Positions 1 through 64,000 of a stretch of 64,000 nt of DNA are shown here, piece after piece. Location: the sequence record SRR31156797_1198. One strand, written 5' to 3'. Numbering within the stretch: the first letter of the stretch is position 1; each line of letters begins with the position of its first letter. The position numbers were made by a program, and so were the translations under genes. Below the pieces are notes generated by a model. The model worked only from the letters and a program-made list of their open reading frames with translations. It was not told the DNA's origin and made no database searches.

Positions 1-366
1 TCCAGCAGTATCGATACGTTTCGCGGGTACTTGTCGGTCCAAACAGGAATCGACGGCAAAAACCGCGACAAGGTCTTCAAATTGATCGAACAACAGCTGC
101 AAAGCTTGCAGCGTGGCGAAGTCACAGCGGAAGAACTGGCACAAACAAAAGCGATGTTGAAAAACCAGTACTTGCTTTCGTTGGATAACCCACAAGCACT
201 GATCGAAACAGCCTATCTGAATCAGTGGGTACCGAATACGAAAATGACGGAAGATGAATTTATGCAGAAATTGGCTCAAGTGACCGTAGCAGATGTCCAA
301 GCATTGGCCAAAAACGTGTCCTTGCAAGCTGTATTCTTCCTGGATAAGGAGACGACCCATGAATAA
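1..366 (+). CDS. M16-family peptidase-like protein (YmfF-like), 3' part; 5' end lies outside the window
   Basis: Frame open from base 1 to TAA at 364-366. M16 C-terminal character. Overlaps the start of a second M16 gene, as in the ymfF-ymfH pair. Confidence 0.8.
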   Translation, partial: SSSIDTFRGYLSVQTGIDGKNRDKVFKLIEQQLQSLQRGEVTAEELAQTKAMLKNQYLLSLDNPQALIETAYLNQWVPNTKMTEDEFMQKLAQVTVADVQALAKNVSLQAVFFLDKETTHE

Positions 367-1657
367 AAAAGTCTATCAGCAAATCAATGAGACCCTTTAT
401 GAAGAAGTATTGCCAAACGGCTTGAAAGTTTATTTGCTGCCAAAAGCCGATTTCCATAAAACTTACGGACTTTTCAGTACGAACTATGGCTCTGTCGACA
501 ATCATTTCGGGTTTTCACCCGAAGCATTGCATCAAGTTCCAGATGGCATTGCCCATTTTCTAGAGCACAAACTGTTTGAAAAAGAAGACGGCGATGTCTT
601 TCAAACCTTTGGTCAGCAGGGGGCTTCTGCCAATGCCTTTACCAGTTTCACGAAAACCAGCTACCTTTTTTCGGCAACCGATCAAATCAAGCTGAACCTT
701 GAAACGTTGATCGATTTCGTTCAAGCCCCGTATTTCACAGAAGAAACCGTCGAAAAAGAAAAAGGGATCATTGGCCAAGAAATCCAAATGTATGATGACG
801 ATCCGAACTGGCAGCAGTTTTTCGGCATCATCAAAAATTTGTATCCGAAGCACCCCCTGCATATCGATATCGCTGGTACGGTGGAAAGCATTGCGCAGAT
901 CACCGCAGAAGACTTGTATCTTTGCTACAATACCTTCTATCACCCAAGCAACATGACACTTTTTGTGGTAGGCAACATCGATCCGGAAGAAACGATGGCG
1001 TGGATTCGGACCAATCAAGCGGCCAAGACCTTTCCAGAAACGCAAGCGATCATTCGCCAGTTTCCTGAAGAAACCTTTGCCGATATTCAAGCAGAATCAA
1101 GCCTTACCATGCCAGTGACACGTGCTAAAGGCGTGTTAGGGATCAAAGGGGACTTGAACAAACTGCCGGAATCAGGAAGAGAGCTCTTACGCTTCAAAAA
1201 TGCGTTGAACCTTTTCTGCCAATTGGTTTTGGGCAATACTTCCGCCAATTATTTGCGTCTGTATGATCAAGGCATCATCGATGACACGTTTGGATTTGAA
1301 GTGAACTTGGATCGCGGCTTTTACTTTGCCGATTTCTCGGGGGATTCTGAAGAGCCAAAAGAAATGTTGGCAGAGATCGAAGCGATCTTAATGAATTTCC
1401 AGCACGACCCAGAGATTAATGAAGAAAACTTGACGTTATTGAAGAAGAAAATGCTAGGGAAATATTTCCAATCACTGAACTCATTGGAGTTTATTGCAAA
1501 CCAGTTTACCCAAAGCTTATTCGGTGAAACGACGCTCTTTGATCTACCGGAGGTGATCCAATCGATCACTTTAGAAGATGTTCAGCAAGCGGCTCGTTCC
1601 TTTATCGATCCTAAAGCGTTTAGCCGTTTTTACATGTATCCAACGGAAAAAGCCTAA
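359..1657 (+). CDS. M16 zinc peptidase (YmfH-like)
   Basis: HFLEH inverted zinc motif (HxxEH) and ANAFTS motif. ATG at 359 follows AAGGAG. Confidence 0.9.
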   Translation: MNKKVYQQINETLYEEVLPNGLKVYLLPKADFHKTYGLFSTNYGSVDNHFGFSPEALHQVPDGIAHFLEHKLFEKEDGDVFQTFGQQGASANAFTSFTKTSYLFSATDQIKLNLETLIDFVQAPYFTEETVEKEKGIIGQEIQMYDDDPNWQQFFGIIKNLYPKHPLHIDIAGTVESIAQITAEDLYLCYNTFYHPSNMTLFVVGNIDPEETMAWIRTNQAAKTFPETQAIIRQFPEETFADIQAESSLTMPVTRAKGVLGIKGDLNKLPESGRELLRFKNALNLFCQLVLGNTSANYLRLYDQGIIDDTFGFEVNLDRGFYFADFSGDSEEPKEMLAEIEAILMNFQHDPEINEENLTLLKKKMLGKYFQSLNSLEFIANQFTQSLFGETTLFDLPEVIQSITLEDVQQAARSFIDPKAFSRFYMYPTEKA

Positions 1658-1695
1658 GCGAAGGCTGGTTTTGTCAAACAGCTGTCATTTAAGCG

Positions 1696-1772
1696 ACACT
1701 GAATGATTCAAGGAGGAAGGCCCAACAGCTCAAGGGCTGCCCACCTCCTAGATCATTCAGTGTTTTCTTTTT
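1696..1772 (+). terminator. Long bulged hairpin with T-tract after the peptidase pair
   Basis: ACACTGAATGAT...AGGAGG pairs with CCTCCT...ATCATTCAGTGT, followed by TTTCTTTTT. Confidence 0.7.
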
Positions 1773-2121
1773 GCGTCAAAGGGTGGTTTTTTCTTGCATT
1801 TTGATGCCAATTTGGCGAAAAGTATTAAAATTTGTTTGCGAGTTGTGGTTAGGCTATCCTCAGACTTTTTCTTTTATGGTATTCTTTAATTATTGAAGCA
1901 AAATCTTTTTTTGTTTTTTTGCAAAAAATCACGGAAAAAATGTTATATTTAGTAGACGGCGCGCCCAGATGGAAATCGGCGTGACGGAGTTTTTTTTATT
2001 GACTGATACAGGGAACCCCTGTTTTAAAATGATAGAGCAGCTTTGCTGACCTTACGACAAGCAGCGAAGCGATTTTAGGGCTTTTTTTAAAGATGAATAA
2101 AAGACTGGAGTAGATGATCGA

Positions 2122-3024
2122 GTGGCCAACGAAACAACGATTGGAGCAAAATTACGGCAAGCCCGTTTAGATAAAAACATTTCATTGATTGAATTACAAC
2201 AAATGACAAAGATCCAAAAACGCTATTTAGAAGCAATTGAAGCGGAGCGTTTTGATCAATTGCCAGGCACTTTTTATGTCCGCGCGTTTATTCGCCAATA
2301 TGCAGCAGCGGTTGGAGAAGACGGCGACAAATTGGTGGCCGTTTTTGATGGCAAAGATACGTTAGACGCCCCCTTACCAAAAAGACCGCAGCCTGAAACC
2401 GTCAGCGGCTCACGAAAAGCACAGCACGTAGAAGAAAAAAGCGGCTCATTTGTCGTCCGCTATTTGCCGATGATTCTATTAGGCCTGGTTGCCATTACGA
2501 TCGTGAGTATCGTGGGCTACATGGCTTGGCAAGACCGTAATACAACACCGATGATCCAAGGGAGTTCTTCTCTCGTGGTAGAAAATTCGGCGTCTACAGC
2601 TTCCACCACGACAAGTACGGAAGAAACCAGTACTTCGAGTGAAGCGACGGAGTCCTCAAGTACGACGGAATCCAGCGAAGCGAAAATGACGATGACTGCC
2701 AGTGATTCGACGCAATCCTCGATCACGATCACGATGAAAGATGCGGAAAACCCTATTGAATTAGCATTTACTGGGCTAGATGCTTCTTGTTGGGTCGGTG
2801 TACAAGTTGACAACGCTTATGTGTACCAATACACTCTACAAGCGGGGGAAACGCAATCGATGACGCTGCCAGAAGGCGCCACGAATGCAACTTTGACCCT
2901 GGGAGCAAGCCAAAATATCTCCATCAAGGCCAATGGACAGGAAGTGGACTTTTCTGATCCACAATTTGAATTGTTACAAAAGACGGTCCGTCTCGTGATT
3001 GAATACCAAGACGATGCGGCATAA
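2122..3024 (+). CDS. rodZ: RodZ-like HTH membrane protein (cell-shape)
   Basis: N-terminal Xre HTH (YLEAIE...LPG.FYVRAFIRQYA), one TM helix, Ser/Thr linker, C-terminal beta domain. Lies upstream of pgsA. Confidence 0.85.
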   Translation: MANETTIGAKLRQARLDKNISLIELQQMTKIQKRYLEAIEAERFDQLPGTFYVRAFIRQYAAAVGEDGDKLVAVFDGKDTLDAPLPKRPQPETVSGSRKAQHVEEKSGSFVVRYLPMILLGLVAITIVSIVGYMAWQDRNTTPMIQGSSSLVVENSASTASTTTSTEETSTSSEATESSSTTESSEAKMTMTASDSTQSSITITMKDAENPIELAFTGLDASCWVGVQVDNAYVYQYTLQAGETQSMTLPEGATNATLTLGASQNISIKANGQEVDFSDPQFELLQKTVRLVIEYQDDAA

Positions 3025-3156
3025 ATCTGACAAATGCGCCTTATTGAGGTATCATTAGCTAAAAAGTTATCTGTTGCACCCGACTGGTGAAAAGCAGAAG
3101 TAGTGGCATGATTTGCCGTTATTTCGTACAATAGTCGGCAGAGAGGAGTCTATTTC

Positions 3157-3738
3157 GTGAATTTACCCAATCAATTAACTGTATTACGGATCATTATGAT
3201 CCCCATCTTTATTTTGGTCTTGGTTTTGCCGATCGATCTTGGCACGATGACCGTTGGTACGACACAATTAGAAAACACGCACCTTATTGCAGCGATCCTT
3301 TTTGCGGCAGCCAGCATTACGGACTGGCTAGATGGCAAGATCGCTCGTTCCAGAGGCCTTGTTACCAACTTCGGGAAGTTTGCTGACCCGTTAGCAGATA
3401 AAATGCTCGTCATGACGGCTTTTATCATGCTGGTCGAATTAAACAAAGCCCCAGGCTGGGTAGTTTCGATCATCGTTTGCCGTGAGTTGGCAGTGACAGG
3501 TTTACGCTTGTTGTTAGTGGAACAAAGCGGCGAAGTCATGGCTGCTGCGTGGCCGGGGAAAATCAAAACCGCGACACAAATGGTTGCGATCATTTTCTTG
3601 TTCTTGAACAACATTCCCTTTTCAATGATCGGTTTACCTGTCGATCAAATCATGTTGTATCTATGCTTGATCTTCACGATCTATTCCGGGGTCGATTATT
3701 TCATAAAAAATACGAATGTTTTTAAAGATTCTATGTAA
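3157..3738 (+). CDS. pgsA: CDP-diacylglycerol--glycerol-3-phosphate 3-phosphatidyltransferase
   Basis: MNLPNQLT start and CDP-alcohol motif DWLDGKIAR...GKFADPLADK. Confidence 0.95.
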   Translation: MNLPNQLTVLRIIMIPIFILVLVLPIDLGTMTVGTTQLENTHLIAAILFAAASITDWLDGKIARSRGLVTNFGKFADPLADKMLVMTAFIMLVELNKAPGWVVSIIVCRELAVTGLRLLLVEQSGEVMAAAWPGKIKTATQMVAIIFLFLNNIPFSMIGLPVDQIMLYLCLIFTIYSGVDYFIKNTNVFKDSM

Positions 3739-3865
3739 AATTTCTAGATCTAGATAAAGAAGCGATAAAAACAAGGATACAAGTCACGAAAGTTCAGAAG
3801 TTTTCTGGACTTTTTTTGTCAATATGAAAGACTTTTACGTATCTGATAAATGAAGGAGTAAAAGA

Positions 3866-5104
3866 ATGAAAGCAGAAATTATTGCAGTCGGGACCGAATT
3901 ACTTTTAGGACAGGTGGTGAATACGAACGCGACCTTCTTGTCAGAAGAACTGGCAAGTCTAGGGATCGATGTTTTTTATCATAGTGTTGTCGGGGACAAT
4001 CCCGATCGCTTAGAGGAATTGCTGACGATCGCCGACAAACGCAGCGACTTGATCGTGCTGTGCGGCGGCTTAGGGCCCACCGACGATGACTTGACGAAAC
4101 AAGTCACTGCGCGCCATGTGGGACAGGAATTAGTGCGAGATGAACCAGGTTATCACCAATTGAAAGCCTTCTTTGAAAACAGTCAACGGAGGATGACGGA
4201 AAACAATTTGCGGCAGACCTTAGTCTTCAAAGACGGTGTGTCTTTGCCAAATCCCAATGGACTAGCGATCGGGATTTTTTATCAGACAGCCGCTACCAGT
4301 TATTTGCTGCTGCCAGGACCGCCAAGTGAACTGCAGGCGATGTTTCTTACCCACGCAAAACCACTTCTGTTAGAGCAGTTTCCCCAAGAAGAAGTCTTGC
4401 TTTCTCGCGTTTTGCGCTATTACGGGATCGGGGAATCGGCGTTGGTCACAGAATTGGCCGATTTGATCGAGAACCAAGTCAATCCCACCATCGCCCCTTA
4501 TGCCAAACCCAATGAGGTCACATTGCGTCTGACGGTCAAAACCGCAGATGAGGCGCAAGGAATCGAACAATTGGATGCATTAGAAGAAACCGTCCAAGCA
4601 CGGGTCGGTGCGTATTTCTATGGATATGGGGAACAAAATTCGCTGGCAGAAACAGTCGTCGATCTACTAATCGAGAAAAAGAAAACCGTCACCGCAGCGG
4701 AAAGTTTGACCGCTGGTTTGTTTCAAGCGACCCTAGGAGGGATTCCTGGCGTCTCTGAGGTGTTTTCCGGTGGGTTCGTGACATATTCTGCTGGAACAAA
4801 AAGCAAGCTCTTAGGCATCGATTCAGCGCTTTTAGAAAGCTATGGGACTGTTAGTCAGGAGTGTGCGGAAGCAATGGCCGTCTATGCCCGCAAACAAGCA
4901 GAGACCGATTATGCGGTGGCCTTCACCGGTGTTGCTGGTCCAGACGAACTAGAAGGCCAGCCCAAAGGCACTGTTTGGATCGCCTTAGCTTCTGACAAAG
5001 GCGTCTCAAGCCAGCTGTATCACTTCAACCGCGACCGCGCCTATATTCGGCATAGTGCTGTCATGGCAGGCTTAAATCAAATACGTAAGGAATTATTAAA
5101 TTAA
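3866..5104 (+). CDS. cinA: Competence/damage-inducible protein CinA (MoCF domain plus NMN deamidase)
   Basis: [21 protein letters not shown] and AAESLTAG motifs. Directly upstream of recA. Confidence 0.95.
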
Positions 5105-5106
5105 TG

Positions 5107-5156
5107 CGAATGTTTGTTCGTTTTTTCTTGCAATTTCCCTTCAGAAGGACTATTAT
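5107..5156 (+). promoter_or_regulatory. recA promoter with LexA (Cheo) box
   Basis: CGAATGTTTGTTCG at 5107-5120 (one mismatch to GAAC-N4-GTTC), then TTGCAA-N17-TATTAT at 5128-5156. Confidence 0.8.
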
Positions 5157-5206
5157 TATCTTATGAACGACACACGAAAGTGATGAATATAAGGAGGATT
5201 ATCCGT

Positions 5207-6250
5207 TTGGCAGATGATCGTAAAGCAGCCTTAGATGCTGCACTAAAGAAGATTGAAAAGAACTATGGTAAAGGTGCCATCATGAAGCTTGGCGAAAAAG
5301 TTGATCAACAAATTTCAACGATCCCAAGTGGTTCATTGGCCTTGGATGTTGCATTAGGTGTAGGTGGTTACCCACGAGGACGGATCGTAGAAGTTTACGG
5401 CCCAGAGAGTTCTGGTAAAACGACAGTTGCTTTACATGCCATTGCGGAAGTCCAAAAAAATGGCGGAACAGCAGCATTTATCGATGCCGAACATGCGTTA
5501 GATCCGCAGTATGCGCAAAAATTAGGTGTAAATATCGATGATCTTTTGTTATCACAACCAGATACAGGGGAACAAGGATTAGAGATCGCTGACGCCTTAG
5601 TTTCAAGTGGTGCGGTTGATATCGTAGTTATTGACTCGGTAGCAGCTTTAGTCCCACGAGCGGAGATCGATGGTGAAATGGGTGATACCCACGTTGGTTT
5701 GCAAGCTCGTTTGATGTCACAAGCATTACGGAAACTTTCTGGTTCCATCAACAAAACGAAAACGATCGCGATCTTTATCAACCAAATTCGCGAAAAAGTT
5801 GGGATCATGTTTGGGAATCCAGAAACGACACCTGGTGGACGTGCGTTGAAATTCTATTCAACCATCCGTTTGGAAGTACGTCGTGCTGAGCAATTGAAAT
5901 CCGGTACAGATATCATCGGGAACCGCACGAAGATCAAAGTAGTCAAAAACAAAGTAGCGCCACCATTTAAAGTAGCGGAAGTCGACATGATGTATGGTCT
6001 AGGTATTTCCCAAGAAGGTGAATTATTGGATATGGCCGTGGAACAAGACATCGTTGATAAAAGCGGTGCGTGGTATGCCTATAAAGGGGATCGCATCGGT
6101 CAAGGTCGTGAAAACGCCAAAAACTATATGCGTGAACACCAAGAAATGATGCTAGAAGTTTCTGCTCGCGTCCGCGATGCTTACGGGATTGGAACAGGAG
6201 AGACCGTAACCCTCGAGGAAGCGCAAGAAGAATTACCATTAGACGAATAA
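5207..6250 (+). CDS. recA: Recombinase RecA
   Basis: GPESSGKTT Walker A and [11 protein letters not shown] start after AGGAGG. Confidence 0.99.
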
Positions 6251-6256
6251 GTCTTG

Positions 6257-6289
6257 AAAAGCCAAACAACGAGGTTGTTTGGCTTTTTT
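6257..6289 (+). terminator. Intrinsic terminator after recA
   Basis: GCCAAACAAC-gag-GTTGTTTGGC plus T6. Confidence 0.85.
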
Positions 6290-6507
6290 GTGGCTTTTTG
6301 CTAGATTCATCTATTGTTGAAAAAACATCCGTAAAAAGGAAGGGTTGCGAAAGTTTACTTTATTATTTAAAGTTGACACTCTTGTGTTCAAACATTAGAA
6401 TAAACGTATGTGGATTTCCACATAAGAAGTAGCGAATTGATAATTTTGTTATCCTTTGTTAATCAAAATTACAAAATATTTAAAAAGATAGTATGGAGGT
6501 GGATTCA

Positions 6508-8067
6508 TTGGAACTACTTTACATTCTCCTCGCTATCATCGGTTTAATTGTCGGTCTTGGATTAGGAGTTTATGTGACGAAATCTCGTCATGAGAAAGAA
6601 ATCAACGGCGCCCAAAATTCTGCAGCTGGAATTATCGAAAGCGCTAAGAAAGAAGCAGAAACTCTTAAAAAAGAAGCATTGTTAGAAGCTAAGGAAGAAA
6701 ATCAGAAGTATCGGTCAGAGATTGAAAGTGAGTTGAAAGAAAGCAAACTTGATTTAAAATCACAAGAAAATCGTTTACTCCAAAGAGAACAAGTACTTGA
6801 TCGTAAGGACGATTCTTTGGAAAAACGAGAACGCTCACTTGAAGATAAAGAAGGCAGACTTAGTGAGAAACAACAATTAATTGACGAGCGAGAAAAAGAA
6901 GTAGAAAACTTAATCGATGGACAACAGAAAGAATTAGAGCGCATCGCCGCGCTGTCTAGAGATGAAGCAAAAGAGTTGATCATGAAATCAACGGAAGAGG
7001 AATTGAACCATGAATTAACGATCATGGTCAAAGAATCTGAACAGCGTGCGAAGGAAGAAGCAGATCGAAAAGCAAAAAATCTCTTGTCCCTAGCAATCCA
7101 ACGTTGTGCCGCAGACCAAGTGTCTGAAACCACGGTATCGGTCGTATCATTACCAAATGATGAGATGAAAGGTCGAATCATCGGAAGAGAAGGTCGGAAC
7201 ATTCGGACCCTTGAAACATTGACAGGGATCGATTTGATCATCGATGACACGCCAGAAGCAGTCGTCTTATCAGGATTTGATCCGATTCGCCGTGAAATTG
7301 CTCGTATGACCCTTGAAAAACTGATTCAAGACGGCCGGATCCATCCAGCTCGAATTGAAGAAATGGTCGAAAAATCTCGGAAAGAAATGGATGAGCATAT
7401 TCGTGAATATGGGGAACAAGCAGCCTTTGAAGTCGGTGCTCACACCCTTCATCCAGACTTGATCAAGATTTTAGGTCGTTTGCGTTTCCGTACCAGCTAC
7501 GGACAAAACGTCTTGAACCACTCGATCGAAGTCGCAAAACTAACCGGTGTTCTTGCCGCAGAATTAGGCGAAGATATTCAGTTAGCTAAACGTGCCGGAC
7601 TCTTGCATGATATCGGGAAAGCCCTTGACCATGAAATCGAAGGCTCTCACGTTGAGATCGGGGCTGAGTTAGCTGCCAAATACAAAGAAAATGGTGTGGT
7701 GATCAATGCGATCGCTTCTCACCATGGAGATGTTGAAGCAACATCGGTTATCTCTGTTTTAGTTGCAGCCGCAGATGCCTTGTCAGCAGCCCGTCCAGGT
7801 GCCCGCAGCGAATCATTGGAAAATTATATTCGCCGCTTGCAAAACCTAGAAAATATCGCCAACGGCTTCAAAGGTGTCGATTCCAGTTTTGCCGTCCAAG
7901 CCGGACGTGAAGTCCGTGTAATGGTCAAACCAGAAGAGATTTCTGATTTGGATGCTGTACGATTGGTTCGCGACATCCGCAAGAAGATCGAAGACGATTT
8001 GGATTACCCAGGTCATATCAAAGTAACCGTTATTCGCGAGACCCGCGCAACGGATTACGCCAAATAG
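6508..8067 (+). CDS. rny: Ribonuclease Y
   Basis: N-terminal TM, coiled coil, KH domain ([10 protein letters not shown]), HD domain (LLHDIGK). Probable TTG start after GGAGGT. Confidence 0.97.
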
Positions 8068-8072
8068 CAAGC

Positions 8073-8108
8073 AAAAGCAGTATCCTCTCAGAGGGTACTG
8101 CTTTTTTT
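8073..8108 (+). terminator. Intrinsic terminator after rny
   Basis: GCAGTATCCTC / GAGGGTACTGC stem plus T7. Confidence 0.85.
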
Positions 8109-8369
8109 GTGTGGCTGACTGTTAATAAGGACGACTGAGTTGTTCAAAATCAACTGTGCTTTTCATCAGTCCCATAAATGATTGAGCCTTTTTTGTTCGT
8201 CGGCAGCCAAACGCCGGGAAAGCAAAAGGATGAATCGTTAGCGACAGAGGCGAAAAGAGGAAGGATCGATCCAGCATCATCTCGAGAGGGGGGGATTGAA
8301 AGATAAAACAGACCCAGACTTCTCGGTGAAGTCTAGGTCTGTTTTGTCTTTTTCACGTCTATACGTCCA

Positions 8370-9086
8370 TCAAATCTTGCGTCGACGGGCAAAGTCCACA
8401 AAGCGGAATTTATCCAGTCGGTGGATCGATTCGGTGTATTCAAAACAGCGCGTGTCTTCTAGATACACGAGGCTGCGAACCGTAACGACATGCTGATCTT
8501 CAGGACGCAGATCCATTAGATCCCGCAATTCTTTGTTGACGGGGTCAACAGTGATTTCTTTTTGTGCATAAGCGATCTCAAGGCCAAGATCATTTTCAAA
8601 GTAATCAAAAATCGATACTTTCGCTCGGTTTTCTGGCAACTCTTCGATGATAGAAGCATCAAGGTAATCTTTATCCAAAATCACCACTTCTCCATCGATT
8701 CTCCGCTGACGGATCAGTTTCCATGCCTCAGAAGCGACAGGCCAACCAGTGGTCTCGTGCAGCTTTGGCGAAACGGCGATCTTACGGATCTCGACAACCT
8801 TTGTTTCACTAGGAATGCGTTGGGTATCTTGCAGCTCACGAAAACTCGTCAAGCCAGAAATCGGGAAATCAAAGCGATTCAAGTCTAAAACGATCGAACC
8901 TTTCCCTTGTTTCTTTTGGATATAACCAGCATCCCGCAATAAATTCAATGCCTTACGGACAGTCTCGCGGGAGACACCATAAGTTTTGATCAATTGGTTT
9001 TCGCTAGGCAGCAAAGAATGCGGAGGGTATTCGTTTGCTAGAATTTTTTGTTCTAAATCTAAAAATATCTCTTTGAACTTGTTCAT
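8370..9086 (-). CDS. treR: Trehalose operon repressor, GntR/UTRA family
   Basis: GntR HTH (LPSENQL...VSRETVRKAL), C-terminal F.FVDFARR, and trehalose gene context. Confidence 0.9.
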   Translation of the reverse strand: MNKFKEIFLDLEQKILANEYPPHSLLPSENQLIKTYGVSRETVRKALNLLRDAGYIQKKQGKGSIVLDLNRFDFPISGLTSFRELQDTQRIPSETKVVEIRKIAVSPKLHETTGWPVASEAWKLIRQRRIDGEVVILDKDYLDASIIEELPENRAKVSIFDYFENDLGLEIAYAQKEITVDPVNKELRDLMDLRPEDQHVVTVRSLVYLEDTRCFEYTESIHRLDKFRFVDFARRRKI

Positions 9087-9140
9087 CGGATTGCCCCCTC
9101 TTTGGCTATTATAGCGAGGCCAATTTGGAAATGCAATCGA

Positions 9141-9791
9141 CTATTTCGCCAAAAGTTCGTCAATGTTTAGATCCGTCAATTTTTCAACGATCACATCTGC
9201 ACCGTGTAGTTCTTCTCCTGAATAAACGCCTACCGCGTACATACCAGCAGCTTTGATGCCGTCGATCCCTGCTTGAGCATCTTCAAACCCAACTGCTTCT
9301 GCCGGTTCAATGCCTAGTGCTAGCGCTGCTTGGATAAAGATTTCTGGATCTGGTTTGCCTTTTTTCAAGGTTGCTGGGTCAACGATCGTATCAAAGTCTT
9401 GCATGACACCTAGTTTGTCCAAAATAAACGGCGCATTCTTGGATGCCGAAGCGATGGCACAAGGAATATTTTTTGCTTTGGCTTCATCAAGGAACGTCTT
9501 TACCCCCGGCAATAGATCATCAGGAGTCAAGCTTTGTAATAATTGTACATAGTGGGTATTTTTCTTTGTCGCTAAGGCTTCTTTTTCGACTTCTGTGTAG
9601 GCATCATTTTTGTTGCCTAGTGTTAAGATTCGCTCTAAAGAATCCATGCGGCTAATGCCTTTTAACTGCTCATTGAATTTCAAATCGATCTCGATCCCAA
9701 TCTCCGCAGCTAATTCTTTCCATGCGATGTAGTGGTATTTAGCTGTATCCGTGATAACGCCGTCTAAATCAAAAACAAATCCTTTTTTCAT
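9141..9791 (-). CDS. pgmB: Beta-phosphoglucomutase
   Basis: FDLDGVITDTA HAD motif, KPDPEIF, EDAQAG. ATG at 9791 follows AAGGAG. Confidence 0.93.
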   Translation of the reverse strand: MKKGFVFDLDGVITDTAKYHYIAWKELAAEIGIEIDLKFNEQLKGISRMDSLERILTLGNKNDAYTEVEKEALATKKNTHYVQLLQSLTPDDLLPGVKTFLDEAKAKNIPCAIASASKNAPFILDKLGVMQDFDTIVDPATLKKGKPDPEIFIQAALALGIEPAEAVGFEDAQAGIDGIKAAGMYAVGVYSGEELHGADVIVEKLTDLNIDELLAK

Positions 9792-9805
9792 GTGTAACAC
9801 TCCTT

Positions 9806-12433
9806 TTAGTAAGTAATCGTTGCTTCTTTCTTTGCTTCTAGAGAAACTTGCTGCCCATTCACTAAGATCGTGACTGGCTGATCAGCGGTGATCGTCAATG
9901 TTTCATGTGTAACATTCAATGCAAAGCGGGTGCCGCGAACTTCTAGCTGAAAGGCTAAGCTGTCCCAAGCTTTTGGCAAGTTTGGTGTGATCTGCAGTTG
10001 CTCTTCTCGAATATCAATCCCAGCAAAAGTGGTTAACGGAATAAACAACGTAGCGGCCATGACACCGGCGTGAATGCCTTCTGCCGTGGTCCCGCCTTGG
10101 ATATCACGATAATCAGAAGAGAGGGCTTCTTGGTATAACGACCAAGCCAATTCCTGATCATCCACCATTGCCGCTAACTGAGCGTGAACGATCCGCGACA
10201 AAGTCGAGCCGTGGGAGGTGCGAGCCAAATAATAATGGAGATTTTTTTCAATATAGTCTGTTGGCAGTTGGTAAGAAAGATCCGCCAAAATTTGATTGAC
10301 TTGCTCTTTTGAGAAATTATAGAAAATCATCAAACTATCGGCTTGTTTCGCGACTTTGTAGCTGTCAGCACTCTTGCCTTCAGCGTTTAGGATGCGATCC
10401 ATCCGATAAATGTTGCCATATTTCTCTTTATAATGGGCCCAATCCAGATCTTCCAACTGGAAGTACCCTTCAAACTGTGCGATGATGCCTTCGTGATCGA
10501 TCTCTAAGCCTAATTTGGTACGAATATCTGCCATAGCAGCAATATCCGCTGGGGTTAAAGCCGTTTTCTCCAATACTGCTTGGAAGCTCTCTGCTGATAG
10601 TTGTTGTTGGAGGTTCTCGATCTCTTCAAACAACCATACTACCATCATATTGGTATAGGCGTTGTTTTTCAAGCCGCCTTGTTCACTATTTGGGTAGCTT
10701 TCATGAAATTCATCTGGTCCCATGACTTTATCGATAAAGTAACGTTGAGCAGTATCATCCCAGGTGGCAGCACTTTGCCAGAAATGGGCGACTTCTAACA
10801 TCAATTCTAATCCATATTGTTCCATAAAGGGACGGTCTTGTGTGTTGTGCCAATATTGCCAAATGTTATAAGCGATCGCTAAGGAGACGTGGCGCTGCAA
10901 GCGACTGTGGTCTTCTTTCCATTCGCCGCTGATAGGGTTCAAATGCAGTTCTTGGGATTGCTCACTGCCATCCAAGCCTGATTGCCATGGGAACATGGCG
11001 CCTTGGTAACCGGCTTTTTGGGCATCTTTTTTGGCAGCAGCTAAGCGGCGGTAGCGATACAGCAAAATTTCTTTGGCGGTGTCAGGAAAATGTAGAATGT
11101 AAAAGGGTAAGATAAACAGTTCATCCCAGAAAATATGACCGCGATAGGCTTCACCATGTAGGCCACGGGCAGTGATACTGGCATCTAAGGACTCCTGATA
11201 AGCATTCGGTGCTGCGGAGACCAGCAGATGATACGTATGCAGATTCAGCATTTTTTGCGACATCAAGTCACCAGTGACTTCGATGGCCGCTTTCGCCCAT
11301 AATTCAGCCCAGGCTTGTTTTGAGGCGGTATACATCGTCGCAAAATCAGGTAATGCTAAGGAAGAAAACGTAAATGCCGGTTGCGGATCCTCTTGGCGAT
11401 AAGCGGTAGCAGTGACTGATTTTTCGACCCGATAAGTTTGTCCCTCCGTCACCTCAAGGGCTACTTGCTGACGGACGAGCTGGTCGTTTGTTTCAGCGTG
11501 CAGCTCAGCCAATGGCAGGTCCTGTGAAAACAGTTCAGAGGATTGGACAACGGTAATCTGTGATTGGTTAGTGGTGACCACTAAATGCGCTTTGTTTTGT
11601 TCAGCTGCTGTCTCTTTCACGGTCAAATGCTGGTTGGTTAAGCTACGGTAACGAGCGACGTTATAGTTATAGACCGATCCGTCGGCTTCACTGACGAAAG
11701 TAACGGTGCCGGAAAAGTTCAGCGGGGTAAACTGATAGACCAAGCTATATTGGTGAACGTCTTGCATATTGGCGATTTTCTTCGTTTCGATTCGCAGACG
11801 CTTTTGTTTTTTTGTTTCAATTTCTGCCACTGATTGGAACAAGCCGGTCTTCAGATCTAATGTCCGTTTAAAGGAAAGAAGCTGATTGTTGGCAATGTCG
11901 ATCACTTCATCATCGATCTTCACGTACATTTTTTGCAGATTCGGTGCATTGACGAAGTCTTCATTGCTGATGGTATGACCAGAAACATCAGATTCCACCG
12001 TATTGTAAAGACTTGCTAAATACAGCCCTGGATAGTTCGCTTCACAAATGGTCATCTCAGGCGTCGTGCCTCGCAGCCCTAGATAGCCGTTGCCGACGGT
12101 TAAAAGTGACTCCACCGAGTATTCATCTTTACCAGGGGTGTAGCCATAGTATTCGAGGTTCCAAGGAATTTCAGCACTTTTTTCTTCATACTGTTCTTTC
12201 GTGGTGCAAACAAAGGGACGATTCAATTTTTCTGTCAACCATTGGTCCAGTGAAAAAGTCCCTTCTTCATTCGTAAACACCAGAGATTCAGAGACGATCC
12301 CGCCACCTTCCATTTTCTGCAGCTGCGCGGTCAGTGCAGCAACTCGTTCACTGTCTGTCCCAGAAAACGGATAGGTCGTACCGGTTTGATCCGTTAACAG
12401 CCATTCTTCCTTAGACAATATAATCGTATTCAC
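9806..12433 (-). CDS. trePP: GH65 trehalose-6-phosphate phosphorylase with N-terminal extension
   Basis: GH65 motifs ARGLHGEAYRGHIFWDE, GPDEFHE, KQAD, HGSTLS. Clustered with beta-PGM, treR and a trehalose PTS. Confidence 0.85.
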   Translation of the reverse strand: MNTIILSKEEWLLTDQTGTTYPFSGTDSERVAALTAQLQKMEGGGIVSESLVFTNEEGTFSLDQWLTEKLNRPFVCTTKEQYEEKSAEIPWNLEYYGYTPGKDEYSVESLLTVGNGYLGLRGTTPEMTICEANYPGLYLASLYNTVESDVSGHTISNEDFVNAPNLQKMYVKIDDEVIDIANNQLLSFKRTLDLKTGLFQSVAEIETKKQKRLRIETKKIANMQDVHQYSLVYQFTPLNFSGTVTFVSEADGSVYNYNVARYRSLTNQHLTVKETAAEQNKAHLVVTTNQSQITVVQSSELFSQDLPLAELHAETNDQLVRQQVALEVTEGQTYRVEKSVTATAYRQEDPQPAFTFSSLALPDFATMYTASKQAWAELWAKAAIEVTGDLMSQKMLNLHTYHLLVSAAPNAYQESLDASITARGLHGEAYRGHIFWDELFILPFYILHFPDTAKEILLYRYRRLAAAKKDAQKAGYQGAMFPWQSGLDGSEQSQELHLNPISGEWKEDHSRLQRHVSLAIAYNIWQYWHNTQDRPFMEQYGLELMLEVAHFWQSAATWDDTAQRYFIDKVMGPDEFHESYPNSEQGGLKNNAYTNMMVVWLFEEIENLQQQLSAESFQAVLEKTALTPADIAAMADIRTKLGLEIDHEGIIAQFEGYFQLEDLDWAHYKEKYGNIYRMDRILNAEGKSADSYKVAKQADSLMIFYNFSKEQVNQILADLSYQLPTDYIEKNLHYYLARTSHGSTLSRIVHAQLAAMVDDQELAWSLYQEALSSDYRDIQGGTTAEGIHAGVMAATLFIPLTTFAGIDIREEQLQITPNLPKAWDSLAFQLEVRGTRFALNVTHETLTITADQPVTILVNGQQVSLEAKKEATITY

Positions 12434-12453
12434 AATAGTTGTCCTCCTTTAAA

Positions 12454-12467
12454 CTTGTCTATACATG
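12454..12467. promoter_or_regulatory. Probable TreR operator; second, degenerate site at ~12731-12745
   Basis: CTTGTCTATACATG matches the GT-N-TA-N-AC GntR/HutC-type palindrome, in the divergent tre promoter region. Confidence 0.6.
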
Positions 12468-12676
12468 CAAGATGATTATAACGTAATTTGTAAGCTATTT
12501 CAATTTATCTCACCTGTTTTTTTATTCTTTTTTGTTAAATAAACAGTAAATAAAGTCATTGGCAATATTATTTTATATTAATCAAATATTTTAAAAAACG
12601 TTTATTTATTAAGTTTTTAATACGGTACCTTTTCTATTCACTTGTATTGTTTGTAGAAAAAGTGGAAAAAATTGGT

Positions 12677-12690
12677 TTGAAACGCTTGCA
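12677..12690 (+). promoter_or_regulatory. cre-like (CcpA) site at the tre PTS promoter
   Basis: TTGAAACGCTTGCA overlapping the TTGCAA -35-like hexamer. Confidence 0.55.
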
Positions 12691-12769
12691 ATATCAAAAC
12701 TATCAAGTTATGATTAGTGCGTAATTAAAACATATATATACAAGTGGATATGAAAGGGGTTTATTAATT

Positions 12770-14707
12770 ATGGGAAAGTATCGTGATGATGCTGAGAAGC
12801 TGCTGGAATATGTTGGCGGCAAAGAAAATATCGCCGCAGTAACACATTGCGCGACACGGATGCGTTTTGTTTTGAACGATCAGACAAAAGCAAACGAAAA
12901 GGCAATTGAAGAAATTCCAAGTGTCAAAGGGATGTTTACGAATGCGGGACAATTCCAAGTCATTATCGGCAATGATGTCTCAACGTTTTACAATGATTTT
13001 ACCGATGTATCAGGAATAGAAGGTGTTTCTAAAGAACAAAGCAAAGCGATTGCAAAAAACAATCAAAATATCGTGCAACGAGCGATTGCTACGTTAGCTG
13101 AGATCTTTACCCCGTTATTACCAGCGATTATTGTCGGTGGTTTGATGCTAGGGCTGAGAAATTTCTTAGAAGGTGTACCGTTAGAAGCTCTAGGTGGACA
13201 AACGATTACGCAAGCTTCTACTTTTTGGAACGGTGTCAACGGCTTTTTATGGCTGCCCTGTGAAGCGATCTTTCACTTTCTACCAGTAGGGATTACCTGG
13301 AGTATTACACGTAAGATGGGAACCACGCAAATATTAGGGATTGTTTTAGGGATTACATTGGTTTCACCGCAATTATTAAATGCTTATTCAGTAAGTTCAA
13401 CTTCTGCTGCAGAAATTGCTCAAAATTATACGTGGGACTTCGGGTTCTTCACTATTGATAAAATTGGGTATCAAGCACAAGTGATCCCAGCAATGCTGGC
13501 AGGTTTCTTATTGGTTTATCTTGAAAGATTCTTCCGGAAATGGATTCCAGAAGCGGTTTCAATGATCTTCGTTCCATTGTTCTCATTGCTGCCAACTATT
13601 TTAGCAGCTCACATGGTATTAGGTCCAATCGGTTGGCAAATCGGATCAGGCATTTCTTGGGTCGTAAATGCTGGCTTGACCTCACCATTAAACTGGTTAT
13701 TTGGTTTCATTTTCGGTGGCTTGTATGCGCCTTTGGTTATTACCGGATTGCATCATACAACGCTAGCGATCGACTCTCAATTAGTAGCGGATTTTGGGAC
13801 AACAAACCTTTGGCCAATGATCATGCTGTCAAATATTGCGCAAGGTACGGCAGTATTGGCGATTTGGTTCCTTCACCGTGGCAATAAAAAAGAAGAACAA
13901 GTCTCTGTTCCAGCAACGATTTCTGCTTACATGGGGGTTACTGAACCAGCGATGTTCGGGATCAATTTGAAATATGTTTACCCATTTGTCGCAGCAATGG
14001 TAGGTTCTGCCTTCGGTGGAATGCTGATCACTGCAACGAATACCCGTGCATTAGGTATTGGTGTAGGGGGACTGCCTGGCTTCTTATCATTTAAAATTGA
14101 AAACTATCCAATGGTCTTCATCTCAATGGCGGTGACGATTGCGATCACTTTTGTTTGCACTATCGTCTTTAGAAAAGTTACCTTCTTAAATAAATTAGAA
14201 CCGCAATTGGCTGCTGATACAGCTGCAGCCCCAGAAGCAACACAAGTTTCAGAAGAAACCCTTTATGCCCCAGCTGATGGGAAAGTAGTTGCCATCACTG
14301 AAGTTTCTGATCCTGTCTTTTCTCAAAAAATGATGGGTGACGGCTTTGCTGTTCAGCCAACGAACGGAACGATTTATGCTCCTGTTGCAGGTACGATCTC
14401 TAGCATTTTTGAAACGAAACATGCAATCGGGATTTTAACGCCTGGTGGCGCGGAAGTTCTCGTCCACATGGGCTTGGATACTGTAGAACTAAAAGGTGCG
14501 CCATTTGAGGTTCTTGTTTCTGAAGGTGATACGGTCACACCAGAAACGAAGCTTGCAGTGATGGATCTAGATGCCGTTATCGCAGCTGGCAAACAGACTG
14601 ATGTTTTGACGGTCATCACGAATGCCGAAAAAGTGCGTCAGCTTTCATTGACGACTACAGGCACAGTGACAGCAAAAACAGCGGTTGGTTCAGCTGAATT
14701 AAACTAA
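12770..14707 (+). CDS. treB: Trehalose PTS EIIBCA
   Basis: EIIB HCATRMRF, EIIC ITGLHH and GVTEPAMFG, EIIA LVHMGLDTV. Confidence 0.9.
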   Translation: MGKYRDDAEKLLEYVGGKENIAAVTHCATRMRFVLNDQTKANEKAIEEIPSVKGMFTNAGQFQVIIGNDVSTFYNDFTDVSGIEGVSKEQSKAIAKNNQNIVQRAIATLAEIFTPLLPAIIVGGLMLGLRNFLEGVPLEALGGQTITQASTFWNGVNGFLWLPCEAIFHFLPVGITWSITRKMGTTQILGIVLGITLVSPQLLNAYSVSSTSAAEIAQNYTWDFGFFTIDKIGYQAQVIPAMLAGFLLVYLERFFRKWIPEAVSMIFVPLFSLLPTILAAHMVLGPIGWQIGSGISWVVNAGLTSPLNWLFGFIFGGLYAPLVITGLHHTTLAIDSQLVADFGTTNLWPMIMLSNIAQGTAVLAIWFLHRGNKKEEQVSVPATISAYMGVTEPAMFGINLKYVYPFVAAMVGSAFGGMLITATNTRALGIGVGGLPGFLSFKIENYPMVFISMAVTIAITFVCTIVFRKVTFLNKLEPQLAADTAAAPEATQVSEETLYAPADGKVVAITEVSDPVFSQKMMGDGFAVQPTNGTIYAPVAGTISSIFETKHAIGILTPGGAEVLVHMGLDTVELKGAPFEVLVSEGDTVTPETKLAVMDLDAVIAAGKQTDVLTVITNAEKVRQLSLTTTGTVTAKTAVGSAELN

Positions 14708-14831
14708 AAAAATAATCCGTTTCCGAGAGCGCCCTTTGACTAAGAAGGGGAATCGGAAGCGGATTTTTTTATGGGCCGTCCTCAAGGGAGGGCGGCTTTT
14801 TTTCGTTGTTTTTCAATTGGCAAAGCCGCAG

Positions 14832-16205
14832 TTAGCTGACAGCTTTTTTGTCGGTGTTTTTGCGGAAGTAGTTAATCGTTAATAGGAAAGTCAGTAAGAC
14901 CAGGGCCCACAAAAAGAATAAGGCGATTTGAGAGCCGATGACCGTCCCTTGGGTGTAATCGGTCGTCGCATTTTGTGCCAAATTGATAATGGTCGCCACC
15001 ACAGCCGTCGCCACTGCACCAGAAAATTGCTGCAGCGTATTAAAGATCGCATTACCGTCCGCGTACAACGCAGGAGTCAGCTTGTTTAAGCCGGTGGTCA
15101 TCATATTGCTGTAGGCTAAGCCGATCCCGATCATGTAAAAGACATGTCCGGCAACTAGGCTCCAAATGAAAGGCGAACGCAAAACAAGGGCTAAGGCAAG
15201 CCAACCAATGGCAATCAAAGTCAAACCAGACAGGATCGGTTTTTTCGGTCCAACTTTATCCAGCAACCGACCAGAGATCGGCGCAAGGACCGCCCCGATG
15301 GCCGCCCCAGGAAGCATAACTAATCCTGCAGTAAAGGCATCTTTTCCCAAGACGAGTTGGACAAAGTTCGGCAAGACAAAGGAAATGCCCAGTAAAAGGA
15401 ACTGACAAACGAGAAAGCCGAAAAGAAACAAACTGAAACTGCGGTTTTTCAAAACAGCCAAACGAATCAAAGGGTTTGGACCTTTTGAACGTTGATAAAA
15501 CAAGCCAGCACCAATGAAACCGAAAAGCAGCGGCAGTAGACTCGCTAAGGTGCCTACTTGATTCAAGAACAATAAGAAGCCGCTGAACATCAAGACGATT
15601 CCTAATACACTCAGTAAATCCAGGGAAGTGTCTTTTGCCCCAGCCGTCTTAGGGATCGAGTAAAGACCGAGTACTAGGGAGATCAGTAAGACTGGGATCA
15701 AGAAAAGAAAGATCGCATTCCAAGACCAATGGGCGGTCAATAATCCTCCATATGTCGGTCCGATCGCTGGAGCGATGGAAGTGGTCAAATTCCCTAAGCC
15801 GATCGCCGCTCCCCGCTTTTCAAAGGGGGAGTAAGTCAAAATGATGTGGAACATCAAAGGCAGTGCGATCCCTGTGCTGGCACCTTGGAAAAAGCGGCCA
15901 ATCAGCAAAATGGCAAACGTCGGCGATAAAAAGTCGATCACCAAGCCAACAAGGAAGAAGGCGTTGGCAGCTAGAAACAAGGTTCTCAATGAGAAGCGTT
16001 TCAAAAGGTAGGTCGATATTGGGACAATGATCGAGATGACCAGTAAGTAGATGGTCGTCACCCATTGGACATCGGATGTTGAAAGCGTAAATTGATCGAT
16101 CAATGTCGGAAACGTTACATTCATGGCTGTTTCAATCAGCACGCCTGCAAATGACATCAATCCGGTTGCGAGGATCGCCCCCACGAGTTTTTTGTTGTTT
16201 TCCAT
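14832..16205 (-). CDS. MFS transporter, DHA2/LmrB-like drug exporter
   Basis: About 14 hydrophobic segments, ETAMNVTFP, GRFFQG, APAIGPTYGG motif C. ATG at 16205 follows GAGGTG. Confidence 0.85.
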   Translation of the reverse strand: MENNKKLVGAILATGLMSFAGVLIETAMNVTFPTLIDQFTLSTSDVQWVTTIYLLVISIIVPISTYLLKRFSLRTLFLAANAFFLVGLVIDFLSPTFAILLIGRFFQGASTGIALPLMFHIILTYSPFEKRGAAIGLGNLTTSIAPAIGPTYGGLLTAHWSWNAIFLFLIPVLLISLVLGLYSIPKTAGAKDTSLDLLSVLGIVLMFSGFLLFLNQVGTLASLLPLLFGFIGAGLFYQRSKGPNPLIRLAVLKNRSFSLFLFGFLVCQFLLLGISFVLPNFVQLVLGKDAFTAGLVMLPGAAIGAVLAPISGRLLDKVGPKKPILSGLTLIAIGWLALALVLRSPFIWSLVAGHVFYMIGIGLAYSNMMTTGLNKLTPALYADGNAIFNTLQQFSGAVATAVVATIINLAQNATTDYTQGTVIGSQIALFFLWALVLLTFLLTINYFRKNTDKKAVS

Positions 16206-16227
16206 ATTCTCACCTCTAAAAATTCGC

Positions 16228-16345
16228 AAAAAAAGAGACCGTTTCTATTCTCATAGAAACCGCCTCTCTCTCGACAAGCGAACCCGCTTGTTATCTGTAC
16301 GATTTAATCTATCGCTATTCTACTGACTTCATAAGAAAGTGTCAA
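16228..16345 (-). promoter_or_regulatory. Sigma-A promoter and terminator-containing leader of the MFS gene
   Basis: TTGACA-N17-TAGAAT (16345-16317), then a leader with two hairpins and a U7 tract before the RBS. Confidence 0.7.
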
Positions 16346-16463
16346 GAGAAGTGGATAAAAAAATAGCAAAAAACTTTTTTGAAAGTTTTCAAACTTTTAC
16401 TTACACGAAAAATTTTCTTCTGCTAGAATAGTCGAGTACGAAAAAGAGAAAGGAAGTTGTTAC

Positions 16464-16949
16464 ATGCCCATCAATAAAAAAGAAAGTTTGATCTATACGA
16501 CACTTATGTGTATTTTCATGGTGTATTTTATGAGTGTTTATAACCTCATGTTTCAAGTCGGTGTTTCGGCATTGGCATTCCAATTGGCGTGGAATGAATT
16601 GCCATTAGCCCTTTGTGTCGCCTTTATTTTGGATTGGTTCATTGTTTCGGGTCCAGCAAAAGGTTTGGCGTTTCGATTTTTGGACCATCAATCAGCTACT
16701 TGGAAAAAAATCGGTTTGATTTCTTCATTGATGATCGCCGGCATGGTGATCTGTATGTCACTCTTTGGTGCGTTGATGCACCCAAACCCTGATCACTCGG
16801 TGTTCGTCAATTGGCTAAGCAACATTGGGAAAAATGTGATTGTCGCATTGCCGTTGCAATTGTTCATTGCAGGCCCAATCGTTCGCCGGGTGTTTCGCGC
16901 CTTGTTTCCTATTGGCACTGTGCAAGAACAGCCAGTACTAGGGGAATAA
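16464..16949 (+). CDS. DUF2798-like membrane protein
   Basis: Four hydrophobic helices in two repeats, ending ALPLQLFIAGPIVR. Confidence 0.65.
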   Translation: MPINKKESLIYTTLMCIFMVYFMSVYNLMFQVGVSALAFQLAWNELPLALCVAFILDWFIVSGPAKGLAFRFLDHQSATWKKIGLISSLMIAGMVICMSLFGALMHPNPDHSVFVNWLSNIGKNVIVALPLQLFIAGPIVRRVFRALFPIGTVQEQPVLGE

Positions 16950-17241
16950 TCGATCAGTAGAAAAAACGTACTGCAGACAGGCTCTACCAAGGTTAGCTAA
17001 AAATAGCTGGCTTGGCGATAACTGGACTTGCGGCACGTTTTTTTGCTTTTATAAACAACAAAAAAACCCATAGGATGGTATGGGTTTTTCTGGTTACCCT
17101 ATGAAATAGGATACAGGATGTACCTATATAGTAATATGGTGAGGCTAAAAAGGAAAGCTCAATTTTTTCATCAATACATGAAATTAATGCAAATTGCTAG
17201 TTTTTCTGACGAAAAAAACAACTTATAATTGTTTTTGCCGA

Positions 17242-17406
17242 TTAGTCTGTGTAGAAACCAATCAGTTGATACCAACGACGATGCTCAATATGGTAGGCAT
17301 CAGGTGAGTACCCTGACATTGAAAAACCGATAAAGGTGATGACCAGTCCGAGAATAATAAACAACAGACTGAGAAAAACGAAAAAGCGCTTATTGATTTT
17401 GATCAT
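17242..17406 (-). CDS. Small membrane protein (54 aa)
   Basis: ATG overlaps the upstream stop (ATGA coupling). One TM helix. Confidence 0.6.
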   Translation of the reverse strand: MIKINKRFFVFLSLLFIILGLVITFIGFSMSGYSPDAYHIEHRRWYQLIGFYTD

Positions 17407-17993
17407 AGGACTGCCTTCTTTCGATAGTTTTGAACAAATGATTTTGGCCAAACGACAAGGGAGTGGGTAAGACGTGAAAAAGGTCGGCTCATACTATAAG
17501 TGGCGATCAGACAAAGAAGCCCTAAACCAAATAAGAAAATCCCCACGCCTAACTGACTTAAAAAGAGATAGAAACCATCCGCCATCAGCATTGGACTTAA
17601 GACAACGCTAGCAATCCCACCGATAAACGTAGTGACACCAATCATGCCAGTGGTGAAAGGCACACACCAGATGATTATTAAAAAGCTTAGGATCAGCAAA
17701 GCGGCACTTAACAATAAGCTACCCCACAATGGAAAGCCTAGCACTAAGATCAAGAGCAAAAAGGGATGAAAGCGGCGGGGAATCTCTACCACGACCTCTT
17801 CTGTTTCTGTGACTGTTTGGATCAGTTCTTTTGGGGAGCCAAGGCGTGCCACGGCTTCTTCTTCAGTGTATCCTTCTTCCATCAAATCTTCGATCATCTC
17901 GTCATAATAGTTGATCAGCTGATGAATCTCGCTAGGTCTGACTTTTTCAGATAATTCTGCAGCCAATGCCTTGATAAAATCAACTCTGTTCAT
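17403..17993 (-). CDS. DUF1700 (HAAS) membrane protein
   Basis: YYDEMIED...EEEAVARLGSPKE motif followed by TM helices. Lies downstream of padR. Confidence 0.8.
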   Translation of the reverse strand: MNRVDFIKALAAELSEKVRPSEIHQLINYYDEMIEDLMEEGYTEEEAVARLGSPKELIQTVTETEEVVVEIPRRFHPFLLLILVLGFPLWGSLLLSAALLILSFLIIIWCVPFTTGMIGVTTFIGGIASVVLSPMLMADGFYLFLSQLGVGIFLFGLGLLCLIATYSMSRPFSRLTHSLVVWPKSFVQNYRKKAVL

Positions 17994-18306
17994 CTAGTGT
18001 TCCTCCTTTAATAAATCGCTGGATCAATGTCAATTGGGGCCAGTCGTTGGTTAAAAAATCGTCGATCCGCTGTTTGCCAAGTTTGGTCAAGCGGTAATAT
18101 TTTCGGGTCCGTCCTTGATGACTCTTGTTGTAAGTCTCAACCGCTCGGCTGGCTTCTAAGCGCTTCAAGATAGGGTAGAGGGTGGATTCTGAGATTGGTA
18201 GTAAAGGAGAAATATTTTTGACTAATTCATAGCCATAAGAGTCCCCGTGCTGCAAATAGGCTAAAACACAAATTTCCAATAATCCTTTTTTTAATTGGGC
18301 ATCCAA
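17980..18306 (-). CDS. PadR-family transcriptional regulator
   Basis: LKKGLLE...YGYEL...STLYPILKRL...RKYYRLT. TTG start. Confidence 0.92.
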   Translation of the reverse strand: MDAQLKKGLLEICVLAYLQHGDSYGYELVKNISPLLPISESTLYPILKRLEASRAVETYNKSHQGRTRKYYRLTKLGKQRIDDFLTNDWPQLTLIQRFIKGGTLDEQS

Positions 18307-18329
18307 AGGCTCTCCTCCTGTTCATATCC

Positions 18330-18350
18330 ATACTATACATTACATAGTAT
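18330..18350. promoter_or_regulatory. Probable PadR autoregulatory operator
   Basis: ATACTAT-N7-ATAGTAT inverted repeat overlapping a minus-strand extended -10 (TGaTACTAT). Confidence 0.55.
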
Positions 18351-18618
18351 CATTTCACAAGTAGTATCAAAAAAATCAGTCTTAAGACTTAGCCGTGGAA
18401 AACAGGGAAGTTTTTCAGAAAAATGGTCAAAAATATAAAACAAAATTAAGAAATTCGGCAGAAAGTATATGTTAACGTTCTCTTTTTTGTTAAAGTAGAA
18501 GTATGCAGATTACTTTCAGTAAGAAAATTGGGTGTTGGTGGTGTTTCACTGGAAGAAAGCAAGTGAGAGTAGAGGAGCGTTAGCGAGAGCTGATCGCCTC
18601 AAGAAAGGAAGGGGTATT

Positions 18619-19233
18619 ATGAGAAAAGCAACGATTACGAAAAAATATTTGATCAACTGTTTAAAAAAATATCTGGTGGAATATCTTTATCGGCCAATCA
18701 CTGTCCGCGACATTGCTAAATATGCACGAACATCGACCCAACCAATTTATTTGAATTTTTCAAACATGCAAAATTATAAACAGGCAATGGTCGATGATGT
18801 CTTCCATGACATTCATGAAGCAAAAAAAGAGACGGTGATGACACTGGATCCTCTATACTGTTTTTGGCATGACTATTACGTGTTCGCCAGTCGCAATCGA
18901 GCCCTCTTTTTTGCATTATTTTTAAATGATATTGGTTGTGGTCCCTACATAAAAGAGTGTTCTTTTGCATATTTTCAAGAAGCAATCGCTGAATCAACTG
19001 TTTTTCAATGTGAGCAAGAAAACGATCTGAGGAAATACCATGAAGAAGCCTTGATTTTTTTTAGTGGGTTGGTATTGCTGTTTATTCGTGAAGGGTGTAC
19101 TGACGGCAACAAGGATTTTATAAAAGATACCATGGAGTATTGGGAACGAATGTTAAAGAAAGCAAAAGGCGTGACGCGAGACCAGGGTCGGCAAGGATTA
19201 TTAGAGGTCGGTACGTTTGCTGTAGAGGAATAG
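18619..19233 (+). CDS. TetR/AcrR-like transcriptional regulator
   Basis: ITVRDIAKYARTSTQPIYLNFSNM HTH. ATG follows AAGGAAGGGG. Confidence 0.75.
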   Translation: MRKATITKKYLINCLKKYLVEYLYRPITVRDIAKYARTSTQPIYLNFSNMQNYKQAMVDDVFHDIHEAKKETVMTLDPLYCFWHDYYVFASRNRALFFALFLNDIGCGPYIKECSFAYFQEAIAESTVFQCEQENDLRKYHEEALIFFSGLVLLFIREGCTDGNKDFIKDTMEYWERMLKKAKGVTRDQGRQGLLEVGTFAVEE

Positions 19234-19307
19234 GTACTTGAAATCAAGCATTAAAATAAATATCTGAATATTTTGACACCAAAAAACCGTTAGTGATTAA
19301 ACATTCT

Positions 19308-21011
19308 TCACTGACGGTTTTTTTGAGGAGGTAAGTCTTGCGGTATGAGTAGAACAATTGTGGTGTTTTCACCTTTTACTGATTGAATCGATAAGGAAGC
19401 TTGCGTGCCATAGTACAATGCTAGCCGTTGGCGTACATTGTTGATACCATAATGTTGATCAGAAGGTTCCTCCAGTTGTTTTAGCTGTTCAGGATCAATC
19501 CCGGGACCATTGTCTTGAATCTCAAACCGTAGCCATTGTCCTTCTTTGAGGCAGCGGATCGTCAATACCCCTCTGCGGTCATCTTCAATATGATCAAGCC
19601 CATGAAAGACGGCATTCTCGACAAACGGTTGCAAGAGCAGATGGATCATCGGATATTCACCGATATTTGAGTCAATTTCGAGGACTAAATCAAAGGAATG
19701 GTGATGCATTTTTTGCTGAATTTTAGCATAGGTGATCGTCAGATCGAGTTCTTTGCTGACGGATAGCCGGTTGGATCCTTGGTTTAGGCTGAGACGGTAG
19801 AATCGAGACAGCAGCTGAGCCATCTCACGGATCTCGTGATTGCCGTTTAGTGTGGCAGTATTGCTGATCAGTGCTAAGGAATTATAAAAGAAATGCGGAT
19901 TGATCTGGGCTTGCAGAGCCCGCAATTCGTATTCTTTTTGTTTCAATTCGGCTTCATATACTTCATTGATCAGCTCAGCGATTTTATCTAGCATTTTTTG
20001 AAAATTGGTGTATAACTGCCCGACTTCATCTTTTGAAGAATATGTGTGCTGGATTTTGAATTGATCCATTGATAAAGAGGCCATTTGCTGGGTCAAAGAG
20101 TTGATCGGCTGTACCACGGTTTTAGCCAACCACCAGCTGGATAAAACCAATATCATTAATACAAAACCAAAGATAATAAGTGCCGCACCAACTAGATACA
20201 GTAAACTGCTGAAAAATGACTGTGCGGTTTTAACAAAAACGATTTGCCAATGATTATCCAGCAGTACAGGTGCCTCTTCAATAACTGCGTTTCCAACCAG
20301 CCACTGTTTTTGAGTACGTTGCTGCTTCGTCAAATAATCAATGCGGTAAAGCGTCTGCCCGGTCTCTGACTGAATCGTCAAATCATAAGGCTCCTCAGTG
20401 ACTGCATCAAGATTCGTGAACAATGCTGCTCGATCGATGGTTAAAACGATGTAGTTTAAGGAATCTGCGGTATGGCCTTTTAAAAAAAGGTTGGTATAAA
20501 AAGAAAGTTCCTCCCGTTCTTTGTCAAAATACGTTCGAATCTCGGTCGAAGGTTTCTCTTTGAGAAAAGGCAGTGCTGTATCAGCCGTGATTTTTTTGAC
20601 GTATTGCCCATGATCATAAAGATCGATCGTGGTGTATAGCGTGATGCCTTTAATATCTGCTTGCGGAAAACGAACACTGTGAAACAAAGGCACGATCGTA
20701 TTTTGAAAGAGATTGTATTGATCAAAGTTTGAGAAGCGTTGACTAGAAAGCTCTTGCGTCAAGGCGGTATTGTTGGCTAAAAAGAGCAGGCTGTCCCGAT
20801 AGGTGTGGATCTTGCTTTCTAACTGATAGCTGATACTTTTGAGATTATCGGAGTAAGCACTTTTTTCCTGCTGTTGGATAAAGGCTCGGATGATAGATAC
20901 CCCGACAAAGGTCAAAACGATCAGAGGAACAATGCTTGAAAGAATTGAAATAAGGGCGATCTTTTTTTGAAAACGAAAATTTTTAACACAATCGTGGACT
21001 TTTCTTAACAA
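19308..21011 (-). CDS. YesM/LytS-type sensor histidine kinase
   Basis: Two TMs, HAMP domain, LQAQINPHFFYNSL H-box, QPFVENAVFHG, DNGPG. Confidence 0.92.
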   Translation of the reverse strand: MLRKVHDCVKNFRFQKKIALISILSSIVPLIVLTFVGVSIIRAFIQQQEKSAYSDNLKSISYQLESKIHTYRDSLLFLANNTALTQELSSQRFSNFDQYNLFQNTIVPLFHSVRFPQADIKGITLYTTIDLYDHGQYVKKITADTALPFLKEKPSTEIRTYFDKEREELSFYTNLFLKGHTADSLNYIVLTIDRAALFTNLDAVTEEPYDLTIQSETGQTLYRIDYLTKQQRTQKQWLVGNAVIEEAPVLLDNHWQIVFVKTAQSFFSSLLYLVGAALIIFGFVLMILVLSSWWLAKTVVQPINSLTQQMASLSMDQFKIQHTYSSKDEVGQLYTNFQKMLDKIAELINEVYEAELKQKEYELRALQAQINPHFFYNSLALISNTATLNGNHEIREMAQLLSRFYRLSLNQGSNRLSVSKELDLTITYAKIQQKMHHHSFDLVLEIDSNIGEYPMIHLLLQPFVENAVFHGLDHIEDDRRGVLTIRCLKEGQWLRFEIQDNGPGIDPEQLKQLEEPSDQHYGINNVRQRLALYYGTQASLSIQSVKGENTTIVLLIPQDLPPQKNRQ

Positions 21012-21666
21012 GAGGGACCTCTCTTTCTATACGCATCCGGCGTCATTCCGACAATTTCTCGGAACGTTTTGCAAAAATAGGAATAATGATTAAAGCCAAC
21101 TTGTTTGGAGATAGTTCGAATGCTGCAGTTCGAGTTCTTTAAACGCTTCTGAGCCTGTTTGATACGGTAAGACTTGATGTATTTGGTGATACCCATGCCT
21201 TCAGAAGTACTGAATAATTCGCTTAGGTAGTTAGGATTGATATTGACTTCCTTTGCTAACCGATCCAAGCTCAACTCTTGGTGAAAATGAGCGAATATAT
21301 AGGATTTTACTTGGCGCACATAGTCATTTGACTGGCTCCCGTTGATTTGAAGCAATGCATCATGGATATAATGGAAGAGGGCATCAAAAATATCCGCAAT
21401 TAGTTGCAGACTTGGCGCTTCCAGTATTTTTCCAATCTGATTAGCGCCACACTCCGCATCAAAAGTGATCGTGCACTGATCGAGGATTGTTTGATAAAAG
21501 GTCGCAAAATAAAACTTGGCATTGGTTGGTTCCTCACGTCCATTTGTTTCAAAGCAGTCGAAAACTGTTTTCACAAGCGCGTGGGCTTTTTTACTTTCGT
21601 ATTGATTCACATACGAAACGGTTTTTTCGAAAAGCGCTTTCTTGACGATGTAGTGATCTCCCGGAA
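21005..21666 (-). pseudogene. YesN-type AraC response regulator, 5'-truncated (receiver domain absent)
   Basis: C-terminal AraC double HTH (LSLDRLAKEVNINPNYLSELF...VGFNHYSYFCKTFREIVGMTP) coupled to the kinase gene. Upstream of ~21666 the frame is antisense flagellin sequence. Confidence 0.85.
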
Positions 21667-22623
21667 GCAGCTGGCTTAGCAATTTCTGAAAAAATGAAAG
21701 GCCAAATCGGCGGTTTGTCACAAGCAAAAAGCAATGCACAAGATGGTATCTCATTGATCCAAACAGCAGAAGGTGCATTAAATGAAACCCACAGCATCTT
21801 AGGCCGTATGCGTGACCTTGCGGTTCAAAGTTCAAACGGTACGTTAAGTGATGACGACCGCAGTGCGATCAACAAAGAATACACTGCATTGTCTGATGAA
21901 ATCGACCGTATCAGCAATACCACTGAATTCAATACAAAAAGCTTGTTAACTGGTGAAGGCGATGATGCGAAATCATTCACTTTCCAAATCGGTGCCAACG
22001 CAAACCAAACAATGAGCGTTTCAATCAACAACATGAGCTCATCTGCCTTGAAAGTAAAAGGCTTAGATTTAACACAAGCCATTGACACAAGCGATGCCAA
22101 AGCTGTTGCTGCAGCAAAAGATAAAGCAGTAGCGACTGCCTTCAAAGCAGATGCTACAACAAAATATGCAGCGGACGGCACAGTTGATGCGGCAGCTGGT
22201 AAAACAGTTGCTGAATTACAAACAGCCATCGATACAGCTGCGGATGATACAGCAAAAGCAACAGCTCAAAAAACATACGATGATGCTTTAGCAACATTTA
22301 CCGCTTCTGATGAAGGCAAAGCAGCAGCGGCAACTGTCAGCGTTGAAAACAACCCAATCACGAAAATCGATGAAGCGATCAAAGCAGTTTCTGCACAACG
22401 TGCGGATCTTGGTGCGGCGCAAAACCGTCTAGAACACACAATCAACAACTTAGGTACAACACAAGAAAACCTATCTGAAGCTAACTCACGTATCCGTGAC
22501 GTTGATATGGCCCAAGAAATGATGAGCTTTACGAAGAGCAACATCCTTTCTCAAGCAGCAACTTCAATGTTGGCACAAGCAAACTCAATGCCTAACAGCG
22601 TATTGAGCTTGTTACAAGGATAA
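21667..22623 (+). pseudogene. fliC: Flagellin, 5'-truncated (about 40 N-terminal codons, RBS and promoter missing)
   Basis: The frame reads AAGLAISEK before Met 21694, i.e. the internal DDAAGLAISEKM motif. In-frame TGA at 21643. C-terminus intact (RADLGAAQNRLE...SRIRDVDMA...LSLLQG). Confidence 0.92.
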
Positions 22624-22645
22624 TTTTTGATCAAGTGAACCACTG

Positions 22646-22686
22646 ACACAAGGACTGCCTAGGGGAAGCGCAGTTCTTGTGTTTTA
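22646..22686 (+). terminator. Hairpin/terminator after flagellin
   Basis: ACACAAGGACTGC / GCAGTTCTTGTGT plus T-run. Confidence 0.7.
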
Positions 22687-22725
22687 CATAGCAGCACAAA
22701 AACGCTTAGAAATGAGGAAGCTCTG

Positions 22726-23139
22726 ATGGATATTCAGCCAATGTCAGGAATATACCCGATCGAAGCCGTTGCGTCGGTCGCTAAAGCACGTCCGATCGAA
22801 TCCCTAGATCAAGAGACCGCCATCCTTCAGCCGCAACACCAAGAGGGGAAACTGGCGGAGAAAAAGGAACGGACAGTGGTCACTGAACCGCCGATCCACT
22901 ATTTTTCAGTAGCCGATCAGCACAAGATCGCAGCCTCCGTGGAGGAAGTGAATCAGCGACTACTTGGCAAAGATATGAAATTGGCTTATGAGGTACATGA
23001 GCGCACAGGGCGTACGATGGTGCGTTTAGTGGATATGCAGACCAACGAAGTGATCAAAGAGATCCCACCAGCCAACATGCTAGATGTGATTGGAAAAATA
23101 TGGGATGACATGGGCATTGCGGTCGATCGAAAGGGATGA
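22726..23139 (+). CDS. flaG: Flagellar protein FlaG
   Basis: VHERTGR.MVRLVD..T.EVIKEIPP motif. Lies between flagellin and fliD. Confidence 0.9.
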   Translation: MDIQPMSGIYPIEAVASVAKARPIESLDQETAILQPQHQEGKLAEKKERTVVTEPPIHYFSVADQHKIAASVEEVNQRLLGKDMKLAYEVHERTGRTMVRLVDMQTNEVIKEIPPANMLDVIGKIWDDMGIAVDRKG

Positions 23140-23143
23140 AACT

Positions 23144-24565
23144 ATGGCAAGTGTAACCAGCAGTTCAGGAATCAGTACAACGCTAGGGAGTTATTCTGGC
23201 GTGACTTCAGAAGATATTGAAAAATTATTGGCGGCAGATGCGATCAATAAGACCCGCGCTGAGAATAAAATCACGTCGCTTAAAGCACAAAAAACGGCAT
23301 GGAGTGATATCAGCACTCGCTTGACTAACTTTTTGTCAAAAGTCGATGCGTTACAAAAAGATGATGCTTATCAAACAAAAAAAGCGACGACCACCAATAG
23401 TAGTATCGCTTCAATTGCAGGAACAACGGAAGCCCCAGAAGGCACCTATGATCTAAAAGTCAACCAACTAGCAACCGCCACGAAGGTGACGGGGAGTCAA
23501 GTAGCTCAAAGCAGCAAAACGGCCCTAAATGTCAGTGGTCAGCTCTCATTGACCAGTTCGGAAGTCGATGAAGATGGCAAACCGATCACCGCTTCGATCG
23601 AGATCACGGCCGAAGATAGCTTAAAAGATGTGGCAGCTAAGATCAATGGCCAAAGCAAGACGACCTTCGTTGCAGCGAGCATCGTGGATAACCGTTTGAT
23701 TTTAACGAATACGAAAATGGGCGACAAAAACTTCTTGATCGACGGCAATGCCGCCGAAGGATTAGGGATCGGTTCAACTGCGGCTACGACGCAAGGCCAA
23801 CCGGCTATTTTTGAACTAGACGGCATGGAGATCACCCGCGACAGCAATAGTGTGACGGATGTTATCGATGGTGTCACGCTGACGTTAGCGAAAAAAAGCG
23901 AGGAGCATGTGACGCTTTCTTTAGCTAATGATACTTCGAAAGTCGTTGATGCAGTACAAGGATTAGTGGATCAATACAATAGCTTGATGAGTTTTATCGG
24001 CGATAATTTGACCGTGGGAGATCCTAGTAGTGAAAACAACAAGACGGGGACCTTGGTGGGAGACAGTGCGTTGACCCGTCTACAGACTCAATTGCGAAAT
24101 TTGATCACCATTCCAGCCGTCAGCGGCTCAAAGCTGACCGCTAATAAGCTAGGCATCTCCACCGTCGATAATGATGGTACATTGGGACTGGATACGACAA
24201 AGTTAAAAGAAGCCCTAGCGGAAGATCCCGCTGCTGTGAAGTCCTTCTTTTATGCAAGTACGAAAACCAAAGAAGCCGATGGCACTGCGAGTACGAAAGA
24301 GACCGGCTATACATTAGCGCTAAAAGAATTAGCCAACAGCTATGTCGTCAATACTTCAGCCAATAAAGGGATCATTGCCACCAAATCTGCGACCTATGAC
24401 AGTACCATCAAGGATTTGAACAAGCAGATCACACGGTTTGATGCTATTTTAGCAATGAAAAAAGAGCGTTACATCACAATGTTTACCAAATTAGACTCCG
24501 TGATGATGGAGGCTGAAAATCAGCTGAGTTACCTAAGCAATCAGTTTGCCAATACGTCAAACTAG
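23144..24565 (+). CDS. fliD: Flagellar filament cap protein
   Basis: G.Y...V.QLATA, SNSVTDVIDGVTLTL and C-terminal ERY..MFTKLD motifs. Confidence 0.93.
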   Translation: MASVTSSSGISTTLGSYSGVTSEDIEKLLAADAINKTRAENKITSLKAQKTAWSDISTRLTNFLSKVDALQKDDAYQTKKATTTNSSIASIAGTTEAPEGTYDLKVNQLATATKVTGSQVAQSSKTALNVSGQLSLTSSEVDEDGKPITASIEITAEDSLKDVAAKINGQSKTTFVAASIVDNRLILTNTKMGDKNFLIDGNAAEGLGIGSTAATTQGQPAIFELDGMEITRDSNSVTDVIDGVTLTLAKKSEEHVTLSLANDTSKVVDAVQGLVDQYNSLMSFIGDNLTVGDPSSENNKTGTLVGDSALTRLQTQLRNLITIPAVSGSKLTANKLGISTVDNDGTLGLDTTKLKEALAEDPAAVKSFFYASTKTKEADGTASTKETGYTLALKELANSYVVNTSANKGIIATKSATYDSTIKDLNKQITRFDAILAMKKERYITMFTKLDSVMMEAENQLSYLSNQFANTSN

Positions 24566-24639
24566 GCAGGATAGCCGATTAAAGCAGTCATTTTTTCATT
24601 TGCATAAGAAACCCTCGTCAACAAGAAAGGAAACAACCT

Positions 24640-24969
24640 ATGGAGCCACACGTATCATTAGATGAACGTTTGAATCAGATTTTAACTGGGTTTGCAAAAT
24701 GGCGCGGCGACAGCGAAGAAGCCGGTCGTTTGATGGCAGCCAATGCAGCGGTCATAGCAGCCATGCAAGCAGAAGAACAGAGCCATAGTCCACAAACCAG
24801 TGCATTGGCGCAACAAGTGATCCAAGCGTATCAAGCGTTCCTAGACCAGGTCAAAGCCCAGCAGCAAGAGATCAAACAAGAATTGGGGCGTTTGAACCGC
24901 AAAAACAATCTTGTCAAAACGTATTTGCAGCAAGAAGACAGTGCCGCCTTCGTCGAATTTGATTTATAG
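24640..24969 (+). CDS. Small helical protein, probable FliT-like chaperone
   Basis: Helical 109-aa protein between fliD and fliS with a Y...F.E C-terminus and a good RBS. Confidence 0.5.
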   Translation: MEPHVSLDERLNQILTGFAKWRGDSEEAGRLMAANAAVIAAMQAEEQSHSPQTSALAQQVIQAYQAFLDQVKAQQQEIKQELGRLNRKNNLVKTYLQQEDSAAFVEFDL

Positions 24970-24982
24970 TGAGGAAAAAAAG

Positions 24983-25351
24983 ATGAATTATCAAAAAATG
25001 CAAAACAACTATCTGCAGAACCAAGTAATGAGTGCCTCCCCCAACAAACTGATTGAAATGCTGTTGCAAGCAGCCATCAAAAACATCAAATTAGCAGTGA
25101 TCGCATTGGAAAAAGAAGAGTTGAGCCAAGCCCATCAGCAATTTGTCAAGGCGCAGAATATTTTATTGGAATTACGGGTCTCTTTAGACCGTGAGCAAGG
25201 CGGCGCTATTGCTGAAGATCTCGATCAGCTTTATGGCTATATGTACGATCAGCTGGTCAGTGCCAATGTCCAAAAAGAGGCAGCCCCTGCAGAAACGGTC
25301 GTCCCACTTTTAAGCGAACTACTGGAAAGCTGGCAAACGATCACCCAATAA
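24983..25351 (+). CDS. fliS: Flagellin export chaperone
   Basis: Y..NQVMSASP.KLI.ML, KAQNILLEL..SLD, LDQLYGYM motifs. Confidence 0.93.
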   Translation: MNYQKMQNNYLQNQVMSASPNKLIEMLLQAAIKNIKLAVIALEKEELSQAHQQFVKAQNILLELRVSLDREQGGAIAEDLDQLYGYMYDQLVSANVQKEAAPAETVVPLLSELLESWQTITQ

Positions 25352-25516
25352 ATTTGAGAAAAAGCAAAGAAACGACCACCTAAAACCTAGAAAAGTTTAG
25401 TAATTGGTTAAATTTTTACCATGTATCCCTTTTCACTAAGCTTTCTTTTTCCCCTCCTCGTCCCTATCTGGTACTCTTTTTATGAGCGTACCGAAAAGGT
25501 GCAAGGAGGTTTTTTT

Positions 25517-27268
25517 TTGAAACAAAAAATAGTACAAAAGCCGCTTTTCTGGCAAGTGGTGATTCTGATTGCAATGAGTGGTGTTTTTTTATTACCGCAG
25601 ATCTTAGGCCAAGGCATGATTTTGGGCTCTGATGTGGTCTTTCACTTCAATCGTTTTTATGAGACCAGCCAGCAGATCAAAGAGGGCAATTTTCAATATT
25701 TTCTTTCTATCTACGGGTTTCAGCAATCTGCTCGTATCGTCAATGCATTATACGGTCCCTTTTTTGCCTATTTCCAAGGTCTGCTGGTCTTGCTGAGTCC
25801 TTCGTGGTTTTCCTACCAACTGCTCGCCAATGGGCTGCTCTATCTGCTAGCAGGGTTTTCGATGTTTGGCTTATTAAAGAAACTACGAGTCAATGGCTGG
25901 CTGTCAGTGGGGATGAGCATCCTGTTTATGGCGACCTATTCTGTCCAGTATTGGATTGAGCGGCAGGGCTTTTCTGCTTGGGGAGCAGCCGTGTTACCGC
26001 TGTGTCTGATTCCACTGATCGCACTAGGGGAACATAAACGGTTGCGGCCTTTTGCGGTAGGGGTTTCCGTGGCGGTCTTATTTCAAATCCATGTGTTTTC
26101 AAGCATCTTGTTAGTGCTCTTATATGTGCCCTTTTTCTTACGCGCCTTTTTTGTTGGAACTTCCGGCGAAGAAAAACGACAATTGGTGCTGCGCTTAGCA
26201 GGAGCGATCGGGATTTTCTTGCTGCTGACCGCCAATATTTGGTTAGGGATGTTGGATCTCTATACGAGTAACACGTTGATCGCGCCTTTTGTGAATCGCA
26301 ACATGCAGAACAATACCATTACTGGAACCAGCAGCTATTGGTGGACGACTCCGTACCTGCTGCCAATCTTATGTGCCTTGTTCTTTTGCGGTGCGATTCG
26401 TGTATGGCCTCGTCTATCCGGCGGCTTCAAATTAATGACAGCAGCTGCAGCGGTCTTTTTCGTTTTATCATCGAACGCTATTCCTTGGCAATGGCTAGGC
26501 AGTCTGGACAATGGTGTGATCAATTTACTACAATTCCCTTTTCGGTTCTTTGTTCCTGCCACGATTTTGATCTTAGTCGGTTTGTGCCTGCTGGTTCCTT
26601 ATTATCGGGGCAAGCCATTGGCAAATCCGCGTTGGTTCGTCCTCGTTTTAGTTTTGAGTGTTGGTCAAATCCTGATCCAAAACACGGTCAAAATGCAGGA
26701 CTGGCACTCCGATGAAGCGGCAGTTTCACTGCGAAACCACACCTATCTCTCGGCGGAATCTGAAGCGCAATTGAAGGAAGCCTATTTTAGTAAAGACAAG
26801 TCCTTAGCATTAGCGCTGTATCAACGTTCTACCCCAGATTATCTGCCCCTCTATCAAGAGACCAAGAAGAACAAGTACAATTTGTACGGGGAAGAAATCA
26901 TTGAAAAAAATGATACCGTGGCAAAAACCGTAGAAAACGGGAAACTTACTTTACGTTGGCAAGGTGATCAAGAGGCGTGGAAGGCGTTACCGATCATCAA
27001 TTACCGCTATACTGAATTGACCCTCAATCAGCAGCCACTAACTGAGAAAGATGTCTCTTTGAGTGCCATTGGTGCCGTTTCTGTCCAACAGCAAGCAGGG
27101 GAGAATGTCTTAGTCGTTGACTATGACGCACCTTGGTTTTTCGACGGAGCTTTATGGCTGACGATCATTTCTTGGATCGCTTTACTCATCGGCTTTATCA
27201 GCTGGAAAACAAGACAGCTGTATCGTCGTCGTAAGGTCGTACAAGCTTTATTGAAAGAATCTGAATAA
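25517..27268 (+). CDS. Polytopic membrane protein, YfhO/GT-C-like
   Basis: GSD..FH.NRF, YGP, LQFPFRF, TPDYLP motifs and many TM helices. TTG start after AGGAGG. Confidence 0.6.
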   Translation: MKQKIVQKPLFWQVVILIAMSGVFLLPQILGQGMILGSDVVFHFNRFYETSQQIKEGNFQYFLSIYGFQQSARIVNALYGPFFAYFQGLLVLLSPSWFSYQLLANGLLYLLAGFSMFGLLKKLRVNGWLSVGMSILFMATYSVQYWIERQGFSAWGAAVLPLCLIPLIALGEHKRLRPFAVGVSVAVLFQIHVFSSILLVLLYVPFFLRAFFVGTSGEEKRQLVLRLAGAIGIFLLLTANIWLGMLDLYTSNTLIAPFVNRNMQNNTITGTSSYWWTTPYLLPILCALFFCGAIRVWPRLSGGFKLMTAAAAVFFVLSSNAIPWQWLGSLDNGVINLLQFPFRFFVPATILILVGLCLLVPYYRGKPLANPRWFVLVLVLSVGQILIQNTVKMQDWHSDEAAVSLRNHTYLSAESEAQLKEAYFSKDKSLALALYQRSTPDYLPLYQETKKNKYNLYGEEIIEKNDTVAKTVENGKLTLRWQGDQEAWKALPIINYRYTELTLNQQPLTEKDVSLSAIGAVSVQQQAGENVLVVDYDAPWFFDGALWLTIISWIALLIGFISWKTRQLYRRRKVVQALLKESE

Positions 27269-27278
27269 AATGAATCAG

Positions 27279-27316
27279 AAAAGAACTTCAGCGAGAGGGC
27301 TGAAGTTCTTTTTTTG
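27279..27316 (+). terminator. Intrinsic terminator
   Basis: AGAACTTCAGC / GCTGAAGTTCT plus T-run. Confidence 0.85.
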
Positions 27317-27357
27317 TTGATCAGCAACAGTGTACCTATTTTTTTCCGAGAGAAACA

Positions 27358-27393
27358 ATAATCGTTGCGTGCGCAACGATTATTCCTTATAAT
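27358..27393 (+). promoter_or_regulatory. MarR operator overlapping a sigma-A promoter
   Basis: Perfect palindrome ATAATCGTTGCG-tg-CGCAACGATTAT over TTGCGT-N17-TATAAT. Confidence 0.8.
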
Positions 27394-27434
27394 AGATAAG
27401 ACACTTTGAAGAACCAAGAAAGGCAGGAGTGCTC

Positions 27435-27875
27435 ATGGAAGCCATTATCCGCTCAATCAATCATATTGCCCGTCTCGCCACCCTTTATCGGGAAAAAGAA
27501 CTGAAAAAATTTGGTTTAGGTGGGATGCATCATACCTATATCTTAAACATTTGCCGTCAACCGGGGATCAGTCAAGAAGCCTTAGCCAAGAAGATTTTTG
27601 TTAATAAAAGCAATGTTGCCCGTCAACTAGCGATCTTAGAAGAACGAGGATTTGTCACTAGAACCAGCAGTCCCACCGACAAACGACAATTACTGGTTTA
27701 TCCAACCGAAAAAGCACTTGTTGTCCAACCAAAGATCCAACAGCTGCTTCAAAGCTGGAATGAACAAGTCGTAGCAGGTTTTTCTGCTGCCCAACAGCAG
27801 CAGTTGATCGCTGATCTGGAAATCGTCAAAGAAAATTCCCAACGGCTTTTAGCGAAAGTTGAGGCGATGGAATGA
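27435..27875 (+). CDS. MarR-family regulator
   Basis: GISQEALAK...KSNVARQL..LEERGFV.R...DKR winged helix. Confidence 0.92.
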   Translation: MEAIIRSINHIARLATLYREKELKKFGLGGMHHTYILNICRQPGISQEALAKKIFVNKSNVARQLAILEERGFVTRTSSPTDKRQLLVYPTEKALVVQPKIQQLLQSWNEQVVAGFSAAQQQQLIADLEIVKENSQRLLAKVEAME

Positions 27876-29614
27876 ATCTTTTGACTCAATATTTAAAACC
27901 CTATATCGGCCGCATTTCCCTTGGCGTCAGCATCAAATTCTTCGGGTCATTGATGGACTTGCTATTGCCTTGGATTTTGGCGTATATCATTGATTCTGTG
28001 ATTCCCACGAAGCAAGTATCAGCGATTTTTGCTTGGGGCGGGGCGATGGTGGTCTGCTCCATCATCGCAGTTGTCACCAATATCATCGCCAATCGGATGG
28101 CCTCTAGTGTTGCTCGCGATACCACCGGTAGTATTCGCCATGATTTATTTGAAAAAGTTTCCTATCTGTCGATTCCGCAAGTCGAAGAAGTCGGGATTCC
28201 TTCCTTGGTGTCTCGCTTGACGACAGACACTTACAACATCCATCAAACGGTAGGGATGATCCAGCGGATGGGGATTCGTGCCCCGATTCTGTTATTAGGG
28301 GGAATCATGATCACTGCTACATTAGATCCCGTTTTGACACTGGTCTTAGTAGGCGTCTTGCCCTTCACTTTAGTGGCAGCAGTCACCATCTCCAAACGGG
28401 GGATCCCTTTGTTCGCCTCATTGCAAAAGCAAGTGGATGTGTTGGTACGAACTGTCCGTGAAAATGTGACTGGGGCTCGGGTGATCAAGGCCTTGTCCAA
28501 AGCAGATTACGAGAAAAAACGCTTTGACCACGTCAATCAAGACGTAGTAGCTGCGGAAACCACTGCTAATCGAACGATGGCTGCGACACCACCCCTGATG
28601 GACCTCTTCTTGAATATCGGGTTGACATTGGTGATCGTTGTCAGTGCCTTTCGCGTCAATCAAGGGTTGACCCAACCAGGGGTCATCATCGCCTTTTTGA
28701 CCTATTTTACGATCATTTTGAATGCCATGCTCAGCATCACGCGCATCTTTGTAATCGTGTCGAAGGGGCTGGCTTCTGCCGATCGGATCCAATCCGTCTT
28801 GCGCCTGCCGCAAAATATGCAAGTCATTGAGGCGCCTGTCAAAGAAGAGTCGGCGCATATCGTTTTTGAAAAAGTTTCCTTCACTTATCCTAACGGTACC
28901 CGGGTGCTGAAAGACATCGATTTCTCCTTGCAGCCGGGAGAAACCTTAGGGATCATCGGTGCGACTGGTAGCGGAAAATCAACGATCGTCAAACTACTGC
29001 TGCGGCTCTATGACCCAACGAAGGGCATGATTCGCATCGCTGGTCGCGACATTCGCTCCATCGATCCCACGGAGCTGCATCAGTTATTCGGTGTCGTCTT
29101 ACAAAAAGACGTGCTTTTTGCGGAAACGATCGAAGAAAATATCGCCTTTGGCCGGCGGTTTTCCAAAGAGCAGATCGAAGAAGCGGCGGCTCGCGCCCAA
29201 GCCAAGGAGTTTATCAATCAACTGCCCAAGCGCTTAGCTCATCCACTGCATGCCAAAGGCAGCAATTTAAGCGGCGGTCAAAAGCAGCGGGTCTTGTTAT
29301 CGCGGGCATTGGCGGGGGATCCAGAGATTTTGATTTTGGATGATTCTGCCAGTGCGCTGGATTATCGAACCGACGCTCAGTTGCGCAAGGTCCTGAAACA
29401 GCAGTTTCAACAGACGACGACGGTCTTGATCGCGCAGCGGATCAGCTCGATCCAACATGCCGACAAAATTTTGGTACTGGAAAACGGGCAAATGAACGGC
29501 TTTGGCAGTCACCAAGAATTACTAGCAGATAATGCGATCTACCAAGCCATTTATCAAGGTCAGACAGGAGGTGCCTATGATGCCGAAGAAAAAAACGGAA
29601 AAACCGCAGGATAG
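27872..29614 (+). CDS. Heterodimeric ABC exporter, subunit 1
   Basis: TMD plus NBD with GATGSGKS, LSGGQKQR and a degenerate Walker B (LDDS). Confidence 0.92.
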   Translation: MNLLTQYLKPYIGRISLGVSIKFFGSLMDLLLPWILAYIIDSVIPTKQVSAIFAWGGAMVVCSIIAVVTNIIANRMASSVARDTTGSIRHDLFEKVSYLSIPQVEEVGIPSLVSRLTTDTYNIHQTVGMIQRMGIRAPILLLGGIMITATLDPVLTLVLVGVLPFTLVAAVTISKRGIPLFASLQKQVDVLVRTVRENVTGARVIKALSKADYEKKRFDHVNQDVVAAETTANRTMAATPPLMDLFLNIGLTLVIVVSAFRVNQGLTQPGVIIAFLTYFTIILNAMLSITRIFVIVSKGLASADRIQSVLRLPQNMQVIEAPVKEESAHIVFEKVSFTYPNGTRVLKDIDFSLQPGETLGIIGATGSGKSTIVKLLLRLYDPTKGMIRIAGRDIRSIDPTELHQLFGVVLQKDVLFAETIEENIAFGRRFSKEQIEEAAARAQAKEFINQLPKRLAHPLHAKGSNLSGGQKQRVLLSRALAGDPEILILDDSASALDYRTDAQLRKVLKQQFQQTTTVLIAQRISSIQHADKILVLENGQMNGFGSHQELLADNAIYQAIYQGQTGGAYDAEEKNGKTAG

Positions 29615-31346
29615 CAAGAAAACACTCCGCCGTTTGTGGAGCTATCTCTACGAGTACAAAGGACTCCTGTTGGCAGCCGCTATTTTAATGATGGTCAGCA
29701 ACATCTTCGCCTTGGTGGGCCCGTTGCTTTCCGGGTACGCCATTGATGCCATTCAACCGGGTCCCGGCAAGGTCATTTTTGACCGAGTCTTCTTTTATTG
29801 TGGGCTGATGCTGCTGTTTTATCTTGCGTCTTCCCTTCTTAGTTATCTGATTTCGCTCATGATGATCCGCTTGAGTCAGCGGGTGGTGGCAGCGATGCGT
29901 AAGGCGATTTTTGATAAAATCACCGAACTGCCGGTGGGGTATTTTGACCGAGTCGCCACTGGGGATATCATCAGCCGCATCAGTTATGATGTCGATACCA
30001 TCAATACGTCATTGGCCAGCGATGCCATTCAAGTCCTCAGCAGTCTTGTGACGATCATTGGTTCGTTTGTGATGATGGTTTTGATTTCGCCGCTGCTGGT
30101 GCTGATTTTTGTCGTAACGGTTCCCGCTTCGATCTTTTTGACCCGCTTTTTGATGAGCAAATTTCAACCATTGTTTCGCCGTCGTTCTCGCAAATTAGGC
30201 GAACTGAACGGCTTTGTGGAAGAGATTATTTCTGGTCAGCAAACGATCAAGCTGTATAACCAAGAAGAAGCGATCATCAGCCGTTTTGACGAAAAAAACC
30301 AAGAAGCGGTGGATGCCTATTACAATGCCGAGTACTACGGCAGTATGACTGGTCCTTCCATCAACTTTATCAACAATCTGTCATTGTCCTTGATCAGTAT
30401 GTTTGGCGCCTTGCTGTTTTTGTTCGGTCATCTGACATTAGGGAATGTTTCTTCCTTTGTTCTTTACTCCAGAAAATTCTCAGGACCAATCAATGAGTTA
30501 GCCAACATCTTCAGCGATTTGCAATCGGCATTGGCGGCGGCAGAACGGATCTTCCGTTTGCTGGATGAAGAACCGGAAGTTTCTGATGTTCCTGGAGCCT
30601 ACGAATACCATGAGGTGTCTGGTGATGTCGCCTTTGACCACGTGACCTTCGGCTATCAAGCACAGCAGCCCATCATCAAAGACCTTTCGTTGGAAGTACC
30701 GGCTGGCAGCTTGGTCGCGATCGTCGGACCGACCGGAGCCGGGAAAACCACCATCGTGAACCTCTTGATGCGGTTTTATGACCCTGACCAAGGAGCGATT
30801 CGGTTAGACGGCAAAAATATCCGCCAAGCGACACGCCGCAGCTTACGGCAAAGCTATGCGATGGTGCTGCAAGACACGTGGCTGTTCACGGGAACGATTT
30901 TTGAAAATTTGGCCTACGGCAAGGCGAATGCGACGATGGCAGAAGTCCAAGCTGCTGCACAAGCCGCCCATATCCATGACTTTATTATGAGCCTGCCAAA
31001 AGGCTATGATACTTTGATTTCTGAAGACGGGACCGGTATTTCACAAGGGCAAAAACAACTATTGACGATTGCGCGAGCAATGCTGTTAGATGCCGATCTG
31101 CTGATTCTTGATGAAGCCACATCAAATGTCGACACGCAAACGGAGCTGCTGATCCAAGCAGCGATGACCAAATTGATGAAAGGCAAAACCTCCTTTGTGA
31201 TCGCCCATCGCTTGTCCACGATTCGACATGCCGACACGATCCTCGTGGTGGAACAGGGCAATATCGTAGAGCAAGGGACCCACGAAGAGTTAGTAGCCAA
31301 AGAGGGGCGTTATGCCGCACTCTATCAGGCACAATTTGACGCATGA
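29577..31346 (+). CDS. Heterodimeric ABC exporter, subunit 2
   Basis: GPTGAGKT, non-canonical signature ISQGQ, LDEATS, AHRLSTI. Confidence 0.92.
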   Translation: MMPKKKTEKPQDSKKTLRRLWSYLYEYKGLLLAAAILMMVSNIFALVGPLLSGYAIDAIQPGPGKVIFDRVFFYCGLMLLFYLASSLLSYLISLMMIRLSQRVVAAMRKAIFDKITELPVGYFDRVATGDIISRISYDVDTINTSLASDAIQVLSSLVTIIGSFVMMVLISPLLVLIFVVTVPASIFLTRFLMSKFQPLFRRRSRKLGELNGFVEEIISGQQTIKLYNQEEAIISRFDEKNQEAVDAYYNAEYYGSMTGPSINFINNLSLSLISMFGALLFLFGHLTLGNVSSFVLYSRKFSGPINELANIFSDLQSALAAAERIFRLLDEEPEVSDVPGAYEYHEVSGDVAFDHVTFGYQAQQPIIKDLSLEVPAGSLVAIVGPTGAGKTTIVNLLMRFYDPDQGAIRLDGKNIRQATRRSLRQSYAMVLQDTWLFTGTIFENLAYGKANATMAEVQAAAQAAHIHDFIMSLPKGYDTLISEDGTGISQGQKQLLTIARAMLLDADLLILDEATSNVDTQTELLIQAAMTKLMKGKTSFVIAHRLSTIRHADTILVVEQGNIVEQGTHEELVAKEGRYAALYQAQFDA

Positions 31347-31477
31347 TCCATAACTAGTCCGCATCCGTACAAGGAGTAACCCACTGCTTGTACGGATGTT
31401 TTTTGTGTGCCATCGGCTTTCTTGGCACAGGTACAAAATCTTCTTATGACAAATCAGGCAATTATCGGTATACTTAA

Positions 31478-32950
<1,473 letters not shown>

Positions 32951-33114
32951 CCTCCTAAAGCCAATACCTGAATAAGCGAAACGACCCCTGCAACGGCAGT
33001 GATCGTTTCTTAGAAAAAAGTACGTTCCACCTGTAGCGACCGCCCAAAGGTAGACCAAAATTCTCGCTTTTTGGGCCGCTTCAAAGGAGAACGTCCTTTT
33101 TTTGAGTATTATCG

Positions 33115-33163
33115 TTGACAAGTGTAAACGATAATTGTAAAGTAGAAGAAGATTACAACTGTA
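33115..33163 (+). promoter_or_regulatory. copA promoter with cop boxes (CopY-type operator)
   Basis: TTGACA-N17-TAAAGT, with GACAagTGTA (33117-33126) and TACAacTGTA (33154-33163) matching TACA-N2-TGTA. Confidence 0.8.
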
Positions 33164-33212
33164 AACATAAAAGGTGAATGGGTTTGCATAGCAAGCAAGG
33201 AGGAAGGAAACA

Positions 33213-35675
33213 ATGATCGAAAAGAATTATGGGGTAAAAGGGATGACCTGTGCGTCTTGTTCCCAGACAGTCGAAAAAACAGTCAGCAAGCTGGCGGGGG
33301 TCGACCAAGCAGCTGTCAATTTGGCTACTGAAAAATTACATATTCGTTATGATGAGCAGCAGCTCACCGAAGAAACACTCGCTGAGGCCATCAAAGCAGC
33401 GGGCTATCAACTGATCGGCTCTCAAAGACAAGAGACCTTTGCCATCTCGGGCATGACCTGTGCGTCTTGTGCCCAAACAGTAGAAAAAGCTGTCCAAAAA
33501 TTAGCGGGTGTGGAGCAAGCCTCCGTCAATCTGGCGACAGAAAAACTGACGGTCAGCTATCAACAAGATCAAGTGACCGCCGCGAAGATCGCAGCTGCCG
33601 TGAAAGAGGCGGGCTATGACGCACAGCTGCCGACCGCTTCTGCCGACAAGGCGGATTCAAAACAGGCAGAGATTCGTGCTTTATGGCAACGGTTTTGGCT
33701 TTCGGCGCTCTTTACGATCCCCTTGTTCTATTTGACGATGGGGGAAATGATCGGTTTGCCGATCCCTGGCTTTTTAGATCCAATGGCCTATCCAGTCAAT
33801 TTCGTTACCACTCAATTGATTTTAGTCTTACCGGTGATGGTCCTCGGTCGCGCCTTTTACATTGCTGGTTTCAAAGCGCTTTGGAAAGGCCATCCTAACA
33901 TGGATTCCCTCGTCGCATTGGGAACCAGTGCTGCCTTCTTTTATAGTATTTATGGGACCGTGATGGTCTACCTGGGCACGACCCACTATGCGATGCACTT
34001 GTACTATGAAACGGCCGCCGTTATTTTGGCATTAGTGACCTTAGGAAAATACCTTGAGTCGGTCTCAAAGGGCAAAACCTCCGAAGCCATCAAGAAGTTG
34101 TTGGATCTCGCACCGAAAAAAGCCCGTGTGCTTCGCGGAAGCGGGAATCAAGCCGAAGAAGTCGAAGTGGGTATTGAAGAAGTCGCAGCCGGCGATATCT
34201 TAATCGTACGACCTGGTGAGAAGATTCCTGTGGATGGGATCGTTACCCAAGGACGCTCTGCCATCGATGAATCAATGATCACCGGAGAAAGCTTACCTAT
34301 CGAAAAACAAGTCGGTGATCGGGTGATCGGCGCCAGTATCAACAAAAATGGCTCGTTTCAATACGAAGCCACCAATGTGGGAGAAGATTCAACGTTGGCG
34401 CAAATCATTCAGTTAGTAGAAAATGCCCAAGGCTCCAAAGCGCCGATTGCCCGCATGGCTGACAAAGTTTCGGGTGTGTTTGTCCCGATCGTCATGGTCT
34501 TGGCGGTTTTTGCAGGACTTGCCTGGTTTTTCTTAGGACAAGAAACCTGGATCTTCTCATTGACCATTACGATTTCTGTATTAGTGATTGCTTGTCCGTG
34601 TGCCTTAGGATTAGCGACACCGACCGCCATCATGGTGGGTGCGGGCAAAGGGGCAGAAAATGGCGTCTTGATCAAAAGCGGCGATGCGTTAGAAACAGCT
34701 AGAAACGTGACGACGATCGTCTTTGATAAAACCGGCACAATCACAGAAGGCAAACCAGTCGTAACCGATCTCCTGCCTGCCGGCAACCACACGCCGACGG
34801 AATTGCTGCAACTGGCGGCTTCTGTTGAAAAAGGCTCAGAACATCCATTAGGCGAAGCCATTGTGATCGAAGCCCGCACGCAAGCGCTCGCCCTGCAAGA
34901 AGTTGACGGGTTTGAAGCGATTCCGGGGCATGGGATTCAAGGCACGATTGCTGGCAGTCCAGTCCTATTAGGCAACCAGAAATGGCTGGAAAAACAAAAC
35001 GTTGCCATCGATGGCCTGATCGAGCAAGCCCAACAATTGGCTCACGAAGGGAAAACACCGATGTATGTTGCCAAAGACGGCGAAGCGATCGGGATCATCG
35101 CTGTGGCAGATACTATCAAAGAAAGCAGTCGAAAAGCCATTGAGCGGTTGCATCAAATGGGCTTGTACGTAGCAATGATCACTGGCGACAATGCTCGGAC
35201 AGCCCAAGCCATCGCCAAACAAGTCGGTATCGATGAAGTAATCAGTGACGTCTTGCCAGAAGATAAAGCCGCCAAAGTAGCCGGCCTGCAAGCCAAAGGC
35301 CAAAAGGTTGCGATGGTAGGTGACGGGATCAATGATGCGCCGGCGTTAGCCCAAGCCGATGTAGGGATCGCGATTGGCTCTGGTACCGATGTCGCCATCG
35401 AATCGGCAGACATCGTACTGATGCGCAGCGATCTGATGGACGTCCCATCAGCGATCGAGTTAAGTCGGGCAACCATCAAAAACATCAAAGAAAATCTTTT
35501 CTGGGCTTTTGCTTATAACGTCTTAGGCATTCCTGTCGCAATGGGTGTGTTGCATCTTTTCGGCGGCCCCTTGCTCAATCCAATGATCGCCGGGGCGGCC
35601 ATGAGCTTCAGCTCGGTATCCGTTTTATTAAATGCCTTGCGGCTGAAACGATTCCAACCCTCAGCGAAAAAGTAA
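33213..35675 (+). CDS. copA: Copper-translocating P1B-type ATPase
   Basis: Two GMTCASC metal-binding domains, [21 protein letters not shown]. Confidence 0.95.
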
Positions 35676-35698
35676 ACGAAGCAACGAATGCACCAACA

Positions 35699-35750
35699 AA
35701 AAGACCTGCCCACGGTTTCTGATGGAAGAAAATCGTGGGTAGGTCTTTTT
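35699..35750. terminator. Bidirectional terminator between copA and gntR
   Basis: AAAAGACCTGCCCACGG...TCGTGGGTAGGTCTTTT. Confidence 0.75.
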
Positions 35751-36465
35751 AGTGCTGGACATCTAAATAAGAGTAGGCCCGCACGTCATAACGGTTGCGA
35801 CTACGGGAAAATTCGATGGGTGAGCCATTTTTCTGATAGACGATCTGTTCGATCTCTAAGACCGGATCATCGGCTTTACAGTCCAAATACTGTTGATCGT
35901 ACGCGGTACTTTTATCAGCGGCGATGGTGCGGTAGGCGCCAGCAAACTGGACCCCTAGTTCCTCTTTGACATAACGGTAGATAGAACTTTCTAAATGGCC
36001 ACGAGTTAAATTGGGCACCAAATGGACGGGCATATAGGTATATTCTAAAATAAACGGTTGGTCTTCAAGAATCCGCAAGCGGACAATACTATAGATCGGT
36101 TGTTCTTCCGTTAACATCAACTTTTCTTGGATCGTTTGGTCAGGAAATTCGACTTGAAAATCGATGACCTGACTGACTAGCTTGCGGCCAGCTTTGCCCA
36201 TTTCCGTTGACAAGCCTTCATAGACCGTTAAAGCAGTGGTGTCTTTTTTTAAGAATGGGTGGTTCAATATTTTTGTTCCAGCGCCCCGCTGAGAATAAAC
36301 CAGTCCTTCCATGGCTAAAATACCGATGGCTTTTTTGACGGTCATCCGGCTGACTCCGAATTCCTCGACTAAATCAGTTTGATTCGGCAGTAAGCTGTCA
36401 GGCGGATACGTTTTGTTTTTGATACGTGTGCGTAAAATATTGGCAATTTCTTGGTATTTTGGCAT
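35749..36465 (-). CDS. GntR/UTRA regulator (GmuR-like)
   Basis: MPKYQEIA...LP...FGVSRMTVKKA HTH plus UTRA domain. Confidence 0.9.
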   Translation of the reverse strand: MPKYQEIANILRTRIKNKTYPPDSLLPNQTDLVEEFGVSRMTVKKAIGILAMEGLVYSQRGAGTKILNHPFLKKDTTALTVYEGLSTEMGKAGRKLVSQVIDFQVEFPDQTIQEKLMLTEEQPIYSIVRLRILEDQPFILEYTYMPVHLVPNLTRGHLESSIYRYVKEELGVQFAGAYRTIAADKSTAYDQQYLDCKADDPVLEIEQIVYQKNGSPIEFSRSRNRYDVRAYSYLDVQH

Positions 36466-36573
36466 CTGATCACCTCGCAAGAAGTATAGCTGAAAAAAGC
36501 GGTTTCGACAATCAAACCTTGGTTTTTTTATAAAAAGAACGGCTGACTGAAAAAATTCAGCCAGCCGTTGCGC

Positions 36574-37845
36574 TTAATCGATCGATGGTTCTGCTTGACG
36601 ATCTAAAACACGTAAGAATGGATACCAGATTAAGCCGACGATCACCACGTCAATGACTTGCAGCAAACCACCTAACCAAGAGTTGGTTGCTAAGACACCA
36701 CTGAAGACCACTGGAACGGTCCAAGGAACAGAAACACCAGTTGGTGCAGGAACAAGTCCAGCCGCCATCACTAAGTAGTTGAAGGTCGTTACCACAAGAG
36801 GTGCCACGACCCAAGGAATCAGGATCGTCGCATTCAAGACGATCGGCATACCGAAGATTGCTGGTTCGTTGACGTTAAAGATCCCTGGTGCTAAAGCCAA
36901 ACGACCAACATCGCGGTATTGTTTTTTCTTCAATACAAAAGCCATCAAGATAACAACTGCTAACGTCATACCAGAACCGCCTAATCCAACGGTGAAGGTT
37001 TCCATAAATGGTTTTGTGACGATATGCGGCAGTGCATCCCCATTTTGATACGCTTCTAAGTTGTCTAACATTAATGTATTCCAAATCGGGTCCATCACAG
37101 AGTTGACGATGATTTGACCATGTAGACCGAAGAACCAAAGGAATTGGACAAAGAACAAAGCCAATAGAGTTGCTGGCAAGCTGCTGCCTAGTCCAGTCAA
37201 TGGTTTTTGGATCAATTCATAAACCAAGTCATGCAAGTTGGCATTGAAGACACCCGTCATGATGGCATTGATCACTAAAAATACCGTTAAGGTGATAATT
37301 GCTGGAATCAAAGCGGCAAAAGATTTAGAAACTGCTGGTGGCACCCCATCAGGCATTTTGATCTGCCAGCCGCGTTTTGTGATGCGGCAATAGATTTCAG
37401 CTGCTAAAAATGCTGCGATCATCCCGATAAACATCCCTTTTGCGCCAAGACGATCAAGAGACAGCACGCCGGAGATCGTTTCGCCAGATTCAGTAGTCAT
37501 AAAGAAAGGAGTTAAGATCAAAAAGCTGGCAAAAGAAACGGCGCCGCCAAAAATCCCTTCCACATCATATGATTTTGATAAATAATAGCCGATACCGAAA
37601 GTAACGAAAACAGTCATGATACTCATTGTTGCATTTTGCCCATTGCCAAACAGCGTTCCTAATGTTCCTTTAGTGGCATCACTGAAGAAGGGCAGGTTGT
37701 TTAAAACGACCACGATCGATCCAAACATAGTGATTGGGAACGAAAGCATAAATGCGTCCCGCAAGACGGTCAGATAGCGATTTTGTCCTAAGGCATTCGC
37801 CAAGGGCAAAATCTTTTCAGATAACTTGTCCATAAAACCATTCAT
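36574..37845 (-). CDS. PTS cellobiose/lactose-family EIIC
   Basis: LRDAF, IKMPDGVPPAVSKSF, WFFGLHG, FNVNEP motifs. Confidence 0.92.
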   Translation of the reverse strand: MNGFMDKLSEKILPLANALGQNRYLTVLRDAFMLSFPITMFGSIVVVLNNLPFFSDATKGTLGTLFGNGQNATMSIMTVFVTFGIGYYLSKSYDVEGIFGGAVSFASFLILTPFFMTTESGETISGVLSLDRLGAKGMFIGMIAAFLAAEIYCRITKRGWQIKMPDGVPPAVSKSFAALIPAIITLTVFLVINAIMTGVFNANLHDLVYELIQKPLTGLGSSLPATLLALFFVQFLWFFGLHGQIIVNSVMDPIWNTLMLDNLEAYQNGDALPHIVTKPFMETFTVGLGGSGMTLAVVILMAFVLKKKQYRDVGRLALAPGIFNVNEPAIFGMPIVLNATILIPWVVAPLVVTTFNYLVMAAGLVPAPTGVSVPWTVPVVFSGVLATNSWLGGLLQVIDVVIVGLIWYPFLRVLDRQAEPSID

Positions 37846-37871
37846 TATTAGTTCACTCCTTAAATTTCTTT

Positions 37872-37928
37872 TTGCAATCGATTACATTGATAATGTATCA
37901 TGTTTTATTTTAAATGTCTATACATTTA
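37872..37928. promoter_or_regulatory. cre site plus GntR operator in the divergent EIIC/GH1 promoter
   Basis: TGCAATCGATTACA (cre-like) and the palindrome TAAATGT-CTAT-ACATTTA at 37911-37928. Confidence 0.7.
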
Positions 37929-38004
37929 TTTTAAAAAAGATTGATTTTTGTAACTGCTTCCTTTATGATTAGGGCAGCAAAGAAAAAATGAGGAGTGAAT
38001 GAAG

Positions 38005-39393
38005 ATGGATTATCAATTTCCAGCAGGCTTTTGGTGGGGGTCAGCCGCTAGTGGCCCACAAACAGAAGGTGTATTTGAAGGCGATGGCAAAGGGGCAAGC
38101 ATCTGGGATTACTGGTATCAGCAAGAACCAGAGAAATTTTTCAATGGGGTAGGTCCTGAAAAAACCTCGCAAGTCTACACACGCTATCAAGAAGATATTC
38201 AACTCATGAAAGAAACCGGCCATACGACGTTTCGGACGTCGATCCAATGGAGTCGTCTCTTCCCGCAAGGCAAAGGAGAAGTCAATCAAAAAGCCGTTGA
38301 TTTTTACAATGCCTACATTGATGAGTTGATCGCCAACGGGATCGAACCTTTCATGAATTTATACCACTTCGATATGCCAATGGCGCTGCAAGAAAAAGGC
38401 GGCTGGTTGAACCGAGAGACCGTGGATGCCTATGTCGCGTTTGCGCAAACCTGCTTTACGTTATTTGGTGATCGTGTCAAGAAATGGTTCACTCATAATG
38501 AACCGATCGTCCCTGTTGAAGGCGGCTATCTTTACCAGTTCCATTATCCGAATGAGATCAACATGAAACATGCAGTCCAAGTTGGGTTCCACGAAACGTT
38601 GGCGAGTGCTAAAGCCATCAAAGTCTACCATGAGATGAACCTTGGTGGGGAGATCGGCATTATTTTGAATTTGACGCCAAGCTATCCAAGAGATGAGAAC
38701 GATCCAGAGGATGTCAAAGCAGCGCAAATCGCAGATGCCTTCTTTAATCGCTCTTTCTTAGACCCTGCGGTCAAAGGCACGTTCCCAGAAGAATTAGTGA
38801 CCATCGTCAAGGAATTAGATATGGTACCAGCGATGGAAGCTGATGATTTACAAACGATTCGCGAAAATACGATCGACTTGTTGGGGATCAATTATTACCA
38901 ACCTCGTCGTATCATGAAGAAAGAATCACCGATCGATCAAGCGAAAAGTCCAATGCCAGATGATTACTTTGATAACTATGATATGCCAAACAAGAAAATG
39001 AACCCGTATCGTGGATGGGAAATCTATGAAAAAGGGATCTATGATATTTTGACAAACACGCGAGAAAACTATGGCAATATCAAGTGCTACATTTCTGAAA
39101 ATGGCATGGGTGTCGAAGGAGAAGAACGTTTCGTCAATGCTGATGGCGTGATCGAAGATGATTACCGCATCGAGTTTGTCTCTGACCACTTGAAGTATGT
39201 CCACCAAGCGATCCAAGAAGGAACCAATTGTGTTGGCTACCATATGTGGACCTGCATGGACAACTGGTCCTGGACCAATGCTTACAAGAACCGTTACGGA
39301 TTTATCTCCGTTGACTTAGCAAATGATGCTAAACGAACGGTGAAAAAATCAGGTCGTTGGTTTAAAGAAGTTTCAGATAATAACGGCTTTTAA
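38005..39393 (+). CDS. GH1 6-phospho-beta-glycosidase (GmuD-like)
   Basis: NEP acid/base, ISENG nucleophile, DNWSW.NAYKNRYG. Alternative start at 37999. Confidence 0.9.
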   Translation: MDYQFPAGFWWGSAASGPQTEGVFEGDGKGASIWDYWYQQEPEKFFNGVGPEKTSQVYTRYQEDIQLMKETGHTTFRTSIQWSRLFPQGKGEVNQKAVDFYNAYIDELIANGIEPFMNLYHFDMPMALQEKGGWLNRETVDAYVAFAQTCFTLFGDRVKKWFTHNEPIVPVEGGYLYQFHYPNEINMKHAVQVGFHETLASAKAIKVYHEMNLGGEIGIILNLTPSYPRDENDPEDVKAAQIADAFFNRSFLDPAVKGTFPEELVTIVKELDMVPAMEADDLQTIRENTIDLLGINYYQPRRIMKKESPIDQAKSPMPDDYFDNYDMPNKKMNPYRGWEIYEKGIYDILTNTRENYGNIKCYISENGMGVEGEERFVNADGVIEDDYRIEFVSDHLKYVHQAIQEGTNCVGYHMWTCMDNWSWTNAYKNRYGFISVDLANDAKRTVKKSGRWFKEVSDNNGF

Positions 39394-39639
39394 TAACAAT
39401 GGAAAAAGCAATGCTGTAGGGATCAGCATTGCTTTTTTTGTGTAAAATCGCGGATTTTTCTGTCTTGTTCCGAAGGGCATTCTCTATTAAAAAACCACCT
39501 GTTTTTGCAAATGATAAGCTGGGTTAAACAAAAGAACGGTTTTGATAAAGAAAAGACTAGACATGGAAACGTTCTCGTGGTATTCTTTAGTAGAAATCGG
39601 TTTCATTATTTTGTTTAGGGTTTGAAAGGAGAAAAAACA

Positions 39640-40920
39640 ATGGATAAATTTATTGGATTTATGGAGAAGCACTTTATTCCGATCGCTTCTAAAATAGGCT
39701 CTCAAAGACATCTAGTGGCCATTCGTGACGGATTTATCGTAACGATGCCGTTGATGATCTTAGGCTCTTTTGGTGTATTGATCAACAACTTACCAATTCC
39801 TGCCTATATTGATTTTATGAATGGCATTTTTGGTGAAGGGACATGGCAAGCCTTTGGGAACAACTTGTCAGCAGGTACTTTTTCAATACTTGGTCTGTTA
39901 ATCGCTTTCACAGTAGCGTATAATTTAGCTAAAAGCTACAATCAAGACGCATTAGGTGCTGGGGCGATCTCAGTTGCAAGTTTCTTCGCATTAGGTGCAA
40001 TGGCGACAGGCCCAGATGGTTTGTTAACAGCTGCCGGACTTGGTTCTCAAGGATTATTTTTAGCATTAATCGTATCAATCATTTCTACTGAGATCTTCCG
40101 TCGTCTAGCTGGCAACCCACGCTTAGTCATCAACATGCCTGATGGCGTACCACCAGCAGTATCACGTTCATTTGCTGCGTTATTCCCAGCAATGATCACC
40201 GTATCGATCTTTGCTTTGTTTACAGCAATTTTCCAAGCATTTGGTGTGACAAGTATCGTATTGTCCTTCTATGAATTGGTGCAACAACCATTCATGGGCT
40301 TGGCAAACTCTTACCCAGCTGCTTTGCTATTAGGTTTTATCTCTGCATTCTTATGGTTCTTTGGTTTACATGGTGCCAACATCATCGATCCATTCATGCA
40401 AACGATCAATGTGCCAGCGATCGAAGCAAACGCACGAGCATTAGAAGCAGGCACAGATTTGCCTTATATCGTCAACAAACCATTCTTTGATTCTTTCGTG
40501 AACATCGGCGGAACAGGTGCGACACTAGGTCTTTTGATTGCGATCTTCTTAGTTGCTCGTCATCATAAAGCATATATGACTGTCGCAAAACTATCCGTTG
40601 CACCAGGTGTGTTCATGATCAATGAACCAGTGATGTTTGGGTTACCCGTTGTCTTGAACCCAATCTTGTTCATCCCATATGTGTTGACACCACTTGTTTT
40701 AGTCACGACTGCTTATTTTGCAACTGCAACTGGCTTAGTTCCTGCAAGTACCGTCATCGCACCATGGACGACGCCACCAATCATCGGCGGTATTTTGTCG
40801 ACACAAAGTATTGCTGGCGGAATCTTGGCAGCTGTTAACTTGATCTTGTCGATCGTTATCTACTTGCCATTCGTGAAAATGGCGCAAATTCAAGAAACAC
40901 GCCGTTTAAAAAATGCGTAA
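39640..40920 (+). CDS. PTS cellobiose-family EIIC
   Basis: AIRDGF, MPDGVPPAVSRSF, WFFGLHG, INEP motifs. Confidence 0.92.
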   Translation: MDKFIGFMEKHFIPIASKIGSQRHLVAIRDGFIVTMPLMILGSFGVLINNLPIPAYIDFMNGIFGEGTWQAFGNNLSAGTFSILGLLIAFTVAYNLAKSYNQDALGAGAISVASFFALGAMATGPDGLLTAAGLGSQGLFLALIVSIISTEIFRRLAGNPRLVINMPDGVPPAVSRSFAALFPAMITVSIFALFTAIFQAFGVTSIVLSFYELVQQPFMGLANSYPAALLLGFISAFLWFFGLHGANIIDPFMQTINVPAIEANARALEAGTDLPYIVNKPFFDSFVNIGGTGATLGLLIAIFLVARHHKAYMTVAKLSVAPGVFMINEPVMFGLPVVLNPILFIPYVLTPLVLVTTAYFATATGLVPASTVIAPWTTPPIIGGILSTQSIAGGILAAVNLILSIVIYLPFVKMAQIQETRRLKNA

Positions 40921-41106
40921 TGTCTGATCGAGTCGATTAGAAACAAGCGCCAAACGTAATAGACCTTATCCGGCCGCGATCAGAGTGCAATACCCCTTAT
41001 CACACTGCTTCATTGGAAGGTGCAGTGGTGTGATGACACTCTTTTCGTTTGGCCGGTTCTTTTCTCGTTTTTCAATCAATACAACACACGTTTTGGAGGT
41101 GGCAAA

Positions 41107-41847
41107 ATGCCCAAATATATGGAGATCGCAGATGTTCTGCGTAAAAGAATCAAGGACGGAACTTATCCGAAAGACAGTCTTTTACCTTATCAAACAGAGT
41201 TAGTGGAAGAGTTTGGCGTCAGCCGAATGACGATTAAAAATGCGGTGAATATCCTGATTATGGAAGGCTTGCTGCTGACAAAGCGCGGCTTAGGGACCAA
41301 AGTTTTGAATCATTCCTTTTGGGGCAAAGATACCTCATCGGTGACAGAATACAAAGGCCTGAGCTATCAGATGAAACAAGAAAAACGGACGTTGACTAGC
41401 CAAGTCATCACCTTTGAAGTCTGTTTTCCTACAACAAGAATTCAAGAGATGCTTCAGATCACTGCCGAACAACCAATCTACCATGTGATCCGTTTGCGGA
41501 TCTTAGAAGGCAATCCATACATACTCGAGCATTCCTATATGCCGTTGGATCTGGTCAGCGGTTTGACGAAAGAGATCTTGGAAGAATCCGTCTATGACTA
41601 TCTGTTGCAAGATTTAGGCTACAAATTTGCTGGTGCTTATCGGACTTTTCAGGCTGCCAAAAGTGATGAATACGATCAAACCTATTTAGCGTGCCAAGCA
41701 GATGATCCAGTATTGGAATTAGAACAGATCATCTATTTAGAATCGGGACGTCCAGTGGACTATTCCTGCAGCCGCAATCGGTATGATGTTCGTGGCTATT
41801 CCATGTTAGACATGAAGCCTGATCTGTTACAGCACCGCAAAAAGTAA
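41107..41847 (+). CDS. GntR/UTRA regulator, paralog of 35749-36465
   Basis: MPKYMEIA...FGVSRMTIK. Shares the FAGAYRT and SRNRYDVR segments with the other GntR. Confidence 0.9.
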   Translation: MPKYMEIADVLRKRIKDGTYPKDSLLPYQTELVEEFGVSRMTIKNAVNILIMEGLLLTKRGLGTKVLNHSFWGKDTSSVTEYKGLSYQMKQEKRTLTSQVITFEVCFPTTRIQEMLQITAEQPIYHVIRLRILEGNPYILEHSYMPLDLVSGLTKEILEESVYDYLLQDLGYKFAGAYRTFQAAKSDEYDQTYLACQADDPVLELEQIIYLESGRPVDYSCSRNRYDVRGYSMLDMKPDLLQHRKK

Positions 41848-41873
41848 CGGCTTACAAAATGGTTCTTCAACGA

Positions 41874-41912
41874 AAAAACGCTTCATAGCTACTGTTGGCT
41901 ATGGAGCGTTTT
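41874..41912. terminator. Bidirectional terminator between gntR and uvrC
   Basis: AAAAACGCTTCATAGC...GCTATGGAGCGTTTTT. Confidence 0.8.
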
Positions 41913-41921
41913 TGTTTTGAC

Positions 41922-43712
41922 TTAAGAAGTGGGTTGGTTTTGATCGCCTAGTTTGGCTAAGATAGTTTCCGCAACGGCTTTGGGAATACCAGCTTGCTGG
42001 ATCTCTTCCACGGAAGCTACTTGGATGTTTTTTAACGACTTGAAGGTTTTCATGAGCTGTTGCTTGCGTTTTGGTCCTAAGCCAGGAATTTCATCTAGCT
42101 TGGAAGAAAAGCTGTTTTTACTGCGCAGTTGGCGATGGAAGGTGATCGCAAAACGATGGACCTCATCTTGGATCCGTTGCAGCAAAAAGAATTCTACAGA
42201 ATTGCGTTCCAGCTGGATCGGATCTAAAAATTCTCCGAAAATCAACTCGCTGGTTTTGTGTTTGTTGTTCTTCACTAACCCGGCAACGGGAATATCTAAA
42301 CCTAGCTGGTTATGCAGCACTTCTTGGGCGGCACCGACTTGGGCTTTCCCACCATCGATGATGATCAGATCAGGAAAAGGCAGGTTTTCTTTTAGGACAC
42401 GAGAGTATCGGCGGTAGATGACTTCTTGCATAGAGCCATAATCATCGCCGCCTTGTGCGGTACGAATCTTATATTTCCGATAATCATCTTTAAACGGCTT
42501 CCCGTCGACAAAAACCACCATTGCAGAAACCGGATCGGTTCCCATGATGTGGGAGTTATCGAAGGCTTCAATCCGATAAGGTGTCGGGATCCCCATGGCA
42601 TCGCCTAGACGATCCACAGCACCGATCGTCCGTTCTTCAGTACGCTCGATCAACGCAAATTTTTGGGCCAAGGCAATGCGGGCATTTTTATTGGCCAAAT
42701 CGACCAATTTCTTTTTGTCGCCTCGTTGGGGCTGCAGGACTTTGGTTTCCAACAGCGCTTCTAATGGGGCAGCATCGACATTTTGCGGAACAAAGACTTC
42801 TTTGGGAATGAAGTGTTCATTCTTTTGGTAAAACTGGCCGACGAAGGTCAAGAAATCTTCATCCGCTTCATTGTAGAAAGGAAACAAAGAGACTTCTCGT
42901 TCGATCAGCTTTCCTTGACGGATAAAGAAGACTTGGACACACATCCAGCCTTTGTCGACACTGTAGCCAAAGACATCACGGTCCATCAGGTCGGTCAAGG
43001 TCATTTTTTGTCGCGTCATGACGGTATCGATCGCTTGGATCTGATCCCGCAGCTCAGCCGCTCGCTCAAACTCTAACGTTTCAATGGCTTCGCCCATCTT
43101 CTCTTTCAGATCTTTCAAAATATCGACGTGACCGCCATGGAAAAAGTGTTTCACTTGATCCACGATCTTCTGATAATCCTTAGGGTCTACATTGTTGACA
43201 TAAGGACAGACACATTGACCCAAATGATAATAAAGACAAGGGCGCTTTTGAGAAGGACCGCACTTTCGCAAAGGAAAGAGACGATCCAGCACCCGTTTGG
43301 TTTCGTTGGCTGCTCGTGCATCAGGATAAGGGCCAAAATATAAAGCCCCGTCTTTCAAAACTTTACGAGTGATGATCAGACGCGGATAGCGCTCTTTGGT
43401 CACTTTAATAAAAGGATACGACTTGTCGTCCTTTAACATGATATTGTATTTTGGTTTGTTTTTTTGAATCAAATTGATTTCCAGCAATAAAGCTTCCGTA
43501 TTTGATTCGGTAACGACGTACTCAAAATCATTGATTTCTTGAACGAGCCGTTCGGTTTTCGTATCGTGGCTGCCGGTAAAATACGAACGGACACGATTTT
43601 TTAAAATTTTGGCTTTCCCAACATAGATGATTTTGTTATTTTTATCTTTCATTAAATAACAACCAGGTTGATCAGGAAGCAGCGCTAATTTGTTCTTGAT
43701 TTGTTCGTTCAT
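41922..43712 (-). CDS. uvrC: Excinuclease ABC subunit C
   Basis: GIY-YIG domain (PGCYLM...YVGKAK.L..RV.SYF), [21 protein letters not shown], HhH. Confidence 0.98.
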
Positions 43713-43944
43713 TTCAAGATCCTTTCTTACTGGTTTGCTTCACGAACTGCATAATTAGTCAAAGGGCGGTCTAAGTTTCCCTCAAAAAGGGGAACGTTAG
43801 AGCCCATAGCCAGTACTCCTCATTTTAGCACAAATTTCTTAAGAAACAATCAATCGGACCAGATCGGCAGCGAGGAAGCGTAATCGTAAGAAAAGGTTAA
43901 GAAATCCCACGAGGCGGTGGTTCCCCAAAAAAATCAGTTTGTTT

Positions 43945-44781
43945 TTATACGCTTGCCACCTGTGAGGGATCGTTTTGCGACCACTCCTGAATGAAGGTCC
44001 GCAATCCCTCAATGGCTGGTTCTGTGACTACTTTGCGCTGGATGAGGTAAAATTGGCGCTCAAAGTTTTTATCCAGCAGTTGATAGCCAATGCCGTGGGC
44101 GGCTCGCTTGGAAAGGATCGAACAGCCGAAGCCTTGTTTCAGCAAAGCGACAATCAATTCATTGCTGGCGATCTCGATGATCGGGCCTTGAATATTCTGT
44201 TCCTCCAGATAGCGTTTAGTGTAATAGTAGACACCAGAACTCGCTTCACGGACGAGCCAAGGACCGGCTTGGGGATCACCGGCTAAGACGAGCTGATCTT
44301 TCAAAATCGGGAAACGCAAAATACTTGGTGCAGATAAGGGTTTTTCAATGATCCCTAAATCTAGTTGATGTTGTTCAAGCGCTGTTAAGACTTCAGCGGA
44401 GTTCATCATCGATACCCGAAAACGCACCGTGGGAAAGGCGTTGTATAAAGCAATCATCAAGTTAGGCATCAAGGCCATCGCATAGGTATGAGAGATGCCT
44501 AGGGCACAGTGGCTTTGGTGCTGCGTGTTGGTATGGATCTCGCTGGTGATCGTCGACCACTCATCCAATAAATTCAGTGCCTTTTCGTAAAGGTACTCTG
44601 CTTGGGGTGTGGCGATCACGTTTTTGCGACCATTGCGTAAAAAGAGCGGTGTATCCAGGTCTTGTTCCAACTGCTTGATTTGAGCAGAAACCGTGGGCTG
44701 CGAAATAAATAGCAATTCGGCAGCTTTCGAAAAATTTTTCGTTTCATAGACCATCTTAAAAGTCTCCAATAATTTTAACAT
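43945..44781 (-). CDS. LysR-family regulator
   Basis: NFSKAAELLFISQPTVSAQIKQLE HTH. Divergent from a YeiH-type gene. Confidence 0.92.
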   Translation of the reverse strand: MLKLLETFKMVYETKNFSKAAELLFISQPTVSAQIKQLEQDLDTPLFLRNGRKNVIATPQAEYLYEKALNLLDEWSTITSEIHTNTQHQSHCALGISHTYAMALMPNLMIALYNAFPTVRFRVSMMNSAEVLTALEQHQLDLGIIEKPLSAPSILRFPILKDQLVLAGDPQAGPWLVREASSGVYYYTKRYLEEQNIQGPIIEIASNELIVALLKQGFGCSILSKRAAHGIGYQLLDKNFERQFYLIQRKVVTEPAIEGLRTFIQEWSQNDPSQVASV

Positions 44782-44885
44782 TGCAATCCCTTCCATTAGA
44801 AAATTCAATCATAACTATTATACCAATAAATCCTACTGATCGGTCAATCTGTGTATAATGGATGTTATATGAAAGGATGAAAGCA

Positions 44886-45884
44886 ATGAAGCAACGACAA
44901 ACAGCTTTGATACTTCCCGGTTTGTTCCTGTCCTTTTCGGTAGCCGTCATCGCCCGAATCATGGCTTTGGCTGTGCCAAAATTAGGGGGAGCAACCCTTG
45001 CTATTTTATTAGGAATCATTTTAGGAAATACACTGTTCAAGCAAGAACGCTATCAAGTCGGGACGAAGGTTGCGGAAAGTCGTCTCCTAGAATATTCGGT
45101 GGTTTTGCTGGGCTTTACCGTCACTTTCCAGACTATCAGTGAAATGGGTCTTCGGGGCTTTCTCTTTATTTTGCTGATGATGAGCTTGGTCATTACCGCT
45201 GCTTATTTGATAGGGAAAAAAATGGGCTTTAATCAAAAGATGAGCCTGATGATGGCAGGCGGCAATGCTGTCTGTGGTTCCTCTGCGATTGCGGCGATCG
45301 CACCAGCCATTGATGCCGATGATGAAGAAAAAGGGCAGATCATCACCTTGGTCAATCTTTTAGGAACGGTGATGATGCTGACGCTGCCGTTTTTAGGCTT
45401 GGCCTTATACGGCGATGATCTATTGCAAAAAAGCGCCTTACTTGGCGGCACACTGCAATCCGTCGGGCAAGTCGTGGCGGGGGCTAGTTTGATTGATGCC
45501 GACACCGTCAAATACGCGATGCTCTTTAAAATCGCGCGCATCATCATGTTGGCAGTCGTCGTCATTGTTTTTGAACGAATGACGACAAAGACCCCCACCA
45601 AAACCAAAGGCAAAGGTAAGCTACGGCTGCCAATCCCTTGGTATGTGTTGGGCTTCTTGACCATCTGTATCTTGAACAGCTTCTTGCCGCTGCCTAGCTG
45701 GTTGAATGAGGGGGCTCATTTTATCAGTACGTGGTTTGAAACAACGGCGTTGGCAGCCATCGGTTTGCGCCTGGATTTCCGCAAGTTTTTAAAAGAAGGA
45801 CCGCGCTTTTTATTCTATGGTCTTTCCGTTGGAGCCGTCCAAACCGTGGGTGCTGTTGCGTTGATTTGGTTGCTGCGGCTCTAA
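44886..45884 (+). CDS. YeiH/UPF0324 membrane protein (putative exporter)
   Basis: [13 protein letters not shown] motif and ~10 TMs. Typical divergent LysR pairing. Confidence 0.85.
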
Positions 45885-46049
45885 TTCACACGAGGCACAT
45901 CCCATAAAGCACGTTTGAAGCGTACGATTGTTTAACGAAAAAAGCCACGACGGTTGATCGAAGGGCACGCTTTGCTGTTTCTGTTGGAAGAGGCAGCAAG
46001 GCGTGGCTTTTCAGATCAACTGTCGGGCTTTTTTTAGCGACAAAGATGG

Positions 46050-46817
46050 TTAGACGGGAACTTGGATGACTTGAACACCTTGTTGCTCAATCAAGTCGAT
46101 GACTTTGGGATCAGAATAATGGTCGGTGATCAGCAGATCGATAGCCGCAATTGCGCCAATCGTAAAATTGGATTGCTTACCGATTTTTCGATAATCCGCG
46201 ATAACGATCAACTTGCCAGAATTTTCGATGATTTTCGCATTGACTTTGGCTTCGTGGATCACTGAAGTGGAAATGCCGGTCTGTAAATCTAACCCACTAC
46301 AACCAATGATCGTAACATCAGAACGAACATGAGAAAACGACTCCACGGCGATATCCCCTGACAAGGCCGCTTTAGGATAGCGTATTTCGCCGCCACTTAA
46401 AACGATCGTTGATTTTGGATGGTGTTCCATTTGGATCACACTTGTATTGTTCGTCAACAAACTGATTCGTTTGTCCGTTAGATGGCGCAACGTTTGAGCG
46501 GCGCTAGTACTCGTATTGACGAAAAGGGTATCGCCATCTTTTACTTGGCGAGCCGCTTCTTTGGCTAGTCGATCTTTGATGTACTCGATCGAGTCGGTGG
46601 GATGCGCTTCATCTTCATAAGCTTCACAGTATTCGATTTTTCCGTGGGTTTGTTTGATCTGACCCATCTCACTCAGTACGGTACAGTCTCTGCGGATCGT
46701 CATCTCTGATACTCCCAACTGATGACTGAGGGTCTTCACATCAGAAAAACCAGATGTTTTTATCAGATCGATCAATTGTTTTCTCCTTTGCCTCACTTCT
46801 TCATTGGAACGTTTCAC
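46050..46817 (-). CDS. DeoR-family regulator of the ascorbate operon
   Basis: LGVSEMTIRRD HTH plus DeoR C-domain. Divergent from ulaG. Confidence 0.88.
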   Translation of the reverse strand: MKRSNEEVRQRRKQLIDLIKTSGFSDVKTLSHQLGVSEMTIRRDCTVLSEMGQIKQTHGKIEYCEAYEDEAHPTDSIEYIKDRLAKEAARQVKDGDTLFVNTSTSAAQTLRHLTDKRISLLTNNTSVIQMEHHPKSTIVLSGGEIRYPKAALSGDIAVESFSHVRSDVTIIGCSGLDLQTGISTSVIHEAKVNAKIIENSGKLIVIADYRKIGKQSNFTIGAIAAIDLLITDHYSDPKVIDLIEQQGVQVIQVPV

Positions 46818-47090
46818 GATACTTCCTCCTTACATGCGCTTTATTCTATTCTTGTCTTTCATCGTTTATCCAGATTGCGATTGCCTTTGCATAGCAAAAA
46901 CCTTCTCGCCTCCTTCTCGCAAGTTCAAGTGATGATCCCACACCACTTGTTGAGAAGCAACGATGTGTTTGTTGTTTCTTCTTTCGAACTCATTTTAACA
47001 TATCCCCTATACATTACCATATATATTAAATAATCACATTTATTTATGGGTTAATTAACATATAATAAGCTAAATTAACATAAAACTAGA

Positions 47091-47118
47091 TTGAAAGCGT
47101 TTTTCTATATGTTAGAAT
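47091..47118 (+). promoter_or_regulatory. ula promoter with overlapping cre site
   Basis: TTGAAA -35 within TGAAAGCGTTTTTC, and extended -10 TGtTAGAAT. Confidence 0.65.
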
Positions 47119-47149
47119 CAAAGTGTAAATAAGCAAGGGAGGAATAAGA

Positions 47150-48214
47150 ATGGCACATGTAAATGATGTTTCGAAAGAGAGTTGGCTTTTAAATACGTTT
47201 CCAGAATGGGGGACCTATTTGAACGAAGAGATTGAAAATGAGCTTGTGAAAGAAGGCACAGTTTCCATGTGGTGGCTAGGCTGTACGGGTATTTGGCTGA
47301 AGAGTGCGGAAGGAACCAATATTTTATGCGACCTTTGGTGTGGCACTGGCAAGCGCAGTCATGGGAATGGGCAAATGAAAAAAGGCCATCAAATGATGCG
47401 AATGAGTGGTGTACAAGAAATGCAGCCTAACCTACGGACTCAGCCCTTTGTGATCGATCCATTTGCAATCAAAGGAGTGGATGCGTTAGTGGTGACCCAC
47501 ATCCATTCCGATCATTTAGACATCAATACCGCAGCCGCAGTCCATCAAAATTGTCCAGAAGCAAAATTCGTTGGTCCCCATGAAGTCGTTGCAACTTGGT
47601 TGAAATGGGGAATACCAGAAGAAAAAACCATCGTGGTCAAACCGGGGGATGAAGTGACCATTGGGCAGGTGAAAATCGTCGCTTTAGAAGCATTCGATCG
47701 AACCGCTCTGATTACTTGTGAAGATCCGGATACCAGCTTGAAAGGAAAAATGCCACAGGACATGGATCGTATCGCAGTCAATTACTTGTTTGAGACTTCC
47801 GGTGGGGCGATTTATCATGCAGGAGATTCTCATTATTCGAATGTATTTGCTAAACATGGGAATCAGTACAAGATCGATGTTTGCTTAGGTGCATATGGCG
47901 AAAACCCGCGGGGCATCACCGACAAAGTTACATCAGTCGATATGTTGCGGATGGCCGAATCCCTCAATGCCAAAGTGGTGATTCCCGTACATTATGATAT
48001 CTGGTCCAATTTTATGGCTGATCCAAAAGAGATCACCGAGATTTGGAAGTTTAAAAAAGATCGTTTGAACTATGAGTTTAAACCGTATATTTGGCAAGTT
48101 GGCGGCAAATTCACCTACCCAACGAATAAAGATGATCTTGAATTTAATTTCTATCGTGGCTTCAAAGATGTTTTTTCGGTCGACAATGATACGCCATTCC
48201 CTTCTTTCTTATAA
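47150..48214 (+). CDS. ulaG: L-ascorbate-6-phosphate lactonase
   Basis: [25 protein letters not shown] metallo-beta-lactamase motif. Confidence 0.95.
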
Positions 48215-48261
48215 AAGAAGGGGGGATTCTGCAAAAGCCAAATTTGAAAGGAGCAAACGTA

Positions 48262-48735
48262 ATGCTGCGTTATTTTTATGAAAATGAGTTGGTTGCAATC
48301 AACCATGAACAGCCCGAAGACTGGGAAGCTGCTATCTGGGCGAGTGGCGAAGGATTAAAGCAAAAGGCGTTGATTACGGATCAGTACATTGAAGATGTCA
48401 TTCGGGATGTCCATCAATACGGTCCTTATATTGTGATCATTCCCAAAGTAGCCATGCCCCATTCTTCAGCAGAAAGCAAAGGCGTCTTAGGAACAGGGAT
48501 CGGGCTGACGATTTTTCCAGCGCCCGTCTCGTTTCAGGAAGATAATCCGGACAAGGAGGCGCAGTTGTTCTTTATGCTCGCTGCCAAAAACGCTGAAGCA
48601 CATATGAACAATATCGCTGGTTTATCAGAGATGTTGATGGAAGAGGGGCTGGTAGAAGATCTATTAGGTGTAAAAACGATGGCAGATTTTGAAATGGTGA
48701 TGGAGAAATATGACCAAAAAGAAAGCAGGGATTAG
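48262..48735 (+). CDS. ulaC: Ascorbate PTS EIIA
   Basis: GPYIVI.P.VAMPH phospho-His motif and operon context. Confidence 0.88.
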   Translation: MLRYFYENELVAINHEQPEDWEAAIWASGEGLKQKALITDQYIEDVIRDVHQYGPYIVIIPKVAMPHSSAESKGVLGTGIGLTIFPAPVSFQEDNPDKEAQLFFMLAAKNAEAHMNNIAGLSEMLMEEGLVEDLLGVKTMADFEMVMEKYDQKESRD

Positions 48736-50202
48736 ATGGAAGTGGTAGGAGATTTCTTATTGAGATGCTGGGATTACTTTGCTCAGAATATTTTGATGCA
48801 GCCAGCTTTTTTGATCGGTTTTATTGTACTGATCGGTTACTTACTATTGAAACGGCCGTTTGTTGAATGTGTCGCAGGTTTCTTAAAAGCCACCGTTGGT
48901 TACTTGATTTTGACGATTGGCTCTGGTGGATTGGTCAATAATTTCCGTCCGATCTTGGTGGGGCTTAAGGAGCGTTTTGAATTAGATGCGATGGTCACTG
49001 ACCCGTATTTTGGTCAAAATGCGATCACCGCCGGCATTGAAGAACGATTCGGACGCACCTTTGGTGACACGATGCTCTTATTATTGATTGCCTTTGTTTT
49101 TAATATCTTACTCGTTCGCTTTAAAAAATATACGAAGCTGCGGGCCGTCTTTACTACTGGAAATGTGCAAGTACAGCAAGCCGCAACGGCCTTTTGGTTA
49201 CTGCTATTTTGTTTTCCAGACTTGGGGCGGATCGAAGTCTTACTTGTCATGGGCTTGATCTTAGGCTGCTATTGGGCGGTTGGTTCCAATTTGACCGTGG
49301 GCATCTGTCAAGATTTGACGGAAGGTGCTGGTTTTGCGATTGCCCATCAACAGATGTTTGGTGTTTATTTCTTTGCGAGACTTGCGGAACGGTTCAAAAA
49401 GAACAAATCCAACCGGAAATTAGAAGATGTCGAACTACCGGGTTTTTTATCGGTCTTCAATGAAAATATGGTATCGACTTCGATCCTGATGCTCTTTTTC
49501 TTCGGTATCATTTTAGTGACACTTGGACAAGATTATTTAATAACAGCAGGATTTATGGCAGAAGGACAAAGTTTCTTATTTTATATTTTACAAACATCAC
49601 TGATGTTTGCCGTCTACTTAGCAATTCTTCAATTAGGTGTGCGCACCTTCGTTTCCGAATTGACCGAGTCATTTCAAGGAATCTCAAATACGATTTTACC
49701 AGGTGCTGTTCCGGGGATCGATATCGCGGCAACCTTTGCCTTTGGTTCACCAAATGCTGTGACGGTGGGCTTTTTATTCGGTGCATTAGGACAATTTTTA
49801 ATGATTGCTTTACTGATTTTGTTCCGGTCACCAACGATCGTGATTGCCGGGTTTATCCCACTGTTCTTTGATAATGCAGCGATTGCCGTTTTTGCCAACA
49901 ACCGTGGAGGTATCAAGGCGGCTTGTCTTTTCCCATTCTTATCAGGCATCATTCAGATCGGTGGTTCGGCCTTGATCGCTACTTGGGTAGGATTGTCCCA
50001 ATATGGCGGCTATCTTGGTATGTTCGACTGGGCGACCGTCTGGCCATTCTTTACAGTATTGATGAAATTCTTAGGCATCATTGGTGTGGTTCTTGTGGTG
50101 GTGATCTTATTAGTGATTCCGCAATTGCAGTATCGCAGAGATCCAGAAGGATATTTCTTGATCGTAGATGATTACGATGCGTATGTAGAAAAACAAAAAT
50201 AA
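48736..50202 (+). CDS. ulaA: Ascorbate PTS EIIC
   Basis: SgaT/UlaA motifs FAIAHQQ and GFIPLFFDN. Confidence 0.9.
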   Translation: MEVVGDFLLRCWDYFAQNILMQPAFLIGFIVLIGYLLLKRPFVECVAGFLKATVGYLILTIGSGGLVNNFRPILVGLKERFELDAMVTDPYFGQNAITAGIEERFGRTFGDTMLLLLIAFVFNILLVRFKKYTKLRAVFTTGNVQVQQAATAFWLLLFCFPDLGRIEVLLVMGLILGCYWAVGSNLTVGICQDLTEGAGFAIAHQQMFGVYFFARLAERFKKNKSNRKLEDVELPGFLSVFNENMVSTSILMLFFFGIILVTLGQDYLITAGFMAEGQSFLFYILQTSLMFAVYLAILQLGVRTFVSELTESFQGISNTILPGAVPGIDIAATFAFGSPNAVTVGFLFGALGQFLMIALLILFRSPTIVIAGFIPLFFDNAAIAVFANNRGGIKAACLFPFLSGIIQIGGSALIATWVGLSQYGGYLGMFDWATVWPFFTVLMKFLGIIGVVLVVVILLVIPQLQYRRDPEGYFLIVDDYDAYVEKQK

Positions 50203-50225
50203 TGAATTCTTAGGAGGAAAAAACG

Positions 50226-50519
50226 ATGAGAGTATTAGTATCTTGTGCAAATGGATCAGGAACAAGTTTGATGATGATGCGGAGTGTTGAAAAAGCTTTG
50301 AAGTCTGAAGGGATCACAATCACCTCTATCCACCACTGCGCGATTTCTGAAGGCAAAAGCACCGCCAAGAATTACGATGTGGTCTTTACGCCAATGAACT
50401 TTGTCAATATGTTCGATAAAGCAAAAGAAAAGGGCGTAACAGTAATCGGGGTCAAAAATGTGATGTCTCCAAAAGAAATCATTGAGCGGGTCAGAGAAGC
50501 GGGTCTTTCAAAGGAGTAG
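50226..50519 (+). CDS. ulaB: Ascorbate PTS EIIB
   Basis: CANGSGTS phospho-Cys P-loop. Confidence 0.9.
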   Translation: MRVLVSCANGSGTSLMMMRSVEKALKSEGITITSIHHCAISEGKSTAKNYDVVFTPMNFVNMFDKAKEKGVTVIGVKNVMSPKEIIERVREAGLSKE

Positions 50520-50579
50520 TCAGCGTAACAGGATGTGGCAAAACAAAAAGGTTGGTCAAACAAAAGAGAGGGGAATTTC

Positions 50580-51218
50580 ATGAGCATACCAAAACTACAG
50601 ATTGCTTGCGATCACTCCGATTTAGCTAGTGCACTAGCAGATATCAAAAAAGTCGGCGATGTGGTTGATATTATTGAAGCAGGGACTATTTTATTGTTGC
50701 AAGAAGGAGAACAGGTATTACGCTGTTTCCGAGCAATGTATCCGGAGAAGTTGATCGTAGCAGACACAAAATGTGCCGATGCCGGTGGGACGGTCGCCAA
50801 AAACTGCCAGCAAGCTGGCGCGGATTATATGACCGTGATTTGTGCAGCAACGATCCCAACAATGAAGGCAGCGGCAAAAGAAATTGCTGAGATCCAAGTA
50901 GAATTATATGGTGACTGGACCTACCAGCAAGCACAGCAGTGGCTAGATGCCGGCATCTCACAAGCCATCTATCATCAAAGTCGTGACGCATTGTTAGCTG
51001 GTGAAACATGGGGAGAAAAAGATTTAACGAAAGTCCGTAAATTGATCGATATGGGGTTTCGAGTGTCCGTCACGGGAGGATTGAGCGTCGAGACGTTGGC
51101 TCTGTTTGCCGGCATTGATGTGTATACCTTTATCACAGGACGAGGCATCACTGCCGCTGACGATCCGCAACAAGCAGCAGTTGATTTCAAGCAAGAGATT
51201 TTACGGATTTGGGGGTAG
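50580..51218 (+). CDS. ulaD: 3-keto-L-gulonate-6-phosphate decarboxylase
   Basis: EAGTIL, ADTKCADAG, YHQSRDA motifs. Confidence 0.93.
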   Translation: MSIPKLQIACDHSDLASALADIKKVGDVVDIIEAGTILLLQEGEQVLRCFRAMYPEKLIVADTKCADAGGTVAKNCQQAGADYMTVICAATIPTMKAAAKEIAEIQVELYGDWTYQQAQQWLDAGISQAIYHQSRDALLAGETWGEKDLTKVRKLIDMGFRVSVTGGLSVETLALFAGIDVYTFITGRGITAADDPQQAAVDFKQEILRIWG

Positions 51219-51224
51219 TTTTCT

Positions 51225-52124
51225 ATGAGTTTGATCGGTCTATATGAAAAAGCAACACCCAAAGCCCTTTCTTGGCCGGAACGATTGCAGTTTGTCAAAG
51301 ACCGAGGTTTCGACTTCATTGAAATGTCCATCGATGAATCCGATGAACGCTTGGCACGCCTAGAGTGGAACCAAGCACAGCGCAAAGAGATCGTCGAGGC
51401 AATCTATGACTCGGGGATCAAAATCTTGTCTTTATGTCTCAGTGGACATCGGCGGTTTCCCTTTGGTTCGATCGATGAAAAAAAGCGCAAGCACGCGATG
51501 CATCTGATGGAAAAAGCCATCGACTTGGCTTCAGATTTGGGTATTCGCTGCATCCAATTAGCCGGATACGATGTGTATTATGAGGAAAAAAGTCTTTGTA
51601 GCCGAGAATGGTTCATTGCCAATCTAAAAGAAGCCGTCGCCAGGGCGTCTGAAAAGGGGGTCGTTTTGTCACTAGAGATCATGGATGATCCGTTTCTGAA
51701 TTCTATCTCAAAGTATTTACGGATCAAGGAGCAGATCCCTTCACCCTATCTACAAGTCTATCCAGATGTCGGGAACCTGTCGGCCTGGCCAGAAAATGAT
51801 GTCGGTTATGAATTAGAAAAAGGCATTTGCGAGATTACCCAGATTCATTTGAAAGATACATTGGCGGTCTCAGATAAGTTTCGAGGAAAGTTTAAAGAAG
51901 TACCGTTTGGCACTGGGTGTGTTGATTTTGATGGCTGCTTACGCACGCTGAAGCGGTTGAATTATAACGGTTCTTTTGTCATCGAGATGTGGAGTGAGAC
52001 GAGCGCTGACCCGATTGGGGAGATTGAACAAGCCAAAGCATATTTATTACCAAAACTAAAGGAGGTCGGTTACCTTGATCAATCAGCTTCAATTGATGAA
52101 AGAGCGAGTTTATCAAGCCAATAA
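51225..52124 (+). CDS. ulaE: L-xylulose-5-phosphate 3-epimerase
   Basis: GLYEKA, EMSIDESDERL.RL, CLSGHRRFP, QLAGYDVYYE. Confidence 0.93.
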   Translation: MSLIGLYEKATPKALSWPERLQFVKDRGFDFIEMSIDESDERLARLEWNQAQRKEIVEAIYDSGIKILSLCLSGHRRFPFGSIDEKKRKHAMHLMEKAIDLASDLGIRCIQLAGYDVYYEEKSLCSREWFIANLKEAVARASEKGVVLSLEIMDDPFLNSISKYLRIKEQIPSPYLQVYPDVGNLSAWPENDVGYELEKGICEITQIHLKDTLAVSDKFRGKFKEVPFGTGCVDFDGCLRTLKRLNYNGSFVIEMWSETSADPIGEIEQAKAYLLPKLKEVGYLDQSASIDERASLSSQ

Positions 52125-52782
52125 GAGACTACCTGAGGAAGGGCTAGTAAAGCTGACTTGGGGAAATGTTAGTGAGATTGATCGAGATTTAGGGATCATC
52201 GTCATTAAACCAAGTGGTGTTGATTATAAGAAGATGACGGTTGATTCAATGGTGGTTTGCGACTTAACGGGAACACCGAAAGAGGCGAAGACGTTGAAGC
52301 CTTCCTCGGATATCAAAACCCATGCGCTATTGTATAAACACTTCGAAGGCGTCAAGGCGATCGTCCATACGCATTCGACAAATGCGGTAAAATGGGCGCA
52401 AGCACAGCGAGACATTCCTGCATATGGAACGACGCATGCGGATACTTTTTATGGTAGTGTCCCTTGTACACGACCATTACGGGCCTCTGAGGTAACGGCA
52501 GACTATGAAAAAGAAACCGGCAAAGTCATTGTCGAGACGTTTGAAAAGCGGGGATTAGATCCGCTTGCATGCCCAGCTGTCCTCACAGCGGGACACGGTC
52601 CCTTTACTTGGGGGCAATCTGCGGAACAAGCGGTCAGCAATAGTATTGTTTTAGAAGAGGTTGCAGAAATGGCACTAGGTACCGAAGCTTTGACCTTAGA
52701 GCGAACACCGATCGCTGATTATTTGCTGGATAAACATTATTTCCGCAAGCATGGCGAACATGCTTATTATGGACAAGGATAA
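52075..52782 (+). CDS. ulaF: L-ribulose-5-phosphate 4-epimerase
   Basis: TWGNVS, IKPSGV, PSSD, HTHS, KHY.RKHG..AYYGQ. Confidence 0.93.
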   Translation: MINQLQLMKERVYQANKRLPEEGLVKLTWGNVSEIDRDLGIIVIKPSGVDYKKMTVDSMVVCDLTGTPKEAKTLKPSSDIKTHALLYKHFEGVKAIVHTHSTNAVKWAQAQRDIPAYGTTHADTFYGSVPCTRPLRASEVTADYEKETGKVIVETFEKRGLDPLACPAVLTAGHGPFTWGQSAEQAVSNSIVLEEVAEMALGTEALTLERTPIADYLLDKHYFRKHGEHAYYGQG

Positions 52783-52825
52783 CGTAAAAGCAGCCATTCC
52801 TAGCGATCAAGGAATGGCTGCTGTT

Positions 52826-53329
52826 CTATTCGTTTTCTTCAACGAGTGTTTTCACATAAAAGCGATCCATCGTGGTATGCTGTGCCGCCAATAGTGGCTG
52901 GGACAATGCGCGATAGCCGGCTTTTTGATAGACATGCAAGGCAGCTTCTAAAGAATGATGGGATTCTAAATAGAGTTGCCGATAGCCTAGTTCAAAAGCT
53001 TTGGCCTCGATCTTCGCCAGCAGGGGATAGCTGAGGCGCTGCCCTTTGGCGGCATCACTAAGATAAAATTTTTGCAGCTCGGCGATTTGCCCTTCTGAAT
53101 CATAAGCGGCAAGACCACCGCCGCCTAAAAGGGTACCCGATTCATCGGTGACGACAAAATAATGGCGGCTAGCAGGATCTGCTGCATAAAATTCACTTAA
53201 GTGGTCTAACTCGGGATCAAAATAGGCAGTTCCTGGAACCGCCAACTGGTGGTTGGTCAAGCTTTTGCGAATGATAGCAGCTAATGGCGCATCATCTTGA
53301 GATTGGATTGGACGAAATATCGGCTTCAT
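52826..53329 (-). CDS. GNAT acetyltransferase
   Basis: AELQKFYL...AKGQRL, LYLES...A...Y...GY. ATG follows AAGGAGG. Confidence 0.85.
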   Translation of the reverse strand: MKPIFRPIQSQDDAPLAAIIRKSLTNHQLAVPGTAYFDPELDHLSEFYAADPASRHYFVVTDESGTLLGGGGLAAYDSEGQIAELQKFYLSDAAKGQRLSYPLLAKIEAKAFELGYRQLYLESHHSLEAALHVYQKAGYRALSQPLLAAQHTTMDRFYVKTLVEENE

Positions 53330-53534
53330 GCAGTTCCTCCTTAACGTAAAAGTAAATGAATAGCTATAGTGTACCACAAGCATCGAGGGAGTGTTTAGTG
53401 ATGATAAGAAAAGCCATCCTCGCAATGGCGCACCTCTTTAATAAGAAAACCGCCCCTCGTTGCCAGGCTCCTAATGTAAAAAGGAGGATGGCGAAACGAG
53501 GGGGCGGTTTTTGTGTTAGTCATGGAAGCAGTAA

Positions 53535-56317
<2,783 letters not shown>

Positions 56318-56476
56318 AATAATAACACCTTTCCTTAATTGATGCCATCATTATAGCGAATGAAAGCGGCTAAAAGTAAGCGGATACGGATTCCGTACAT
56401 ATCTCTCAAGAAATGAAAAAAATTCCGCATCCGGAACACAGTGTTACAAAAAAAGATGGTTCAGTAAACTGAACCA

Positions 56477-57235
56477 TCAAGGGTTGGAACGATAATCTTG
56501 TAAATAGCCGATCAGTGTTTCTAAAATCGCTACTGAAGGCAATTGACTAGTCAAATCAAGAAAGATGTCTTTGCGTTCCTCTTTGATCGCATACTCGATC
56601 GAATAATCGCACAGGCGTGCCAACGTACTTTCCCGATTAGGGGTAATGCAGTATTTCTGCACGATCGCTTGATTGTCTAAACCGGTAATGACTTCGATCA
56701 GTTCTTTGGTTTCACCAGAGACACTCAGAAAAACCAAAACATTTTTTTGATCTTTTCGCAAAAAGCTTTTGATTGGGTAGGTCAGCTCATCAATGCTGAT
56801 ACTAAAGTAACCGAGACTGGCTAGCTTGCGGGCAACGTATTGCGCGATCGCACCGGATGCCCCCATCCCCATAAATAAGATCAAATCGGCATCCCGCATC
56901 GCTTCGGCAAGTTTTCGTATTTGGTATTCCGCATCAGGGTGGAAGATCTGCATATTCAAGCCTTTGATGCGCGCTTCTAAACCTAAGTGTTCAGGATGCG
57001 CGTCAAAATGGGCTTTTTCTAAATGATTTTTGATATAGAAGCGAAATTCTGGAAACGACTGAAAGCCGACTTTTTGAATAAAACGAAAGACCGAAGTCGA
57101 AGAGACATGAGCATCATCGGCAATGTCGCGCACACGCATATACGGGATCTTTTCTAAGTGATTGACGATAAAACGGTAGATTTCTTGTTCTACCGCAGAG
57201 AGCTTGTTCAAGTTTAATTGTTCAAAAAGCGCCAT
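56477..57235 (-). CDS. RpiR/MurR-family regulator
   Basis: VSSTSVFRFIQKVGF.SF.EF HTH plus SIS domain (SVSGET). Confidence 0.9.
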   Translation of the reverse strand: MALFEQLNLNKLSAVEQEIYRFIVNHLEKIPYMRVRDIADDAHVSSTSVFRFIQKVGFQSFPEFRFYIKNHLEKAHFDAHPEHLGLEARIKGLNMQIFHPDAEYQIRKLAEAMRDADLILFMGMGASGAIAQYVARKLASLGYFSISIDELTYPIKSFLRKDQKNVLVFLSVSGETKELIEVITGLDNQAIVQKYCITPNRESTLARLCDYSIEYAIKEERKDIFLDLTSQLPSVAILETLIGYLQDYRSNP

Positions 57236-57292
57236 GCTGGTTCCTCGCTGTCCTAGATAATCAATTTACACCAGTATAGCATATCCGAACTT

Positions 57293-58219
57293 TTAACGGT
57301 GCAGCTGTTGGTGGATCTGATAGACTGCGCCGATCAAGCCGGCATCGTTTTTTAGCTTCGCTGGACGAACAGGCGCGATGGTTTGTCCGCGCAAATAATT
57401 AATCGCTTCATGCCGTGTTTCCGTGATCGTCAAGCGAGCCTGCAGGCGTTCCCAGAAATAAGGATTGGCGCTGATACCGCCGCCGATCAATACCAATTTT
57501 GGGTCAAAACAGCTAATCAAATTGATCAGTCCTACAGATAAATCCGTTAGAAATTGGTCCGTCAGCTTCAACGCCAATGCTTCGCCTTGCTGCGCGCGGT
57601 CAAAAATCTCTTTGGCGTCTTGGGTGGGTTCAAAGCCAGGAACTGCTGCGCCAGATAAATTGTAGAGGCGAATCAAGCCGCCCACGACGGCAGTTTTTTT
57701 ATTGATGGAACTTTCCTCGATATTGCCTTCTTCTGGCAGCTGATCGATCACCATCCAACCAAATTCACCAGCCATGCCATGAGCACCTCGGTAGACTTGA
57801 TTATTGATTACAATCCCACCGCCTACACCAGTGCCTAGGACAAGACACAAATAGTTGGCTACCTCTTGCGCATTCCCGATCCATTTTTCAGCAATCGCTG
57901 CTGCATTGGCATCATTTTCCACCGCCACAGGCAATCCTGTACGCGCTTCCAAGACTGCTTTAAAATTTTCACCATATAACGATTTGATAGCGCCAGCCGT
58001 TAACATAAACCCGTCTTTTTGAACGATCCCTGGGGCACTGATCCCAATGCCATCAATCGTGTGGCGGCTCTGGGCATCTTCGATGATCGTGAGTAGATCC
58101 TGATAAAACTGGGCTGGCTCATAGCTAGTGGGGATCGCTGATTTTTCAAGGATCATTCCGGTTTCATCTAAAACCCCATATTTAATACTTGTTCCGCCAA
58201 TATCAAATCCTACGTACAT
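57293..58219 (-). CDS. ROK-family sugar kinase (beta-glucoside kinase-like)
   Basis: DIGGT, ENDANAAA, LGTGVGGG, GEFG. No HTH. Confidence 0.88.
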   Translation of the reverse strand: MYVGFDIGGTSIKYGVLDETGMILEKSAIPTSYEPAQFYQDLLTIIEDAQSRHTIDGIGISAPGIVQKDGFMLTAGAIKSLYGENFKAVLEARTGLPVAVENDANAAAIAEKWIGNAQEVANYLCLVLGTGVGGGIVINNQVYRGAHGMAGEFGWMVIDQLPEEGNIEESSINKKTAVVGGLIRLYNLSGAAVPGFEPTQDAKEIFDRAQQGEALALKLTDQFLTDLSVGLINLISCFDPKLVLIGGGISANPYFWERLQARLTITETRHEAINYLRGQTIAPVRPAKLKNDAGLIGAVYQIHQQLHR

Positions 58220-58294
58220 TCTTCTTCCTCACCTTCCAAAACATTGTTGCCTTAAGTGTACCATCTGGCAGGAGGAATTTTTTTCTTTTTTCAG

Positions 58295-58846
58295 CTATTT
58301 TTTGACAGCCGTTTCCGCTGCATCCAAATAAAACAAAATGTCACTTTTGCCTTCCTGATTGGTTCCTTTGTACACCTCCGTATCCAGGCCTCCGATACGA
58401 AAGCCTGCTCGCAAGTAAAACAGACAGGCAGAAGGATTGTTGTCCTGCGCTTGTGTATAGATGCCGCGATAGTCTTTGGCAAGGGCCGCTTTCATTGCCT
58501 GTTGGATCAACAGTTGACCGATTCCTTGCTTGCGGTAGTCTGTGTTGACCTTTAAGTCATAGAGGTACAGATACTTGAAAAAAGCGTCTTGAACGATCGC
58601 TAAGCCGATGCATTTTCCATCATCATAAGCACCGATAAACAGACTGTTTCGGCTCATTTCATCATAGCAATAATTTTCATCTGGGAAACGCATCGTCTGA
58701 ATGTCTTCAGGTGCAAATTTACAGATCGTGTACTGCCAGTTGCCCTCATTATAAGACGGCAGCATTTTCCCCCATAAGGAGAAGGGTTCGTTTTTCAAGC
58801 GGATATCAGCTTGGTGTTCTTGATCGATCAGTTTGATTTCTAGCAT
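58295..58846 (-). CDS. GNAT acetyltransferase, streptothricin acetyltransferase (SatA)-like
   Basis: NEPF...G.M.P....G.W.Y N-terminus, DYRKQGIG, QDNN.SAC.FY, GGLDT.VY pattern. Confidence 0.7.
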   Translation of the reverse strand: MLEIKLIDQEHQADIRLKNEPFSLWGKMLPSYNEGNWQYTICKFAPEDIQTMRFPDENYCYDEMSRNSLFIGAYDDGKCIGLAIVQDAFFKYLYLYDLKVNTDYRKQGIGQLLIQQAMKAALAKDYRGIYTQAQDNNPSACLFYLRAGFRIGGLDTEVYKGTNQEGKSDILFYLDAAETAVKK

Positions 58847-59149
58847 GGGACACCTCGGTTTTCTATAGTTTTCAATCATGAGTATTTAAAAGTAAGTTGT
58901 TGCAGTTTAGTTTACTACAAAGAATGAAAAATCACGATACTTATTAAACAGTCTGGTCTTCCTGTGAGAAGGGACGTTTTTGTAGGAGTAACTTAGTTGT
59001 TTGTCTATACATTTAGGTGGAAAAAGCAGAAAATATTCTATTGATACCTTAGTCACAATGACCGACGGAAAAATACGTCTTAAGTTTGATTATATTTATC
59101 GCTTGTTTTTTTATACTGAAGGTAGATAGAAAAAACGGAGGACAATCAC

Positions 59150-59536
59150 TTGAAAAAAGCAATTAGTATGATCCTGCTCGTGTTAACGATCGGGACCGTC
59201 ACATTGGTTACATGGTCTTATTTTACGAAAGATGATTCCAGCGAACTGGTTCAGCTGGTGGATCGTTTCAATCCTTTCGTACCGGAGAAAAAGGTTTATG
59301 TCAAAACATCCAATGAGTATGGCGTGCCGCAAGAACATGATGCCTATGAATATACGCAAGAAGGAATCAATGAAGATGGACAAAAAATAAAAATCACGTT
59401 TTGGGCACCACAAAAATTAAAAGAAAATGCCTACATAGAGCTTGATGCAAAGGGCAAACATGTGGAGTCGTATCAAGAGGTGACCGAGCAGGATCTCCCT
59501 GACGCTATCAAAGACGAGTTGGTTACGACCCATTGA
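59150..59536 (+). CDS. YxeA-family (DUF1093) exported protein
   Basis: N-terminal TM, DRFNPF, Y......EDG, L...AY..L, V.SY.EV....LP. Confidence 0.75.
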   Translation: MKKAISMILLVLTIGTVTLVTWSYFTKDDSSELVQLVDRFNPFVPEKKVYVKTSNEYGVPQEHDAYEYTQEGINEDGQKIKITFWAPQKLKENAYIELDAKGKHVESYQEVTEQDLPDAIKDELVTTH

Positions 59537-59669
59537 TCATCGAGCCTGCTTGAAGAAACGGACAGAAAGTCATTTCCCACAAGTTGGGAGATGGCTTTTT
59601 TTTAGTACCTTCACCTAAAGAAAAGTTCGCCAAGATTTGATTTGGGTGAAAAAGATTAGAGGATGATAG

Positions 59670-59735
59670 AATTTTCAGAAAAAATAGATAATTTTTTCAA
59701 TTCTTAGTTGCAATAGCAGAAACGTCTGGTATTCT
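59670..59735 (+). promoter_or_regulatory. CodY box and promoter of the amino-acid permease
   Basis: AATTTTCAGAAAAAA (consensus AATTTTCWGAAAATT), then TTGCAA-N16-TATTCT with an extended TG. Confidence 0.6.
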
Positions 59736-59832
59736 CTATGAGGTAGTTAAAAAAATCATTCATATAATTAAAAATAGCAACAGTGAGAGAATCACTGTGT
59801 ATGAAGGATCAACGGTTTTCGAGGAGGAACGT

Positions 59833-61179
59833 ATGACAGAAAAAAATCAATTAAAAAAACAGATGAAAACCAGACACATCACTATGTTGGCACTAGGTGG
59901 CGCAATCGGTGCCGGCCTATTCAAAGGCAGTGGGGAAGCGATCCAGTTAGCGGGGCCTGCGGTCTTGCTAGCGTTTATTTTTTGTGGGCTGATCTTATTT
60001 GTCGTCATGACAGGACTGGGACAGTTGGTTTTATCTGACCAAAAACAACATGGCCTTTCGGGCTTAGTCCAGCCGTATCTTGGCTTGCATACAGCTGATT
60101 TCATTGATTGGATCTACTGGTCAATGTGGATGATCAACATCATTGCCGAAGCAGTTGCTGCCGCAAGCTTTTTGCAGCTGTGGTTTCCCAATATTCCAGC
60201 TTGGATCTTTGTTTTGATTTTGGCACTACTCACGACCATCATCAATTTGTTTTCGGTCCGCTTGTTTGCAGAAACGGAATACTGGCTTTCGTGGGCCAAA
60301 ATCAGTGTGGTGATTGTGCTGATCTTGGTGGGTCTCTATCTGGTTGCCACGCAAGTCTTTGATCTGGGCTTTTTACCGACGATGAGACAAATGACAGACT
60401 ATGGTGGTTTTGCCCCTCACGGTCTCAAAGGATTTATCAATTCTTTATTGGTCGTAATCTATTCGTATGGCGGTTCTGAGTTAGTAGCCATCACGATTAG
60501 TGAAGCAGAAAATCCAAAAAAAGCGATCCCTCAAGCAATCAAAGGAGTAATGACTCGGATTGCCGCTTTTTACATCATTCCCATGTTTCTTTTACTGATC
60601 ATTTATCCGTGGAATCAATTAGCAGATCCAAATGTCAGTCCCTTTGTAATGGTGTTTCAAAAAATCCATGTGCCTTTTGCTTCCGACATCGTTAATTTAG
60701 TGATCATTTTGGCCTTGTTTTCCTCCATCAATTCTGGGGTCTATGCTTCTTCAAGAACGTTGTTTTTCCGGTTAAGCAACAATGGCCAGAAAAAAAGCCG
60801 CTTCACGATGCTGAATAAAAACAGCGTGCCCCAACGAGCGATCATGTTTTGCAGCGGTACTTTATATCTTGGAGTCGTTCTTTCTTACTTTTTAGGCGAC
60901 AAACTCTTCAATTATCTGGCAGGCTCCCTGTCGTATACTGTATTACTGATTTGGTTGTTGATCAGTGTGGCGGCGTTTGTTTTGGTACGCAAGCAGAAGA
61001 AAATGGGCTATACGATTTTTTTGGGTGGGGCGATCCTTGCGTTGCTTTTGCTGTTTGCCGGAATCTTGATCACTAACCCATTAGCGGTTACAGGTTTCAC
61101 CGCATTGCTGTATACGATCATTTTTCTTAGTTTTTATTGGAACCATCGAAAAATAGGGGACACCAGTGGAAAAAGTTGA
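59833..61179 (+). CDS. APC-family amino-acid permease
   Basis: RHITMLALGGAIGAGLF, ETEYW.S..K, YGGSEL, SPFV motifs. Confidence 0.92.
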   Translation: MTEKNQLKKQMKTRHITMLALGGAIGAGLFKGSGEAIQLAGPAVLLAFIFCGLILFVVMTGLGQLVLSDQKQHGLSGLVQPYLGLHTADFIDWIYWSMWMINIIAEAVAAASFLQLWFPNIPAWIFVLILALLTTIINLFSVRLFAETEYWLSWAKISVVIVLILVGLYLVATQVFDLGFLPTMRQMTDYGGFAPHGLKGFINSLLVVIYSYGGSELVAITISEAENPKKAIPQAIKGVMTRIAAFYIIPMFLLLIIYPWNQLADPNVSPFVMVFQKIHVPFASDIVNLVIILALFSSINSGVYASSRTLFFRLSNNGQKKSRFTMLNKNSVPQRAIMFCSGTLYLGVVLSYFLGDKLFNYLAGSLSYTVLLIWLLISVAAFVLVRKQKKMGYTIFLGGAILALLLLFAGILITNPLAVTGFTALLYTIIFLSFYWNHRKIGDTSGKS

Positions 61180-61285
61180 AGAACCCTCCCTTAAGGCATA
61201 AACTGATGGAGAAGGAACAGCCCGCTTGGCTATTTTTTCGCTTCTCAGGAACATGTCTAAAAATAAAGTAAAGGAGAATACGAAA

Positions 61286-61714
61286 ATGGTTAATTTTTGG
61301 ACATTGATTTTCGGCACCCTCAGCTGGGTTGTGGTGGAAAGTCTGCTTTACAACCCGATGCATAAGTGGGGCAAGTTTTGGGCGAAAGAATCAGGAATGG
61401 CAGAGAAGATGGACGGTCAGCAGATGAAGACCGGTGACATGCTCTTTACCTTTGGCGGCACGATTGTTGGTGGGATTCTCTTATCGGCAGCGACCTATCA
61501 AGTCGTCTATTGGTTTGCCACATTCGATCATGATGGTTGGCTGATGACCTCCTTGCAAGTCGCTTGCTTATTGTGGCTAGGGGTGTATGGGGTCGCCACC
61601 TTCGTGATGGCTGTTTACTCGGGACAGTCCCGTAAATTAGTTGGGCTGCACCTTGTGAATGGGTTTCTAGGAGTGATCGTTTTAGGGCTTGTTGTCGGAC
61701 TAATTGGACAATAG
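61286..61714 (+). CDS. DUF1761-like membrane protein
   Basis: Y.P...GK.W...SG motif and four TM helices. Confidence 0.6.
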   Translation: MVNFWTLIFGTLSWVVVESLLYNPMHKWGKFWAKESGMAEKMDGQQMKTGDMLFTFGGTIVGGILLSAATYQVVYWFATFDHDGWLMTSLQVACLLWLGVYGVATFVMAVYSGQSRKLVGLHLVNGFLGVIVLGLVVGLIGQ

Positions 61715-61957
61715 GCAGCAATCATATCCCAGCGAGAACGTTCAAAGATCTCAACGAATCAATCCTAAAGAAAGCCGATCTTGTCTCGACAAGGTTGGTT
61801 TTTTTGCGCGTGAAATTAATCTCACTATAAAAAAAAGCTATAAAAGCAAATTGTTTATGCTATACTGAAAATAACTCAATTTGACAGGAAACACAAACCC
61901 ACGGGTTTGCGAAAAATCATGAAAGAAGGAAACTTAGGGAAAACGAGGAGGGGAAAA

Positions 61958-62458
61958 ATGAAAACGAAAAGCAAGTTAGGTAGAAGAATGTTTGCTACCG
62001 TTTGTTTGGCGGTGCTATTTTTTTTGGCAAGCTGCAGCCGCTCAGGGGTTGACTCTGCAGCTGCAAATCAAGTATTGACCAATAGCAACAGTCATCAACA
62101 AAATGCCTTGTACGTTTTGGAAGATGGAAAGCTCACCGTCAATAAAACGCTGAGTTTTTTGGTCGATCCGAATCAGGAACCTGCGGACTTGGTAGAAGAA
62201 CAAGAGGCGCAATTAGTGCAGATCAACGAAACACTGCAAGCAGAGTTTCCCAAAAGCAAAGCACTGACTGCGGCAGACATCGGCACTATGCACACCTTTG
62301 AAGTGACAAATGCCCAAGTGATCATTGATCAAGAGAAAAAGGAAGTGCGCATGACTGGCGATGATTTTGAGAAAGTATTCAAAATGGTGGACAACAATGA
62401 CAAGCGTCTGATCGATGATGAACAAAACGAGTACGAGTTTTCTTACGATGAGAAATAG
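61958..62458 (+). CDS. Hypothetical lipoprotein
   Basis: Basic N-terminus, hydrophobic stretch, lipobox LASC, strong RBS. Confidence 0.7.
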   Translation: MKTKSKLGRRMFATVCLAVLFFLASCSRSGVDSAAANQVLTNSNSHQQNALYVLEDGKLTVNKTLSFLVDPNQEPADLVEEQEAQLVQINETLQAEFPKSKALTAADIGTMHTFEVTNAQVIIDQEKKEVRMTGDDFEKVFKMVDNNDKRLIDDEQNEYEFSYDEK

Positions 62459-62566
62459 CAAGTGATAAAAAAGCAGCTGCCTCCGACGAGACAACCGCTT
62501 TAGACTGCAGACAAACCTTAGACAAAAATGAGGTTTGTTTTTTTCGTTGCAAAATATTAGTGACTA

Positions 62567-63703
62567 TTACGGAAAACATTTTGCGCAAGGAGTAAGTCCG
62601 CGACTTTGCGCTTCTGCTAAAGTTGCAGGCGTGTAGGTACCGTTACCGCATTTTCTCGTATGATATTTCGAACCTGTTGGTGTAACGAGGACCGACGTTT
62701 GGGCTTGATTGCTAGCAGCGGCTGGCTGGCTTTGTTCTGGCACAGCGGCGGCTGCCTGCCGTTCTTCCTCCGCCTTAGCTTGTGCGGCTGCTTGTTCGTT
62801 GGCAGTGATCGTTCGCGCCACTGTTTTCGTTCGAGTAGCTAATTCCTCATCGGGGGTCTTGAGACGAGCGACAGCATCTTCTGCACGAGCAAGGGCATCT
62901 TTTGTCGGCTCCGCCTCTGCCGCTTCCACCGCTTGGACAGCTTCTGCAACGAGGGCTTCTGCTTCTTTCTCAGAAATCTTGGTTTCTACAGTGGATAACC
63001 GACTTTCAAACGTTTCCTTGTTCAAAACCGCTTGTGCGACTAATTCTTTTGCCTGATCGAAATCACTGCGCTCAAGGGAAGCTTCAGCAGTATCGAGGGC
63101 TTTGCCGATGGCAAGATGTTCTTCCACCACGGTTAGCCGGGTAGCGAAATCTTCGTAGGTTTTACTCAAAGCATGAATCAGCGTCACGGCTTCGTCGTAA
63201 TTCTTTTGGTTTGGCTGGGTTTCGGCAAGCGCCAGTGCCGTCTCGGCTTTTTCCAGTGCTGCTTGTTCTTGTTTTTCAGCTTGCAAACTCGCTAGAAATG
63301 CGCGAGAAGGTTTGACGGTGACGACTTCTTCTTTGGCGCTTCCACCCATTGAGGCTTGGAGGGTAAATTCCTGTTCCTCTTCATCTTCAAGTTGCACGGT
63401 GTAAGAAAATGTTTCGTCCGCCAGCGAAACCTCCACCCCGTTGATCGTCAGTTGCGCTTCTGGGTTGGTTTGACCCGTAATCGCCGCTTCGCCTTGTTCG
63501 TTGGTAACCAGTTCTGCTTCATCTACGTGAAGCTCCGGTGTTGCTGCTGGAGTCATTAGTGCTCCGCCAATCAACAAGAGAAAACCACCCATAAAAATAA
63601 CGATTTTGTTGCGAAGCGACTTTTTCTTGATCAAACTAAGAACAAAAAAGATTCCGCTTACAACCATTGTCAAAAAACCAACAACAAAAATAAATATCCC
63701 CAT
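62567..63703 (-). CDS. Membrane-anchored surface protein: Ig-like domain, helical repeats, C-terminal Cys/His metal-binding-like domain
   Basis: Two N-terminal TMs, ITGQT.PEA.LTING, and C-terminal TPTGSKYH...C...A...GL.PC.KC. Confidence 0.7.
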   Translation of the reverse strand: MGIFIFVVGFLTMVVSGIFFVLSLIKKKSLRNKIVIFMGGFLLLIGGALMTPAATPELHVDEAELVTNEQGEAAITGQTNPEAQLTINGVEVSLADETFSYTVQLEDEEEQEFTLQASMGGSAKEEVVTVKPSRAFLASLQAEKQEQAALEKAETALALAETQPNQKNYDEAVTLIHALSKTYEDFATRLTVVEEHLAIGKALDTAEASLERSDFDQAKELVAQAVLNKETFESRLSTVETKISEKEAEALVAEAVQAVEAAEAEPTKDALARAEDAVARLKTPDEELATRTKTVARTITANEQAAAQAKAEEERQAAAAVPEQSQPAAASNQAQTSVLVTPTGSKYHTRKCGNGTYTPATLAEAQSRGLTPCAKCFP

Positions 63704-64000
63704 ACTTTTTTTCCAGTTCCTTTCTTGTGAATAATTTAATTATAACATTTTTACTAACGTATCCGCCATCAATAACCGGCTAGCAAGGGTTGCTGAACGT
63801 ATGGAGGGAGTTCAACTAGCAAACCAATAGATTTTTATCAATAATGAATAGATTTACATAAATTTTTATTATAAAATGATGTATAAAGAGTTGTTTTTCG
63901 TTTGTATTTGCTTTTTTTGCTAAACAGCTCTTGGTCCTAATACACGTATTTACTTCATTACTAGAAAAAGACGCTTTGAACAAACGGATGAAATCGAGCA

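Follow-up and report, generated by a model that had tools for sequence, protein, structure and literature searches.

A probable 88-kb microhomology-mediated deletion joins remnants of a regulator gene and a flagellin gene in a strain of the E. casseliflavus group

The stretch of DNA analysed here (sequence record SRR31156797_1198, 64,000 nt, referred to as the window) comes from a strain of the E. casseliflavus group which, by comparison with close relatives, very probably underwent a single deletion of 88,040 bp by microhomology-mediated recombination. One end of the deletion would lie inside the gene for a YesN-like AraC-type response regulator and the other in the flagellin gene, 126 nt from its start. 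The interval would have taken with it all flagellar genes for basal body, hook, export, motor and sigma factor, all chemotaxis genes and some 52 kb of genes for sugar uptake, respiration and gluconeogenesis. The junction was seen in one assembly, and we infer that the event happened in the living cell and is no product of assembly.

At the junction the 3' 222 codons of the regulator gene, on the minus strand, directly abut codons 43-360 of the flagellin gene, on the plus strand, at window 21667-21675. The features around it are as follows, where G001 denotes the nearest genome compared (75% of the window's sampled words in common, 99% identity).

19308 to 21011, minus strand: YesM-like sensor histidine kinase gene with HAMP, His_kinase and HATPase_c domains; the ORF is intact.
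21005 to 21675, minus strand: remnant of an AraC-type response-regulator gene, the C-terminal 222 codons plus stop, equivalent to residues 280-501 of the 501 in the G001 protein.
21667 to 21675, no strand assigned: probable deletion junction, a single copy of the 9-mer GCAGCTGGC; the same 9-mer bounds the 88,040-bp interval in G001.
21667 to 22623, plus strand: flagellin gene remnant, codons 43-360 of 360 plus stop, as placed by Pfam and by alignment with G001.

The homologies to the two genes overlap by the nine bases of 21667-21675 and there is no spacer between the remnants. No sigma-70-like promoter site was found in 20900-22800, where shuffled sequences gave an expectation of 3.1; the scan was one for sigma-70-like sites, and for a sigma-D-type promoter the only sigma-factor gene of the cluster would itself be gone. 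Inverted repeats in 21200-22150 numbered 0. A first-pass annotation of this DNA had reported neither spacer, promoter nor obvious repeat at the fusion. The first two of these stand, but the third does not, as there is a direct microhomology of 9 bp. In the ORF list the longest minus-strand ORF across the junction runs from 21005 to 21835 (276 aa, TTG start) and the longest on the plus strand from 21694 to 22623 (309 aa). Both are fusion artefacts or pseudogenes.

On the flagellin side the first-pass annotation had read a TGA at 21643, the residues RCSDLPE and then flagellin. This frame was confirmed, with TGA at 21643-21645 followed by RCSDLPE and then by AAGLAISEKMKGQ, from which it is open to the stop at 22621-22623. 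The in-frame TGA lies 8 codons ahead of the flagellin homology, which has no start codon of its own. The homology had also been said to begin mid-motif at about 21667 with about 40 residues lacking ahead of the motif. Flagellin_N (PF00669) is indeed matched only from profile position 40 (positions 40-137 of 139), which leaves the N-terminal helical region incomplete, and nothing in the window copy corresponds to residues 1-42 of the G001 orthologue. Flagellin_C (PF00700) is complete (positions 1-86 of 86, 111 bits). Compared with the 360-aa G001 flagellin, the window protein matches from residue 43, agreeing with it at 318 of 319 aligned positions. Besides the first 42 codons, which encode the N-terminal helical segment, the remnant lacks a ribosome-binding site and a promoter; the native upstream region of the G001 gene falls inside the deleted interval. 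A complete flagellin N-terminal helical region is required for export and polymerisation. The remnant is 100% identical to the flagellins of E. casseliflavus NBRC 100478 and E. innesii GAL7, and the window is therefore assigned to the E. casseliflavus group.

The variable region of the flagellin gene contains a 13-nt imperfect tandem duplication at 22069-22094 (within window 22069-22100). A contig of the public run X1 is shorter by 3 and 6 bases at 22096 and 22100 in this region; these differences are in-frame strain-to-strain length variation in the central region of flagellin.

On the regulator side, the C-terminal ~220 codons of an AraC regulator given by the first-pass annotation correspond to the 222 codons listed above. 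In Pfam searches the minus frame 21005-21700 gave HTH_18 and HTH_AraC only, without Response_reg; the HTH_18 match is complete (positions 1-80 of 80). The G001 orthologue is intact at 501 aa, with Response_reg at 5-115 and HTH_18 at 418-497. The expectation that YesN-type regulators start with a receiver domain thus holds for the orthologue, and the window copy has lost that domain along with its start codon and promoter. The sensor kinase ORF follows the truncated gene downstream, with a 7-nt overlap. Judging from the gene order in G001, its promoter has presumably been lost as well. From the gene content, the YesM/YesN-like system would be inactive, and the transporter operon that is its probable target would have been deleted with the interval.

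The flanks were aligned with G001, a comparison the first-pass annotation had proposed, and this sized the gap. Window 19000-21675 corresponds to positions 81405-84081 of G001 contig C45, and window 21664-24600 to positions 172110-175046 of the same contig, both on the plus strand and with 99% identity. Both flanks are therefore on one contig in one orientation, separated by 88,040 bp. Beyond these two matches the window continues to be collinear with the contig (C45 62352-214445), over 21.6 kb on one side of the junction and 42 kb on the other. The 9-mer GCAGCTGGC occurs in G001 at 84073-84081, inside the regulator gene, and again at 172113-172121, in flagellin codons 43-45. Similarity around the two copies extends to 11 of 12 bases, one mismatch included. 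When the left and right flanks of G001 were joined via one copy of the 9-mer, the product equalled the window over 1001 nt with 2 mismatches. When random junctions were simulated from the two actual gene sequences, only 8 of 200,000 had microhomology of at least 9 bp, and the repeat is therefore taken as part of the mechanism and not as a coincidence.

A third direct copy of the 9-mer is present inside the G001 interval at C45 152955, among the flagellar export genes. It was not used here.

Other relatives have the arrangement of G001. The 41 relatives searched comprised one genome per species, and 12 of them had any match. A check for the junction arrangement in relatives had been suggested in the first pass, and a match running across the junction was found in none of the 41; G001, G008 and G003 hold the two halves apart. 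Its absence from this set is as expected, since the event is strain-level and each species is represented by one genome. The halves lie on one contig and strand in all three of these genomes, and their coordinates place them about 88.0 kb apart in G001, about 86.7 kb in G008 and about 61.0 kb in G003. In X1, too, a single contig of 307,007 bases has the two pieces on the same strand, at a distance of about 87.3 kb. Contigs of the public runs X1, X3 and X15 cease to match the window at 21675 for the left piece and at 21667 for the right piece, and the loose ends of the X3 and X15 contigs carry on with the G001 letters, as intact genes.

In G003 the regulator and flagellin genes are only about 61 kb apart (C2 162519-224481), compared with about 87-88 kb in G001, G008 and X1. 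The interval itself is therefore variable among close species.

The main rival to a deletion is an artefact of assembly or library preparation, in which the join arose during assembly or from template switching in vitro at the 9-mer while the strain still has the 88 kb in place. Template switching during amplification prefers short microhomologies, and the junction was not found in independent data, namely the run index, the X-run contigs and the metagenome contigs. When a 100-base junction query was represented by 5 sampled words, 4 of the 5 were present in 18 runs and 2 of the 5 in one, and all 5 in none, among the 22 runs listed. Run X22 yielded 4 raw reads with 90-95% likeness, all on the flagellin side and from another organism, and the junction 30-mer had 0 exact matches in metagenome_contigs. 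Against this, the words and overlaps on which assemblers base joins are much longer than nine bases, so that a false join by the assembler is unlikely, and a rare chimeric molecule would not prevail in the consensus when an isolate is assembled. In addition, collinearity of the flanks with G001 is clean over 21.6 kb and 42 kb. The interval sequence is absent from the rest of the 64-kb window: of 4 blastn matches, 2 are the flanks and 2 are weak paralogous matches at about 76%. An artefact is, on this evidence, decidedly improbable.

It is less probable still, and by a clear step, that the interval was excised at the microhomology and persists elsewhere in the genome, either as a circle or inserted at another site. 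Each break disrupts the gene in which it falls, Pfam finds no recombinase, transposase or replication genes in the interval, and no part of it is in the window. Even after such a relocation the flagellin and regulator genes would remain split.

An inversion end, possibly belonging to a motility switch, had been offered as an alternative in the first-pass annotation; the inversion would be large and the switch reversible. The sole support for this is the head-to-head look of the two truncated genes, and that look arises because the regulator and flagellin genes are divergent in the reference too. The end of an inversion would put the 5' part of the flagellin gene, reverse-complemented, against the regulator, but what is observed is the 3' part in the reference orientation. 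The 9-mer is a direct repeat, with its reverse complement absent from C45 82001-174000, and the junction has no inverted repeats. As both flanks keep the reference orientation (plus to plus) and it is the 3' part of flagellin that is joined, the topology contradicts an inversion, which can be set aside with near certainty. An equally negligible chance attaches to the window being the ancestral state into which relatives gained an 88-kb insertion: no support for this was found, and an insertion could not have supplied relatives with the halves that two unrelated genes lack here. Both genes are truncated in the window but whole in G001; both halves and the interval are on one contig in G001, G008, G003 and X1, and X3 and X15 continue past the junction as intact genes.

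A deletion remains the preferred reading, and the interval it would have removed was analysed in G001. C45 82001-174000 contains 87 non-overlapping ORFs of at least 80 aa, all of which were scanned against Pfam. The 1st is the 501-aa regulator, the 86th the 360-aa flagellin and the 87th flaG, and the 84 ORFs between regulator and flagellin are wholly missing from the window.

Nearly half of these (41 of 84) form a motility and chemotaxis block of about 36 kb at C45 135931-171849. It has two MCP genes, one at its start and one inside it, together with motB and motA; the structural and export genes flgB, flgC, fliE, fliF, fliG, fliI, fliJ, fliK, flgD and flgE, with a Pfam-unassigned ORF at the fliH position; fliL, fliO, fliP, fliQ, fliR, flhB and flhA, with a sigma factor, two rod genes and an ABC ATPase; cheW, cheD, cheB, cheR, cheA, cheC/X, cheY and a second cheW; and fliM, fliN/Y, flgN, flgK and flgL. 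No Pfam family was assigned to 3 ORFs of the block. The genes had been claimed to lie in a single large motility cluster, and in G001 the flagellar and chemotaxis genes are contiguous, ending in flgK-flgL-flagellin-flaG-fliD-fliS.

The other 43 ORFs are non-motility genes occupying about 52 kb at C45 85107-135647 (loci L004-L006). Those concerned with sugars include an ABC transporter with a GH13 enzyme, a LacI regulator, PTS components, an FGGY kinase and glycosidases, and there are several sugar-uptake operons and a split transketolase. Others are cydA and cydB with two ABC genes, a polyprenyl synthetase, a UbiA-type prenyltransferase, a Pyr_redox_2 dehydrogenase, ApbE, a large flavoprotein reductase and an autolysin. 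A class-3 FBPase and PPDK with its regulator were also found. Within G001, flhA, cydA and the pair of flagellin and flgL occur only inside the interval.

The first-pass annotation had proposed a deletion of both 5' ends together with upstream motility genes. The comparison with G001 agrees with this, in that the flanks are collinear across 88,040 bp and the whole flagellar and chemotaxis block is inside. As to extent, the motility genes are gone as had been proposed, and the loss of about 52 kb of non-motility genes goes beyond that proposal. Pfam detected no integrase, resolvase or transposase families among the 87 ORFs. Excision of an IS element, prophage or island was considered and rejected, as there are no recombinase families in these ORFs and no inverted repeats at the junction.

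The 9-base word, directly repeated at both sites with a single copy left after joining, points to a RecA-independent route of illegitimate recombination: either a break followed by microhomology-mediated end joining or by annealing, or else slippage of the template. The likeliest sequence of events would be a double-strand break, resection and annealing at the microhomology. Replication-fork slippage is the less probable route, since 88 kb is large for such short repeats. The product would be a promoterless, N-terminally truncated flagellin gene, orphan flaG, fliD and fliS genes and a decapitated two-component system.

The same traits mark spontaneous microhomology-mediated deletions in bacteria, in which a short direct repeat bounds the segment in the undeleted reference and survives as one copy where the flanks meet, and the breaks fall inside unrelated genes without a mobile element or site-specific recombinase. 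They differ from the present case in that the route is read here from the scar alone and in that 88 kb is large for slippage at such repeats. Alternative end-joining in E. coli is one example of RecA-independent illegitimate chromosomal deletion. A strain-level microhomology-mediated deletion is a known kind of event and is unsurprising to a specialist.

Downstream of the flagellin remnant the last genes of the cluster are retained.

22726 to 23139, plus strand: flaG, Pfam FlaG, no internal stops, 4 amino acid differences from G001; intact.
23090 to 24565, plus strand: fliD (filament cap), Pfam FliD_N, FliD_C and Flagellin_IN, 1 amino acid difference from G001; intact.
24640 to 24969, plus strand: 109-aa ORF between fliD and fliS, identical to G001; no Pfam family above cut-off.
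24911 to 25351, plus strand: fliS (flagellin chaperone), Pfam FliS, identical to G001; intact.

None of these four ORFs has an internal stop, and the 4325 nt downstream of the junction differ from G001 by 31 substitutions and 0 indels. There is no visible decay of the retained genes since the deletion. The presence of flaG, fliD and fliS is not to be taken as a sign of motility in this strain.

Directly 3' of fliS is an ORF of 615 aa (window 25421-27268, plus strand) with many hydrophobic stretches and no Pfam family at E<=0.001. It has been kept after the deletion.

Judged by its gene content, the strain should be non-flagellated and non-motile, with no flagellum, no chemotaxis and no export of flagellin. 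If it is otherwise like G001, it would also have lost cytochrome bd respiration, FBPase and PPDK, and it may be unable to respire, as cydA is single-copy in G001 and lies in the missing interval. With cydA, of which G001 has no second copy, gone along with FBPase and PPDK, the metabolism of the strain is predicted to differ more widely. Losing such useful-looking genes is somewhat unusual for a fit natural isolate and counts to some degree against the deletion, although none of the three is known to be essential in enterococci.

Whether such a deletion was adaptive and naturally selected, and not a laboratory or assembly accident, was also considered, and we regard this as unlikely. If the deletion were adaptive, flagellin, chemotaxis, cytochrome bd respiration and gluconeogenesis would have been shed in one event, in a shift towards a host-restricted, fermentative and immune-quiet lifestyle. 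It would then account at the molecular level for the 'non-motile E. casseliflavus' isolates that cause confusion in clinical identification. Should the same pair of 9-mers be used repeatedly, the locus would be a recurrent deletion hotspot.

Motility serves as a key trait by which E. casseliflavus and E. gallinarum are separated from the other enterococci, and misidentification of non-motile isolates is known. Motility is said to mark 'most strains', with phenotype variation causing confusion, and conserved flagellar and chemotaxis clusters are described in E. casseliflavus and E. gallinarum (Palmer et al. 2012, PMC3374389). The E. casseliflavus FliC protein is given as 357-361 aa, and flagellin as a TLR5 ligand in these enterococci (Laute-Caly et al. 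2019, PMC6349862). G001 resembles the cluster described in these two papers, its genes being contiguous and its flagellin 360 aa long, whereas the window keeps the last part only: the 3' part of flagellin, flaG, fliD, the 109-aa ORF and fliS. Nonpigmented and nonmotile strains may occur (PMC6223339), and a 1998 paper on nonmotile E. gallinarum isolates is cited in PMC13556245. The phenotype predicted here is the same as that of these recorded strains, but the cause is defined at base resolution, and none is given in those passages. No genetic cause of non-motile E. casseliflavus was found in the article texts searched. The locus would supply a base-exact genetic cause for one predicted non-motile strain, which is useful for annotation and strain typing, and the junction is a target for PCR or k-mer screening.

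Flagellar-locus loss is exemplified by Shigella, Yersinia pestis and Burkholderia mallei. In experimental evolution of Campylobacter jejuni, motility is reported to have been lost together with genome reduction (PMC7677240). The present deletion is like such losses in host adaptation and laboratory evolution in being a predicted one-step loss of motility through genome reduction. Many cases elsewhere are due to point mutations, IS elements or gradual decay, whereas here the deletion is clean and the remaining genes are undecayed.

Only one other break in collinearity with G001 was observed. It lies at window 14219-14229, opposite C45 76577-76624, where G001 is longer by a few tens of bases. 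Tandem Repeats Finder detected no tandem repeat in window 13900-14600, and a tandem-repeat origin for this indel was therefore rejected. At the far end of the window, about 45 nt within 62496-62544 match 7 places in G001 at 88-91%, 5 of which are no more than about 130 nt from the first listed base of a contig, or at about 1,500. The segment contains a hairpin followed by a T-run, and it looks like a dispersed intergenic repeat or a terminator element.
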